Positions 1-64,000 of a DNA stretch of 64,000 nt are shown piece by piece. The DNA lies in NCBI GenBank assembly GCA_965113315.1, contig OZ220367.1; one strand, written 5' to 3'. The notes below the pieces were generated by a model. The model saw only the letters and a list, made by a program, of their open reading frames with translations. It had not been told where the DNA came from and ran no database searches. The stretch's first letter is position 1. The number at the start of each line of letters is the position of its first letter. A program made the translations under genes and the position numbers. This stretch comes from Podarcis vaucheri (Eukaryota).

Positions 1-462
1 CAGGTCTGCCCTAGGCGATGGAGAGGGATATGTGATTCTTAAGAACTCTAAGCAGACATTGGAACTGTATATTTCTAGAGAGTAAAAAGAGTTTCTAGAG
101 AGGAGAAACAGAAAGATGCCTGAGCAATTAAGTTAGAGAGTTTTCATAATACTTGATTCAAAACATTCTAAAGAACCCAGCCTCTTTCAGCACATTTTGT
201 CTATTCACATTAACACACACATACGTAAGATGCAGCATATTTGCCAATGACTGACACTACTGTGCATTCAAAGCCTTTAGATGCTGTTTCCTTCACTTCG
301 AGGAAGATAAATCGCCACATCTCTTTGAAGACCCTAGGGGAAAGGATGATTAAGTGAATCAAAACATGTTTCATCATGTGGATTTGGCAGCTATGCTAGG
401 GTTATTCAGGGGCATCTAAAAGTAGCTTCAACCTCAGTAAAATTAAACACACACATACACAC

Positions 463-750
463 CAAAGGCCTATCTGGTCCAGCATTTACTGCACTGGCCA
501 ACTAGATACCTATGGGAAGACCACAAACAGCGCTGCAATATTCATAATTACTAGTAGCGGTTGATAACCATATTGCCCATGAATCGGTCTAATCCCCCAT
601 CTAAGTCCGTGGCAATTAGCATATATTGTGTTAGCAGATTCCATGTACTCCCATTTGTCTGTCCTAAACATCCCATCATTTGTTTACTTTGGATGATCCC
701 AGGTTCTAGAATTATGAGGGATGGAGAAAAACTTGTTGACTTTCTCTGCA
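463..750 (-). mobile_element. Old CR1-type LINE 3' remnant
   Basis: Degenerate match to the reverse complement of an amniote CR1 3' region (ccaaaggcctatctggtccagc ... catgaatcggtctaatccc ... agattcca); no ORF. Confidence 0.45.
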
Positions 751-1611
751 CAAGGTATATTTTTATGCATCACTGTGGGTCTGTGGGTGAGAAGCCAAAT
801 ATTTTGTTATGTACTATTGTGTTTTTATATGGTAAACCACCCTGTGATCCTTAGATGATGGGCGGTATAGAAATTTAATACATCAATAAATATAAATGAT
901 TCTATCCAGCAGACCGTACAGTATGTCTAGAACGTGACTGGTTAAAAAGCAAGAGAAAGTGGGAAAACCTTGGGTACCTTGGAAAGTTAAGTAAAGTGAG
1001 CAGCAACACCCTCCTGAAAATTCATCCTTCCCAACCCATACATTTTGGAGAGGGTTTCATTTCACTCCTATCCACCCAATGCAAAGTCAAAATACAATTT
1101 TCTGAAATTTTCATCACAGCTCTAAAACACAATCTGTCCACTGAGTTGAAAGGAGGCTATCCAACCAGGCTCTCTCTTGATAACGTAGGAGATGGGGGAA
1201 TAGTTTTAAAAGGTGGAGCAAAATGTATGACATTTGATTGTCATTCCAAAATAAATAAATCCAAACAGTTCTGCCCAAATGTCCCCATTATCAAGCTAGT
1301 TTCAATTTCTGTAATGGTGAAGATTTATTTAGCCACTAGCTGTAATGTTTTGGCTTTTTCCTTTTTATCTTTTACTGAGCACCTGAACAGTATGCCTGGA
1401 AAGCATGCTGGGTAATAACAGTATAACTTTCCAATGCAATTTTTAATACTTTGGTTGTTGACTGCATGCTTTCTATATTTTTCGCTAGTTAGCTAGTCTC
1501 ATCAGAGCCTGCCAGCACTCCTATGAACATTCTGTATTCTTGACCTTGATAAATAATTTTCTGTGATCTTTCCTGCAAGGCTATTCTAGATAAGTGATAA
1601 ATATATTGTGT

Positions 1612-1860
1612 GCCTCCTCCACGAAAAGTCTGGATAGTGGCAGCATAAGGATGGGCCTTTTATGCAGTGGCTCCCCGTTTGTGGGACGCTTCCCCAGGGG
1701 AGGTTCACCTGGTGCCTTCATTACATATCTTTAGGTGTCAGATGATAACTTCTCTCTATAAGAAGGCCTTTGGCTGATAGAACATTCTATGACCTTTTAA
1801 ATGTGTTTCTATGGCACAAGAGTTATTGACTTGTTTCTGTTTCTGTTTTATTATGTATTT
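1612..1860 (+). mobile_element. L2 LINE 3' remnant
   Basis: gggccttttatgcagtggctccccgtttgtgggacgcttcccc corresponds to the L2 C-terminal RAFSVVAP.LWN.LP motif, followed by a T-rich 3' UTR. Confidence 0.65.
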
Positions 1861-2784
1861 TGGGCCAGGATGCAGTTGAAGGCAACAGTCTCTTCCACTC
1901 TCTTTCAGCAACCACTTGATCAAAGCATCAGACGTGTTAGATTTGTTGCCAGAATTTCAGTGGTGATGTCACCACTCTGTGCCAAATGAACATCTGCCAT
2001 CAACTAAGCATGAAGAAAGAGAGAGAAGAAGAAGGAGAAGAAAATAGTAGCAGTTATGAGTGAAATGGTCATCAGGCCTACAGCCAAATATTGCCATTAG
2101 TCAAGAGTAGAAAAGGAGCAGATTCAATGGAAAACACTAAGTCCACATATGCAGCAAGCAAGCAGCAAGCCATTTTCATAGGCAGGAAAGTTTATCTATT
2201 GAGAAGCCTACCCCTTCCACACCCACACACCAGGCACCCCATTCCTCTGCTTTCCTCTTACAAAAGATCTCAGTACTTCCGGTGAAAGGTGCAGCTCAGT
2301 CCAGATAGTCAGCAGAAGGGGGTTGACAGGTAGAGTTGAGATGCTTCAGCTTGCTGGCAGGTGTGTTGCTGTTGCTTATTGGAAAGGAAAGTGAGCTAGG
2401 CAAGATGGTGGAGAGGTCAGCACAGTGCAAATACACCAGCAGGAATGCAGGATTAACTGTGCCACTGCATTTGCCCCACACCACTATCTTAACGTTCCTG
2501 CTCCTAGTAAGCAACAGTGTCCCACCTGCTGGAAAACTAAAGAAGTGATTCCAACCGACATGGCATTCTGTGTCTAGTAACCAATCCTGTTACCTGAAAG
2601 CTGGTAAATTGTAAAGGATCCAGCTGTAACCTGTCAGATTTCACACTCACCACATTCATCAATGGGAATATTCCATCTTGCCTCAGCTCTTCAAAGGCTA
2701 CCAGGTTCTGCTCCAAACAAGTGCGTTGTCTCACTTTGTCCTGGTTTTATCTATTGACCCTACCCAAAGTGGAAGGCAAGTGTT

Positions 2785-3960
2785 TTCATAGAATTGCAGA
2801 ACTGTAGAGATGGAAGACAGGAGTGCCTAGCATGCTCTGGTCTATGGGGTCACGAAGAGTTGGACATAACTAAATGACTAAACAACAGCAAGAGTTGGAA
2901 GGGACCTCAAGGGACATCTAATCCAAGCCCCTGTTTTGCAGGAGTCACAGCTAAAGAATTGCTGCCAGATTACCATCAAGTCTCTGTTTACAAACTTCCA
3001 ATGAAGGAGAGTTGGTCACCTTCTGAAGTAGTCCATTCCATGGTCAATCAGCATTTACCACCACATAGTTCTTCCTAATATTAGGTTGAAATCTCTGTAA
3101 ACCCATTGGTTTGGCCTCTGGAGCAGCAGAAAACAAGCTTGTATTATCTTCCACGTGCAGCCCTTTAGATGGTTGAAGATGGCTATCATAGCACCTGTCA
3201 GTCTTCTCTTCTTCAGGCTAAACATACATAATTCACTCAACTGTTTCTCATAAGGCCTTGGTTTCCAGAGCCTTTAACATCTTGATCACACTCTTCTACA
3301 CATGTTCCAGTTTGTCAACATCCTTCTTAATTTGTGGTGCCCAGAACTGGGCACAGCACTCCAGGTGGGGTCGAACCAGGGCAAAATAGAGTGGTACCAT
3401 TACTTCCCTTGATCAGCACACTTTCTGTTAATGCAGCCTAGAATAGCATTAGCTTTTTTTTTGCTGATGCATCACTCTGTTGACTCATGTTAAGCTTGTG
3501 GTCTACTAAGACCCCTAGATCCTTTTCACATCTCCCAGTGGCAAGCCAGGTTTCCCGCATCTTATATTTGTGCAGCTGGTTCTTCCTGTCTAAGTGCAGA
3601 ACCTTATATTTGTCCTATTGAAATTCCTTATTTATTTATTTTCTTTTAGTTTTGGCTCATTTTTCCAATCTGTTAAGGTCATCTTGAATCCTGATTCTAT
3701 CTTCAGAGGTATTAGCCACCCTTCTTAGTTTGATGTCATCTGCAGATTTGATGAACAACCCACCAATCTTTAGCCAAATCATTTATAAAGTTGTTGAACA
3801 ACACCGGGCCCACAACAAAGGCCTGCAGAATCCTGCTTGTCTCTTTTCCAGGAACTATTGGTGAGCATTATTTGGGCTCAGTCAGTCAACCAGTTTCAAA
3901 TCCACCTAACATGCCACATTTTGCCACCTTCTCCACAATGATATCACGGGAGATTTTCCA
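2785..3960 (-). mobile_element. CR1 LINE, 3' about 1.1 kb, degraded
   Basis: Starts with the CR1 tail (tcatagaat). ORF 3055-3240 gives [21 protein letters not shown] (CR1 FSLEKRRLRGDMI..FKYLKG). Further RT-like sequence includes catctgcagatttg (ADD region). Confidence 0.85.
2817..2890 (+). mobile_element. RTE-BovB extreme 3' tail nested in CR1
   Basis: ggagtgcctagcatgctctggtctatggggtcacgaagagttggacataactaaatgactaaacaac. Flanked by TSD agagatggaag (2806-2816) / agagttggaag (2891-2901). Confidence 0.85.
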
Positions 3961-4705
3961 AACTCAAAACTCTGGGACAGCCCTTATCCAGTCATCTCCT
4001 GGTTCTTAGGCCAGTCTATGTCAGAAGCCTAGGATTCCATTTCTTTAGCCCAAAGAACTGGAACAAACCTCACAAGTAAGGTTTCTTAGTCACTAACTGT
4101 GTGAGTCAAGACCACACGCATCATGAGAGAAAGTTTGCAGGATGAAGTGCATAAAAAAGTAAGACAGACTAGCTTATGAGGTGTCTTTGAACATTTCAAA
4201 TGTTATCTGCACTTTGAAGAGTTTGTGATATTTAAAAAATGCAGGCATAAGAGAGTCTAGTAATCATCAAGACAGAGAAAACATGATCAAAATTCCTTTT
4301 TTACATCACCCAAAGTGAGAACAAAGAGATCATTCACCTCTGAACAATATAGTATAACAAATAGTTTGCAAATATAAATGTAATAAAAGCACTGAAAATT
4401 CCTCTTGTTAGCAACGGTCCCGAGAAGCAATGTTATAAGTATAAATGCTAATATAATCAGAGCTGAGGCCTAACTTCCCTTGTTTCGAGGTGAGGAGTTG
4501 CATTCTCAGTTATTGTTGCCTCCCTATAGTGACATATGGCATAGCCTACTCTGATTTGTTATGCAGAATTGTGAAGGCATGCTGCTCACTTCATGGCATG
4601 CATGACAACTCCTGGGGGCCAAGGTTCTTTGGGGTCCCCTGAACATTTTTTTGAAGATGGCACCTCTGCTTCATGGCTGGGTGGAATATCTTTGATGACT
4701 AATCC

Positions 4706-4760
4706 AGGAAGGAAGGAAGGAAGGAAGGAAGGAAGGAAGGAAGGAAGGAAGGAAGGAAGG
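4706..4760 (+). repeat. (GGAA)n microsatellite
   Basis: Direct tandem repeat. Confidence 0.98.
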
Positions 4761-4929
4761 AGAGATACATAATGAAAATAGAGTCAAAGCAACAGCAACA
4801 ATGACAAGGAGCACTTTTCTTATCCTGCAGACATTTTAGCTTAAAATACTACACGCATTTCTTGGCCCTTTGGCGATTCTGAAGTATTCTTTTCCTCAAT
4901 CCTATATCCAGCTGACAACAAAAGATAAC

Positions 4930-5055
4930 AGTTCATGCATCCAATGAAATAGGTTTTAGTTCATGAAACTTACACCATATGTAATATTTAAGATTCCACT
5001 CAAGTCCTTGTTGTTGTTGTTGCTGCAACTGAATAACTTGGTTATCTTTTTGAAA
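4930..5055 (+). mobile_element. Penelope-like element terminal remnant
   Basis: catgcatccaatgaaatagg...catgaaacttac...gctgcaactgaataac resembles reptile Penelope pseudo-LTR ends and the two copies at 5.35-5.66 kb. Confidence 0.55.
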
Positions 5056-5344
5056 GTGGCACGAAAGAGGACTGATTAGAAACAAAGAAAAAGATGGCTG
5101 TTAGTACAATTAATGGATTGTTTCTAACTCAATCATTCTCAGAGTAGATTAATTGAAATCAGTGGGCTTGACTGACTTGGTCAAAATCAATCTACTCAGA
5201 GTATGAATTATTTGCACTTTGGAGAGGAAAATATCCATTAAAGACACTACTTTTAAAAAATATGCATTTGTGAACTTTAAAAATAATAATCTGAGGGATA
5301 GCAGAGTTAGTTTTCTGCAGCAAAAATAATCCAAGTTTCTTAGC

Positions 5345-5665
5345 ACATCTTAATGACTATCAAAATTATTATGGCAGCTGCTTTCATGGGCTAAAACTCA
5401 CTGTCAGATGGATGATGTAAAATCTTTATAGGTATATAAAGGTGCCTATTTAAGACATACCGGTATTTAAGTTGTAGTTATCACTGACTGTAATTTTTGC
5501 ATTTAATTGCCATTTTACTCCCATCTTACAATTATCTCCTTTACATACCTGCCAATTGATATTTAACTTCATGCATCTGATGAAGTGTTTTGAGTCCATG
5601 AAAGTGATTGCCATGATCAATTTGTTAGTCTTTGAGGTGACAGAATGCTGCGGCTGCTACTTTTA
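5345..5665. mobile_element. Inverted pair of Penelope-like terminal repeats, with a hammerhead-like core in the plus copy
   Basis: The reverse complement of 5351-5415 aligns with 5568-5633. The plus copy has CTGATGA (5577-5583) and GAAA (5600-5603). Confidence 0.65.
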
Positions 5666-6802
5666 CTACTAATATAATTATTATTTAGATATCATTCACC
5701 TTAAGATTACAAAGTGGTTTACAACACTTAAACACCATGCTAAAATGGTTTAAAACAATGTACAATCATAAAAATAAGATTGGACCTAAGCATCTACATC
5801 TCAGGTATTAATAACCAGACTAGACTCTCTTTTTTCAAAAAAAGAAAAAGACCGCACGACTCTTAAAAATACATATAAAATAACAACTGTTGATTATGAT
5901 GTCCTATGGCCCACCCTAAGACCCCTGGGAGAAAGTCAAGATGCAATTTAATAGCTAAATAAAATTAAACCATACATTTTCTCAAGAAAATGAAACTGCC
6001 TAATACTTGATGCAACTCTAGTCATAATATATTACTAAAGTCATCGATCGCAAAAGAGCATAAGACATACATTTTCCATTATTCATTGCAGATGTTTCTA
6101 ATGTCTCTAACTACGTTTAAATGATGCATTTAAGGACAGCAGAGCAGTCTGCCCAAAGCTTGAAAGCGTTTCTTCTGCTTGATGAGTTCTAAACCTAAGA
6201 TCAAATGTCAGCATCTCTAGAAATGCAGTAATTAGGAGCTCCCGTTAATTCCTGCTCTTTTAAAATAAAATAAAAGCCCAGTTGCTAAGGTACAAATTGA
6301 GTTAGGAAAATTCAGAGAATTTGGATTTCCCATTTACTCTGAATATCTCTCTCTATATATAAATAACCCCAGAAGAATCATACATTGTGTGTGAGCTAGG
6401 CCTCACCAATAAAAATAACTTACTTGAAAACTGTATTTGAAAAATAAATGAACGAATAGTTCACCTGCTTTTTACAGCACGGATAACTTGAAGGCTGCAA
6501 CCCCGTGTATACTTATCTGGCAATAAGCCCAATCTAACATAGTGTGATTTACCTTCAAGAAAACATGTACAGACTTGCATTCTAAGAGGTTGCCAGCAGG
6601 CAAATATTAAGTGGCAGAGATGAGCAGAAGCTCAATTGGTAGACCTCTTGCTGATTTGCAATAGATCAGCAAGGAGTTCTGATTCCCAATAGTTTAATAT
6701 AAGCAAGTAAAAAAACAAAAAACTTTCATACAGCTTGCCTTGGTGCTAATCACTTTTTTCTCATTCTTGGTGTTCCTTGTTAATTGGTTGCCTTTAACAA
6801 GG

Positions 6803-7807
6803 CAGTGCTTTTTTTTCCTTTAAAAAAAATTTTAGGGGTACTGTCAGAGCTGCCCAAGGTCCCAGCTCACAAAGGACCAATGCCAGTTCGTTGTTACATA
6901 CAAAAGTCTTTATTGAAGTTCAGTTTCGCTTCCACAGCTGCAGCGTGCAGCTCTACGTCTGAAACTCTAGACCGCCGAAGCTCCGTCTGAATCTCCTCCC
7001 CCCAGACACCAGTTTAAGACTCTAGCCTTGCTCCACCTCTTCCTTTGCTCTTTCCTCCTCTGGCTCCGCCTGTCAGCTGGGGTCTCCCCCTTCCTAGACT
7101 CTTCTGACGCTGAGTCCCCTGAGTCTTCCCCCTGCCTCCGGCGGGCTTTAGGACCTGGTTCCCAATCCGGGTTTTCTGCTGTCCCACGCGCCTGTACATT
7201 CGAACTTGGCGCGCGCGCCCAGCCGGCAACCTTCATCCTGACCGTTACACTGCTCCTGTCACTGCTTCCCCCTTCGGGGAGGCTAGCTGGACCTGACCTC
7301 CCCTCCGTTCCCCCACTCTCCGATAGAGGCGTGGTCAGCCCTGACTCATCTTCTTCCCCTGCTGGAGGAGACGCTTGCCCTGACACATGGGACTCTTCCC
7401 CCCCACTACGCTCTGGTGGGGAAGCTGGTCCTGATCTCCCGCTGCTGCTTTGGGAGTCCCCGCTGGCCCCTTGTTTCTGGTGTGTCTCCCCGGGACCCCC
7501 CTTGCCCTGACCATCGGCGCCTCCTTCTGGGAATCTTCTGATTCGCTGGAGAAGCTCATGGAATCTCTCGGGCCACTGTCATACTCCCCTACGCTGCCCT
7601 CAGATTCTTCCCCTTCGCTCTCCATTTCCTCTCTCCCCTGTACCTCTGTTCCTGAGCCCCTGACAGGTACTCTCATTTTTACTCAAGAAAATCACCATTT
7701 TATACTTCAAATCAGGAAAAATAAATACAGTAAATGGACAAAAGTACAAAGATTGACAAAATGTTTAGGGGTATGCGAATCCCTGTGTACCCCCAGAAAA
7801 AGCACTG
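6803..7807. mobile_element. Non-autonomous hAT DNA transposon (MITE) interrupted by a solo LTR
   Basis: TIR cagtgcttttt / aaaaagcactg; 8-bp TSD taacaagg (6795-6802) / taacgagg (7808-7815). Confidence 0.85.
6842..7665 (-). mobile_element. Solo LTR (probably Gypsy-type), 824 bp
   Basis: TGTCAG...CTGACA termini, perfect 5-bp TSD ggtac (6837-6841 / 7666-7670), AATAAA on the minus strand near 6909-6914. CpG-rich, so probably young. Confidence 0.85.
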
Positions 7808-8130
7808 TAACGAGGTCCTTGTGCAGTTCTGGAATAGGCAGTTTTAGAATTTTCATTAGAATCCCTGACCTGTAGTTACTACAGAAGCAAAGATTTTAAC
7901 ACAATTTGTGTGTTGTGCTTAGATAGACAGGTAATCCAATTATATGGCTGAAGGAGTATAGAAACTGATTGGCACTGCCCCCAGAGACACAATTTTCACT
8001 CAGTTTCGGCTAGGGGACCAAGTGCACAGTAATCAAGCAGATCCCTTGAGCCTGAAGTCTGCCTGATCCTGTAGTAGCACTAAGAAATTTGGAGCGTGTC
8101 CAGAGATACATATACAACTCAGCTTCGACA

Positions 8131-8600
8131 TCTCTTCTCTTTGGCGATCACTCGTAGCCGAGTAAGATTGTCTTCCATAAACACAGTTTTAACAGTGAGT
8201 CCGTAAGTGACTGTGCAAGCCAATTCTGGATCCACACGCCTTTCCACAGGGGGTACATAGGTTTCTGAGTGGGAGTTGATGATGGTGAGGGTTTGCCAAG
8301 CGCACCTTCCTCTTAGCGCATTTCTCCCTTTCGTCCTGAGTTCGAGCGTCTTCAAAGCCCGTAACACCTTTGGTAAAGGCTGTTCTCCAATTGCAGCCCT
8401 CGCAGGCAAGTGTTTCCCAATTATTGGTGTTTATACTACATTTTTAAAAATTTGCCTTAAGACAGTCTTTAAACCTCTTTTGTTGACCACCTGCATTACG
8501 TTTTCCATTTTTAAGTTTGGAATAGAGTAGTTGCTTTGGAAGACAATAATCAGGCATCCGCACAACATGACCAGCCCAAGGAAGTTGATGTTCAACATAA
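8131..8600 (-). mobile_element. RTE-clade LINE (non-BovB) 3' fragment
   Basis: The minus strand encodes WAGHVVRMPDY.LPKQLLYS and ends in CTPCGKACGSRIGLHSHLRTHC*, a typical RTE C-terminus. Confidence 0.85.
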
Positions 8601-9399
8601 TTCGTATATTGCATACCTTAAATTTCTCCCAATGCACCCAAACATGTATCAATTCCTCTCCTATTTGGAGTTCATGTGGCAACACCTTTTATTTATAACT
8701 TAAGTTTCCTTCCTTCCTTTGTTCCTCAACCCCATAGCACAAAACCAAGGCAATATTACTCATTCCTTCTTCAAATTGTTCTTGTGGATTCTTCAGCTCA
8801 TCAACAACTTCCGTAAGCACATTTCTGTTCTTATTTAGCATGACCCCAGCCAGGTCCTAAGAGACTGAGCTTCCTGTTACTTATTAATTACTTGCTGTTG
8901 CTACTTGTCACAATAATGTTACTTGTCCTAAGAGAGGCGGCTTTGTGCTGACTGTACACTTTGGTTCCATCCTCCCCCATCTGCAATAACATTCCCTGTG
9001 ATGTCCTCCCTAATCAGCAGAAACATGTTCAAGTCATAGTGATATATTTCAAAGCTGTGCATTCATTCCTCTTCTATGTGTGGGCCTGGCCTGGCAAATT
9101 AAAGTGTTGTCTTTGATAATAATTTTTGCTCTAGGCAAAATGGCTTTATTTGGGTGTCGATCAACTCACTGCTCTGCTTGCTGCAGATCATGTCATTTGA
9201 CAACCTGTTTTACACGCTCTATCCTAAGAGCTCATGCACTACTAGGCCTCAAACAAAAAGGGTCCCAGGCCCCAGTTACTAGAGACCAAAAACAAATGAA
9301 TACAAGAAGGGGAAACACCCTCTCCTTATTCCTATGTTTTAAAACACACAACAGGGACTTTCTAACAAATTGTGTCCTCCATCATGGAGAGCACATGTT

Positions 9400-9880
9400 G
9401 CAGTGAGATCACCTAAACTGCCTCCCTGTTGTGGAGCGGGGCCATTTGGATAGCCACAACACCCCATTGGTTGCCCCTCAGTTGCTGGGACAGAAATTTG
9501 GCCTGTTGGGTCATCTATTGGCTACCAAGGGGCTATTTAAGCTGCTGCAAGTTGCTGGGAGCTTTCTCTTTCATGCAATGTACATCAGATCACCTGCCCT
9601 CCCACCCTATATTTAGGGCTGTTCTTTGGCCTTGCTATGCCTGTCTAGGGGTTGTCTGTTTTGGAGCAGGGACCCGGTAGGAATTTTGCCATTTGGCTGA
9701 TTGGCTGTCGCCATTTGGTTTTTGGCTACCGTGTAGCAAATCGTCACAACTTTGTAAGGTTGGCAGTTAGGCATTGGTTCAATGTTGCAGAGGGGAAGTA
9801 GTTGGCTGTGCCTGCCCCTCCATTGCTGTTGCTAGGGAATTCCATTTAAGGAATCCAGGGACTTGCTAATTGCTAATCCA
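9400..9880 (+). mobile_element. LTR-like retroelement repeat, copy A (3'-truncated; possibly DIRS/Ngaro-type)
   Basis: TATA-like ggggctatttaag near 9530. Shares the core ggtaggaattttgcc...ggtttttggctacc..tagcaaatcgtcacaacttt...ttaggcattgg with copies B-D. Family assignment is inference. Confidence 0.6.
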
Positions 9881-11261
9881 GGGATTATGCTAATTGTCCA
9901 CAAATTGCTGCAAAAAAGGTAAAGTACTGAATTTAAGATTGGAAAAATCAGAAACCAAGAGAACCAAAGTTTACAGATCCTTCCATCCCTATCTTTCAGT
10001 GCATTTCTCCCATTTGGCCTTTCAGCAACTGCAAAATGTTTGATGGTAATGAAAACTCTATGCCTAACTCTAATTGGGTAAACCTATGCCTCCTGGGTGT
10101 TCTTTGCAACTTTGAAACTCATGCTTCTTCTGTGACTAATCCTTCATGATGGAGAAGTTGCACAGAAGGCAAAACAATAAACCCATCTCGTGCATGAGGC
10201 CTGCCAAAAACAATTACATCAACAGTGTGTTAGTTCCACAGCAGGTATGACATCCATAGCAGGTATTTACTCTAAGGGAGTGTCTTAATTAATGACTTCT
10301 GAAGCCAAGACTAGTATCATACTCCAAACTAAGGTTGCAAACCAGGATCACAACCATGGTTTGGTATTTTCATTCAAACCCTGGTTTGGATGCAGTAGCA
10401 AGTTATTGTTTGATCAAAGCATTCTATTTATATTAGCAGAACAAGACTTTCTTTTAACCAGGAGAATGAAAGGATGTGGGGAGGGGAGGGAAGAGGGCAC
10501 AGGGAACACATAAGGACAGAGCTTGTTCATGAGCATGAAATTTCCATGCCTATGATTCATTATTAGTTTGTTCTTGGATAAGAAAGATGGCAGGCACTGG
10601 AGCAGATTCACTGAGAATCCCTCCACAAGTTAACTTTTTCCAGACATAGAGATTAATCTCTTTTCTCTCCTTCCCCATCCATGAACTGAAGAAGTGGATT
10701 GTTCTAACTTGACTATGTAGCTTCTTTGCTTAAGCAAATGGTATGGAACCATTTTTTGTTTAGGCGAGAGAGAGAAATCAGATACCCTTCTGCAGGCCTC
10801 TTTTGACAGGTGGACAAGTCCACTACCCTTTCAGTCACTTGGCTTCATGCAACATCAAGTGATTTCAAGCTCACCATAAACCAGCAGGGCTTCCATTCTG
10901 TTCTGAATTTAAACAATGCCAAATGCAAGTCCCATTGCCTTGGAGAAATTGGGCAGGCATTATAAGCCACACACTCCCAATTCTTCCTTGGCAATGGGAG
11001 TTGAATTCAATGCTCTTTAGATTCAGCAGCAAATGTGAAAGCCCCACTGCTGTCTGCAGCGATTGCACCACTCAGTAGCACCAGAGCTGAACCTCTTGCA
11101 GCCAAACTTGTCTTCAGCACCAGATTTATACAGTGCCAAGCCCCACTGCAAAGGAATGATTGGGTGTGCACTTGCATGTTACTGATTTTTCATTGGCAGC
11201 CATGGCTTTACCTGGCCCACACTTGATGTCACATGACATCAGGTGAATGGCAAACAGACAT

Positions 11262-11793
11262 TTTGTTGTTGTTGTTTAGTCATTTAGTCGTTTAGTCGTG
11301 TCTGACTCTTCGTGACCCCATGGACCAGAGCACACCAGGCACTTCTGTCATCCACTGCCTCCCGCAGTTTAGTCAAACTCATGCTGGTACCTTCAAAAAC
11401 ACTATCCAACTATCTCATCCTCTCGTCCTTCACGATCTGTCCTTCCAGTGAGCACTCAGGGCTGATTTCCTTCAGAATGGAGAGGTTTGATCTTCTTGCA
11501 GTCCATGGGACTCTCAAGAGTCTCCTCCAGCACCATAATTCAAAAGCATCAATTCTTCGGCGATCAGCCTTCTTTATGGTCCAGCTCTCACTTCCATACA
11601 TCACTACTGGGAAAACCATAGCTTTAACTATACGGACCTTTGTTGGCAAGGTGATGTCTCTGCTTTTTAAGATTCTGTCTAGGTTTGTCATTGCTTTTCT
11701 CCCAAGAAGCAGGCATCTTTTAATTTCTTGGCTGCTGTCACCATCTGCAGTGATCTAAAAGAAATGGAGTGGCCCTCATAGTCAACAAAAGAG
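11262..11793 (-). mobile_element. RTE-BovB, 5'-truncated, with internal deletion and 5' inversion
   Basis: ORF 11410-11691 is the BovB RT C-terminus (TLPTKVRIVKAMVFPVVMYGSESWTIKK). (caa)n tail; 14-bp TSD tggcaaacagacat (11248-11261 / 11794-11807). Confidence 0.92.
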
Positions 11794-11979
11794 TGGCAAA
11801 CAGACATAGCCTGCCAAAAATGGTCAAACTGGCCAGCCTAGTGAGCCTAATTTGGCTCACAGCCTGAGGGTTCCCCAACCAAGGATTAAGGCCTTAGAGC
11901 AGATCATCTTACTCACCACAGTCACTCACATTTATGAGAAATGAATAAATTAATCCACATTTCTGTGATTAAAAAAAAG

Positions 11980-12066
11980 CTTGCCTACCTTATTAGGCTG
12001 TTGCAAGGGCTTCTGAGATGTATTATGGAAGCCCAGTCAACACTTAAAAGTGCTGTATAAGCACTT
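11980..12066 (+). mobile_element. CORE/MIR-like SINE 3' remnant
   Basis: cctaccttattaggctgttgcaagg...gagatgtattatggaagc...cacttaaaagtgctgtataa. Confidence 0.5.
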
Positions 12067-12879
12067 CTTTGGGTTATTTCCAATTCAAACTGATCAATAT
12101 TCCAAACCACACTTTGTCTTACCAGCATTATAATACACCTCAAAGTAATGGTTTGACCCCTGGCTGACAGTCTATTGAATGTTGTCAGCAAATACTAGAT
12201 CATGTTGTCAGCATATGCTAGATCTTTCTAATGCAATGATTAATTGACTCACTGGGAATGTTTAGCAACAGGTAATGAGATATTGACTATATCAACCATA
12301 CTATGATCCGGCTGCCATGAGTAGTGACTAATATACCGAGACCTAAACACATCACATGGTTATTTAACATATCTTAACTTTGACATAAGTGAGATTAGGA
12401 TTGCAAACCAAAGTGTTCTTTTCCTGGCTTCCAAATAGCAGTACCATCCTATTTTAACTGTTGGTTGTGTGTGTGAATTCAAATGCATGCATCATTTCCT
12501 TAAATACCCTAAGGAGTTCCCATTTAGCTATCCTAACTAAGAGTTCTCGATATGCCTTTCATAATAGGTTTCCTCCCTAAATTGCATTGGTAGTAGGTCC
12601 AGTCATATACCCCCTAAAAATCCAGTGCAAAGGGATATAATAATTAAAACTCTTCTAGAAAAGGACTGTGATTTGCTGTTCAGTTTAACCTTTCTTATGG
12701 AACACGAAAACTGGTTTGGCAGCAATTTCCCCAGGTTTCATGCAGGTGTCTTTCATAATCCTGGTTCAGATCTTTTAAATTTGCAAATACTGTCTATAGA
12801 AAATGTATGTAGTCATCCCTCATTTTTCTTTTCTCTGTCAGATAGCAGCTATGAGATGTAATATTTCTCTTTTTGTGAC

Positions 12880-13625
12880 TTCTTCCCGTTTACAAAAAGT
12901 TGGAAAAACCCATTGTATACAGAATTCCATGTCAGATTTTAAACTTGAGTTTAATTATTTCTTATGCTATGGATCTGTTGGTTATAATGAAAATGGTTGT
13001 GTTTGGGAAATGTAATGTGAGTTCTATCATCTATGCAATAATGCTTCAAATACTTGAAGGTAGCTTTTAGTGCGGTGACAAAATATGTCCTGAAATTTCT
13101 TAACATTTTTCTTTGCCTGTGAAAGAAGCATCTGTTTTCCTGAACTTGAGAATCTCTGGGTGGGGTGGGGGGAATTGAGTTCATTTCTTGTTGCAAAAAT
13201 GGTCATGGGTGTTGTGTGTTTGTGCTGCCTCCCGCTAAGCATTCCCCCAGAGCTCAGCAGCTTCTGTGGGTGTCTGAATGTTCTGATCTGGGGGGAAAAT
13301 CCCATCGGAACTTATGACATTTTCACCTACCCCTCCTCAACGACCGCTCCTGCCCCCTTCCTCTGGTCACACTTGTTTGCTAAGATCCTTCTTAAATTAT
13401 TGTGCACAGACCTGAACACAGTACCCTGGCTGAAGCCTGGTCACAGTAGAATAGAGCAATACCATGACCCTTCTCACAACACTACCATTCCGTTGATGCA
13501 AATCTGGAATTGCATTAGCTTTTTCAGGCACCCAAATTGAACTGCTGTCTTGTGCTTCATTCCTGCTATACTCACTTACACATTGCATGCCTGTTACAAA
13601 AACACCTGAACTTTCCCTGGCTACA
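12880..13625 (-). mobile_element. Old CR1 fragments
   Basis: Minus-strand peptides KANAIPDLHQRNGSVVRRVMVLLYSTVTRLQPGYCVQV and ATFKYLK are degenerate CR1 ORF2 motifs ([26 protein letters not shown]; FKYLK). Confidence 0.65.
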
Positions 13626-14394
13626 TAATTGAAAGGCAACTAAACCTCAGTGTGCTGACCATGGTATTTCTCAGGGCACAGGTAAGTAAGCAGCAATATG
13701 CTCAGTAGGAGACGTCAGATTTCATTTTAGGCACAATTGGGTGTCAACATTTGAATACAAAATTCATCCTGTTTTGGTTTGGAAAGAAGCATTTTTGGCT
13801 GGGTGGAGGAAAACACTATTGTAGTCTAAAATTATCACAGTTGATCATAAACTTGCTTTTCTGTATAGCCCTCCCTCATTAATAATATTGACCACATTAG
13901 GATTATTTTTAATAAAATGGAGCACAAGCTTAAAATAACTTGTGCTGAACTTTTTGAATTGCAGTCTTACATTCTGGCTTTTAAAGCATTCTGCCACCAG
14001 GAACATCATTTATTTCAATAGGGCTTGGTGCCAACATAAGTCCTGAGTGTGATGCCTCACCTGTAAGAAAAGATGCTGTAACCGGTTTGAAAATGCTGGC
14101 GTTGGATTTTGCCTCTGGCAATCTAGTACACAAAATGATGGAGTGTGGAGGTCATATTCAGACTATAGGAGGTTCCAGCCACCTTTGAAAACTTGTGCAA
14201 AAGTTCACTGAGGATGTAGAAAGTTCTGCCTGCTTCTGTCTGCAGAATTTTATTACACATCTGCTTTTGAGCCTGAGAATAAAGCAAGGCCTACCAAACT
14301 GGATCTCTCTTACAAGGTGGCTGCAAAGCAAATAGACCACTCTGTGTAGCTTGGAGAAAGGATTAGCATAAATATATATATTTTTAACTGGCTG

Positions 14395-14513
14395 CAGCTG
14401 ATGAGAGTTGTTGCACTACAGCTCCCATAAGCCCAGCCAGCATGACCAATGGCCAGAGATGATGGGAGCTGTAGTCTATTAAGACTTGGAGGGCACCATA
14501 TTAGCTATCCCTG
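14395..14513. mobile_element. Short palindromic squamate MITE (related copies near 23540-23630, 31970-32080, 35660-35780, 56250-56345)
   Basis: Internal inverted repeat actacagctcccat ... atgggagctgtagt, recurring in the window. Confidence 0.65.
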
Positions 14514-14657
14514 TTGCGCATCAACCTATGCAAGAAGCCTCTTCTTTCCTTTCATTAATGCATCTGCATTAAGCGAATGGGGAAGTCTTCTTGCCCAAAA
14601 CCTATGTGTGGGCATTGCATTGGAAACGACATTTTGGGGTGACATATCTCATCTACA

Positions 14658-15023
14658 GGGGACATGGATGGTGCTGTGGGTTAAACCACAGAGCCTAGGA
14701 CTTGCCGATCAGAAGGTTGGCAGTTCGAATCCCCGCGACGGGGTGAGCTCCCGTTGCTCGGTCCCTGCTCCTGCCAACCTAACATTTCGAAAGCACGTCA
14801 AAGTGCAAGTAGATAAATAGGTACCGCTCTGGCGGGAAGGTAAACGGCTTTTCTGTGCGCTGCTTTGGTTCGACAGAAGCAGCTTAGTCATGCTGGCCAC
14901 ATGACCCGGAAGCTGTCTGAGGGCAAATGCCGGCTACCTTGGCCTATAGAGCAATATGAGCATCGCAACCCCAGAGTCGGCCACGACTGGACCTAATGGT
15001 CAGGGGTCCCTTTACCTTTACCT
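14658..15023 (+). mobile_element. Sauria SINE, full length
   Basis: tRNA-derived head with A/B boxes (tggtgctgtggg, gttcgaatc), (acctt)n tail, 13-bp TSD tatctcatctaca (14645-14657 / 15024-15036). Confidence 0.95.
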
Positions 15024-15109
15024 TATCTCATCTACATTCCACTACTATTCCAAGGAGTCTCAGAAAAAATGTAGGGATTATTGCTGTTGTTGCAATTTAT
15101 TACTCACCC

Positions 15110-15320
15110 TTCACTTATTATTTACAGAAATTAAGGTGGATCCTAAAAAAATATACAACCCAGGTGTCAAAAGCCAGGGGATTGAGGTGCATCTTGAGCA
15201 TTCACTGAAGGCTGTATCATGAGAATGCCTGATGGACCTCCGTGGGAAAGCAGTTCCACAACTTAGAGGCTGCCACAGAGAAAGCCCTCCCCTGGGCTAC
15301 TGCCACCTAGAGCTTCTGAG
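15110..15320 (-). mobile_element. L2 3' remnant
   Basis: gggaaagcagttccacaac...gctgccacagagaaagccct is the reverse complement of the RAFSVAA..LWN motif. Confidence 0.55.
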
Positions 15321-15599
15321 GGTACTAGCAAAGCAATACAGTCTGTTGGGAAGGATGTGGTCTTTCAACCTACATAATCCAGTTTCCAAATCATATATGC
15401 ACAGATCAGATACCCTGCTGTAGATTTTTGCCTTCCAGTGCACAGAAGACAACAGGGCAAGGCAACAGGGCAAGAATCCGATACTCACCCTCACACATTC
15501 ATCACTGGATCCCTAAATAGGGCTTTGGTCAATGCTAGCACAGTTTGAGCTCTAGCAGTGGACAGATACATCAGCTCCAGTCTCGGTTTTTCAATCTCT

Positions 15600-15902
15600 G
15601 CAAGAAAAATGACATGTCTTTTTATGTGCATCATCACTTAAAATATACATTTTTTGTATACAGTTTCCCCTAATATGCAAGTTTGTACGTTATTTTCACA
15701 AGTCTAAGCAATTTTTGTGTGCTTGTTCTTCCCTGAGAACTTTTCGTTCTCACTTTTTGGTTTGAGAACTGGATCACAAAATTCAGGGAATTGAAGGTTT
15801 CGAAGGAATGTGGCATTTTGGTTCCTGTATCGTTTTGTGAAGTGCAAATTAGGTGGGTTGACACTAAAACGCAAAGCAAACCATTTTCTCCCCCATCCCC
15901 TA
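15600..15902. mobile_element. Degraded non-autonomous DNA transposon (related pieces near 28520-28830 and 50500-50850)
   Basis: Ends in a catcccta-like hAT terminus; similar low-complexity internal sequence recurs in the window. Confidence 0.4.
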
Positions 15903-18142
15903 ACCCACAAATGCATGTAAGTCATATTATTGCCTCATGGACCAAAATGAACTGCTTTAACCAGACATATGATACGTTTGTCAGAGACATTTGGTTAGAA
16001 GAATCTTTAAGAATGTTGTGAATGCTACTGGCCAATGTCCTATGAAGACTGTCGAGGTATATAAAAATCTTGGCGGATGACAAATTGCCCAAACTTGGAG
16101 ATGTACTTGGAGGTTCATTTTACGTGCAATGCAAGGAAAGGCAGAAGTTCATAGATAATATTTTTAAACAATAAGACAGAAACCAAAATCCCTCCCAGGT
16201 AATCAGGTAACACTGCCGTGTGGTAACATGATAAATGAGATCGGAAAGGAAAGCTATCCTTCTGAAGCGGCAGTCCCACGAAAGATTAGATTTGAACACT
16301 TGAGACAGGAAATGGCAAATGACTGTGAATGAAAAAGGATGAGGAGGAACTAAGTAAATGAATGGAGAGAAATGGGAATTGGGAAGAAAGGAAGAAATAA
16401 ACTGTGCCGAACTTAACTGGGCTCAAAGTTAAGAGAATCAAACAGGTAGACGATTAGCTGTCTAAAATATCTGAAGAAAAATGGCTTGCTTCCGTTTACC
16501 ACAGTACAGCACATGCAGCTCAGGCTTTTGACTAAATGTAGGTTAAATTATCTGCAGCTGATGGAGGTGAAGGGGCATTACGGGGCTCAAAATGGGATGA
16601 GTAGCTCTTGGCCCAGCTAGCGTTGAGGACATGGTTCATTTCTTAACAAAATATCTCTTGTACTTAGATCTCAGGACTTGTTATGTGGAGCCCATAATAG
16701 TTGGATTTAGTCCTGACCCCCTTCAGATAAAACACTGTTTCTTTTGGTGGGAGCAGGTTATTAAGCATCATATAGAACTGCTGTGGAGAAGCAAATATTG
16801 TCAACTACATATGTGATTGCAAATTGTTTTGAACCATTTTTAATTTTGTGTTTTGATTGCTGCAACCCATCCTGGGACCTTAAGGATGAAGGGTGGGTAA
16901 TTAATAATAATTATAACAGGACACAAGTACAGCAGGTTGTCTGCTGCAAACCTTCTCCTCCAGTGTATGGAAGGCAATAGGGTCAGGCAATGGGGATACA
17001 ATGGAGAGGACAGAGTCAGGGCTGACAAATGGTCCTTGCATTACTTTGGCAACACATTGCTACACCACTGTAGCTTCACTTGTGGGGATTTTTTTAAAGT
17101 AGGGCCCAAGATGTTGTGTTGGGTTTAGAGTGTGTTTCTTGCTTTGTTTTGCATAGCACAGGATATATTTTTTTGTAAAAATACTTAACAACTTCAATTG
17201 TCATTTGCTTTCATTCATTCCTATCTCTTTCCCCAGTGTTGCACTTGCACAATAACTTTTGCACTTTTCTTCTCTCTCTCTTTTGCAGTTTCTTACTGGG
17301 AGAGAACTAGCTTGAAAAATTCATGCTCTCCTTTCTTGCTTGCTCTTTTGAGCTACAGAGGAAACAAAGTCATCTTTTTTATTATTTACTGCTACCTTTA
17401 ATTTTTGATGATCGCCCAAATAAAACTTGTTGCATAAAAGTAGCAGGATTTCATTATGTAATGAGAAAGTTAATAAGTGAGCTCGTCGTGAGCATGCCAG
17501 AGCCACATAAAAACACATACTGACACACTTGGTCTTGTAAAATGAATCCTGTGCCTCTGCTGCAACCTTGCTTGTCAAGTAAATTACTGAAGCAGTAAAT
17601 GCAAATTAACACAGATTATATGATAAACCGCTACAGAGAAAAATCTTGATTTCCAACGTTCCCCCCCCCTTTTTTTTACAAGCACTAAGGACATGAACAT
17701 AATTAGAGTGTTGGACTAGGATTCTGGAGACCTGGATTGACATCCCCACTCAGCCATAAAGCTCACCAAGGCCACATTCACACCATACATTTAAAGAAAT
17801 GGGATACCCCTTTAAACAGTCATGGCTCTTTGCAAATAATTCTGGAAGCTGCAGTTTTCTGAAGGTGCTGAGAGTTAGGAGACACCTCCCCATTCCCCTC
17901 CCAGGGCTCAAATTCCTAGAGCTCTCTGGGAAGTGTTGGCATGCAACCAAGGAAACGGGGGCAATTGGCAGGCCCCCAGCTGGCTCCAGCCCACCGGCCG
18001 GTGTGCCAGGCGATCTCCGGTCCTTGATGCAGCATCTGTGACCCAAGCTTCAGAAGCTAGGGCACGCTACTCAGCAGAGTAAACGCTACGCAACAGAATT
18101 GGCAGGAGAAGTTGTGTGAGCATATTTACAAGCAGTTTATTT

Positions 18143-18589
18143 ATTTATTTTTAAAGATATTTATTAAAGTTTTTAAAATATAACAATGAAAGTGAAAAAT
18201 AAAAAGAAACAAAATACAAAATACAACATAAAAACCGGTAAAAAACAAATAATTTTTAATAACATATCTTCCTTACACTTATTTCCCCAGACCTCCTCAT
18301 ACCTCCCTTCTTTGTATTCCACTTCAATTTGTTAGTTCAGCAAATCCTTACCATTAAGTTTTTACCCATTTGTAAGCCTTTTTTGTTCGTATCTCCTAAA
18401 GCATTACAGCTGTAAACCCCTTAGTTTCTATCCAACATCCTTCTAGCATTCATTAATTTTACAATATTTCTGTAAATAGTCTTTAAATTCTTCCAGTCTT
18501 CTTTCACCATCTCTTCTCCCTGGTCTCAGATTCTGCCAGTCATTTCTGCCAATTCCATGTAGTCGATCACCTTCATCTGCCATTCTTTG
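18143..18589 (-). mobile_element. L1 3' fragment
   Basis: Encodes EWQMKVIDYMELAEMT, homologous to the C-terminus of ORF2 at 58356. A-rich tail; 14-bp TSD caagcagtttattt (18129-18142 / 18590-18603). Confidence 0.9.
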
Positions 18590-19424
18590 CAAGCAGTTTA
18601 TTTGGCATACATCAGGACAAAAGAAAACATGCCTGCTCTGCTTCGTGTCCAAAGCAAGCAGCATAAAGCAAAAGCTATACACAAACAGAAGCTCCCAGCA
18701 AGCTGGGACAGACATGTGACATACAACAATTCCACACTTCTGTTCTTAAGGTGGAATGGAATATCCCAACAGGAAGATGGATTGATCATTAAAGCCCTCT
18801 GAGGAAGTGCCCAAGGAAAAGGGTCCCAGGGAAGGTCCTGGAGGGAGGGATTTATCTCATCTCATCCCCTCCTACCCCTACTAGTCACCACAATGTGAGA
18901 CACAGGCTCTGACTCCATCTCTGGAGGTGTGAGAGGATGGTCTGTCTATTGCCTATTGTCCCACCACCTCCAGAATTGTCAGAAATCTTGTCTAGTATCA
19001 CTTCTCTTTGTGGGTGTGGTGGTCTGCTATCCAGCCAGCCTGTCTGCCTCTGAGGAGGCGCTAACACCTCCTTCATCACCCAGGTCTTGAACAACAACAC
19101 AGATGTGTACAGATGGGGCCAGTGCAGCCATCTTGTGGAAGTGTTACTTTGCTTACACTGTCTAAAGATGAGAGCTGCTTGCTGTTGTCGGACCCTTTCC
19201 CTCATATTGGGGTTGTAGGGGGCCTGTTGTTGCAGGATCAACATATCTACTTGTGTAGCCATGTGTAGCACCTGCTGTGCCTTTGAACTGCGTTTTGCCT
19301 ATCTAAGCATTAAAGATTTGGGTAGAAACAGTGACCAGAATTCAAGTGTGGGCCAGGACTGTGTGGAGGCACCAAATAATTATTTGCTGCCCACATATTT
19401 GTAACTTGCTACCTAAAGCAGCAT

Positions 19425-19781
19425 GGGGACACGAGTGGCGCTGTGGGTTAAACCACAGAGCCTAGGGCTTGCCAATCAGAAGGTTGGCGGTTTGAATCCC
19501 TGTGTTGGGGTGAGCTCCCGTTGCTCGGTCCCTGCTCCTGCCAACCTAGCAGTTCGAAAGCACGTCAAAGTGCAAGTAGATAAATAGGTACCACTCCTGT
19601 GGGAAGGTAAACGGCTTTTCTGTGCACTGCTCTGGTTCACCAGAAGCAGCTTAGTCATGCTGGCCACATGACCCGGAAGCTGTACACCGGCTCCCTCGGC
19701 CAATAAAGCAAGATGAGTGCCGCAACCCCAGAGTCGGCCATGACTGGACCTAATGGTCAGGGGTTCCTTTACCTTTACCTT
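19425..19781 (+). mobile_element. Sauria SINE, full length, no TSD
   Basis: Close match to 14658-15023; (acctt)n tail. Confidence 0.93.
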
Positions 19782-19845
19782 ATTTCAATATGAATAGGAA
19801 AATAAGAGTACCCCTAAACATTCTTTTTAGGGGGGAAAAGGCACT
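19782..19845 (-). mobile_element. hAT MITE terminal fragment (family of 6803-7807)
   Basis: Reverse complement reads cagtgcctttt...atgtttaggggtactc, matching the left end of the 6803 element. Confidence 0.6.
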
Positions 19846-20364
19846 GCTCTGTTTCTTTCATTTTCATGTAATAAACTAATCTTTTTCACTTCCTGGTGTG
19901 GCAAGTTATTTATTAGGTACAAGAGTTAAAAGTATACACACCATTCTAATTGACATACCTCCTGTCTCCATGTTCCATTCCTCTCAGTAGTGCACCTTGG
20001 GTCCATGCACATGGTGGACATGTGTTCGGGTTGAACACATACACCTTGTAACAAATTCCATACTAGCTTTTTTAAAAAAATGTTTTCAACACAAATGGAC
20101 AGGTTGGGCAGATGGGAAACATGCAATATAATTGATTGGAAACAAATATAATTTATCGTAAGAAGTTGCTTTGGTCATGCAGAACCTCTTAGCAACCGTT
20201 TCAAGATTACTCAATCTCAGACAATGTTTGCAGATGTATGTTTTAAAGTATATTAAAAACCTAGAGGGGCAAAATTCCCTCTCCCCCGAATCAAACTTAT
20301 AAGGACTGAGAATATTAAGGACGAATCAAATGCTGAGTGCCCATTGGAAAAAGAAAATAGAAGA

Positions 20365-20775
20365 GATGGAAAGAAGATAAAGTCCCGACCAGAGAAGAAT
20401 GGCAGATTAAGTTGATAGACTATGCTGAAATGGCAAAAATGACCAGAAGAGTCAGAAATCAGGAAGACCAAAATTTTAATAAAGAATGGGGAAAATTTAT
20501 AATTTATCTTAAAAACCATTGCAAATAGTTAAAATTGTTAGTAGGATTGGAATAACACTTGTTGTTTAATGGGGAGTTTTGGATATAATGGAGTTGTTAA
20601 AGATTTGGATTATTATAAAAGATGCAGGAGGAAATTATTAGCAATAGGACCCACGAAGGGAAGGAGGGAAGTCCACGAGATTCTGTGGAATCTTGTCTTT
20701 ATGTTGTATGTTGGATATGTGACTGTAAAACTAATTTGAAAAATCTAATAAATATTTTTTAGAAAAGGAAAAAGG
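20365..20775 (+). mobile_element. L1 3' fragment (different subfamily)
   Basis: RWKEDKVPTREEWQIKLIDYAEMAKMT...EWGKFIIYLKNHCK*, followed by a 3' UTR, AATAAA and an A-rich tail. Confidence 0.85.
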
Positions 20776-21535
20776 AAATGGAAAACTGGGTAAGCTGGGT
20801 TCCTGTCTGGAACCTTGTAGAACAGTGTTCCTATTAGGAGGACTCATGCGCTGCAAGAATCTGCTTGCATCTCCTACTTGTTGATTCCTTTCTCCGTGAT
20901 CAAGTGCCATGCTATTCAGAAGCCTAGAGGGAGAGGGTCATTTTTCAGAGCCAAAGAACATCCTGGCATTTATTTATTTTTTACTTTGAATTATTTCACA
21001 AGCCAGTCGTGAAATTGGACCCACGGGTCCTCAGCAGTTGCAGCTAAAACGAGCTGATAACAAGTACGCATATACCGCGACTACTATCTTTTAAAGAAAT
21101 GACTTGTCTAAAAATTAGAATGGTTTTTAAAATGTCTTTTTATTAATGATATATTCTCAGATGCATCTAGCTCTTTAAGCTGATGCACATTATTATCGTG
21201 TGATAATAAACCAAACTCTGCAGTCTGATCCCAAAGCTTCTTTTCTGATTTATTAGTGTTTGGATCACAGTAGCAGTTTCCAAACATATACCAGGCTTGA
21301 CCCTTCTGCAGTTTCTCATTACTGTATAGGCAAAGAAAGTCATTCATGCCTAAAATCCTCTATCCTCACACTTTCACATTATAGCTTTGGGCTAGGACAC
21401 CACTTAGCTTGATCAGTGAGAGCTGATCAGGATTGAGCTAGGATTTAATATGGAATATGCTTTGCTAATAGTGTAGAATGCTGGTGATCTCAAATTTGCC
21501 TACATTATAATGTGCTACAGGATTTGTTCTCCACC

Positions 21536-21682
21536 CAGTGGTGTAGCGTGGGGGGTACAAGGGGGGCCGGCTGCACCGGGCGCAATATCTGGGGGTTAGG
21601 GTTAGGGGGCGCAAATCCACTGGTTAGGGGGCGCAAATTACTTGCCTTGCCCCAGGTGCTGACAACCCACGCTACGCCACTG
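21536..21682. mobile_element. hAT MITE, 147 bp
   Basis: TIR cagtggtgtagcgtggg / cccacgctacgccactg; perfect 8-bp TSD tctccacc (21528-21535 / 21683-21690). Confidence 0.92.
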
Positions 21683-21959
21683 TCTCCACCAGAGAAATAC
21701 AAGGCTGATGAATGGAGAGGAATCCCTGCGGCCATTGTCTTCTGTCCAAGGTCCTCAATACAGCAGCTCAAGGAGTGTTCTGTGATAGGCTTCTGTAAAC
21801 ATGTTTACTTGTATGTAAAGCTGAGGCTGCTGTGGACACCAGAGGCCATCTTGGCTGTGCAACCTGGAAGACCTGCTCCCTGCCTTGCAGGCCTTTTCCC
21901 ACCTGGCCTGGGAGTGTGGGGACCTGACTGACTCCAGCTACAAAACCTATTCCTTCAAA

Positions 21960-22775
21960 GGTTATTGCGTGATCAGGTTGCAACAGCCACAGCCCCCAGA
22001 GATCACAAGAAAGGAATAAAGACTGACAACACGTTATGGAATTAAAATTAGGCCACAACTTTATTAAACTTCCAAATGTAGGAAGAGCTTGGCTTAGGCC
22101 TTTGGCGTGTACCCCTCCCAGCCCCCCAGCCGGGGGAACTAGGGAACACCAGGGTAAATGGGATATGGGGGTGCACTGAAAGACGTATGTGTGGCAGGCA
22201 GCCCAGCCCATATCGCCGCAGTCAGGGTAGTTCACTGACAGCCTTTCGGTGTATGGCCAGTGACACCCATTATATAACCCCTTTTAAGAGGGGACCCTGG
22301 AATCAACGCTGCAGGGGGGTGAGTCACCACTTCACACACACACACACACACAGTATAGGGAAGAAAAGACTAAAGGATTCCACCCAAGGCCATAAACCGC
22401 CAAAGTTGTGACGAATTGCTATGGGGAAGACAAAACCTGCCAATGCAGGAAAATTTCTTCCTAGTCATTCAACAGCAACCAGTCAAAGACCACAGCAGGG
22501 CCCACTAAACAGGAAGAAAAAGTTAACCTGCAAAGAAGAAAACATTAAACTAAGGGAGGGTAGGCTGGGAGAATCTCCTAAGCCGACTGCCTGGCTACTG
22601 TTGGCTCCACCCCCATATATAAATGGGGCTGGCCCCACCTCCCAGCATTGAAACTTGACTACTGAGGCAGGGCATGAACCTCCAAATGATAACACTGAGA
22701 GGCAGGGCAGTCTCTTTTTGCCATTAAGTTCCCTGGGAACTTTAGCACCGCACGCGATCCCACAAAGGGCACCCA
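21960..22775 (-). mobile_element. LTR-like retroelement repeat, copy B (best preserved; possibly DIRS/Ngaro-type)
   Basis: On the minus strand: TATA-like tttatatat (about 22623-22615), ENE-like core (22461-22425), AATAAAGTTGTGGCC (22065-22051). I saw no TG..CA ends or TSD. Confidence 0.65.
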
Positions 22776-24070
22776 CAATATAAAGTGTGAGTGCTCATTG
22801 TCTGTGCTCATAGGTGGTGGAGAATGTGCATTGAAGGGGCTAGAGCCATCAGGACAATCTCACCCCCTCACTGTGCATGTGTACAGTTCTCTAACACGTT
22901 GTTCCTCGACACATGATTTCAACATAGCCAATGGGGTGTAGTCTTTAAGGGGCTGGATTAGGACATGGGAGAGCAGGGTTCAAACCTCTGTTCATTCTTG
23001 AAAATCCTGAACTGTAATTTCTCCAAGTGCCAGTCCAGTCTGCCAATTCCTTCTGCTGCAAATTGCTACTGCTGAAGGAGTGGTCAGTTTCCCAAGTTTC
23101 TAGCAGTGTGAAGTTCTGTGCATTTCTACTTCTCTCAAATCATTTCCTGACTTAACAAGGCTATTGAAGTCTGAGATAAATAACAGACTCCAGGAAGCAA
23201 CATCAGCACACTTTTATGTTGTTTTAAAATGTGGAATTATTACATTTGGAAATAAATGTCACACTCAGCATATTATTATAGCACTGGCCAGTGAAACATA
23301 AAGTAAAAATTGGGGAAAACATTATGGGGACCCAGAAATTGTAGCAATAAAAAATAAAATGAATGGAGATGAGAGGGAGGGGGGAACACACAAATAAAAC
23401 AGAGCAATTATTCCTCACTCATAGCCAGTAAAATAGGACAGCGAAGTAAATTATTCCCAGACAATATTCAGATAATAGCTTGAAGATACACAGTGCATCT
23501 CTATTCTTGCAACTGTGAATTAAATCCCCAGGTTTTGGGCTAAATGTCTCATCATCTCTGCCCATTAGCCATGTTGCCAGGGGCTGATGGGAGTTGTAGT
23601 CCAAAGCATGTGAAGAGCATCAGGCTGGGGGAGTACTCTATAAACTTTGTGGCTGTGAAATTGCCTAGTAACAATATATTAGCCACATTATGCACCTCTG
23701 AGCAAGAGTAGAGTAAAACTGCAGCCAACCAACTAATCAGTCAATCAGTCTTGTACCTCTATTCATTCTTTTCTTTGTAATCAGCAGGCATCCGAGGCTG
23801 CTAACATTAGGTTAAAGAGCTGAACTACTGTTTTGTTTTTTAAAAAAAGGAGAGACCCAACTTAATGACTTAATTCTGGGAGGGGGAATTCTACCTAAAG
23901 CCAGCCATACAGACAATTTCCACCATTATTTTACTAAGGGAATTTTCTAAGAAAACTTCAATGTTAAGAGCATGTTAAAATGTATGCAAATCCTGTGATT
24001 AATGCATCTGTGCATGTCACAACAACTATTTATGTATACAGTGTGGAAATTAAATATATGAATAAACTCA

Positions 24071-24663
24071 GTTATCTGTCACTTGGACTACTGCTATACG
24101 CTCTATGTGGGGCTACCTTTGAAGGTGACCCAGAAACTATAACTAACCCAGAATGCGGCAGCTAGACTGGTGACTGGGAGCGGCTGCTGAGACCACATAA
24201 CTCCGGTCTTGAAAGACCTACACTGGCTCCCAGTACATTTCCGAGCACAATTCAAATGTTGGTGCTGATCTTTAAAGCCCTAAACGGCCTCTGTCCAGTA
24301 TACCTGAAGGAGCATCTCCACCCCCATCATTCTACCTGGACACTGAGGTCCAGCACCAAGGGCCTTCTGGCGGTTCTCTCACTTCGAGAAGTCAAATTAC
24401 AGGAAACCAGGCAGAGGGCCTTCTCGGTAGTGGCACCCACCCTGTGGAACACCCTCCCACCAGATGTCAAAGAGAACCACAACTACCAGACTTTCAGAAG
24501 ACATCTGAAGGCAGCCCTGTTTAGGGAAGCTTTTAATGTTTGATGGACTACTGTATTTTAATGTTCTGTTGGAAGTCACCCAGAGTGACTGGGGAAACCC
24601 AGCCAGATGGGCGGGGGTATGAATAAATTGTTGTTATTGTTGTTGTTGTTGTTGTTGTTGTTG
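24071..24663 (+). mobile_element. L2 LINE 3' fragment
   Basis: ORF 24256-24543 has FKALNGLCPVYLKE...RAFSVVAPTLWNTLP...FRRHLKAALF. (ttg)n tail; paralog of 40205-41120. Confidence 0.92.
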
Positions 24664-26411
24664 GAAGTAAAAAAGTGAGAGCTGCAACAAAATGTTGCAG
24701 TATATCCTACCACAAATAGGATCACTCCTGTTCAGGGTTCCAGCTGGCCATTCATTCCCTCCTCCAGGATACTACAAGTTTAAGCAGGCAAATGCACTAT
24801 TCAGTCCCCGCCTCATTTTCCAGTTTTTTTTTTCCCCCATCTGACAACCCATGGCTCCTAAAAGCTATTAATTATGCCTTGCTCAGATTGGACTGTTTTG
24901 TGATTTTTTTAATGCCTTTGTTTTTGAAATATTGTGTGCTCCTGCCTATCTCAATGTTCATGTGAACATGCTTCTACATGCTTATACTTCATTTTTTGTT
25001 TCTAAGTTACCCTGTTTGGGGTCCAGTCCTGCTGCCACTTGGTAACCTGAATTTGTTGAACTAGCAATTTGTTGTTGCTAGTTTTAGGAAAAATTTGTAG
25101 TAGTATATCAATACCAAAACGTCAGAGCCAAAACGTCATATTCTCCACAATGACCAATTCTGACCACATAGTGGCAGTAATCCAAGGTTACTGAATTCAG
25201 GGTCTGCTGCCAGCTAGAGCCATGAGGAGTTTTCAGTCCAAGTAGCCAGATTCACATATGCACAGGCAGGGTTGAGCAGACAGCTCAATAGAGAAGTTGG
25301 GAATAGCAGGTAAGCATCAGGACCCTGGACAGATCACAAGAGAATTAGAAAGCCGCATGAGCAATAGCTTCTTAGGATGGAAGTCTCATGAAAATTTTCT
25401 TAAGTTTGCGGATCTTCTTCCTCCTTCTGGAATCCCAGGGTTATGAGTATTCATGGCACATCTTTTTTTTCTTTAATCAAATACTGGGGGCATATTTAGG
25501 CACGTGAATGTTTCTGCACCTGAGCATTTATATGTGATCTTTACCCTCTTGTATTTAAATTCATTACCAATCCCCTGTGACATCATAATGGTGGCACAGT
25601 TGTGGGGTAGATACATTTAATAACCTGATTAAGGTGCATTTGGAACATTGAAAAAGATATAGTCAGAGAGATAAGTATTCTGCTTACAAGACTGAATTAT
25701 CCAAATCTTATGCCAGAATAGCTCCCGTGATTGTAATATAGTGATGACTTGAGAATGCTCACATATGATTCTATATTCTTGGAAAGTTCAGAAAGGAGAT
25801 CATGATCCTCTTTGTTACAGGATTTTAAGCAGAGGCTGGATGATTAGCTGTAAGCAGTTCTGTAGCAGTGGAGCAAGGGGTGGGCTAGGTAATTGCTGAG
25901 GTAACTTCCGCCTCCATGGTTCTATTATTATTCTTGTCAAATCAATCAACCACTCTAGCTTAGACTGGATCAGAGATGACATCTAGTGAATATGTTTAAA
26001 GAGCAAGTGTGCAAAGATCATTTCATAGATATTGCATGAAAAAAAAATTATAAACAATTTTGAGAGTTAGAAGCACTCTGCCTCCTGTTGTTCCCAACAG
26101 CCATCCATCAATCACTCCCTGTTGCCTCATAATTCACTTTACATGACTGTGAAGAAAAGCAAAGTCCTTTCTCTCTCTGCTGTACTCCCTCTCCCAATTC
26201 TCTTTCTCCAACATTCTATTAAAAAGCACATGGTTCTACAAGAACAGATGTATGGAAATCTATCAAATGCGTATTTTTTAATAGATCTGAATTTGTTTTC
26301 ATTATTCACAAAATGCGTGGGTGTAGCATTTTGAAAGACATCTAATCATTTACACCATGGTATCAATGCGACATCAGTTGCCTCATTTGCATGTATGTAT
26401 CTCACTCAATA

Positions 26412-26626
26412 GATAAATAGGTACCGCTTTATAGCGGGAAGGTAAACGGCGTTTCCGTGTGCTGCGCTGGTGCAGACTCGCCAGAGCAGCGATGTCACGC
26501 TGGCCACATGACCCGGATGTGTCTCCGGACAGCGCTGGCCCCTGGCCTCTTGAGTGAGATGGGCGCACAACCCCAGAGTCTGTCAAGACTGGCCCGTACG
26601 GGCAGGGGTACCTTTACCTTTACCTT
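26412..26626 (+). mobile_element. Sauria SINE, 5'-truncated (second subfamily)
   Basis: gataaataggtaccgct...ggcccgtacgggcaggggtacctttacctt; 14-bp TSD tatctcactcaata (26398-26411 / 26627-26640). Confidence 0.92.
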
Positions 26627-27301
26627 TATCTCACTCAATATTGCTAGTGAAAAGTGGAAGTCAGAAAATTCTGCAATCTCTCCTCCCTCTTGAAGAAAAA
26701 ACAAGAACCAACTTCATTCCGCCTTCTGTGCCATTCCAAGAAAATCCTATTACTATATGCCGATCTTGTTACATTGTTGGGTCTAGAGAATATACCAAGG
26801 AAATATTTTGACTGTGTGGGTGTCATTGATTTTTTTAAAAAATAAGCCTATGCTAAACAAGGCTATAAAATACTTCCAGGAAAAATGCACGTGATGGAGA
26901 ATTATCCTTAAGTACCAACAATGTTTACTCTCCTGATAATGTTTAGAATGAGAGAGAATGGTTATTTTGTTTGTGACATAGCTCTGTTTGGCCAGCATTG
27001 GTTTAATTAAATGGGGGGTGGGGGTGGAATGTACAGAAGCCAATTATCCAACTGTTCCTAGACCAGCTGTAAATGCCACCCTCATCCCCCCCAAAAGCCT
27101 CCTTGACTGATTTTGTTCAAGCAAACAATATACATACACACAGCTTTGAACAAACTGTTGCCAAAGATCAAGGGCTGGAGTTTAACGGGGAAAGGTAGAA
27201 GTTTGCCTTTTGACTGCAAAAAGCTTTCTTTTTTTGAAGAATGAATTAATGAAGCAGAGAGAAAAATGAGCATCTGGGGGCATCTGTGCTAGGCCAGTTA
27301 T

Positions 27302-27356
<55 letters not shown>
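27302..27356 (+). repeat. (AAC)n microsatellite
   Basis: Direct tandem repeat. Confidence 0.98.
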
Positions 27357-30222
27357 GAAAATTTTGCTTATAACACATATGGGGGAGGGAGCAAAGGAAT
27401 GACAATGAAAAGCAAGGATCTGTTTTAGAGTTGTAAGCAAGGTTCTAAACCAGGATGAAGTCATCTGAAGGAGGCTGACAGCAGGAAGATGTGCCTTTCC
27501 CCCTCTTACCATAGCACAGTGGTCCCCCCCCATGCTTTTCTGTGTTTTTCTATTGCTGTTTTATGTTGTGTTTTTGTATAAACAGTTTAATGATATCACT
27601 TCTGTTTGTTTTTGCTTAGAGATATTTTGGAGCGTTAAGGGGTATATCAAGGCTTTTCAACAAATAAATATTATGAGCAGACAATTTCATTGCAGAATTT
27701 GGAGAAGTGTGAAAACCAGGCAATAACTGCAGTCTGATCCGCGTGTTAGTCTGGGAGCTGCCAATGAGGTCAGTACATATTAGAGTCTGCAAAGAACGAA
27801 TTCCTCAAGCATCTCTATGGACTCTGCAACCGCTCTCCCTCTCCCCCCCCCTCTCTTTCTCTCTCAGCTTTTGCCTTGGCTAGATCTGTGGCTCTGGGGT
27901 TTATTTTTAAACACAGATAACCACAGATTTCTTCAGTGCCATTTGTGAATGCAGCAGAGCTGTCGCTGGTTTGCGCATGAAGGGTTTTAAGTTTTTCGGG
28001 GTCAAAATGTACTTGTCTTTCTTCACATGAGTAGCCCAATTTAGCTTCCCTATGACTATTTATATGAGCAAATTGAACATGCTGTGTTTCCCCTGGATGT
28101 TCCAGCTTGCAGATTAGCAAGGGCACCGGTCTCTGTGTAAGGCAGAACAGAATCGCCACTCAGGCTGACCCAGCTGCGTTTCCAAGCCTAAATGAGCACA
28201 GAAGCAAAAGAGGTTGGTAATGAACTGCATGGGCATTAACCAGAGGGCATACTGAAACCCCTATTTCTTAATTGAGACCGTTGCATTTTCACAGCTGTCA
28301 AGAGAAAAGAAGTCGGGAAACTACAGTGACTGTGCGCTGTGACTTCAGAGGCATTTTATGAGGAAAACTGTAATAATTTGCACACAAAAATTATATTAGC
28401 AAATGGATGCCATTATGACGAAGGCAAGTATTGTGCGAGGGCTTGTGGAATGCAAGGATCTCGAGTGGATGCTATGCTTCTCTAGGTTTTCTTTGGACTT
28501 CTCTGTTGGAGGGATGTCTGTCAGTGAGGATGAAGGATAGGTGAATCAGTCTATTTTCAATCCATGATCCACTTCCACACATGTTCACCCATAAATTTGT
28601 TCCGTCCCGATTCTGCATGTGTGTGTGTGTTTAACAAGTGTTTTTAAATATGTGTTGTTGTTTTTCATGTACTCTGAAGCATATTTCCCCCTCAAAATAT
28701 TCATTTCTCAAAAGAAGCATTTAAAATTACTTTTGATACCCACATTGGAACATTGGGAAGTGTCACAGTCGGTGGATACCAAAGTTTTGATCTGCATGTG
28801 AGTCTGGGAGGTGTGGATCAAGAAAGCTCCTTTCACCATATGCAAAGACTGAATTCAATCACTTCTAGTGAGAATGAGGCCAACCAGTGCTAACACGAAT
28901 TTGGCCTTCACCATCACACACACAAAAATTGGAAGCATCCAGTGGAAAGGAGAACCATTCTCAAGAAGCAGAAGGAAGAAGAATTAATTTTTAAAATGCA
29001 CTACCCTTTCTTCAGCATCTAGAAGTTGGTTTTCCTTTCTTGCCCTTACCATCACAGCGTCACAAAGTATAGAGTTCTGTTTCCCCTCTCCCAAGCATTA
29101 AATGAGAGAAAGATGCATTCTGGCCTATTAGGAATCAGAGCTGCTCTCAGTATCTTCAATGGTCCAATGTAAGTGTTGCTGGTTCATATAGATGAGGCTC
29201 ATCCCCACTTCTCCTATTGTTGTGCCTGGAGGGTGACACTTGTAGGTACCATTTGGTCAGGGTTAAAGCTCATCCCAGCCCCTTCTGACCCTATGCATTC
29301 TCTAATCTCCACAATTCCTTCCTAGAGTTCTGTTTCTTGATCCTACTGGAGTCTGGCATCTGATGAAAAGCTGGAAATTGGTTTTTATATATAGATAGGT
29401 TTTGATTTTCATAAAATAATGAAAAGACAGTCCTTTTCCTCCCCTACCTGCGGCTATCTCTTTGTATGCCATTCAAAAGTCATTGTTAACCATTCACCTA
29501 GGCAAACATCTACAATGTTACAGCTGATACAAGAAGACGGGCGATGCAAAATTACAATATTAGCATATAAGTCACCCCATGTATAATTTATAGCAGCTGT
29601 CATTTAAACTCCCCGTCCTTCCCTCCCTCCATATTGTGCTCTAGATACAGTGTTCAATTTCAACTCATCTTTTCTCACTCTAGGTTGTGAAGGTCAAACT
29701 GAATGCAGGATTTCCTTCTACAACCAGAATCCAAGGTCAGCTTTTGAATTTGATGATCAAAACGTCCCACAGGACTGAGGGGCAAAAGCTGACAATCAGT
29801 TTCCAAGCTCAAACAACTACTGGCTAATTGCTGAGCGAGTTTTTCTTCTGCAGATGGAGCTAAAACCTTTTATTTTGTTATGAATGTAATAATATAATTC
29901 ACCACGTTTTTCATCATCTGCATGGCAAAGGATAATCTGTCATACATTAGGCCAGACCTGTGAGTAATCCACACTAAGTAAATATATAAATCTAAACAAA
30001 GGTGATATCCAAATTCTCTACCAAGGGCAGCTGCATGCTGTGGCATGTATATGTTGTGCAAATTGTGCTAATTTAAGTTATTTATCTAATTTTGCATAGT
30101 TTGTTCTTTAAGTTGGGGTTTTTTGCTAGTCATGGGATGGCAATGACATTGAAATTCCATTCATCTGTCATTTATGGAATGTGAAATTGCAACAGGAATT
30201 ATCACATCCATTAAGTCTAGAA

Positions 30223-30230
30223 ACTACTAC

Positions 30231-30274
<44 letters not shown>
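30223..30274 (+). repeat. (CTA)n(CTT)n compound microsatellite
   Basis: Direct tandem repeat. Confidence 0.95.
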
Positions 30275-30275
<1 letters not shown>

Positions 30276-30572
30276 AGCAAAAGCAGGGATGTTCAGGAAA
30301 GTGAATTTTGTGCCAACTACCAACTCTTGCACTACCACCTTGCACCAATCCTGCAGAATCCTGATTTACACAAAAACCTCCAATAGTCTGAGAACAAGTC
30401 AGGATGTTCTCATGCAGTATGATTTGAAGTTGGGATTGCTTTTCAGAAATGACATCTGCCTTTATCTGACTGCCTTTGCCCTGAGCAGAGACAAATTCTA
30501 CTAGTTGGGCCAGGAACTTACTGCAACAAACCTTTGTTTAGATAAAGTGTTAGATATCCTCCCAAATGTTCA

Positions 30573-30706
30573 NNNNNNNNNNNNNNNNNNNNNNNNNNNN
30601 NNNNNNNNNNNNNNNNNNNNNNNNNNNNNNNNNNNNNNNNNNNNNNNNNNNNNNNNNNNNNNNNNNNNNNNNNNNNNNNNNNNNNNNNNNNNNNNNNNNN
30701 NNNNNN
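30573..30706. other. Assembly gap (134 N)
   Basis: Run of n. Confidence 1.
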
Positions 30707-32167
30707 TATACTCAATGCATAGCTGGCAAAGCATGAGATGTGGAGGGTTAGCATATCTCTGACATTCTAAATGTTCTCTACAATTGCCACTCTTTAAGTT
30801 GAAGTCTATGGCTATAGACACATGCACAGAACCTATGAAATGGAGGAGACAAGGACCTAAGACAGCCCCTCATCCACCAGCTCCCTGACATATAACATTT
30901 TTTGCTGGGAAGGCCCACAATCCCTCCTGCCTTAGGGAACTTCCTTGCCCAGATTATGTTTTGATTTGGCTAATTATACTTATTTGGTTTCACCACAGTT
31001 ATGGTTTCTTGAGTCTTCTTTAAGGGTGTGCTAGCAATCCCCTGTTTAGGGGCATTGCATGGAGCAGATCCTGAACATGCTAGATTTTATTTGCAAAGGC
31101 AGATGATATGTTTGCTTTTTTAAAAAAAACAGGAGAGAACATCTTTTAAAAGGTGGAACCTGCATTGTGTGTGGATTAGTCCCAAAAAGACACCATGTTG
31201 CATGTGACCAGCTAATAGGGAAATTTCTGTTCCCATCAGAGACATCAAACTGCCCATACAGTCATGTACACGGAAGATATTTGAACTGACTTTGATTTCT
31301 GCCTTTCACCTTGTATGTACCAGTTCTGATGGATATTCATTCGATTTCCTAAGAAGTGGACAGGTCTACGTGATATTCAGACCCTTTATGGCCCCCAAAT
31401 TCTGTGACGACAACAACAAGCAAATTAAATTCAACGGAAAGAATTTTACACGAATTGGTTCATGGACCGAGCACAGCTAGATGAATGGAGAAAAGGATCA
31501 CTATAAACTGTAATCAGTCTCTGTCAGTGAGCTGGCCCAGAATAATGTTGCTTTCACTAATCTCATTTCCTGTCTTTTTCTCCTTGCTTTTAAGAAACTT
31601 ATCTTCACTAGGATAATATAGACGAGGTTCCCAAAGGAATTTCTTTCCCATTCCTTTTAAACCACATAGCTTATAACTTAGTTTTTCTAAGGGGGGGGGA
31701 ATGTAACTGAAAGGGAAAGGATTGGAAGAGAAAGATATGATATGAAGATGATAAGAGGGGGAGATAATTCGCACCAGAGGCAATTGCATTCAAGGATGTT
31801 CCATAGCTCAGCGGTGCAGTTCATGCTTTGCCTGAATAAGGAGATATACACAGTTCCTGCCATGCCCACTTCAAAAGATCTCAGGTCACAGGGCTGGGAA
31901 AAGCTGCTAATCAGGATAAAGATTATCAGGCTAGAAGGAGCAATGATCTCATTCAGTACAAGGCAGCAATAGCCAATGTGGCAGCAAACTGATGTTGTGG
32001 ACTACAACTCCCGTCATCCCTGACCATTGGCTATGTTGGCTATGTTACCTATGAAGAGTACCACACTGGATACTCCTGCTATAAGGGAACTTTATATGTG
32101 CAAAACTCCCTCTTGGCTACTTTACTGCATTTTCTGCACATATCATTTTATAATGTGTGTCTCTCTA

Positions 32168-32409
32168 CAGTGGTACCTTGGGTTAAGTACTTAATTCGTT
32201 CTGGAGGTCTGTTCTTAACCTGAAACTGCTCTTAACCTGAAGCACCACTTTAGCTAATGGGGCCTCCTGCTGCTGCCACGCTGCCGGAGCACAATTTCTG
32301 TTCTCATCCTGAAGCAAAGTACTTAACCGGAAGCACTATTTCTGGGTTAGCGGAGTCTGTAACCTGAAGCGTATGTATCCTGAAGCTTGTGTAATCCAAG
32401 ATACCACTG
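32168..32409 (+). mobile_element. Tc1/mariner (Tigger/pogo-like) MITE
   Basis: TIR cagtggtacc..., TA target duplication; same family as the 33537 and 47141 copies. Confidence 0.9.
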
Positions 32410-33110
32410 TATATATAAACCATTGCTTTTGGCTTGTGCATTAGTCATGGGAAAAGTAGTGGTGGGGAGATAGAGGGGCCTAGAACTGTTAGGTATATTC
32501 CTGGACTCTTCCCTGAATTTTCAGGTTTTAAAAAAGAGGGGAAGTTTCTAACCCGTTGGTGTTTGGAGATATAAGTATGCAAGCTGTATTCTCTATCCAA
32601 TTGCCCGTTGAGACTCTAATCCTAAACGCACTTACTAGGTTAGGGAGGCAGTTAGTCCAGTTCCACACAGTGGGGCTTACTTTCAAGTAAAAAAGGCTGT
32701 AATCCCAAATCCAATTATTGAGTATAAAGGGACTTACCTTGGAGTAATCCTGCATAGCATCACACTGCATAGGAAGCAAAACAGTTCCTGCCACCTAGTC
32801 TTCTACCCAGTAACTGGAATGACGGATAAACATTAAGTGTGTGTCTCTTCTCTGTGCGTATTTCCCTTTTTTTGAACACTATAAAATTAACATTTATTTT
32901 ATGAATATTAAATACATTTCAAGTATAAGTAAATAATGCTATTAGGCTACCAACTGCTTTATAATACGATCTGACTGCTCTGTAATAATTTTCTGCCCAC
33001 CCACATGCACACATTCCCAGTGTGCCTTGGATGCCCTCACCAAAAGAATTCTAACTATGATGCTATGAGTTAATAGATTTAATAAGCCTGGGAAGTTCCA
33101 GGGACATCCT

Positions 33111-33262
33111 AAGCTATAGCTCCATGGTAGAGCATCTGCTTTGCATGCAGAAGGTTTGAGGTTCAATCCCCAGCATCTCCAGGTAGGACGGGGAGAGTCC
33201 CCTGCCCGAAATCTTGGAGAGCTGCTACAAGTCATTCTCAGTCTAAGGCAGCTCCCAATGAA
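33111..33262 (+). mobile_element. tRNA-derived Squam3-like SINE (other copies near 31795-31970 +, 44097-44285 +, 44310-44465 +, 51160-51320 -, 53866-54052 -)
   Basis: tagctccatggtagagcatctgctttgcatgcagaagg...ggttcaatcccc head followed by ggagagctgct. Confidence 0.75.
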
Positions 33263-33536
33263 TCTGGGGTGCTGGTGCACTGTATGTGTATTTGTTGGCA
33301 TCATGTGAGAGAAAAGCAGCAAGGCAATTCTTATGTCAGGTCAGCCTAAGTTGAGATTCATCAAACTAGATGCAGCCACATGAATCTACACCACATAATA
33401 GGGACTTGGAGGAAAAAACAAAACCTGCAAGCTGGCTTCAGCAATGAGGACGGTGGTCTCAAATCTTCTTTTCAGATCCATATAAACCTAGGGCATGACT
33501 TCAAAGCACTGTTTTCCAATACAGGGTTAACAAGTA

Positions 33537-33778
33537 CAGTGGTACCTCGGGTTACATACGCTTCAGGTTACATACGCTTCAGGTTACAGACTCCGCTAAC
33601 CCAGAAATAGTACCTCAGGTTAAGAACTTTGCTTCAGGATGAGAACAGAAATCGTGCTCTGGCGGCCCAGTGGCAGCGGGAGGCCCCTTTAGCTAAAGTG
33701 GTGCTTCAGGTTAAGAACAGTTTCAGGTTAAGAACGGATCTCCAGAACGAATTAAGTTCTTAAGCCGAGGTACCACTG
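33537..33778 (-). mobile_element. Tc1/mariner MITE, inverted relative to the 32168 copy
   Basis: TIR cagtggtacctcgg / ccgaggtaccactg, TA TSD; interior is the reverse complement of 32168-32409. Confidence 0.92.
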
Positions 33779-34729
33779 TATCCTGTAAAAGGGACTGTCT
33801 CTGGCTTATAACGTATCACCAATGAACCTCCTCTGGAAAAAGAACAAGAGAAGATTTGGCAAGGAACTGGCAACCTGTGTGGGCTTTGTTTGGCTTGTCC
33901 CAGGTTTGTCTTACATTGTAAAAGTAATATATTGCATTTTATCAATGGCAGGAGGCCAGATTCAAGTTCCTTTTCAATTGTGGCACTCATGTATAGTTCC
34001 CATTCATTCCACTCAGTTTGCATATGAAAACCTCCCAGTGGATTATGGCCATGGTGGGCTTTTGTGCAATGCAGGAATGTCCCGCACTTTGCAAAATCAG
34101 CAGAGGCTAGCAAAAGTGCAGAGCAGCGATGAAAGCAAAGGCCTCCTTCGTTCTCGTTGAGGCTCTGACACTGAAACCATACAAAATTCATTTGGCCTTG
34201 GTTTTCATTACACATTCAGACCAAGTTTGTAAAAAGGATTGCTGTGGTTCATGAATCTTTCAAGCAAACTTGTTCTGATCTATGCTTTTGCATAGCAGTC
34301 ATGCAAAATTCATCACCTTCTAAGGGTTCTTGACACAAAAGTAGGTGGCATTAGGTGTTTTTTGCACGGATTTGGCTTTCAGAATTTTCTGTAAGGGTCA
34401 TAACCGAAATTCAAAGCAGAACCCACAAGGAGCAATGCCAATGCTGAAAAATACATTAAATAATATTCCCCATTTTAGAACTCGTGTCTTTGAGGATTCA
34501 AATTGTATGAATGGCTAATGATTCTTCAATCTCTCTAATGCATATATTCCTTCCTCGCTTCTGCTTAGTATCTGCCCAGTAATATTGAATGGGGTAGGTT
34601 GGGGTTGAATCTATCTATCTAAAGCACGAGTGATGGAACTTTTCCAGCCAGCCTAAAAGCTAAAGGTGTTGATCAGATGTGAGGATGCATGGATTCAGTC
34701 AGGACCACAGACAATCCATTTAAATCAAC

Positions 34730-35460
34730 TGTAATTCAGTCTGTCATCGGATGTCCCAACCGCCCTCCCTGCATGTTTGGCCCTACCTGAAGATGAACAG
34801 GCAGAGCATGTTCGTGACTTGCTATTCTTTTCAGTAGCCTTTCTGCTAAATGCTTGGCTAGTGTAAAGGTTGTGTTAGTTACTCTGTGGAACAGAGATGG
34901 GCAAGTAATCTGGCTGTCAACATCCTGTTTCCTGTTTCCTGCTATTGAACCAATTAATCACTGTATTCAACGCCAGGGAGGAATTTGCCTGCAAACCAAT
35001 TAGGCTGGGCTGGGGGTTTTGCCTACCTCATAGCAACCATCACAACTTGTGTGGGGGGGAGGCATTGGGTTGGATCCTTAGCCTAAACAAGGGGGGGAAT
35101 GAGTCTTTAACCCTCTCTCAGGATCAAGTATCAAGGATATCCCAGTAAAGAAGTCCAGGAGGAAAGTTTTTGCCCAAATGGGGCTAAAGGGCCACAGAAT
35201 TCCTAATGGCGTCCCAGGAGGATCGCTCCATTTGATGGGCATTAGGGTGCAAACCTTAACCCAAGATCAACCCTAATGTGTTAATCAACCAGCACTCAGT
35301 CTCATTGATTCAGAATACATACCCAATGCCTAAGCCAAAACTTACTTACATCTGTAATCCATAAAGTTGTGGCCATTTCAATCCCAAGACATTGTCAAGA
35401 CATTTCTTCTGTTTGCTGAGCCCTGGCCCAGGAGGTTCTGAGCTCACTGTGCACAGGCCC
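34730..35460 (+). mobile_element. LTR-like retroelement repeat, copy C
   Basis: Core gggaggaattt...ggttttgcctacctcatagcaaccatcacaactt (34976-35048) and ataaagttgtggcc (35361-35374). Confidence 0.6.
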
Positions 35461-38029
35461 ACAAACAAAACAGGGCACAGGATCTTGTTCAATACAGAAC
35501 CCAAAGATGGAACATCTGTCTAGGAGCATTCAGAAACTGAATTTGGTAAAAAGTGTGTTTGGTCATACTGACCAAGAGCACAGGGTACTTGCAGAAGAAT
35601 ATTTGGATTTCTTTGCAGGGCTCAGTTGCTTATCATACAAATATCATATCCAGAAGAGCTGTGGGGAGCCTTTGGCCCTCCAGAAGTTGCTGAACTACAA
35701 TTCCCATCAGCTCCAGCAAGCGCAGAGATGATGAAAGTTCTAGTTCCACAGCATCTGGAAGAGGTGCAAGTTTCTCCAGTCTGATCTGTATAAATAATGT
35801 GCTTCTTCCAGTCATCCACTCCAGCAGAAAAATGCTGTTTGCTCTTTGTGATAAATATAAGATGGTCCAAGGCTTTAAATTATGTGAGAACAATTGAATA
35901 TTATATCTACTAATTAAAGTTTTGGTTTTCATTATTACTGTTCTCTGTATTACTGGTTCCATTACATGTGGAGATCTCACATATATTTTTTCAGTTGAAA
36001 GAAATAACTTTTTTCAGCCTTCCTATTTGTTATTTATGTTACAGTCATTAATTTGATGATCAGAGTGGGGGTGTATTTAAGTGATGTATCTTGCTAAATT
36101 AATCTCTGTGCAGGCTCATTGAAATAAATTGACAACTGAAAATCCATGGAGTCCAATGGATGTACTTTATGTTCAACTTAACCGAAAACAACACGTTTAT
36201 TATTTAGTAAGGTGAATCTTAACACTATTCTGTTAAAGTACATCAACACAAGTTAAGATTTCAGGGCCTGCTCGGAATGGTGGGAATTGGATGAGCTCAA
36301 AGAATATCTCTGAAATAAATAAATAATCATTTGTAAGTTTTCAAGGTGATCAAAGATTGTTAAATGTATTTTCAAAATATATTAATTTCCCAGTGTAGTA
36401 CAGCCAACTGCAGCATTTGTCCTTTCATCAATGAAGATTGATGCCGATATAATGTGGTTCTCTAAATATATGTCACTTGCTAATGACAAAGACTGACAAA
36501 TTACAGTTGCTTCTAATTGTTTAAATGAGAACTTGCTTCAGTAAGGGGGGAAGGAAGTATCTTCCTCACTTCATCCAGAAGTCTCACTAATCTCAGGGTT
36601 ATTCATCATGGTGAAGTAATACCAAATCTTAACTTTGGAATTAAGTACATTTTTGTGCAATTTCTGTGGAACTTTAAAAAGTGTGGATTCAGTTTTGTTC
36701 AATGTAGGGGTAAGGTATTTTCCCCCAGTCTTCTCTTTTACTGTTCTGACAATTTATTCCACTATACCGTCTGCCTGAAGGTATGGTGGAATAAATACCT
36801 TCTACAGTTCTATGATTCATTGCAGAATTAAAGCATGTGCAATCTACCGCTATTTTCGGTCCACCTGGTCTATCAGCAGCAGCAGCACATTCTGGTGCAA
36901 AAGCACCACTAAGAGTGGCTTGCAACATTTGAAATTGCGATTGCATAACAACAACAACAATCTGAAACAATCAGCCAAGGGGACAGGATCAGCAGTTCAA
37001 ACCAAGCATAAAAATATGATCCGCCAGTTGCCACAAAGAACCCAAATGAGCAGAGGTAAACCCTTGTATGTCCAGAGGTCAGGAAAAGGGTCACAATGGG
37101 GCGCATCCCCTCTCCCCAACAGATGTTCATTTCTGCACAGAAGGACTCCTGAACAGAACCATGGTCTCATCAATATAACTGAAATTACCATCATGCTCTT
37201 GCTTGCTTAGGAATATACTTTCTATCTCCCACTGTAATCTAAAGACCACTTATTTCCATTATTTTATTTTCTCTAGCCATATTTTTTTTTAAAAAAAAAA
37301 AACAACCCTATGATGGGAAGCAGGAGGGAATTGGCCAGGTGGACAGCAGCTGTGGTAGTTCACAAAAAAATGGGATTCCACTTGAAATGTGAGTTTTCAA
37401 TAGCAGCCAGTGTTGGTGTAATTTGAACAATGGGTTAAATTGCACAGTACTTGGTCCATGAATGTTCAGAAATAAGAAAACAGGTGCACTGGGTTACAGA
37501 GTCGTATAGAGCAGAGGTCAAGTGTATGACTTCCTGATTAATTCACACTCCTATTGGTTCAGGAATGTAGAGTGGGTATAATAGTGCAATTAGAGCATTG
37601 CTTTCATTACATCTAGTCCTGTTTTGTGTTTGTGTCCTGTCCTGGTTTTCTGCCTCTGAATCTGTGAGAGTTAGGGGAAGAGTTTTACAGGGGGTGGGTT
37701 TTACAGCAGCATTAGCTAGCATGGGGATAGTGTTAGTAGATCTGTACAAATGTATCTTTACTCCAAAGACCAGAAGAACTGTATATAGTAAATTAGCTTC
37801 GTCCTGCATCTGGAGACACACTGCTGCTTTGAACTGTGTGGGAGAGGAGTTTTCCCTTTAACCGGGGACTATGGAAGAAGCTGTTCTGCTGGGAGCAGGA
37901 AATCTTGAAGACTCTGCTGGGGCTCTGCATTCTTCTGAGACATCACACTTTCTGATTTGTGATGAACTACCAGCTGACTTCTACAAGACACCAACAATCA
38001 ACCCACCAGGACAAAAAGAAGCCCATATA

Positions 38030-38420
38030 GCAAAGGTGGGGAACTTTTTATAGCCTGAGGGCAGAATTCCCTAGTAGGCAGCTTTCCAGGGGCTGAATGC
38101 TGGTGACAAGTGGAGCAGGAGGGTAAAAGTGGGCAGGGCGCAAGCCAAAAGTAGGACAAGCAATGTGTGTGATTCTTACCTTTGCACAGTAGGCTATATT
38201 CCAGCCATGCCAACGTCAGATGTTTCTACACATGAACCTCTCCACCCAGGCAAGCAAGAGGCATTATCACAATTCAAGAACACATTCCAGCTAGGCCCAA
38301 GCAGCTGAAGAGCATATGAAGCAGGGGCAAGGAGGGTTGTGGCCTGGGGAAAGTCCTAAGGGCCAGGTAAAGAGACCTGGGGGCCACATTTGGCCACAGG
38401 CCTGAGGACACCCATTCCTC
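38030..38420. mobile_element. Degraded hAT (Charlie-like) non-autonomous element
   Basis: caaaggtggggaac...agcctgagggc at the left end; gggccacatttggccacaggcctgagg at the right end. Confidence 0.45.
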
Positions 38421-38439
38421 CTGCATAGTTCTGTATATG

Positions 38440-38575
38440 ACTCTCCTTCCTTGGAGGTTCTTAGGCAGAGGCTGGATGGCCATCTGTCAGGGATACTTTA
38501 GCTGAGATTCCTGCATTGCAGGGAGTTGAACTAGATAACCCTTTTCGTGACTTCCAACTCGATGATTCTATTATT
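38440..38575 (+). mobile_element. CR1 3' tail
   Basis: gactctccttccttggaggtt...gcagaggctggatggccatctgtcaggga...ttccaactcgatgattcta; sense-strand equivalent of 2785-3010. Confidence 0.8.
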
Positions 38576-39984
38576 CCCCAAATTAGGGAAGTTACTTCCT
38601 GTGGCCACCTTGGCTCTGTCGTTGCAAAGTGAATCACTAGAACCAAATCAAATGAATAATAATGTAGTACAGGATTTTTCTTCTTCTCCAGAGCACAATA
38701 TAGCTGAGTTTCCAGAGTAATCCTACAATGATTTATCTGTTGTTCACACCCTCGTGGGACTGCAACAGAAAGAAATGCCACAGGTAAATATAATGTCTCT
38801 GAATTCTAAAGGGTATCTTCTTTACAGAGAGGAGAGACTGAAAATTTAGGAATATCTCATCCATTCAGAAGGTCATCTAAAAGTCTGTGCATGGATGTAA
38901 TGATACAAAGATGAAGCAGAACTGCCATCTTGTGATTGAAAGCTGCAATAAAATCTGTACAATTTGGAGTATAGAGACATAGAAAGTGTTTTCCCCCCTC
39001 TATGTTTAAAATTCCTTTTTAAACATTCAAAGCACAGTTTGTTCAACTGTGAATAAAAGCTGAAGGAAATGTGGTCTGTATGATGTATAATGTTACCACT
39101 CTGCTCCATGGTCAAGGCATATCTTCACTGTGATGTCCAAGGTGAAAGATCCAAACATCCACTTCAATGGTGATCAAAACACAACAGCAAATGCAAGATG
39201 TAGCATTTTGCTGCCTTTAAATCAGGGGTAGGGCACCCAAGGACTGCTACTCCTTCTGGGCAAGCTCCCAGGAGCCACATGTCAGTGGTGGATGAGGCAA
39301 AGGGGGATGAGGCAATGAATGAAAACCTGCCTTGTAGGAATGATCGCTGGGTGTGGAGCATACTCCCTGCCCGCGGGCAGCCTCAGTTGTCTGCATGCGT
39401 GACCTTGGGCTGCGGGGCACACTCCCCCTCACAGATAAAGCCACAGCTGTCCAAACATCTTGCCCTCTGTCTAACTTTTTGCAGTCTCAGTAGTCTGTGG
39501 TGTCCTGTCTGTGATCTTTGTCTCTGAGAGCTTTGTCTCCTTTGTCTCATCATACACTGTGCAAGGGGAAAGTGACACGGTGGAAACAGGTGCCAAAATA
39601 ACTTTGTACCACCCCACAATCTCGGGACTGCAAGATGTGTAAAGGTCACAGCCCAAAATGTATCTGCCTGGGTTTGCATCTTGTGTCAATAAAAGGAGCC
39701 TCCACAGAGCTGGCCGGCAGCTTGCTTGCAGCTCACCTGTGCACAGCTCACCTGCATTATCAACTCCTGCCTCATGTCCTTCACTTCACTGCCTTGTATG
39801 GGAGACTGGTTTCTACACTAGCGAGAAACATGGGCTGTGGACAGAAGGGTGGCCTAGGAAGAACCCCAAAGGCCAGATAGACAGACATGGAGAGCTGCAT
39901 TTGGTCCCTGGAACTGAGATTCTCCACCTGTGTCATAAACAGCATATCAAAATCAGCACTCACCCTGGCCGGTGGTTTTCATTT

Positions 39985-40145
39985 GTTTATTTATTACAGT
40001 TAAATCACGCTTTTCTTTCATCATGGAACTCAAGGTGGCATACACTGGATTGGCAGTGGGTTTCCCACCCAGACAATGCCCAGTCGAGGACCTGCTTAGC
40101 TTCACCAAGGTGCCTGGCTTACATGCCTTCAAACCATGCACTGGG
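39985..40145 (-). mobile_element. 5S rRNA-derived SINE remnant with an L2-like tail
   Basis: Minus strand has gaagctaagcagg (5S box A) and gggtgggaaacc (box C-like), then gccaccttgagttcc...aataaataaa. Confidence 0.55.
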
Positions 40146-40204
40146 GACACAGCAAACCATAATTCTGCAAAAGGTTATCAGTTACCAGATTTTTTTAAAA
40201 AAAA

Positions 40205-41070
40205 TCTGAGTGCCTGGAGGCGGTTGGAGGTTGGATGGTGGCTAACAGATTGAGGTTGAATCCTGACAAGACAGAAGTACTGTTTTTGGGGGACAGGAGG
40301 CGGGCAGGTGTGGAGGATTCCCTGGTCCTGAATGGGGTAACTGCCCCTGAAGGACCAGGTGCGCAGACTGGGAGTCATTTTGGACTCACAGCTGTCCATG
40401 GAGGCACAGGTCAAATCTGTATCCAGGGCAGCTGTTTACCAACTCCACCTGGTACGCAGGCTGAGAACCTATCTGCCTGTGGACTGCCTCGCCAGAGTGG
40501 TGCATGCTCTGGTTATCTCCCGCTTGGGTTACTGCAATGCGCTCTATGTGGGGCTACTTTTGAAGGTGACCCGGAAACTACAACTAATCCAGAACACGGC
40601 AGCTAGACTGGTGACTGGGAGCGGCCGCAGAGACCACATAACACCGGTCTTGAAAGACCTACATTGGCTCCCAGTACGTTTCTGAGCACAATTCAAAGTG
40701 TTGGTGCTGACCTTTAAAGCCCTAAACGGCCTTGGTCCAGTATATCTGAAGGAGTGTCTCCACCCCCATCGTTCTACCCGGACACTGAGGTCCAGCACCG
40801 AGGGCCTTCTGGCAGTTCCCTCACTGCGAGAAGCCAAGTTACAGGGAACCAGGCCCAGGGCCTTCTCGGTAGTGGCGCCTTCCCTGTGGAACACCCTCCC
40901 ACCAGATGTCAAAGAGAACAACAACTACCAGGCTTTTAGAAGACATCTGAAGGCAGCCCTGTTTCGGGAAGCTTTTAATGTTTGATGTATTATAGTATTT
41001 TAATATTCTTTTGGAAGCCGCCCAGAGTGGCTGGGGAAGCCCAGCCAGATGGGCGGGGTATAAATAATAA

Positions 41071-41120
<50 letters not shown>
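40205..41120 (+). mobile_element. L2 LINE 3' about 0.9 kb, with frameshift and stop
   Basis: NRLRLNPDKTEVL, LGVILDSQLSM, SRLGYCNALY, LHWLPVRF, RAFSVVAPSLWN; (att)n tail 41071-41120. Confidence 0.95.
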
Positions 41121-41121
<1 letters not shown>

Positions 41122-41205
41122 TCATTTGCAGAAATAACAACATGGACTTCCGGCTTCCAGTCCTGCTGATTCATTGGTCATAAATTTAAGAAGGTTGGCA
41201 TGCAA

Positions 41206-41341
41206 TAGGGTTGCCATATTTTGAAGAGCAAAAAAAAGAGGACACATTTGCCGACTTCTACTTTTAACTATGGATCGCTATGACGTCTCTACCCATGAAA
41301 GAAAGGATGTGCCCTGGAAAAAGAGGACATATGGCAACCCA
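41206..41341. mobile_element. hAT-type MITE
   Basis: TIR tagggttgccatat / atatggcaaccc; no clear TSD. Confidence 0.65.
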
Positions 41342-41444
41342 TGTGAACCTAAGCTGCCATGGTGACTGAATCAGCTGGGTGCATGTATAACCAGAAGCAT
41401 TCATCCAGCCAGCATTTTGTTCTGCTTAATTAGAGGAAATATTA

Positions 41445-41809
41445 AAGGTAAAGGTAAAGGTACCCCTGCCCGAACGGGCCAGTCTTGCCAGACTCTGGGG
41501 TTTGTGCGCCCATCTCACATCTATAGGCCGGGGGCCAGCGCTGTCCGGAGACACTTCCGGGTCATGTGGCCAGCGTGACAAAGCTGCATCTGGCGAGCCA
41601 GCGCAGCACACGGAACGCCGTTTACCTTCCCGCTGGTAAGCGGTACCTATTTATCTACTTGCACCCGGGGGTGCTTTCGAACTGCTAGGTTGGCAGGCGC
41701 TGGGACCGAGCAGCGGGAGCGCACCCCGCCGCGGGGATTCGAACCGCCAACCTTTCGATCAGCAAGCCCTAGGCGCTGAGGCTTTTACCCACAGCGCCAC
41801 CCGCGTCCC
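41445..41809 (-). mobile_element. Sauria SINE, full length, very young
   Basis: CpG-rich with intact A/B boxes; 13-bp TSD agaggaaatatta (41432-41444 / 41810-41822). Confidence 0.96.
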
Positions 41810-42594
41810 AGAGGAAATATTACCGTATGATAAATACTTTTTAGAGCAGTGGTGTTGAATCAGTGGCCCATAGGCTAGAAATGACCCATGAGTACTCGCT
41901 CTCTCCATCGTCAGTTCACAGTGTTTCTATGCTATCTGGTGAGAAAGTGGAGCCCCTTTCCTTACCTCGCAGCACAGAAGCCAGCAAAAGTGCTGGAAAA
42001 TGCCCATGGAGAAAGAAATTGCTCTCTCTGTGTGAGAGAGGGGAGTTGGGGTGAATGAGGTTTGTGTGTATGAATGATGTTTTTATGTGCAGATGATTGG
42101 TGTGTAAGAGAGAGATAGCGAGGTCTGTAGGCTTTGCCCCTGCCCCTTTTTATCCCTGTCTGTCCTTGGTGTGTTCACACATACCATGTAACATAGGAGC
42201 CAAATCCTTGGGGCTGAGCTCCCTTCAGCCTCCCTAATAAAATATTTGAGGGAGCCAGCCCCCCACCCAAGTTGAAGGGAATTCCCATTCAAATAATGTG
42301 CGTTCACCATATCATTTCATCAATTATTCGGGGCAGGGCTTACCTGAGGCCCCCAATATTTTATTCAAGTTGGCACCTCTGCCATGCAATCATTTTCTTT
42401 TGAGGGAATGCAGGTCTCAAGGGTGAAAAATAATGTCTCTCACCCATACCTTGGGAGATTATTGCATCCTTGTTTAAGTATGTTCTGTATAGAGAACATT
42501 AAAACCAGAAAAAAACATCTGCTGTAGACAAAGTAGATGCTAAAATCAAAATAATCATATGAAATGGTCACAAGACACATGGCATTTAAAGGAA

Positions 42595-42630
<36 letters not shown>

Positions 42631-43029
42631 ACAAAGTGTGCAGCTGGTGAACAACATTCATTCATAGAAAACCTTAAAAGATAAGAAGCAGCACTATCTG
42701 GATGGAGTTGTTTGAGATAACAAACGGGATTGTCAATCTACCACTTGAACTTTTTTTGTAATGACTATATATATATATTGCAGGGTTGCTTGACATAAAT
42801 GGGTTGCAGTCCAGAAGTATTTCTTATCGTCTGGCAGCGGGGAGGGTGGGGGGTGGGGGAGAAACACTGACATTGAAATCATTGTCAGCAGAGGTCATTT
42901 CTTCATACAGCCGCTTCTTTTGTTTCTCAAGTCCTGCCTCTTAAATCCACAGTAAGGAGAGAAAATAAGGATTTCTCCTCAACACTGACACCACAGTGTA
43001 TTGCCACCGGCTAATAAGGGCCCCTGTCT

Positions 43030-43250
43030 GCACTGTGCATTTAAAGCTATGTCAGATTCCCTCAAAGAATACTGGGAACTGTAGTTTGTTATAGGCGGTG
43101 AGACCTCTTCCCCTCAGAGAGCTACAGTTCCCAGAGTTCCCTGTGAAGAGGGATTGATTGTTAAAAACCTCTCTGAGAACGGTAGCTCTGTGAGGGGTTT
43201 CAAATTGTGAGGGATGCCTCCTGACTACAGTAGATTCCCTCCACTTCAGA
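43030..43250. mobile_element. Squamate MITE (related to 17770-17940)
   Basis: ctgggaactgtagtt ... agctacagttcccag inverted core. Confidence 0.55.
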
Positions 43251-43251
43251 A

Positions 43252-43253
<2 letters not shown>

Positions 43254-43301
<48 letters not shown>

Positions 43302-43315
43302 ACACACACACACAC
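43254..43315 (+). repeat. (CT)n(CA)n microsatellite; other (GT)n tracts at about 42598-42629, 43693-43745, 44530-44570, 46558-46577; (CCCT)n at about 54180-54216
   Basis: Direct tandem repeats. Confidence 0.95.
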
Positions 43316-44526
43316 TGCAGGGACAAAGACAGAGACATTAGTGTGGGTGAGGAGCATTAGCTTGCTCATTTCTGCTTACATGCTGGTTTTACACATGATC
43401 TCAGAAGCAGGCCACCATCAACTGTGTACTGTTATGCTGCTGACTGACTATATGTCATTCCTTTGTTGCACAATAAGCTAGAATGGGCTGCTGACAGGTA
43501 ATAATGGTTAGGAGCTTTCTGTCCAATGAAATACCTGTTGGAAATATATTCTTCAGATATGCCCAGTGCACTAGCCCAGTGTATCAACACTTCAGAAAAA
43601 GCTGTCTTTTGTTGTTGTTGCCTATGCTGATGTTTCTTTCTGAAATATATTCGAATGTGTGTGTATTGCCTGTTGAATTCATTGTTAATGATTGTGTGTG
43701 TGTGTGTGTGTGTGTGTGTTTGTTTGTATGTGTGTGTGTGAGAGAGGGGGGTGCTGTGTTGTGAGCTAACCTGTAAATACCTAGCATTAAGCACACAAAA
43801 TTCCTTACTAACCTAGTCTGAGGATGCTTGTGGAATTAGATTTCATGGATTCTGATAATGTGAAGAATGCAACAGAACTTTCTGTTGGCTTTTAATTTTC
43901 ACACATATTCTGATGCAGGTTTTTGCCTTTTTGGGGCGGGGGGGGGCAAAACTAAAATATATTTGTGCCTTTCTTTTGATTCACCCATCCATAATCTAGG
44001 TTTGATGAATGCCAGCCACAGATTAGGCCATCAACTTGAAATACATCTTCTTATTAACTGAAGACTGAGCGTTGCAAGGTAAAAAGAATGATAATGGGGC
44101 AGAGCCATCGCTCAGTGGTGGAACAACTGCTGTGCATGCATATGCTTCAGGTTCAGGCTCCAGGTTGGGTTGAAAGAAACTCCTGCAAGAAACCCTGGAG
44201 AGCTGCTGCCAACCAGTGCAGAAAGGCCTGAGGTATATGGACTAAAGGTCTTACTCATTTTAGGGCATCTCCCAATGGTCCTATGTGTACAGATTAAAAT
44301 ATTAATGAGGAAGGACCTTGCATGCAGAAGGTCCCAGGTTCAGTCCCTGGCATCTTCACATAGAGCTGGAAATGCATTTAGTCTGAAACCCTAAAGAGTC
44401 ACCATTAACATGGACCAATGGATCTGACTCTGTGACTCCAGGAAATGCAGTTTCCTATGATCCTAATGATAAACCAATATTGCATATTCTTATTATGAGC
44501 CAATTATTTGTGAATTTCATCAGCAT

Positions 44527-44572
<46 letters not shown>

Positions 44573-45039
44573 CCTCCTCTTGACTAGCTGGCACCTGACA
44601 GCTATATTCACAACTTCCATAATGAATTAAACATTTGAACAGCAGCAGACACTCTGAAGTTGTTACAGTAGCATGGAGTGGCACAGCATAGATTAAGCTG
44701 TACCTGCGGCTCCAGCAATTAGCCATTTCCCCCCCATCAATCAGTCATTAGAAACCCTTTATATTTCCTCTCAGACATAAATTTTAAAAAAGGACTTTAA
44801 CTATGCAGAAGAATATGTTCTTTTCTGCTTTTGCAGAAATGGTAATGATCAAAAGTTCTATTACTGGATATTAGAAGAATCTATCTTTCAGTGCAGTCAA
44901 CATGTGCTGATAAATAGTACCATTGCCAAGCATCTGGGATCTTAGCTTAACACATATATGAGAATCCAGAAGTTTACCCATTCCTATTTCGTAAGGTTTG
45001 ATGGTAAATTATAGCACAAATCCCCCCGCCCTCACATCT

Positions 45040-45180
45040 TAGATGTGTTTCAGCTCAGTCCTAAACGCATATTGACCAGCTTCTGGAACCACCTCAAGGG
45101 TAGCCCCACAGAGAGCACATTGCAGTAATCAAACCTTGTGCCTACCAATGTATAGAAAATGTGGGCTACATGACCAATAG
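45040..45180 (-). mobile_element. L2 fragment abutting copy D
   Basis: TRFDYCNVLSVGLPLRWFQKL is the L2 SRLDYCN motif. Confidence 0.6.
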
Positions 45181-45965
45181 CATTGTGTGGCAAGGCATCC
45201 CCCCCGCCCTTTGGACTGCCCCAATTTCCAAGAACCAAGAGGGATGACAACTAGTGTTTTGGGTTAAAACTGGGCCACAACTTATTACAAACAGATGTGA
45301 GATGTTTGGCATAGGCATTGGTTGGAAAAACCCCTCCCACCTCCAGCCCACCTGTCAAAGGACTTACATTGGGGTCAACTGGAAGTGAGGAATTCCCTGC
45401 TGGGTAACTCCTCTACTGGATTGCACCTGGGGAGTGCTGTGGTCCCTCACCCCCACCTGGGCATCTGGACAAAAGCATCTCCCCTGAATCCCTTTAATGG
45501 TATCATCCATTCTCAGATGGGCAGGCAGAGGCTACAACTTCCCCTCTGTCCAAGACTGCTCAACCAGTGCCTAAACCACCAAAGTTGTGATGATTGCTCT
45601 TAGGATGGCAGAAACCAGAAGGCTGGAGCCAATTTACCAAATGGGGAAACTCCAACTTGGCCCTGAATACGGTGACCAACTATGCCTTGGTCCAGCAGAG
45701 CAACATGAAACAGCAATGTAGGGGGGAGGGGCGGAGATCCAACTAAGAAATGGCTGCAGCGCAAGCCACAAACCTTATTTATATACTCCCCCAGGAGAGG
45801 TCTGCCCACATGCTCGTTCGTGATTTGCCAATTGAGACAGCGGGCAGGATCTGCTTCCCTGGTAGCAAGCCTAGCCCAGGAACCTCCTTTGCTGCTCAGA
45901 AGGTATCCCAAGGGCAGGGGAATGCCAAGCCACAATGGCACACACCAAGATGGGTGAGTGGTCCT
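45180..45965 (-). mobile_element. LTR-like retroelement repeat, copy D
   Basis: On the minus strand: tatataaata (about 45785), degraded ENE-like core 45657-45603, tcacaacttt 45590-45581, aataagttgtggcc 45286-45273. Confidence 0.6.
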
Positions 45966-47140
45966 CACATACTGAACTTTGGCAATAGAGAGAATCATAT
46001 ACCAGAAAGCAGTCAAGCTGGACTAGGAGAGTTTTGAAGATGTTGTCTTGAAGGGAATTGATTTACTATAAAGGAAATCTTTGGCAACTTGATAAAAATG
46101 TCATGAAGTTCAATCTAGTTCATAATGTCACATGCTTATTAATTCAAAACAAAACAACATTGTGAGGAAGAGCCTTCCTCCAACATCACATCAGTGTGAT
46201 TTGGATTTCTTCCCGGATGGAAATGGAGTCACAATCAGTCTATGTTTTAGAGCTCATCAGTAGCTATAATCAGGCATCAATATGTATTGGCAAATCTTGC
46301 TAGGGTATAAAATTGTGGTGGAGATGAACATCGCACAGACTTGCTAATCATTTAAAAATGCAGTTAGTCTATGTCTCCGGGAATTCTTTCTGCCTTTTGA
46401 TACTATAACTTCAACATGAACATAAGGGAATCTGATGTACTCTTAGGGGGAGGGTTAAAATTTAAATGCAATTCAGCACCTTAATCTGTGCCTTGGTGGG
46501 CTTAAGTTGACAAGACTAAAAGGGGGAAACTCTGCTTTTTTCATTTCCAGTCCATTCATGTGTGTGTGTGTGTGTGTTTTCCCTCTTTCAAAAGCAATAG
46601 GATGGAAAGGAGAGAGGGAGATCTACACATGATCCTCAGCATGTCTAAAGGCCTCTCCAGATTGGAAGGGAATCCGGGAGAAGGACAACCATTTTGTCCA
46701 GGAGACAACCATTTTGGCCCTACTAAAGTAAGATTGGGGCTCATCCACATTTATGTTTATTCTGTGATTTCTAGGCACAGGTCCAAGGGGTTGTTGTTTT
46801 TCTCCCACCACTTTCCCCAGGAAACCTCACTGTTTACTACTGAATTGGAACAGAGGTCAATCAGGTTTCCTGTAGTGTCTGAAAGAACTCTGATCTGTTT
46901 CAGAGCACTGTGCCATTCCGATTTGATCCATTATTTGGGTCCAAATCTGACCTGCTAAATCCTAAACTGCTTTGTCCCCATTGACTATCATGGGAAATCT
47001 AAAAACATTTGTAACTTTCTGCCAAGACCTTCAGCATTTTCAAGTGTCTATGGGAAAACAAAATTGGGAACCACTATTCTAAACAATCTAAGAAAAGTTA
47101 GAAGTGTCTTCATCAGAAAGAGTTTGTGTTACTGTCTGTA

Positions 47141-47367
47141 CAGTGGTACCTCGGGTTAAGAACTTAATTCGTTCTGGAAATCTGTTCTTAACCTGAAACT
47201 GTTCTTAACCTGAGGTACTACTTTAGCTAATGGGTCTTTCCTGCTGCCGCCACACCACCACCACACGATTTCTGTTCTCATCCTGAAGCAAAGTTCTTAA
47301 CCCGAGGTACTATTTCTGGGTTAGTGGAATCTGTAACCTGAAGCAACTGTAACCCAAGGTACCACTG
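47141..47367 (+). mobile_element. Tc1/mariner MITE, third copy
   Basis: TIR cagtggtacct / aggtaccactg, TA TSD. Confidence 0.9.
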
Positions 47368-48123
47368 TAGATTCAGTGTCCAGATTTACATACAGTGACT
47401 GCAAAGTCCATGTAACAGCACAGAATACTGGTTCCATGGCATGTTTTCCATTTGAGCCTCAAAACTGGAAATACTATTGTCAGACTGGTACCTTTGTTGC
47501 AAGCCAAAAACATAAATTAGCATGCGCAAGACTCCCTGACATGGTGTGAAAGCTGATTTCATACATCATCCAAACCCATGGCATGAATTAGATATACAAA
47601 GCCACATATTCTCCAATGTATTTACAGAGAATAAATGAAAAGCATATGAGAACTGTTTCCTTATTTACTGCTGACTTTGTTCAAACCTTGATTTGTTTGG
47701 CAGCTGGAAATTCTACTGCCAAGAAAACATATTTTACTTCATTCTTTGGAAAATGTATTTTGGTTCTGCCAGACCCTTCACCTACTAAAATGACATATTG
47801 CCACATAAGAAGGAAGAAGGAAGGAAAACAAGGAGTTACTACAGCAAAGAGCTGTTGTATCTCACTTCCCCTGCTGGGGACCCCAGTTTACCATTTTAGC
47901 AAACAAAATCAATGCCAGATACTATATCTGGATGAAGCTTGACTTCTAGCCAGGAAGGAACCATTTCCTTGAGTCCAATGACCGTTTGTACACATGATTG
48001 TACACAGTTGCTTCCTGCACCATTTTTAAGTGTTTTTACTTGTGCTTTGAGGCTGCTTGGAACAACTTTATAGTGTTAAATCATAAAGAAAGAGAAATAT
48101 TTACCTCATTTCTCTGTGTGCTT

Positions 48124-49207
48124 TTGTTGTTGTTTAGTTGTTTAGTCATGTCCGACTCTTCATGACCCCATGGACCAGAGCACACCAGGCACTCCTGTCT
48201 TCCACTGCCTCCCACAGTTTGGTCAAACTCATGCTGGTAGCTTCAAGAACACCATCCAACCATCTCATTCTCTGTCGTCCCCTTCTCCTTGTGCCCTCCA
48301 TCTTTCCCAACATCAGGGTCTTTTCCAGGGAGTCTTATCTTCTCATGAGGTGGCCAAAGTATTGGAGCCTGAGCTTCAGGATCTGTCCTTCCAGAAAGCA
48401 CTCAGGGCTGAAGTCCATGGGACTCTCAAGAATCTCCTCCAGCACCATAATTCAAAAGCATCAATTATTCGGCGGTCAGCCTTCTTTATGGTCCAGCTGT
48501 CACTTCCATACATCACTACTGAGAAAACCATAGCTTTAACAATGCGGACCTTTGGAAGGAGGTGGACTTGCCCTGCCAGACCTCTAAACTTTGTTGTGAA
48601 CCATCTGCTTTTTGCCGGCTGAGAGAATGGCTGCTTCTTGAAAGCACTGAAGTGTTGGATAATGGCAGATGAAGTTGATGGACTATATGGAATTGGCGGA
48701 AATGACTGGCAAGATCCGAGACCAGGGAGAAGAGTCGGGGGAAGAAGACTGGAAAAAGTTTAAAGACTATTTATAGAAATATTGTAAAATTAATGAATGT
48801 TAGAAGGAATGAAGTTGTATGGCTTTAGTAGAAATGTTATAAGGAATTAAGTATAAATAGATTAAGAGAAAATTAAAGGAAAAAATAAGGCAAGAATGTG
48901 TTAAGATAATTATAGGGTAGAAAACAGAGGAAGATGAAAAGGAATTGCTGAAATAAGCGAATGAAATAATTGCTGAAATAAGTGAATGAAAGATAAGACA
49001 TTGAAAATGTTTGAGGTGTTTTTAAATTGTTTTTGTTTGTTTTAGTTTTGTTTTGTATGTAGTGTTTTTGTATTGTATTTGTATTGTTCTTTTTTTTCTT
49101 TTTTTTGTTTGTAGTGTGTTGAAACTGTTCGAAAAGTAATAAATATCATTTAAAAAAACAAAAAACACACAATGCGGACCTTTGTCAGCAAGGTGATGTC
49201 TCTGCTG
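48124..49207 (-). mobile_element. RTE-BovB 3' fragment interrupted by L1
   Basis: Collinear with 11262-11756 over 48124-48554, resuming at 49169-49207. Confidence 0.9.
48555..49168 (+). mobile_element. L1 3' fragment with internal deletion, nested in BovB
   Basis: GGLALPDL region joined to WQMKLMDYMELAEMT; AATAAA plus A tail; 16-bp TSD acaatgcggacctttg (48539-48554 / 49169-49184). Confidence 0.92.
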
Positions 49208-52200
49208 TGGAGATTTGTGAGGATTTCCCCAGAATTATCTTTAAAAATTATCACAGGAACAGGGTGGGCAATACTTTAAGACACCCACAAATTGAACCAG
49301 GAGAGGATAGATTCATCCATCCTGACAAACAATACAGCTAGCTAGCTGCACGGGGAATTGTGCATCTAAAGGGATCTGACCATGCAAACTATCAATCTGA
49401 CCCAATAGCTGTGGTTGAGAAACCCTTTTACAAAAGTCAACATTTCCGCTGACCAAATTTTCTGTGCTTCCTTTGCCTGCTAATCGGCAACATCTCAGTT
49501 CTTTAAAAAGATGATACATGCACTTTTATTGAACTGGAACTGATGCAACCACATGAAAGTTGGGTTCTGAATTTCTGAACTGATATGTGCTTATACTTGT
49601 AAAAATTCTTACAGGAAAAGGATTGCTAAAGCTGTCTATGGAATTCAAGTCTTTACTAGGGAACCTTCATCTGTGGAAATCAATATGAGAACTGTCAATG
49701 TACCTTCCTAACTTTTCCTGAATTTTCAACACTATCTTCTTAATAGCTGTAATATTGACAAGCTACAAGGCTTTGAAGCTTCCATACAAGAGAAAGAGAA
49801 ATTGCTTCCCTGCTTCTAAGACAGAAAAAAGGGGAATGCTTTTCCTTGCTTTCGATTCTTTGATTGTCTCTTCTGCTCAGAAAATTAAATTTCATGAAGC
49901 TTATTCTTATAGATTGAATGCTTTCTGTGAAAACGAATTGGTATAGTCTTTTTGGTGCTTTCAATAAATTAAACCTAAAGGCTCAAGACAATTTTGAAGT
50001 GACGCAAATTAGATTCACCAAGAATTCCACCCCCCTGAAAATATAACCTTAATAAACAAGTACTATATTTTGCACCTGTCACAAGATGCGTATTGCTTAA
50101 TTTCATTACCATGTGCTGCCAACCATTAATTCAAATTGTTTGAAGGCTTCTAGTATTTCCCAGCATCTTGGATTATATTTTTTCACCTTGAACAATTATT
50201 CTTAGTGGCCATTTGAATCACGAATCCTGGTGACAAAATAGCCTGTAAGTTGTGCTGATCTTAAGGTCCTGCTTTAAGATACAGTTCTTTCGTTTTATAA
50301 TTAAATGTGTCTGGAGAAGGCTTTCTATGCATCTGGCCAAAATGCCCTGTGAGAATGATATTTCAGAGGAAAATATGCTGTTAAAAGTGAGGACACGGGG
50401 TGATTCTATAGACAGGACGATCCTGTGATTATGATGAATTCAATTTTTATTTAAAGGAAAATCTACCTAACTCACATGTTTCAAAGCAATACACAAACAG
50501 GCACAGCCACACTTTGAAATCTGTACTTGTGCAAGTTTTGCGACACAGTTCTAAGACCAAGTTATGTGTACAAACATTGCACCAAAAAGTACTCAAAGGA
50601 GTAAAGTGTGCATAAAAATGCATATATAGTACTGTATTCCTTAAAATAACAAAAATGCATTATATTAGGGGAAATTGCCCTGCAAAAATGTGCATATTTG
50701 GCAAAAGCACATATTAAATATGTGTCTATTGAGAGAAATTTGTACTAAAATGATGATGGATTTTCCACCAATGTGGAAATGTCAGGTGAATGTTAAGATT
50801 GCAAAAATGAGAAAGTGAGAAAAATGAAAGTGACAGATTTGGTGATCTGTACTATGAGAACAGATGGGCCTTGGGCCTGGCACAGCAGGACTTTTCTGGT
50901 GTTCTTAGCAAGCTCTCTCGACACTAGAGTGGTTTCATGGAGTCTCTCAGCGGCAGCAACTGATGCACAGAGTGTTTTTCCCTCCAGGACTCAAAGAGCT
51001 GAAATAGATATGACTTCAAGAAAAGACCTGCTCAAGAGGAGAGCTGTGCTTCTCTCAAATTGGACTTGATATTGGCACCTCCAATGCCAATAACCACCAG
51101 CCCCTTCTCTTAAGCAGCAACCAGTCGAAATAGATTGGTGATATGGACTGAGAGCACTGGAACATAGGAATCTGTCTTAGACCAAGACATCTAGCTCAGT
51201 ATTGTTTACACTGTCCAGCAGTGTCCAAGGTTTCATACTGGGGATTTCCCCCCAAACCTACCTGGGGATTGAACCCAGAATTTTCTGCAGCCAAGCAGAT
51301 GTTCATACACTGCAATATAACTAGTAGACGTCAGTGGCGTGGCACAGGTTGGGCAGTGTTGCTCGCCTGCCTTCCAAACACCAAGTGTTGCTGCCAGTTC
51401 CTGAGAAGAGGTGTGACACAAGGACTCATTGTCAGGAGCATCAAATTAGCTCTGCCGCTACCCCTCTCCCTCTCAGGAACTGGCCAAGATGCTCATTGTT
51501 TGGAAGGCAGATGAGCAACCTACCACTAATGGCTACAACCTTTCCCCACTTCTCCATTTTCTTTCTGCAGCATTTTGAGGCAAGGGGGACAAAAAAATAC
51601 CTGAATATAGACAGTGATGAAATGTCTTCTCTAGCAGAGTCTGGACCCTGAAGGATTTATACCACAACAAGGACAATACCTTTGAGGCGATGTATTGCAT
51701 TTGGGCTGTGCTTGTACAGAGTTGTTGTCAAACATCCTATGGGACATAGCTCTTTCTTTGCACACACTCTGAATCAGCAGCTCTGAATGGCAGCCAGCTA
51801 AGGATATCGCCATCTCAATTTTCCGAGACAACCTGCAATAAAATTTAAGGCTTTTGTCACAGGTCTAATTTTACCTTGGTAAACAGTGTGATACCACATT
51901 TGTCAATTCTCCGGTTCACTATTTGCAATGAGAGTTCAATTATCAAGAGCTGAGCAAACAGACAAAATAAATATATTTGCCTCCAGAGGGAGCAGAAGAT
52001 ATAGTGCCATCCCTTTTGAAGCATTCTTCTGAGGTGCTGAGGAAGGAGAGACTGCTTAATTTAATTCTATACAAAGAATATCTACTGAAAGAGTTTCCCA
52101 AGTCAGCATAATAACTTTCCTAGACAACTTTCTAATTTCATTAGGGGCCACATCTACTGACAGATTTCTAGGGACACTTTTTTGGAGGGCAAAAGATCTG

Positions 52201-55200
52201 ACTGTAATTTTGAGAAGTGGAATTCATGCTTCATCCTTCAAGCTAAATGGAATCCCTAAAGCAACAGGCCTAAATTTCTGAATGTGCTGCCATACCACTT
52301 CTCAAGCTGATTGGGACAAAATAACTCTTTACTTCTGTAGAAAGCTCTGCATGATTGGAACACGAATCTGGGATGTTATTCAACAAAGTAATTCCACTAG
52401 TGCAAAGACTTTTGGCTGTGAAATTGAACTTCCCCTCTCTTCTCCCCGCATGCTCTCCACAACCCCAACTAAATCTGTTTTGGTTTTCCTCCCAACCCTC
52501 CAGAGCAGATTGGTGAATATGAGATGAAGTTATGCTGCACAGGTGGAAATCCACTAGTGGAAGTATGACACTGTGGACAACTCCAGCTGTTCTAATGAGA
52601 CATAATGAGCTGGACTGGGCTTTCTGCTCAATCAACTGAGTGCAACATTTGGTTATGGGGGGGAAGGCTTGATATCAGGGGCAGAGCTAAAAGCACAAGT
52701 GACTCTCTGAGTGAAACAGAATCCCAGACTAGCATCCCAGAAGCTGGGTTGCTGTTGCTCACCAAGAGAGAGAGAAGTGCTGAAGTAGTAGGAGGCTGGT
52801 GCAGTGCAAACACACCAGCAGAAGTGCTGGATTGGCTCAGTTGGTCTGTTTGAATTGTTCAACCTCCCCTCTGCCTTGTTCCTGGCTGTCCCCATAAGCA
52901 ACGGCAACCCACCTGTTAAGAAGCTAGCACAGCAGCACCACACCACTTGGTGAACCATTTCTGGCTAAAAGCATGGCCCCACTCTTGGCTCTAGATGCAT
53001 ATGCCCTGCACACAAGTAATGTGTGAATAAGTCTACAGATTATGAAACATACAGGGGTCCTGCTTGAGTAGTGTAGGGGATACCAGCTGCAAAGGTTCAG
53101 CTCCAATTTGGGGGAGATTGCAGAGACTTGTCAGAGGGGCTAAGGCCAACAGACCCGTCTGGGCTTTCCCCGCTTGCGTAATGGCAACATTGAAGCTGGG
53201 ACACTCATGCAGGTCAATAATGCAACAGGACATTTCTTAAAATCTTGTGTCTGACTTCACCATCTCAGCTGTTGACTAAGTATGTTTGGTTAATAAATTT
53301 TAAGCCTAATAGGCCAGATTCTGACATTACTTTAGCAGTACAATTTAACAGCTTCCATCATGCATGCTAGTAGCTGGATATCCTGTTCCAAAAGTAATGT
53401 TGAAACCATCATCACTGCAGTTTGGGTGATTTTCTAAAGATTTTGGTCTATGGTGACAAACTTTCAAGCTAATAATTCCCGTCTGATAATAACCAATCTT
53501 GCTCCATCCAAACTGTGCATGAGACTGGTATTTAATTACCTAAACTTTACATTAAGATCATTAGGCAGCAGTTTATTATACCCCAGAGTGTCTTAGCAGT
53601 ATAATGAAATAGCTCACTTGAATTATCAAAATGTTTTCCCCCCTGAAAGAATCAACCTCAGAGAATGTTCCGTTCCTCATTCTCCCCTTTCCCTAAGCAT
53701 CCACAGAATGTCCATTTCATTCCACGATGTGATTTGTTTAATCATGACACATTGAAATAATGTGTAGCCTTTTTCTTTCAAAAACAGATAGATAATGGAT
53801 AATAGTCTGTTCTTATAGGATCCACGTGATGTGCTGAATACAGGTCACCAGTGATGTTGGGCATAGGGACATTAGAAGCTGTCTTCTACTGAGTCAAACC
53901 ACTGTTCCATCTAATTCAGTATTGTCAACACTAATTGGCAGTGCCTCTCTGGGGTTTCAGATGAAACATTCCCAGCCCTGCCAGGAGATTCTGGGGACTG
54001 GACCTGGAACCTTCTGCATGCAGAGATGCTCTACTTCTGAGCTATGGCCCTTTCCCAATTTAACCAGGTGGAGAAGCAAGATATGTGTGTCTACTACATG
54101 TTGAGTCCAACATTGCCATGGTTGCAGCAAAAAAATTGTGAGGCAGCCTTGACCATATGGCTAAAAGATGCAGACATCTCCCTCCCTCCCTCCCTCCCTC
54201 CCTCCCTCCCTCCCTCCAGGTGATTAGAACTGCTTTTAAGCAGATGTTAGATGGTTAGGAGATATCTGATTCTACCCTAGGAATCTGCTGTGTGAACAGT
54301 CCATCAGTAAGAACCAATTAGTTCACACAGCCAGGGCATACATTTATGGTCACTTTATCACTTTTATCCCTACTATGCCATAATTCTCTTTTCAGCATCT
54401 AAAAAGTGTTGGAGAGCTCCCCAGCCATTCCACAGAAGACAAGGCGAAGCAAAGAGGGAAAGTGCTTTTGCATCCAAGCAGCCTAAATGGGAAAGCTAAT
54501 TGTCCCTCTGATTACAATACGTGGGAGAAGTTGTGAACAAAGCAGGAGAGTTATGAGCAAGGGAAAAAGAGGGCCCCATTAGAAAACCATGCCTGGTGTT
54601 TCCTATATCTTGGTGTGTGATGTAACATATACAACATGTCAGATTCAAAAAATAGGCACACTAAGCAAAACATAATCTAAAGAAGACTATATGAGCAATG
54701 TGTAAAGCAAATGGATTTCCATTCTGAATTTGATTAGCTGGCTGGACTTGAAAAATACTGGGGGGTCGGTCAATCCATCACAATTTCAGCAAAGTTTCAA
54801 ACAGATCAAATTTGCCATGAAGAACACCCATGGTGGAGTGAATGAATTCATTTCCTGTTCATTGGGGGTGGGGGGAGGTGGTTGGAGATATTTGTTACTT
54901 CTGCTCCTGTCAAGTAGTAGTTTCTTCATTGGAAGAAAAGGTAGAAATAGTAATAATAAGAAGAAGAACAGGGAGGAAACAAACCATCATTTGCTTTTGT
55001 TTTCCTGGTGCAATGTATGATTTATGTTATGGTAAGGTCACTTCTGTAACTCAATCTGATTCCTGTGCATTTGAAATAATAATATGGATTTACTGCATAT
55101 GCACTACTGTTATGTATGTGCTCAGGAAGTCTTTTCTCTCAAGAGAACCATTTTCGCAATAATTCCCATTCTAGGCTCAAGCTCAACAGCTTCCATTTCC

Positions 55201-56421
55201 TTTCCTTCCCCAGATTTCAATGCAGCAGCCCACAGCATGGCATATCCTTTGGAATTCTCCCTTGCTACGCTCCATATGGCTACCAAAAATTGTGAATGCT
55301 AAATATAAGGCTGTACATTATGGTGCTCAAAATTATTTATATCTTTGGATAAAGCCACAGGATGGCAAACAGATAAATACACCAAAAAAATGCAGTCCTT
55401 AAAAACACATAACACATAACAAACTATTACTAATAGCTCCTCTTCCAAATGCCTGCTAGAAAATATGTGTCTTAACATCTTTACCCAGTATCAGACAGTG
55501 GAGTGAGGCAGTGGTACTTATCTGACCTCCCAGCAAGTGGGTTGCTGGTGCTTATTTATGTGGGTGAGAGAGAGGGGTGTGGTGTGGTTGGGAGGCCAAT
55601 GCTTGCAAATGCCCTGGGGAAACTGATACAACACTCTTGTCAGTGACTTTGCATAAAGCCAACCTCCCACAAGCCACTCTCCTTCTCTTTAAGCACCAGT
55701 GAGTCACCTGCCAGGATGTCAGGTATATGTTGCTGCCCTGCCCCACTGCGACTGCTTAAAACCATAAAGAGAATAGGCCAGATGCACCTCAGTAGAGAAG
55801 GATGGAGGGGGTACCACACATAATGTGATGGTGGTTGTTTCCCTGTGTTTCTGTGCAGCTTCTGGGTTATTCAGGTGAGCAACACTGAAAGTGCCTTTGG
55901 TGTGGATGGGCCTCCAGGTCAGAATGACAACATGTGGATGTAGGTCGGTCCCCATCCAGAATCATAGGCTGCCCTGCTGTGTATTTTTGGCCATACAAAG
56001 CTTTTAGACTTAGGAAAGTTCGTGTGCGTACCTTTTTTCTAAGGGAAAGGTGGCAAGCAAATGTGCATTATTAATGTGGTGTTGCCATTGCAACAGAAGC
56101 TATTCTAGCAAGACATAAACATTAAGAGAGGATGTAAGGTAAGGCATGCCAAGAAAGTCAGGGCTGATGATGAAAATCGTACCCCCTACTGGCTTAGTGA
56201 CAGTGACTGCACTGGGGAAAATTAAAACAGGATTACTCATTGTGGTGTGGACAACCTCCCATCCTCCTTAATCTTTTCCATGCTGATTGGGGCTAATGGA
56301 ATTTGCAGTCCACAACATCTGAAAAGCACCGTGTTGTCTACCCCTGGTAGTATTATCAGATGCTGTGGTGTGCCACAGAGTGCAGAATTTGTTCATCCCT
56401 GAGCCTGGATGGCTGCAGTAA

Positions 56422-56770
56422 TTGTCATGGTCTGGGCTACAGGCAGTCGGAGTCCCGGCTTGGTACATCAGGACCAGGGTAGAGGTAGGGAATCAGGAAT
56501 CAGCAGTCCAGGAGTCAGGAAGCCAAGGGTCCAAGAGTCAGAAAACCAGGAGTCAGGAAGCCGAAGCACAGCTAGGTGGGTAGTGTGTTGCTGTGGCAAA
56601 GAGCCAGAGGGAAATGCTGGTCTTAGATACCCCTCCCGGCCCTTGCTACCAGGTGCTACGAGTCTTCTGTCAAGCCTCACCTGTGCCAGGCCAAACTCAG
56701 GGGAGACCCCAGTCCTGCGAGGCCCTACCAGTCACAGGGCCTGGCTCCTGCATGCACTCCTGCACGCACT
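56422..56770 (-). mobile_element. Probable Gypsy-type LTR fragment
   Basis: Begins tgtcatgg and contains short tandem caggagtcaggaagcc units typical of LTR interiors; the other end was not found. Confidence 0.4.
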
Positions 56771-57204
56771 CATATTCTATTAGAGGTGTTCCAATCACTG
56801 TACTTTCTTATTGCATGTTGTTTTGTTGTGTAAGCATGTAGATTGTGCTTTCTAAGCAATGCAGCTGGAAGGAAGCTCTTAACAAGGGGAGCAAATGTTT
56901 TGTCTCAGTTTTAGATTCAATACACGGAGGGGAATCTACATCTCCTTTCACATGACTTCTTCAGAGAGTTGAACTGAATATTCATATGAAGTCCTATAAC
57001 TGTTGAATTTAATCAATTCAAATAACACTAGAAAAATAATAGTTCCAAAAGAAGCTCATTCACATTTTTAAAAAAAGAATTTTGGTGCTTTGGATCTGTT
57101 TAGGGAAAACATCAACATGCACACATACCAAACCTAACCACTTTTAGCCTACTTTTTGAAGGACGTAGTAATTTCCGATGGCCCTGGGCACCATTGAAGC
57201 TGAT

Positions 57205-57943
57205 AGTACAAGTACAAGTTTATTAAATTTGTGAGGTCCATGCCTTTACACAAAATACCATAAAACATTATTAAAAGATAAACAATAAAATTATAAAAGT
57301 AAGCTAAAATTCATGCCATGGTGTCCCAGCAAGGAAACTACCCAATAAACCCCACCATTCAGGGAAGAAGATATAGCAACAGGTTAGGAGAGCAATGGAA
57401 GGGACCTCACCGTTTCATCCAGGAACCATACCCTAGTTTTCATAGCCTTCACCACAAAGACCGCTACCACATGAGAAATCCGTGGATCAGCGTCCACCAG
57501 TAAAAACTTTACTTGGTCCTCAGAGTTGACTATTGATTTGGGAATAGTTTGTAACATCGCATCCCTGAAAGCCGAATAGATGGGACAATACAACATGTAA
57601 TGTATGAGATCCTCTTTGGTTCTCATATAACAAGGACATATACGCTGCTCTACTGGGATTTTTGCATATCTGCCTGACAGATAGGCCATAGGAATGGTTT
57701 GAAAACGGGCCATAGTAAAGGCTCTCCGAAGAGTGGGATTGATGATATTCGCCAAATAATTGGCGCAGATTTTGACTGCTTTCAGTCGGGGAAACCAGTG
57801 GGAGGACCCTAGGATCTGTATTTTTGTGATATCTAACAAAGCGTCTCTCTCCAGGATCCATTTCCGGACTTTGTCCAGGCTCCACAGTTTAAGGATATTA
57901 AACTCCGGTAGGGTGTATCTAACCAGGATCTCAGATAAGTTTT
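57205..57943 (-). pseudogene. RTE-X LINE, 3' part (C-terminus and 3' UTR)
   Basis: ORF 57384-57839 has RRAFTMARF...RICPCYMRTKEDLIHYMLYCPIY (RTE-X type C-terminal motif); AATAAA followed by an (acttgt)n tail at 57205-57219. Confidence 0.8.
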
Positions 57944-58355
57944 TTTTTTTTTAATAATATTTTTATTGTTTTTTTTTCCAGATAAAGATTGTTCAGCAAG
58001 TTATACAGAAGGCTTATACATTTACAGAAAGAAAAAGAAAAAAGAAAGAAAAAGAAAAGAAATTAGTTATTTCCATGCTTGTTCCAGTCCACTATCGAAC
58101 TTCCCCACGTCTCCCCCGCATTGCATTCTTAGCAAATAAAATTTCAACAAATTATATCCTTGTTTCATACGTTTCTTTCTTTTACCTTAAAGCTTACTTT
58201 TTAGTTTAAATTACATATTGTCATATTACTTTAATCAGCCCATATAATTATCTTTCCAACCTTTAAACATTTATTCTTTTCATTAATTCATTATTTAATT
58301 TCATTGTCCTTCACTCTCATTGCTGGGAGCTGTTTTCTCCAAATCGTGCGAAATC

Positions 58356-61300
58356 TTATAATTCATATAATTTATAAAACTTTTGCAAATAGTCCTTAAA
58401 TTTTTTCCATTCCTCCTCCATTACTTCTTCTCCCAAGTCTCGGATCCTGGCAGTCATCTCAGCCAATTCCATGTAGTCCATAAGCTGCGTTTGCCATTCT
58501 TCCAGTGTGGGCAAATCTTGAGTCTTCCAGTATTTTGCTATAAGAATCCTTGCTGCTGTAGTTGCATACATAAAAAACGTTCTATCCTTCTTTGACACCT
58601 TTTGGCCGACAATGCCCAAGAGGAAGGCCTCTGGTTTCTTAGGGAAGGTGTACTTAAACACCTTTTTTAACTCGTTATATATCATTTCCCAGTAGGCCTT
58701 CACCCTAGGGCATGTCCACCACAGGTGAAAGAATGTCCCTTCGGCCTCTTTACATTTCCAACATTTATTATCAGACAAATGGTATATCTTAGCAAGTTTG
58801 ACTGGGGTCATGTACCACCTGTATATCATTTTCATGATGTTTTCTTTCAGGGCATTACATGCCGTAAATTTCATACCGGTGGTCCATAACCTTTCCCAGT
58901 CTTCAAACATAATGTTGTGCCCAGTATCTTGAGCCCACTTTATCATGGCCGATTTAACTGTCTCATCCTGAGTATTCCATTTAAGCAGCAAGTTATACAT
59001 TCTAGACAATAACTTAGTCCTAGGTTCTAACAATTCTGTCTCTAGTTTCGATTTTTCCACCTGAAAACCTGTATTTTTTTTATCCGTCTTAAATACCTCT
59101 TGAATTTGGGCATAATGAAACCAATCTTGCACCTTGTCTTTTAATTTTTCAAAACTCTGTAATCTCCAGTTGTCTCCAATTTTTTCTATTATTTCGCTAT
59201 ATGTCGGCCAGCCGGCCTCCATATTGGATCTTTTCCGCGCCTTGGCCTCCACTGGTGAAAGCCACCTCGGGGTCTTACTTTCTAACAAGTCCTTATATTT
59301 TGTCCAGACTATAAAAATTGCTTTTCTGACAATATGGTTTTTGAACATTTTATGTGTTTTTACCTTGTCGTACCACAAATAGGCATGCCATCCTAAAGAA
59401 TTGTTAAACCCTTCCAGATCTAGGACATCAGTGTTCTTAAGTAAAAGCCAATCTTTCATCCAGCAGAAGGCTGCAGCTTCATAATATAACCTTAAGTCTG
59501 GCAGGGCAAACCCCCCTCTTTCTTTTGCATCAGTTAAAATTTTAAACTTTATTCGGGGCTTTTTGCCCTGCCAAACAAACTTCGAGATATCCTTCTGCCA
59601 TTTCCCAAAACATTCCACTCTGTCCACGATCTGTAAGGCTTGAAACAAAAATAACATCTTTGGCAACACATTCATTTTTATCAGTGCTATTCGGCCCAAC
59701 AAGGAAAGTTTCAATCTTGTCCAAATTTCTAGATCTTTTTTCACCTCTGTCCAACATTTTTCGTAATTATCTTTAAACAAATTCAAGTTTTTTGAAGACA
59801 AGTTAATCCCCAGGTATTTCACCTTTTTCACCACATTTAATTCTGTTTCCCTCTGAAACCCATCTATTTCCAAAGATGTCAAGTTTTTACCCAGCACCTT
59901 GGTTTTTTGTTTGTTCAACTTAAATCCTGCCACCCGACCAAACTCCTGAATCAATTCTAGAACTCTTTTTGTACTAGATTCTGGCTCCTGTAATGTCAAA
60001 ACCAAATCATCTGCAAAAGCTTTCAGTTTATATTGTTTCTCTCCGACCTGTATACCTTGTACCTGCCGGTCCTTCCTAATCATATTCAAGAGCACCTCCA
60101 GGACCGAAATAAATAATAAGGGGGAGAGAGGGCACCCTTGACGTGTTCCTTTTTCAATTTGAAACTCTTCTGTCACCACATTGTTCACTATTAACTTAGC
60201 TTTCTGTTCTGAATATATTGCCTCTAAACCATTTTCAAATCCCCGTCCCACTCCCATCCCTTCCAAATTTTTCTTCATAAACCTCCAGGAAATGTTATCA
60301 AAGGCCTTCTCCGCATCAATAAAAATTAACACTGCTTTGGTGTTAATGTTAGTTTGCAAAAGTTCCAAGACATCTATAATGTTCCTGGTATTATCATACA
60401 AATGTCTGCCTGGGAGAAAGCCTGCCTGGTCCTTATGAATTACTTCATTCAGAACCTTTTTAAATCTATTTGCCAAAATGTCTGCAAATATTTTGTAATC
60501 CACATTGAGGAGTGAGATGGGACGATAATTCTTTAGTTGAGTCTTTTCAGATTCCACTTTAGGAATCAATGTAATGAAAGCTTCTTTCCACGTTTCTGGT
60601 GCTCTCCCTCCATCCATAATCTGGTTACAAACCTCCATTAAGGGTTGTATCAAATAGTCTTTTAGTATCTTATAATACTTGGAGGTAAGTCCGTCAGGGC
60701 CTGGAGATTTGCCCAACTGCATATTCTGAATGGCAACCTCAATTTCCTGTTGTGTTATTCTATAATTCAAGATTGATCTCTTTTCCTGAGAAAGTTCTGG
60801 TAGGCCATTGGTTTTCAAAAATTGATCCATCTCGAACACTTCCTCGGGTCCTTGCGTGTACAGTTTTTTAAAATATTTCTGGAAGCACTTTCTAATTTCA
60901 CCTGGTTTCTGGATATTTTTCCCTTCAACCTCTAGATTGGTAACATAGTTCAATTTTTGTCTTTTCTTCAACTGCCATGCTAGCAGTTTCCCACATTTGT
61001 TCGCTGATTCAAAAGATCTTTGTTTCATTTGTTTAATTTTCCATTCCACTTCTTGGTTTATCAATTTCATATATTGTGCTTGATGGAATTTAATTTCTCT
61101 CAAAATCTCTTTTGATTTCGGGTTAGATCTCAATTTTTTCTCACCATCTCTTATCTTCTCTAATATCTTATCCTTTTTTCCATTCCAGAGCTTTTTCTTA
61201 ATTGTGTTCTGTTGTATCAGAAACCCTCTCATTACAGCTTTACTTGCATCCCAGATTGTTCTCTTTTCCACCGAGGTGTTCAAATTTATTTCAAAATAGT

Positions 61301-62099
61301 CTTTTAAAGCTTTTTGGGCCTTCTTTACAATCTCTTGATCTCTTAACAGGTTGTCATTCATTTTCCATCTGAAGGAACCGGATGGAGTAAATCTTAATTC
61401 CACTTTCAGAGCGTTATGGTCGGAGCAGGTTTTTGGGCAGATTTCCACTTTTACAGTCTTAGGTGCCAGCCCTCTAGTTACCCAAATCTGGTCGATTCTT
61501 GTCCAAGATAAATGGGCCTCAGAGAAGAACGTTCCCTCTTTACCTAGGGGGTTCCTTGTCCTCCAAATGTCAATCAAATCCATATTGTCAGTCAGTTCAA
61601 AAAAGGTTTTAGGTAGTCTGCCGTCTTTAGTCAAGTTTTGATTCTGCGACTTGTCCATTAATGTAGAGACCACTCCATTCATATCTCCCATCATAATGAT
61701 GTTAGTATAGTCCAGATAGTCCAGCAATGTCTCATGCAGTTTCTTATAAAATTCCGATTTCCCCTCATTTGGTGCATAAATTCCTAATATCAAAACTTTT
61801 TCACCCTGAGTTTGTATTTCAATTGCCAAAATTCGTCCATATTCATCTTTAAACAAAAATTTTGGTGACAAATTCTCCTTTGCATAGATCACTACGCCTC
61901 TTTTCTTGACTCTGTCCGATGAAATAAATTCTTGGCCCAATCTTTTATTTATTAATACTTTCCTTTGGAGTCTTGTCACATGTGTTTCCTGAAGACAAAT
62001 TATATCCAAATGTTCTTTTTTCAAAATATGAAAAATCTTTCTTCTTTTCTCCAGGGAATTTGCACCATTAATATTCCAGCTGTACAACTGCAGAGACAT
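58356..62099 (-). CDS. L1 ORF2 (APE endonuclease + reverse transcriptase + CCHC), 1247 aa, uninterrupted
   Basis: Endonuclease motifs SWNING, LQETH, GDMN, RIDQIW, SDH; RT motifs YRPISLLN, DAEKAFD, QGCPLSP, FADD, YLG; C-terminal CWKC..HLWWTC. Confidence 0.97.
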   Translation of the reverse strand: MSLQLYSWNINGANSLEKRRKIFHILKKEHLDIICLQETHVTRLQRKVLINKRLGQEFISSDRVKKRGVVIYAKENLSPKFLFKDEYGRILAIEIQTQGEKVLILGIYAPNEGKSEFYKKLHETLLDYLDYTNIIMMGDMNGVVSTLMDKSQNQNLTKDGRLPKTFFELTDNMDLIDIWRTRNPLGKEGTFFSEAHLSWTRIDQIWVTRGLAPKTVKVEICPKTCSDHNALKVELRFTPSGSFRWKMNDNLLRDQEIVKKAQKALKDYFEINLNTSVEKRTIWDASKAVMRGFLIQQNTIKKKLWNGKKDKILEKIRDGEKKLRSNPKSKEILREIKFHQAQYMKLINQEVEWKIKQMKQRSFESANKCGKLLAWQLKKRQKLNYVTNLEVEGKNIQKPGEIRKCFQKYFKKLYTQGPEEVFEMDQFLKTNGLPELSQEKRSILNYRITQQEIEVAIQNMQLGKSPGPDGLTSKYYKILKDYLIQPLMEVCNQIMDGGRAPETWKEAFITLIPKVESEKTQLKNYRPISLLNVDYKIFADILANRFKKVLNEVIHKDQAGFLPGRHLYDNTRNIIDVLELLQTNINTKAVLIFIDAEKAFDNISWRFMKKNLEGMGVGRGFENGLEAIYSEQKAKLIVNNVVTEEFQIEKGTRQGCPLSPLLFISVLEVLLNMIRKDRQVQGIQVGEKQYKLKAFADDLVLTLQEPESSTKRVLELIQEFGRVAGFKLNKQKTKVLGKNLTSLEIDGFQRETELNVVKKVKYLGINLSSKNLNLFKDNYEKCWTEVKKDLEIWTRLKLSLLGRIALIKMNVLPKMLFLFQALQIVDRVECFGKWQKDISKFVWQGKKPRIKFKILTDAKERGGFALPDLRLYYEAAAFCWMKDWLLLKNTDVLDLEGFNNSLGWHAYLWYDKVKTHKMFKNHIVRKAIFIVWTKYKDLLESKTPRWLSPVEAKARKRSNMEAGWPTYSEIIEKIGDNWRLQSFEKLKDKVQDWFHYAQIQEVFKTDKKNTGFQVEKSKLETELLEPRTKLLSRMYNLLLKWNTQDETVKSAMIKWAQDTGHNIMFEDWERLWTTGMKFTACNALKENIMKMIYRWYMTPVKLAKIYHLSDNKCWKCKEAEGTFFHLWWTCPRVKAYWEMIYNELKKVFKYTFPKKPEAFLLGIVGQKVSKKDRTFFMYATTAARILIAKYWKTQDLPTLEEWQTQLMDYMELAEMTARIRDLGEEVMEEEWKKFKDYLQKFYKLYEL

Positions 62100-62123
62100 C
62101 CTGGATCGATCTGTTGTTACTCT

Positions 62124-62828
62124 TTATGGAGTGTCCTCCTTTTCTTTCGAGCCCGAGGGCAAAGATGATGGATCTACTCCAAGCGGTAGTGGTGGCCAAG
62201 GGATGGTTATCCCCTTCTGTAGGTCCTCTCCGTGGTCGTGCAGGAACTTCTGGGAGTCTTCTTGCGTTTTGATTTTAATTTTCTTTCCCTTATATGTAAA
62301 TGATAACCCTTGAGGAAATTCCCACCTATAAGGTATCCCGTTGCCTCTCAGTAATCTTGCTAGGTCCGTGTAAACAGCCCTGAGGTCCAAAAGTTGTTTT
62401 GGTATATCCTTGTAAATTTCGGCTTTCCTGTCTTGGAACTCAAGTGGTTTCTTAAAATGAAGGTCTAATATCTTGTCTCTCTCCTGTTTTGATCTCAAAA
62501 TAATCAAGCAGTCCCTGGGTCTGTCCTTCCTTGTTGCTCTTCCCAATCTAAATGCAGTTGATATTTTAAAGTCCTGGTCAACTTTTATATCCCAGAATTT
62601 GGAAAACTCCTCTGTCAAATAACCAGTCAAATCTTCTTTCTCTGATTCTGGGATAAAGCGGATTCTCAAATTATTTTCCCGGTTTCTCAATTCGATCAAA
62701 GACAGGTAAGCCTGCTGGTCACTGATATGTTTATGTAGTGGCCTTACTTCTCCCTTTATTTCCTGAATTTCTTTATTTGCTTGTTCAGCCTTCGAATTTG
62801 CAGCCTCAGCTAATTTCCGATTTTGTGA
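62124..62828 (-). CDS. L1 ORF1, C-terminal part (coiled-coil end + RRM/CTD), no start codon
   Basis: Frame is open from the 5' junction: SQNRKLAEAANSKAEQANKEIQEIK...ELRNRENNLRIRFIPE...FRLG...IYKDIP...YRWEFP. Its stop lies 24 nt before the ORF2 ATG. Confidence 0.85.
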   Translation of the reverse strand, partial: SQNRKLAEAANSKAEQANKEIQEIKGEVRPLHKHISDQQAYLSLIELRNRENNLRIRFIPESEKEDLTGYLTEEFSKFWDIKVDQDFKISTAFRLGRATRKDRPRDCLIILRSKQERDKILDLHFKKPLEFQDRKAEIYKDIPKQLLDLRAVYTDLARLLRGNGIPYRWEFPQGLSFTYKGKKIKIKTQEDSQKFLHDHGEDLQKGITIPWPPLPLGVDPSSLPSGSKEKEDTP

Positions 62829-62830
62829 TA

Positions 62831-64000
62831 CAGGATCTCAGATAAGTTTTGGCGCCAAGTGGTGTTCTTTTGAAAAGATACAAAGGCTTGTTTGGCCAAT
62901 AAGGTGTTTGAAGTGTTTGCAAGATTGATGTAAAATCGTAGGAATCTTAAGTGGGCCCTGGCAGATACAGAGGGTAATCCAACCTCCACCCTCAAGAAAG
63001 CTGCTGGGGTTCCTTGAGGAAGGCCTAGAATCCTCTTGAGATAATAATTTTGCAAAAATTTCAAGCTGTTCCAACAGCCTCTGGTTCCACCCCCAGAGTT
63101 CTATCCCATATAACATCTGGGGGATAGCTTTCCCAACAAAAGCTCTTAATGCCGGGATCACCAGTTGTCCCCCCCTGGAATGGAAGAAACTAAGCAAAGC
63201 ACCAATTGTTCTTCGTGTTAAAATGGTTACAGCCTTAAAGTGGGCTAGCCAACTAGATGTAGCCTGGAATGTAACACCCATATATTTAAAAAAAGGACAC
63301 TGTTCAATCACATGTCCATCTAAAGACCATCTAGAGATGTGGCGAGCTCTAGTGAACACCACAATTTTTGTTTTGTCATAGTTTATCTTTAGTGAATTAT
63401 GGGAACAGTAGGCTGCAATCCCCTCCAGCATGCTGCGTAAGCCTCTTCGGGTGAGTGCCATTAAAGCCATGCCATCGGCATATAGCAATATATTCAGGCA
63501 TTTACCTTCAAGGGCTGGAGCCGATGACTTGTACTTTGCCATGTACTGAACAATGTCGTTTATATAAAAGTTAAAAAGAAATGGGGCTAGCAGGCATCCC
63601 TGTTTGACCCCTTTCCCCAATGGCAGTGGGTCTGTAAGAGTTCCCGATGGCCCAGTTCTGATTTTGACTGTAATGTCTGTGTGTAGCTCTCTGAGAATTT
63701 TTAAAAGTCGTCTATCAATGTCCGTTTCATATAATTTTTTCCATAGTCTATCTCTACAGATTGAATCGAAGGCAGATGTCAAGTCAACAAAGGCCACAAA
63801 GAGTCTGCTCTTATACGCTTTTGCATATTTAGCTACCAAGGTCTGTAGTACCATGCATGCAGTGACCTATCGTATTGTGGCCCTTTCTAAATCCTGCCTG
63901 TTCCTGGTTGAACAGGTTAGAATGGTCCGCCCAATCTAAAGCTGATAGTAATAGTTCGTCATAGTCATTGGCAGCCTTCTCTTCTTTTTGTCTGTCGCAA
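62831..64000 (-). pseudogene. RTE-X LINE RT region (continues beyond the window)
   Basis: EQAGFRKG, FVDLTSAFD, GVKQGCLLAP, YADG (catalytic YADD mutated), FKYMG. Frameshift near 63060. The reading frame resumes across the L1 TSD into 57943. Confidence 0.88.

Follow-up and report, generated by a model that had tools for sequence, protein, structure and literature searches.

Position-specific long-range helices predicted around the poly(A) signal of a Ngaro-type tyrosine-recombinase retrotransposon

Introduction

Related repeat copies (A to D) in a stretch of 64,000 nucleotides from Podarcis vaucheri (contig OZ220367.1; the window) raise the question of what two nested pairs of distant complementary segments, one of which overlaps an AATAAA hexamer, might do in the RNA, and to what kind of element they belong. 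The original prediction, made from the letters of the window, was a conserved fold-back that delivers the 3' end or poly(A) tail to an ENE and may occlude the poly(A) signal, with strand transfer or circularisation during replication as the alternative. Here, the window copies were compared with their genomic relatives, and the helices, the ENE-like hairpin and the poly(A) signal were placed within the architecture of the full-length element.

Methods

For the covariation analysis, 149 units were reduced to 136 by excluding seven loci in which the arm had been called falsely, along with those units whose spacing fell outside 280-400 nt; L164, one solo unit nested in the start of another solo's B repeat, and L234, a locus of B1 type with a false arm call, were also excluded. 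The 136 units form 27 clusters defined on the loop alone, by which relatedness is only partly corrected for. Anchored counts were used in place of MAFFT columns; MAFFT had misaligned the inner arm of family B.

For the architecture of full elements, the genome was searched for the tyrosine-recombinase (YR) family, and 18 of the 65 matches were taken at 9.9 kb each. The control for arm enrichment consisted of 120 motif loci from metagenomes, apparently unrelated. RNA was sampled from four raw-read runs of 2026 from related or the same organism, with 6-12% of each run read and 56-264 reads per query. Statements with a PMC number refer to excerpts of the articles concerned.

Results

The copies in the window are solo units (A-spacer C-B) of a tyrosine-recombinase retrotransposon of Ngaro type, the full form of which is A1-ORFs-B1-A2-C-B2. 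This order was found in the YR loci, with two B repeats in 11 of the 18 and both A1 and A2 visible in 8 of those 11; all 18, chosen on the YR protein, carry the outer 3' arm described below. The ORFs comprise gag-like, RT and YR reading frames plus a weak GDSL/SGNH ORF. Both elements scanned gave matches to RVT_1 (E 1.6e-13 and 4.8e-14) and Phage_integrase (E 4.5e-8 and 4.1e-7), the SGNH hydrolase ORF after YR gave GDSL-like matches under the curated cut-off (E 3.3e-4 and 0.011), and no methyltransferase family was among the matches of the 8 ORFs scanned. In 7 of the 18 YR loci (L052, L056, L058, L059, L061, L062 and L065), ORFs are accompanied by one B without A2-C-B2, the expected outcome of recombination between B1 and B2.

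Copy B (21964..22799, minus strand) is a solo A-C-B unit of 836 bp running from 22799 to 21964 with termini AATG...GCAAT, assigned to a split-direct-repeat YR element on the basis of 30 aligned copies and the architecture. It has at least 40 relatives at 85-89% identity; among the 30 aligned copies, 28 begin with AATG and 18 finish with CAAT, and no flanking duplication was evident by eye. A reading as LTR/ERV solo was rejected on the termini (AAT..CAA(T)), the lack of an evident duplication and the presence of related units in YR elements. The B repeat of copy B matches that of an A-[YR-SGNH]-B element (78% over 146 nt, 89% over 35 nt), the repeats of which are 94-97% identical to sister solos; through the matches with L387 and L407, the clade of copy B is thus tied to YR/SGNH coding. 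L407 itself has the structure A-[YR fragment-SGNH]-B (G000:C1:31594000-31603500, minus strand 5437-7854); this member of the clade has undergone internal deletion and lacks gag, RT and A2-C-B2. No two-B element was found in copy B's own family: the junction pattern gave 0 matches, and no pair about 800 bp apart occurred among the 100 places listed out of 532. YR alignment found no distant relatives in metagenomes, and Rfam gave no match at gathering score in these units. Probably the window solos arose by A1-A2 recombination, and the window copies are probably inert leftovers of recombination that keep the B2 geometry.

Within copy B, and all on the minus strand, the promoter-like repeat A occupies 22545..22799, its inner boundary being estimated from the 255 bp of a sister subfamily. 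It contains a TATA-like box at 22616..22621; in 7 of 8 full elements, such a motif occurs 55-60 nt before A ends. At the A/C border, a splice-acceptor-like tract (22551-22525; branch-like A, pyrimidines, CAG) is retained in family B and sister families. In spacer C, helix P0 (22417..22497; 22497-22491 with 22423-22417), present in both MFE and centroid structures, closes a domain that holds the ENE-like hairpin (22425..22461), a predicted fold with a U-rich internal loop that occurs in spacer C only; in the alignment, the P0 arms appear complementary across subfamilies. The final bases of spacer C, directly ahead of repeat B, form the outer-helix 5' arm (22402..22412). Repeat B, in its B2 context, spans 21964..22402 by architecture, with the match to the B of L407 beginning at 22402. 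It carries at its start the inner-helix 5' arm (22381..22391) and, towards its end and in order, the inner-helix 3' arm (22097..22107), both inner arms being defined by pairing and covariation, a segment (22067..22093) that in full elements is the partner of the B1 arm and in copy B stays largely free of such an arm, the AATAAA as putative poly(A) signal (22060..22065), the outer-helix 3' arm (22052..22062), which overlaps the hexamer, as originally noted, at its last three A, and a GU/U-rich tract as putative downstream element (22011..22032). A further hairpin within B (window 22294-22276, minus strand; L051 about 7860-7885 and equivalents) has a conserved (G/C)TTAAA loop and stems that vary between subfamilies.

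Copies C (35040..35372, plus strand) and D (45275..45590, minus strand) each belong to an old family, and their hexamers have decayed to CATAAA and AATAAG, respectively. Copy A (9743..9779, plus strand; arm at 9744-9752) retains only the outer and inner 5' arms, the 3' half of its B being absent, and is 77% identical to young full elements. Elsewhere in the window, a LINE coding region lies at 58356-63866 (minus strand; a 1255-aa endonuclease-RT ORF and an upstream RT fragment) and a tRNA-derived repeat head at 33117-33172 (plus strand; Rfam tRNA, 34 bits), with relatives at 44319-44402 and 53941-54048.

All six long-range complementarities that had been proposed for copies B, C and D are present. 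The outer helix of copy B comprises 11 of 11 pairs with one U-G, and the gap of 12 nt between the ENE-like stem, ending at 22425, and the outer arm at 22412 is correct. The inner helix of copy B stood as well, and the bulge assigned to it gave way to a better, ungapped 11-bp register (22391-22381 with 22107-22097) with one G.A mismatch; the mismatched A (22103) is private to copy B, with C in 27 of 29 family copies. In copy C, the outer helix (35040-35048 with 35364-35372) pairs at 9/9 and the inner helix (35061-35070 with 35321-35330) at 10/10 positions. For copy D, the inner helix (45573-45561 with 45324-45312) has the 12 of 13 pairs claimed; its outer helix is more exactly 9 contiguous pairs (45590-45582 with 45283-45275). 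The MFE structure of copy B contains both helices, the ENE-like hairpin and P0 (z -2.43; opposite strand -2.67), with an outer-pair probability of about 0.8. For copies C and D, predicted folding does not surpass that of shuffled sequences (z +0.40 and -0.45), the helix probability in copy C being 0 or 0.74 depending on the window folded.

Across subfamilies that share the position of the helices, the loops do not align. The original report of a compensatory A-U/C-G change between copies was upheld, and it extends to covariation at three positions of the inner helix. At the position first noted, five multi-copy clusters have A-U, one has C-G and one U-A, and one subfamily has a C.U mismatch; the adjacent pair is U-A or C-G. 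Pair 10, which lies beyond the motif anchors, forms in 114 of 124 units, and each of the four Watson-Crick types occurs there. Cognate partners give better inner-arm pairing than swapped ones in 22 of the 27 clusters (mean -4.5 kcal/mol) and in 8 of 8 multi-copy clusters, and the sense duplex is better than the antisense duplex in 97 of 136 units. Covariation and cognate advantage of the inner helix together support the conserved fold-back. The base of the inner helix is exactly where repeat B begins in every two-B element listed, which allows this helix to form at both B1 and B2. In solos of the L172/L174/L185 type, the inner 5' arm shows a mismatch to its usual partner, and an alternative register of 9 bp lies a few bases further downstream.

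The outer helix differs in its placement. Its 5' arm precedes B2 in 27 of 27 and B1 in 0 of 27 two-B elements, one further double-arm site being a nested solo; since this arm lies in the unique spacer C, the outer helix is possible only at B2. When sites were chosen on the 3' 15-mer alone, the 5' arm was found 250-420 nt upstream in 63 of 93 genomic and 5 of 73 metagenome sites; the remaining genomic sites comprise 5 of B1 type and 25 others, several visibly interrupted. As the copies share ancestry, this enrichment reflects conservation and not independent events. Among 30 loci chosen on the inner arm, 25 carry both outer arms with 8-10 of 10 pairs. Both outer arms are sequence-invariant, and the base after the 3' arm is also invariant yet unpaired, which points to a sequence-specific role. 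A two-sided change was found in none of the outer-helix pairs among the 136 units, most of which were chosen on these motifs (the 18 YR-selected loci were not), and cognate arms had no advantage over swapped ones (mean +0.1). Of 60 units picked from the 136, 59 were folded; the outer-helix probability exceeds 0.5 in 31 of these 59 and in 13 of 26 clusters, the antisense strand giving 17 of 59. For its first bases, the arm has an alternative, local partner further upstream in spacer C. The U-G wobble is kept in 130 of 132 units and the sense duplex is better than the antisense duplex in 120 of 136; any outer pairing would thus take place in the sense RNA, and the arms are not copied from one another. 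The near-invariant wobble disfavours the alternative role in templated strand transfer, and self-priming on the outer helix was rejected on the same evidence.

Ahead of B1, a different arm takes this place. It overlaps the last codons of the hydrolase ORF and is followed by a small hairpin, and its region gave 351 genomic matches against 1 in the control. In several clades, this B1 arm pairs over about 22-26 bp, its partner being the segment that separates the inner helix from AAUAAA. Among 42 B1 contexts, the cognate partner beats swapped ones in 7 of 9 clusters (mean -7.5 kcal/mol), and the sense duplex is better in 39 of 42; six clusters reach -34 to -38 kcal/mol, mostly including the first three bases of the hexamer, and the largest young cluster (21 of 42) pairs only in the proximal part, at about -20 kcal/mol. 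The B1 arm covaries by clade, and for L230/L242 the non-coding partner matches a coding change in the arm. L387, which came up through a different motif, belongs to copy B's clade and has the structure A-[YR-SGNH]-B, with a B1 arm of different sequence, which forms 22 bp of contiguous helix with its own segment (-31.7 kcal/mol; 0 of 1000 shuffles as good) and stops short of the hexamer; with the segment of window copy B it reaches -29.5 kcal/mol, against a mean of -12.8 for 42 segments of other clades. A B1-arm pattern predicted for copy B's family, demanding strict Watson-Crick pairing, gave 5 matches, all unrelated; unlike this pattern, the L387 arm has a wobble and a bulge. The small hairpin upstream of B1 (e.g. 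L051 about 6960-6980) has a near-invariant stem and a variable loop and lies between two TGGCGG copies; in L387 its stem is extended. Identical B repeats therefore likely fold in two ways, according to their position.

The ENE-like hairpin is, like the outer 5' arm, confined to spacer C ahead of the terminal B2. It was parsed in 96 of the 136 units, with U tracts of 3-6 nt, and both sides of its lower stem change between clusters, so that the stem covaries. The predicted fold is that of a single-domain ENE hairpin, weakly so in clades, including a sister clade, where a strand has only 2-3 U. An AGCAA tract, which we take to resemble the built-in third strand of MALAT1, was considered for such a role and dismissed; it pairs with the upstream P0 arm and does not covary with the U tract. 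Reportedly, Tycowski 2016 includes one fish ENE, which may belong to a Ngaro.

The 15-mer that holds AATAAA has 8995 exact genomic matches, compared with 2 for the reversed control, and in the 136 units the U content peaks 40-60 nt past the hexamer, in a U/GU-rich tract. Together with the TATA-like box near the end of A, hexamer and downstream tract fit a Pol II unit. Accessibility was compared between B1 and B2 in 22 two-B elements. Mean unpaired probabilities of the hexamer are similar at the two repeats, with no greater accessibility at B2, where the last base of the hexamer is unpaired at 0.16, as against 0.55 at B1. The 10 nt upstream of the hexamer, which bear UGUA, are less accessible at B1 than at B2 in 7 of 7 long-arm elements, those of the CTG(T/A)A-type clades, and are shut at B1 and open at B2 only in those seven; the first three bases of the hexamer are sequestered at B1 in only five of them. 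A hexamer hidden at the skipped site and free at the used site is not the pattern of these 22 elements, and a clean on/off switch of the poly(A) site between B1 and B2 is not shown by these predictions.

In the four RNA runs, no peak of read ends was found at the signal, and none of the reads listed had a loose poly(A) end. In run X24, strongly strand-biased reads (sense, if the library is of the usual stranded kind) span a whole solo unit from flank to flank; the unit read through its poly(A) signal is of the L122 subfamily. None of the indexed datasets recorded as RNA contains the element, and a search for polyadenylated retrocopies gave 1 match, an internal A run with B continuing beyond it.

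Discussion

The reading that we favour, at about even chances of being right, takes the elements by analogy to carry a 3'-end module, in which the outer helix possible only at B2 would clamp the RNA so that its tail sits, protected, beside the predicted ENE. Such a delivery fits the confinement of both hairpin and outer arm to spacer C ahead of B2. Transcription would start near the end of A1, and a genome-length RNA, to contain the B1-A2 junction, should run through B1 and terminate in B2. The arm ahead of B1 would zip up the segment 5' of AAUAAA, in some clades running into the hexamer, and thereby weaken the internal site. At B2, the arm in spacer C would skip this segment and pair 3' of it, leaving about 10-20 nt between the base of the helix and the cleavage site. 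The inner helix at B2 would fold away some 300 nt, and the outer helix would leave the presumed cleavage site and the U-rich loop no more than some 25-35 nt of backbone apart, where a tail beside the spacer-C ENE would be protected, by analogy with the Evade ENE (PMC12501189, and the review PMC13541005, as excerpted). That the two unique arms jointly constitute a position-encoded 3'-end switch, with read-through at B1 and a clamp onto a poly(A)-protecting triple helix at B2, is a bolder proposal that we advance tentatively, thinking it rather more likely to fail than to hold.

Two other explanations seem to us unlikely, in equal measure. In the first, the arms act only on the choice or strength of the poly(A) site, as in HIV, without binding the tail, and the outer helix damps the signal of B2. 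The helix does nearly always touch the hexamer, pairing 2 of its bases in 62 of 121 units and at least 3 in 43, with the three A of copy B paired at about 85%; the sense-biased X24 reads pass a solo signal into the flank, and there is a retroviral precedent (PMC12789967). It would, however, block the very site that has to end the genome RNA, it pairs one hexamer base or none in 16 of 121 units, the X24 read-through may represent intronic or nascent host RNA of a related organism, and the adjacent U-rich loop is left unexplained. Of the occlusion first suggested for the outer helix, the contact with the hexamer thus stands, and the sequestering is weak, with a median of 2 of 6 nt paired; moreover, the outer helix sits at the repeat that needs to be used, and it is instead the B1 arm that extends as far as the hexamer or enters it.

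The second explanation sees in the helices a fixed mark of sequence plus structure for replication or packaging, placed where B starts and recognised by Gag or RT in priming, template switch or encapsidation. It draws on the exact coincidence of the start of B with the inner-helix base, on the invariance of both outer arms and the unpaired flanking base, and on the primer of the DIRS order, given as unknown in the excerpt of PMC7192593. Against it, copying one arm from the other, as for the exactly complementary ICR of DIRS-1, would erase the retained U-G wobble, and the hexamer that the 3' arm overlaps is canonical, with a GU-rich tract behind it. A non-templating role in replication or packaging may exist. 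Least probable, and in our judgement quite improbable, is that the outer complementarity is incidental to two motifs conserved separately (one as hexamer context, the other as a protein site or for local pairing in C), for which the missing covariation, the half of the units that do not fold the outer helix and the local partner in C would speak, and against which stand a match of 9-11 bp that keeps register with the covarying helix nested inside it and recurs at one position despite unalignable loops, and the sense-strand bias of the wobble.

Should the 3'-end module operate as we propose, a long-range helix that parks the tail beside the ENE would add a delivery step to ENE biology. The roughly 9000 exact copies of the signal-bearing motif in the genome mean that the module may affect the ends of host transcripts. 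The two position-specific arms provide concrete, mutable bases. The literature searched contains no description of how YR elements with split direct repeats end their genome RNA and pass a first, identical signal, and in that on Ngaro elements no position-specific helices at B1 and B2 were found. Nothing relevant was found either on Ngaro elements with a triple helix, polyadenylation signal or RNA secondary structure, the original Ngaro papers, Tycowski 2016 and Torabi 2021 lying outside the scope of the search. The combination of an outer helix restricted to B2 with a covarying, B1-specific arm thus appears new, its function being a proposal; the kinds of structure are known, and a prior description is possible.

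Among known systems, the closest in architecture is the Ngaro superfamily, for which excerpts describe A1-ORFs-B1-A2-B2 repeats with gag-like, RT and YR reading frames and a hydrolase ORF (PMC9210276), as well as isolated AB units (PMC8547959); SIRE is likewise an A2-B2 remnant of VIPER (PMC6681497). Repeat order, ORFs and solo AB units are common to our elements and to Xenopus DIRS-53_XT and the Cafeteria Ngaros. Here, in contrast, a unique spacer of about 165 bp separates A2 from B2 and carries the ENE-like hairpin and the arm.

The ICR of DIRS-1, like the outer arm, is a unique internal stretch of a YR retrotransposon complementary to a stretch of terminal repeat. It measures 88 bp, is exactly complementary and serves as template (PMC7192593, excerpt), whereas the arm here has 10 nt, a fixed wobble and no match to the element ends: it is not an exact complement of both ends, and its partner lies about 90 nt inside the end. 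With retroviruses, the elements share two identical poly(A) signals, the first of which has to be passed. The HIV-1 polyA hairpin is a structure implicated in retroviral poly(A)-site occlusion (PMC12789967); the partner arms described here lie instead outside the repeat, about 300-370 nt upstream, differ by position and pair the hexamer only in part.

The ENE of the Arabidopsis retrotransposon Evade lies in the 3' spacer and protects the tail (PMC12501189). According to the excerpts, Evade and KSHV PAN RNA ENEs likewise have a U-rich internal loop between G-C-closed stems; they precede the poly(A) site within 3' non-coding spacer, as the hairpin here would precede its putative signal (PMC12501189, PMC13541005). 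Compared with these, the hairpin described here has a single short loop with 2-6 U per side, belongs to a vertebrate YR element and may form a triplex by analogy; it lies about 350-400 nt upstream and is tied to the 3' end by the predicted long-range helices.

Follow-up and report, generated by a model that had tools for sequence, protein, structure and literature searches.

A discrete, LTR-like repeat unit of approximately 807 nt occupies positions 21991–22797 on the minus strand of the window, i.e., the whole stretch of 64,000 nt of Podarcis vaucheri DNA that was analyzed, and carries at 22425–22461 a hairpin with a U-rich internal loop. Four homologous copies of this repeat were identified in the window by local alignments, MAFFT, and nhmmer; they are pairwise 62–76% alike and are hereafter called c1 (the unit above), c2 (9420–10197, plus strand), c3 (34771–35459, plus strand), and c4 (45190–45963, minus strand), the last two being delimited by local alignments and nhmmer. 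The homology of c2 to the other copies fades after approximately 9880–9910. No copies beyond these four were found by nhmmer over the 64,000 nt. Public contigs at least 80% alike were placed on 21900–22900 for two DNA runs from two organisms, which gave 2405 contigs for one run and 3199 for the other; the repeat family is very abundant. The depth of the placed contigs is zero beyond 22817 and dips at 21968–22001, and 40 and 51 contigs diverge at 22799 into AT-rich, unlike flanks. Because of these depth edges and the shared break-off, the unit is regarded as discrete and approximately 807 nt long, with a sharp 5′ edge and an approximate 3′ edge. When further copies were sought in a metagenome scan with a conserved 21-mer and in a viral-contig scan, unrelated bacterial or phage chance matches only were returned, and a search by protein words from the 97-aa ORF that the element contains, directed at gene calls on other copies, found nothing.

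The four copies alternate in orientation (+, −, +, −) at a spacing of 10.6–12.7 kb, which is dense at four per 64 kb; the alternation may be due to chance, which would produce it in about 1 of 8 cases for alternation alone. A (TG)n microsatellite is present at 22333–22356 inside c1, in a stretch that is missing from the other three copies. At 21901–21945, a short piece of a different abundant repeat abuts c1, and many placed contigs extend from both edges of this piece into common sequence (agreement of approximately 0.65). Other mobile elements also populate the window. An intact 1247-aa ORF at 58356–62099 (minus strand) encodes apurinic-type endonuclease and reverse transcriptase domains, as in a LINE ORF2 with an L1-like layout, and a separate 338-aa ORF just upstream of it at 62838–63854 (minus strand) is a reverse-transcriptase fragment, so that 58356–63854 possibly holds a young LINE beside an older fragment. 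Three copies of a SINE-like repeat, 84–91% alike, lie at 32162–32421, 33525–33803, and 47114–47354; two of them form an inverted pair 1.1 kb apart, and this repeat is younger than the LTR-like family. Two more families of interspersed repeats have copies that are 85–92% alike, one at 24071–24553 and 40512–40995 and the other at 14658–15030, 19425–19787, and 41443–41784 (inverted).

The LTR-like character of the unit is indicated by signals that share one orientation and lie on the same strand of c1, namely a TATA-like run (22613–22623, minus strand), an AAUAAA poly(A) signal (22060–22065, minus strand), a CA at 22038–22037 located 23 nt after AAUAAA, and, following this CA, a GU-rich stretch (22015–22032, minus strand) that is likely the downstream element of the poly(A) site. 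The TATA-like run is approximately 155 nt upstream of the c1 hairpin, and such runs precede the hairpin by 125–155 nt in c1, c2, and c4 and are absent in c3. The AAUAAA lies 360 nt downstream of the c1 hairpin and has near-matches at the same column in c3 and c4. The similarity among copies persists to approximately 21991, i.e., approximately 45 nt beyond the CA of the likely cleavage site. The unit begins with TG at 22797–22796, as c4 also does, and a 3′ CA is found in c3 and c4 and is not clean in c1. No flanking target-site duplication was found for c1 or c4, no same-strand partner LTR lies near any of the four copies, all of which are solo, and the ORFs near them contain no retroviral domains, with no gag/pol interior found. 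These features would fit a solo LTR with a short U3, a long R of approximately 550 nt, and a short U5. Three other origins were considered and rejected. Segmental duplication or a gene cluster, which the alternating orientation and the 11–13-kb spacing might recall, was ruled out by flanks that share no homology among the four copies. A DNA transposon with terminal inverted repeats was ruled out by unit ends that are not complementary, c1 and c2 moreover being the least similar pair, and a processed retrocopy by homology that continues approximately 45 nt past the likely cleavage site and by the lack of an A tail. The family is an old, dead, abundant LTR-like repeat of lizards, which may derive from an animal provirus, and c1 itself is a decayed solo unit that is not expected to work now.

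The c1 hairpin, as read from the sequence of the minus strand and from folding, consists of a 6-bp lower helix, an internal loop of AA and U4 on the 5′ side and U4 and G on the 3′ side, a 5-bp upper helix, and an AUUG apical loop. All six pairs of the lower helix (22461–22456 with 22430–22425) and all five pairs of the upper helix (22449–22445 with 22440–22436, closing the AUUG loop) are perfect. The 5′ U4 tract at 22450–22453 is preceded by AA, and the 3′ U4 tract at 22432–22435 is followed by G. This layout is the minimum-energy fold (−16.3 kcal/mol) and accounts for 84% of the ensemble, with a z-score of −3.3, and none of 200 shuffles was as stable. The preliminary description had read the same hairpin on the minus strand, with these helices and a U4/U4 loop, within a retroelement terminal repeat that has a TATA-like box upstream and an AAUAAA approximately 360 nt downstream. 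That reading was exact with respect to the sequence and the minimum-energy fold, the two signals were located at 22623–22613 and 22065–22060, and the placement in a repeat rather than in a one-off feature is borne out by the four homologous copies, the LTR-like signals, and the sharp shared ends.

A scan for this layout, which required U4 or longer on each side of the loop, five or more Watson–Crick pairs in the upper helix, and six or more in the lower helix, with small offsets allowed, found a single match on both strands of the 64,000 nt, namely, the c1 hairpin, and dinucleotide-preserving shuffles (n = 200) gave a mean of 0.01 sites per window. The layout is thus rare per window, yet by extrapolation some hundreds of such sites would arise by chance in a genome of 1–2 Gb. 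Because a few hundred chance sites would be expected per vertebrate genome, a single hairpin proves little alone, and it is conservation within the repeat family that raises the c1 hairpin above chance.

Hairpins at the equivalent position were examined in the other three copies by folding and alignment. The hairpin of c2 (9675–9731, plus strand) has the same layout with a U4/U5 loop and a longer upper helix that contains a small second U/U loop; that of c3 (34976–35027, plus strand) is degraded, with U3 on one side and U3–4 on the other; and that of c4 (45603–45657, minus strand) is also degraded, with U3 and an interrupted tract. In folding, c2 adopted the layout of c1 (z-score of −3.5), and c3 did likewise in degraded form. 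The proposal that an equivalent layout recurs in three diverged copies consequently holds for the coordinates, the homology, the c2 fold, and the degraded c3 fold, and fails for the minimum-energy fold of c4, which differs. When the cores of the four hairpins, all of them from decayed copies (n = 4), were aligned with MAFFT, RNAalifold returned, unaided, a lower helix, an internal loop, and an upper helix. On this structure, 80.7% of the cells assigned to pairs are paired in the four copies and both-sided changes are found at 8 of the 15 pairs; 2–7 of 500 shuffles reached the observed pairing values, a comparison in which related sequences may beat shuffles without any structure. Slid controls, in which the 3′ partners were shifted by 1–3 columns, gave 0–3 pairs with both-sided changes.

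The paired changes are distributed over both helices. In the lower helix, an A-U pair of c1 corresponds to U-A in c2, and an A-U pair of c1 corresponds to G-C in c3 and c4; at one pair, c4 has U-A where the other three copies have A-U; and at the base of the upper helix, U-A and G-C of c1 are replaced by C-G and A-U in c2 and c4. Furthermore, 18 nt of the upper hairpin present in the other three copies are missing from c1, which still forms a perfect 5-bp helix with an AUUGG apex. The loop behaves differently from the stems around it, with 8 of its 11 columns invariant in the four copies vs 7 of 30 in the stems and 15 of 54 in the remaining columns (Fisher p of 0.004–0.006 for these comparisons, and 0.006 for that with the stems). 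The letters of the internal loop are the most conserved columns of the hairpin, and stems that vary in pairs around an unvarying loop are the usual mark of a recognition element. Two outcomes had been named beforehand as grounds for abandoning the proposed element, U tracts that are not conserved and helices that do not covary; what was found is three invariant columns of four in each tract and the paired changes described above, both at n = 4. Among the c1-like contig copies, the high-share differences in or beside the hairpin, among those listed, are a C at 22430 and a G at 22462. The former, present in most c1-like copies, would leave A-C as the top pair of the lower helix, and the latter would add a bottom G-C pair with 22424. 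No high-share difference in the U tracts is among the differences listed.

These data bear on the possibility that the hairpin has no function and is a structure that arose by chance or hitch-hiked in a well-conserved part of the repeat. The small number of aligned copies (n = 4), the capacity of related sequences to outperform shuffles, and the number of chance layouts extrapolated to genome scale all favor this explanation; it is nonetheless improbable in view of both-sided changes at eight pairs, far from the 0–3 of the slid controls, of a loop that is more conserved than its stems, and of a c2 fold that is independent of the c1 fold.

The apex presents a further observation: ATTGG, an inverted CCAAT box, is kept there in c1 (22436–22449), c2, and c4 despite the 18-nt difference in length. 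Conservation at the DNA level is conceivable on this basis, the block being an enhancer or promoter with a Rel/NF-κB-type 5′ half and an inverted CCAAT apex and the hairpin being a palindromic by-product. The presence of CCAAT in c3, where the other three copies have ATTGG at the apex, and the invariance of the loop letters would suit such a block, whereas paired changes that preserve helices are not expected for protein-binding DNA and a position approximately 125–155 nt downstream of the TATA-like runs also argues against it, so that this interpretation appears improbable, to the same degree as absence of function.

Downstream of the hairpin, a 12-nt linker (22413–22424, minus strand), which lies within the best-conserved block of the family as judged from the alignment and a depth peak, leads to a predicted long-range stem. 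The outer part of this stem, H1, pairs 22402–22412 with 22052–22062, and its 3′ strand overlaps the last three letters of AAUAAA; the core of H2, nested in H1 and recognized by alignment, pairs 22386–22391 with 22097–22102 (all on the minus strand; both strands of H1 are based on folding and alignment). Both helices persist in c1, c3, and c4 and include one compensatory pair, 22388–22100, with C-G in c1 replaced by A-U in the other two; the 3′ strands of both are missing from c2. H1 and H2 occur in the minimum-energy folds of c1 (z-score of −3.7) and c3 and are absent from that of c4. The depth of the family peaks at 22376–22477, which comprises the hairpin with its linker and the 5′ strands, and at 22036–22103, which comprises the 3′ strands and AAUAAA. 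Because these two peaks coincide with the pieces of the fold, the latter are the most conserved parts of thousands of copies. An alternative assignment of the conserved block after the hairpin as a primer-binding site or tRNA was discarded, as ARAGORN found no tRNA and the block is the 5′ strand of the long-range stem. A GCATTGG-type word recurs in the H2 5′ strand of c2, c3, and, with one change, c4, and both this word and the apex ATTGG are complementary to the H2 3′ strand in c3 and c4; the recurring word may represent an old internal duplication or an alternative pairing.

The geometry of this stem would have consequences for the RNA. In the predicted fold, a tail added after the CA at 22038–22037 would start approximately 15 nt from the stem, and the hairpin would be located 12 nt from its other side; folding of the RNA would in this way bring the U loop and the poly(A) tail side by side. 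The closeness of the hairpin to the tail rests on the predicted fold because the hairpin is 360 nt from AAUAAA in sequence. From promoter and poly(A) signals only, transcription is expected on the minus strand; its start and the poly(A) site are likewise predicted from sequence signals. Counts of G-U vs A-C, used as a test of the strand, were tied at 3 vs 3 for the hairpin and likewise for the long-range stem. Family contigs, for example one that spans 22035–22455, are present in two runs presumed to be RNA, and some contigs from RNA-labelled runs continue past the predicted cleavage site, it being understood that contigs can show neither strand nor transcript ends.

The position of the stem at the signal raises the possibility of a module that controls the poly(A) site, in which the stem would partly hide AAUAAA and bring the U-rich hairpin next to the signal; the U tracts would then serve as an upstream U-rich element for cleavage/polyadenylation factors or as a tuner of the use of the 5′ vs the 3′ site in R. 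Such a module would agree with the pairing of the last three letters of AAUAAA by H1, with the stem strands and the hairpin being the best-conserved parts of the family, and with the canonical CA and the GU-rich stretch after the signal. It also has precedents in structured poly(A) signals of retroviral R regions, since the HIV-1 poly(A) hairpin partly hides AAUAAA and the HTLV-1 RexRE is a structured R-region poly(A) signal. In the HIV-1 poly(A) hairpin and in the R-region stem of HTLV-1 and BLV, as in the predicted fold of the lizard element, a conserved stem that includes part of AAUAAA closes a large R domain. The HTLV-1 fold, in contrast, bridges the signal and the cleavage site, whereas the spacing between the signal and the likely cleavage site is normal in the lizard element. 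An upstream U-rich element, however, needs no symmetric U/U loop between two covarying helices, and a control module of this kind is considered an unlikely explanation of the hairpin.

Another cis-acting signal of R, acting in packaging, dimerization, nuclear export, transactivator binding, or first-strand transfer, could also be envisaged, with the invariant loop letters forming a contact surface for protein or RNA. Covarying stems with invariant loops are a general signature of any recognition hairpin, the AUUGG apex is kept in three of the four copies across the difference in length, and a hairpin in R would sit approximately 100–130 nt from the 5′ end of the RNA. The lack of a detected gag/pol interior and of any partner tied to the hairpin, together with an LTR location that packaging signals specific to unspliced RNA seldom have, makes this reading, too, a candidate of low probability.

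A short ENE-type poly(A) clamp is ranked above these explanations as the most likely single mechanism, and it is put forward as a plausible guess. A possible sequence of events can be formulated as follows. The unit would be a solo LTR transcribed on the minus strand, with the hairpin in R or at least in the last approximately 430 nt of the full-length RNA. The long-range stem would close a domain of approximately 300 nt, whereupon the tail, which would start approximately 15 nt past the stem, could come to lie beside the U-rich loop. The two U tracts may then sandwich a few adenosines of the tail as U-A-U triples, and the resulting clamp could slow deadenylation of the retroelement RNA. The clamp is rated likeliest because it requires a U/U loop that is symmetric, invariant, and flanked by covarying helices, as is present here, because this arrangement exceeds the needs of a plain U-rich upstream element, and because the predicted fold delivers the tail to the loop. 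It is tentatively proposed, in other words, that a squamate LTR family possessed a compact clamp of 4–5 U's per side that was positioned by a stem containing the poly(A) signal.

If this is true, the element would be the first ENE from a transposon of an amniote and would introduce a new “positioned” architecture for the ENE class. A real clamp would add a reptile retroelement to the plant, fungal, and fish elements with triple helices on the poly(A) tail; a short U loop made effective by a tail-delivering fold would help to define the minimum requirements of the motif and could guide searches for elements that current models miss. If the hairpin is not an ENE, it is still part of a clean, covarying R-region fold around the poly(A) signal of an uncharacterized, very abundant lizard repeat.

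ENEs are stem-loops whose U-rich internal loop lies beside G-C pairs that permit A-minor contacts (PMC7583470, PMC12501189). The PAN ENE forms five U-A-U triples and three A-minor triples (PMC7583470) and carries an AU bulge at the triplex base (PMC13541005), and in the Evade ENE the G-C pairs that directly adjoin the U tracts are essential (PMC12501189). ENEs are located near 3′ ends, sometimes inside the LTRs of plant and fungal elements (PMC13541005); more than 200 elements, for the most part from plants and fungi, are known to carry them, and because they have been predicted in stickleback retroviruses, they are not new to vertebrates as predictions (PMC7583470). Double ENEs have an adenosine triad and longer U tracts (PMC13541005). 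A literature search found no paper on squamate ENEs. A search of Rfam 15, which may lack an ENE model, yielded no family near threshold, with weak lncRNA, miRNA, and snoRNA matches far below it.

Against this background, a U-rich internal loop between two helices is present in c1 and c2, in degraded form in c3, and in the RNAalifold consensus, and the helices covary around conserved loop U's, with modest support at n = 4. On the upper side of the loop, a C-G pair adjoins both U tracts. On the lower side, AA and G intervene before the helix in all four copies; the helix there has A-U as its top pair in c1, where c3 and c4 have G-C. The tracts are shorter than approximately five U-A-U triples would call for, with U4/U4 in c1, U4/U5 in c2, U3/U3–4 in c3, and U3 opposite an interrupted tract in c4. 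The preliminary suggestion that this family stabilizes its RNA with an ENE is partly supported, by the layout, the covariation, the conserved U's, the LTR-like unit, and the long-range stem that would place the poly(A) site beside the hairpin, and is weakened by the tract length, by the AA and G on the lower side, and by the lack of an Rfam match; the lizard hairpin is not filed as an ENE.

Compared with KSHV PAN and related viral ENEs, the lizard hairpin has the same succession of stem, U-rich internal loop, and stem and a G-C closing pair on the upper side. Its unpaired letters at the base of the loop can be likened to the AU bulge of PAN (PMC13541005), and it would likewise lie upstream of a poly(A) tail. 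In contrast to PAN, it has four U's per side, whereas PAN has enough for five triples, and its AA and G precede the lower helix, so that the G-C platform for A-minor contacts is not adjacent there. It is also 360 nt from the signal, with closeness to the tail depending on the predicted long-range stem. With respect to the ENEs and double ENEs of transposable elements, such as Evade/Copia93, TWIFB1, and plant and fungal LTR elements, the second U/U loop of c2, four base pairs above the first, recalls a double ENE; unlike in double ENEs, this second loop is only 2 × 2 and absent from c1-type copies, and the lizard hairpin is without the adenosine triad and the longer U tracts (PMC13541005). Whereas the host of the lizard element is a squamate, the hairpin resembles these transposable-element ENEs in being borne by a retroelement, and it may sit inside the LTR, as some of them do (PMC13541005).
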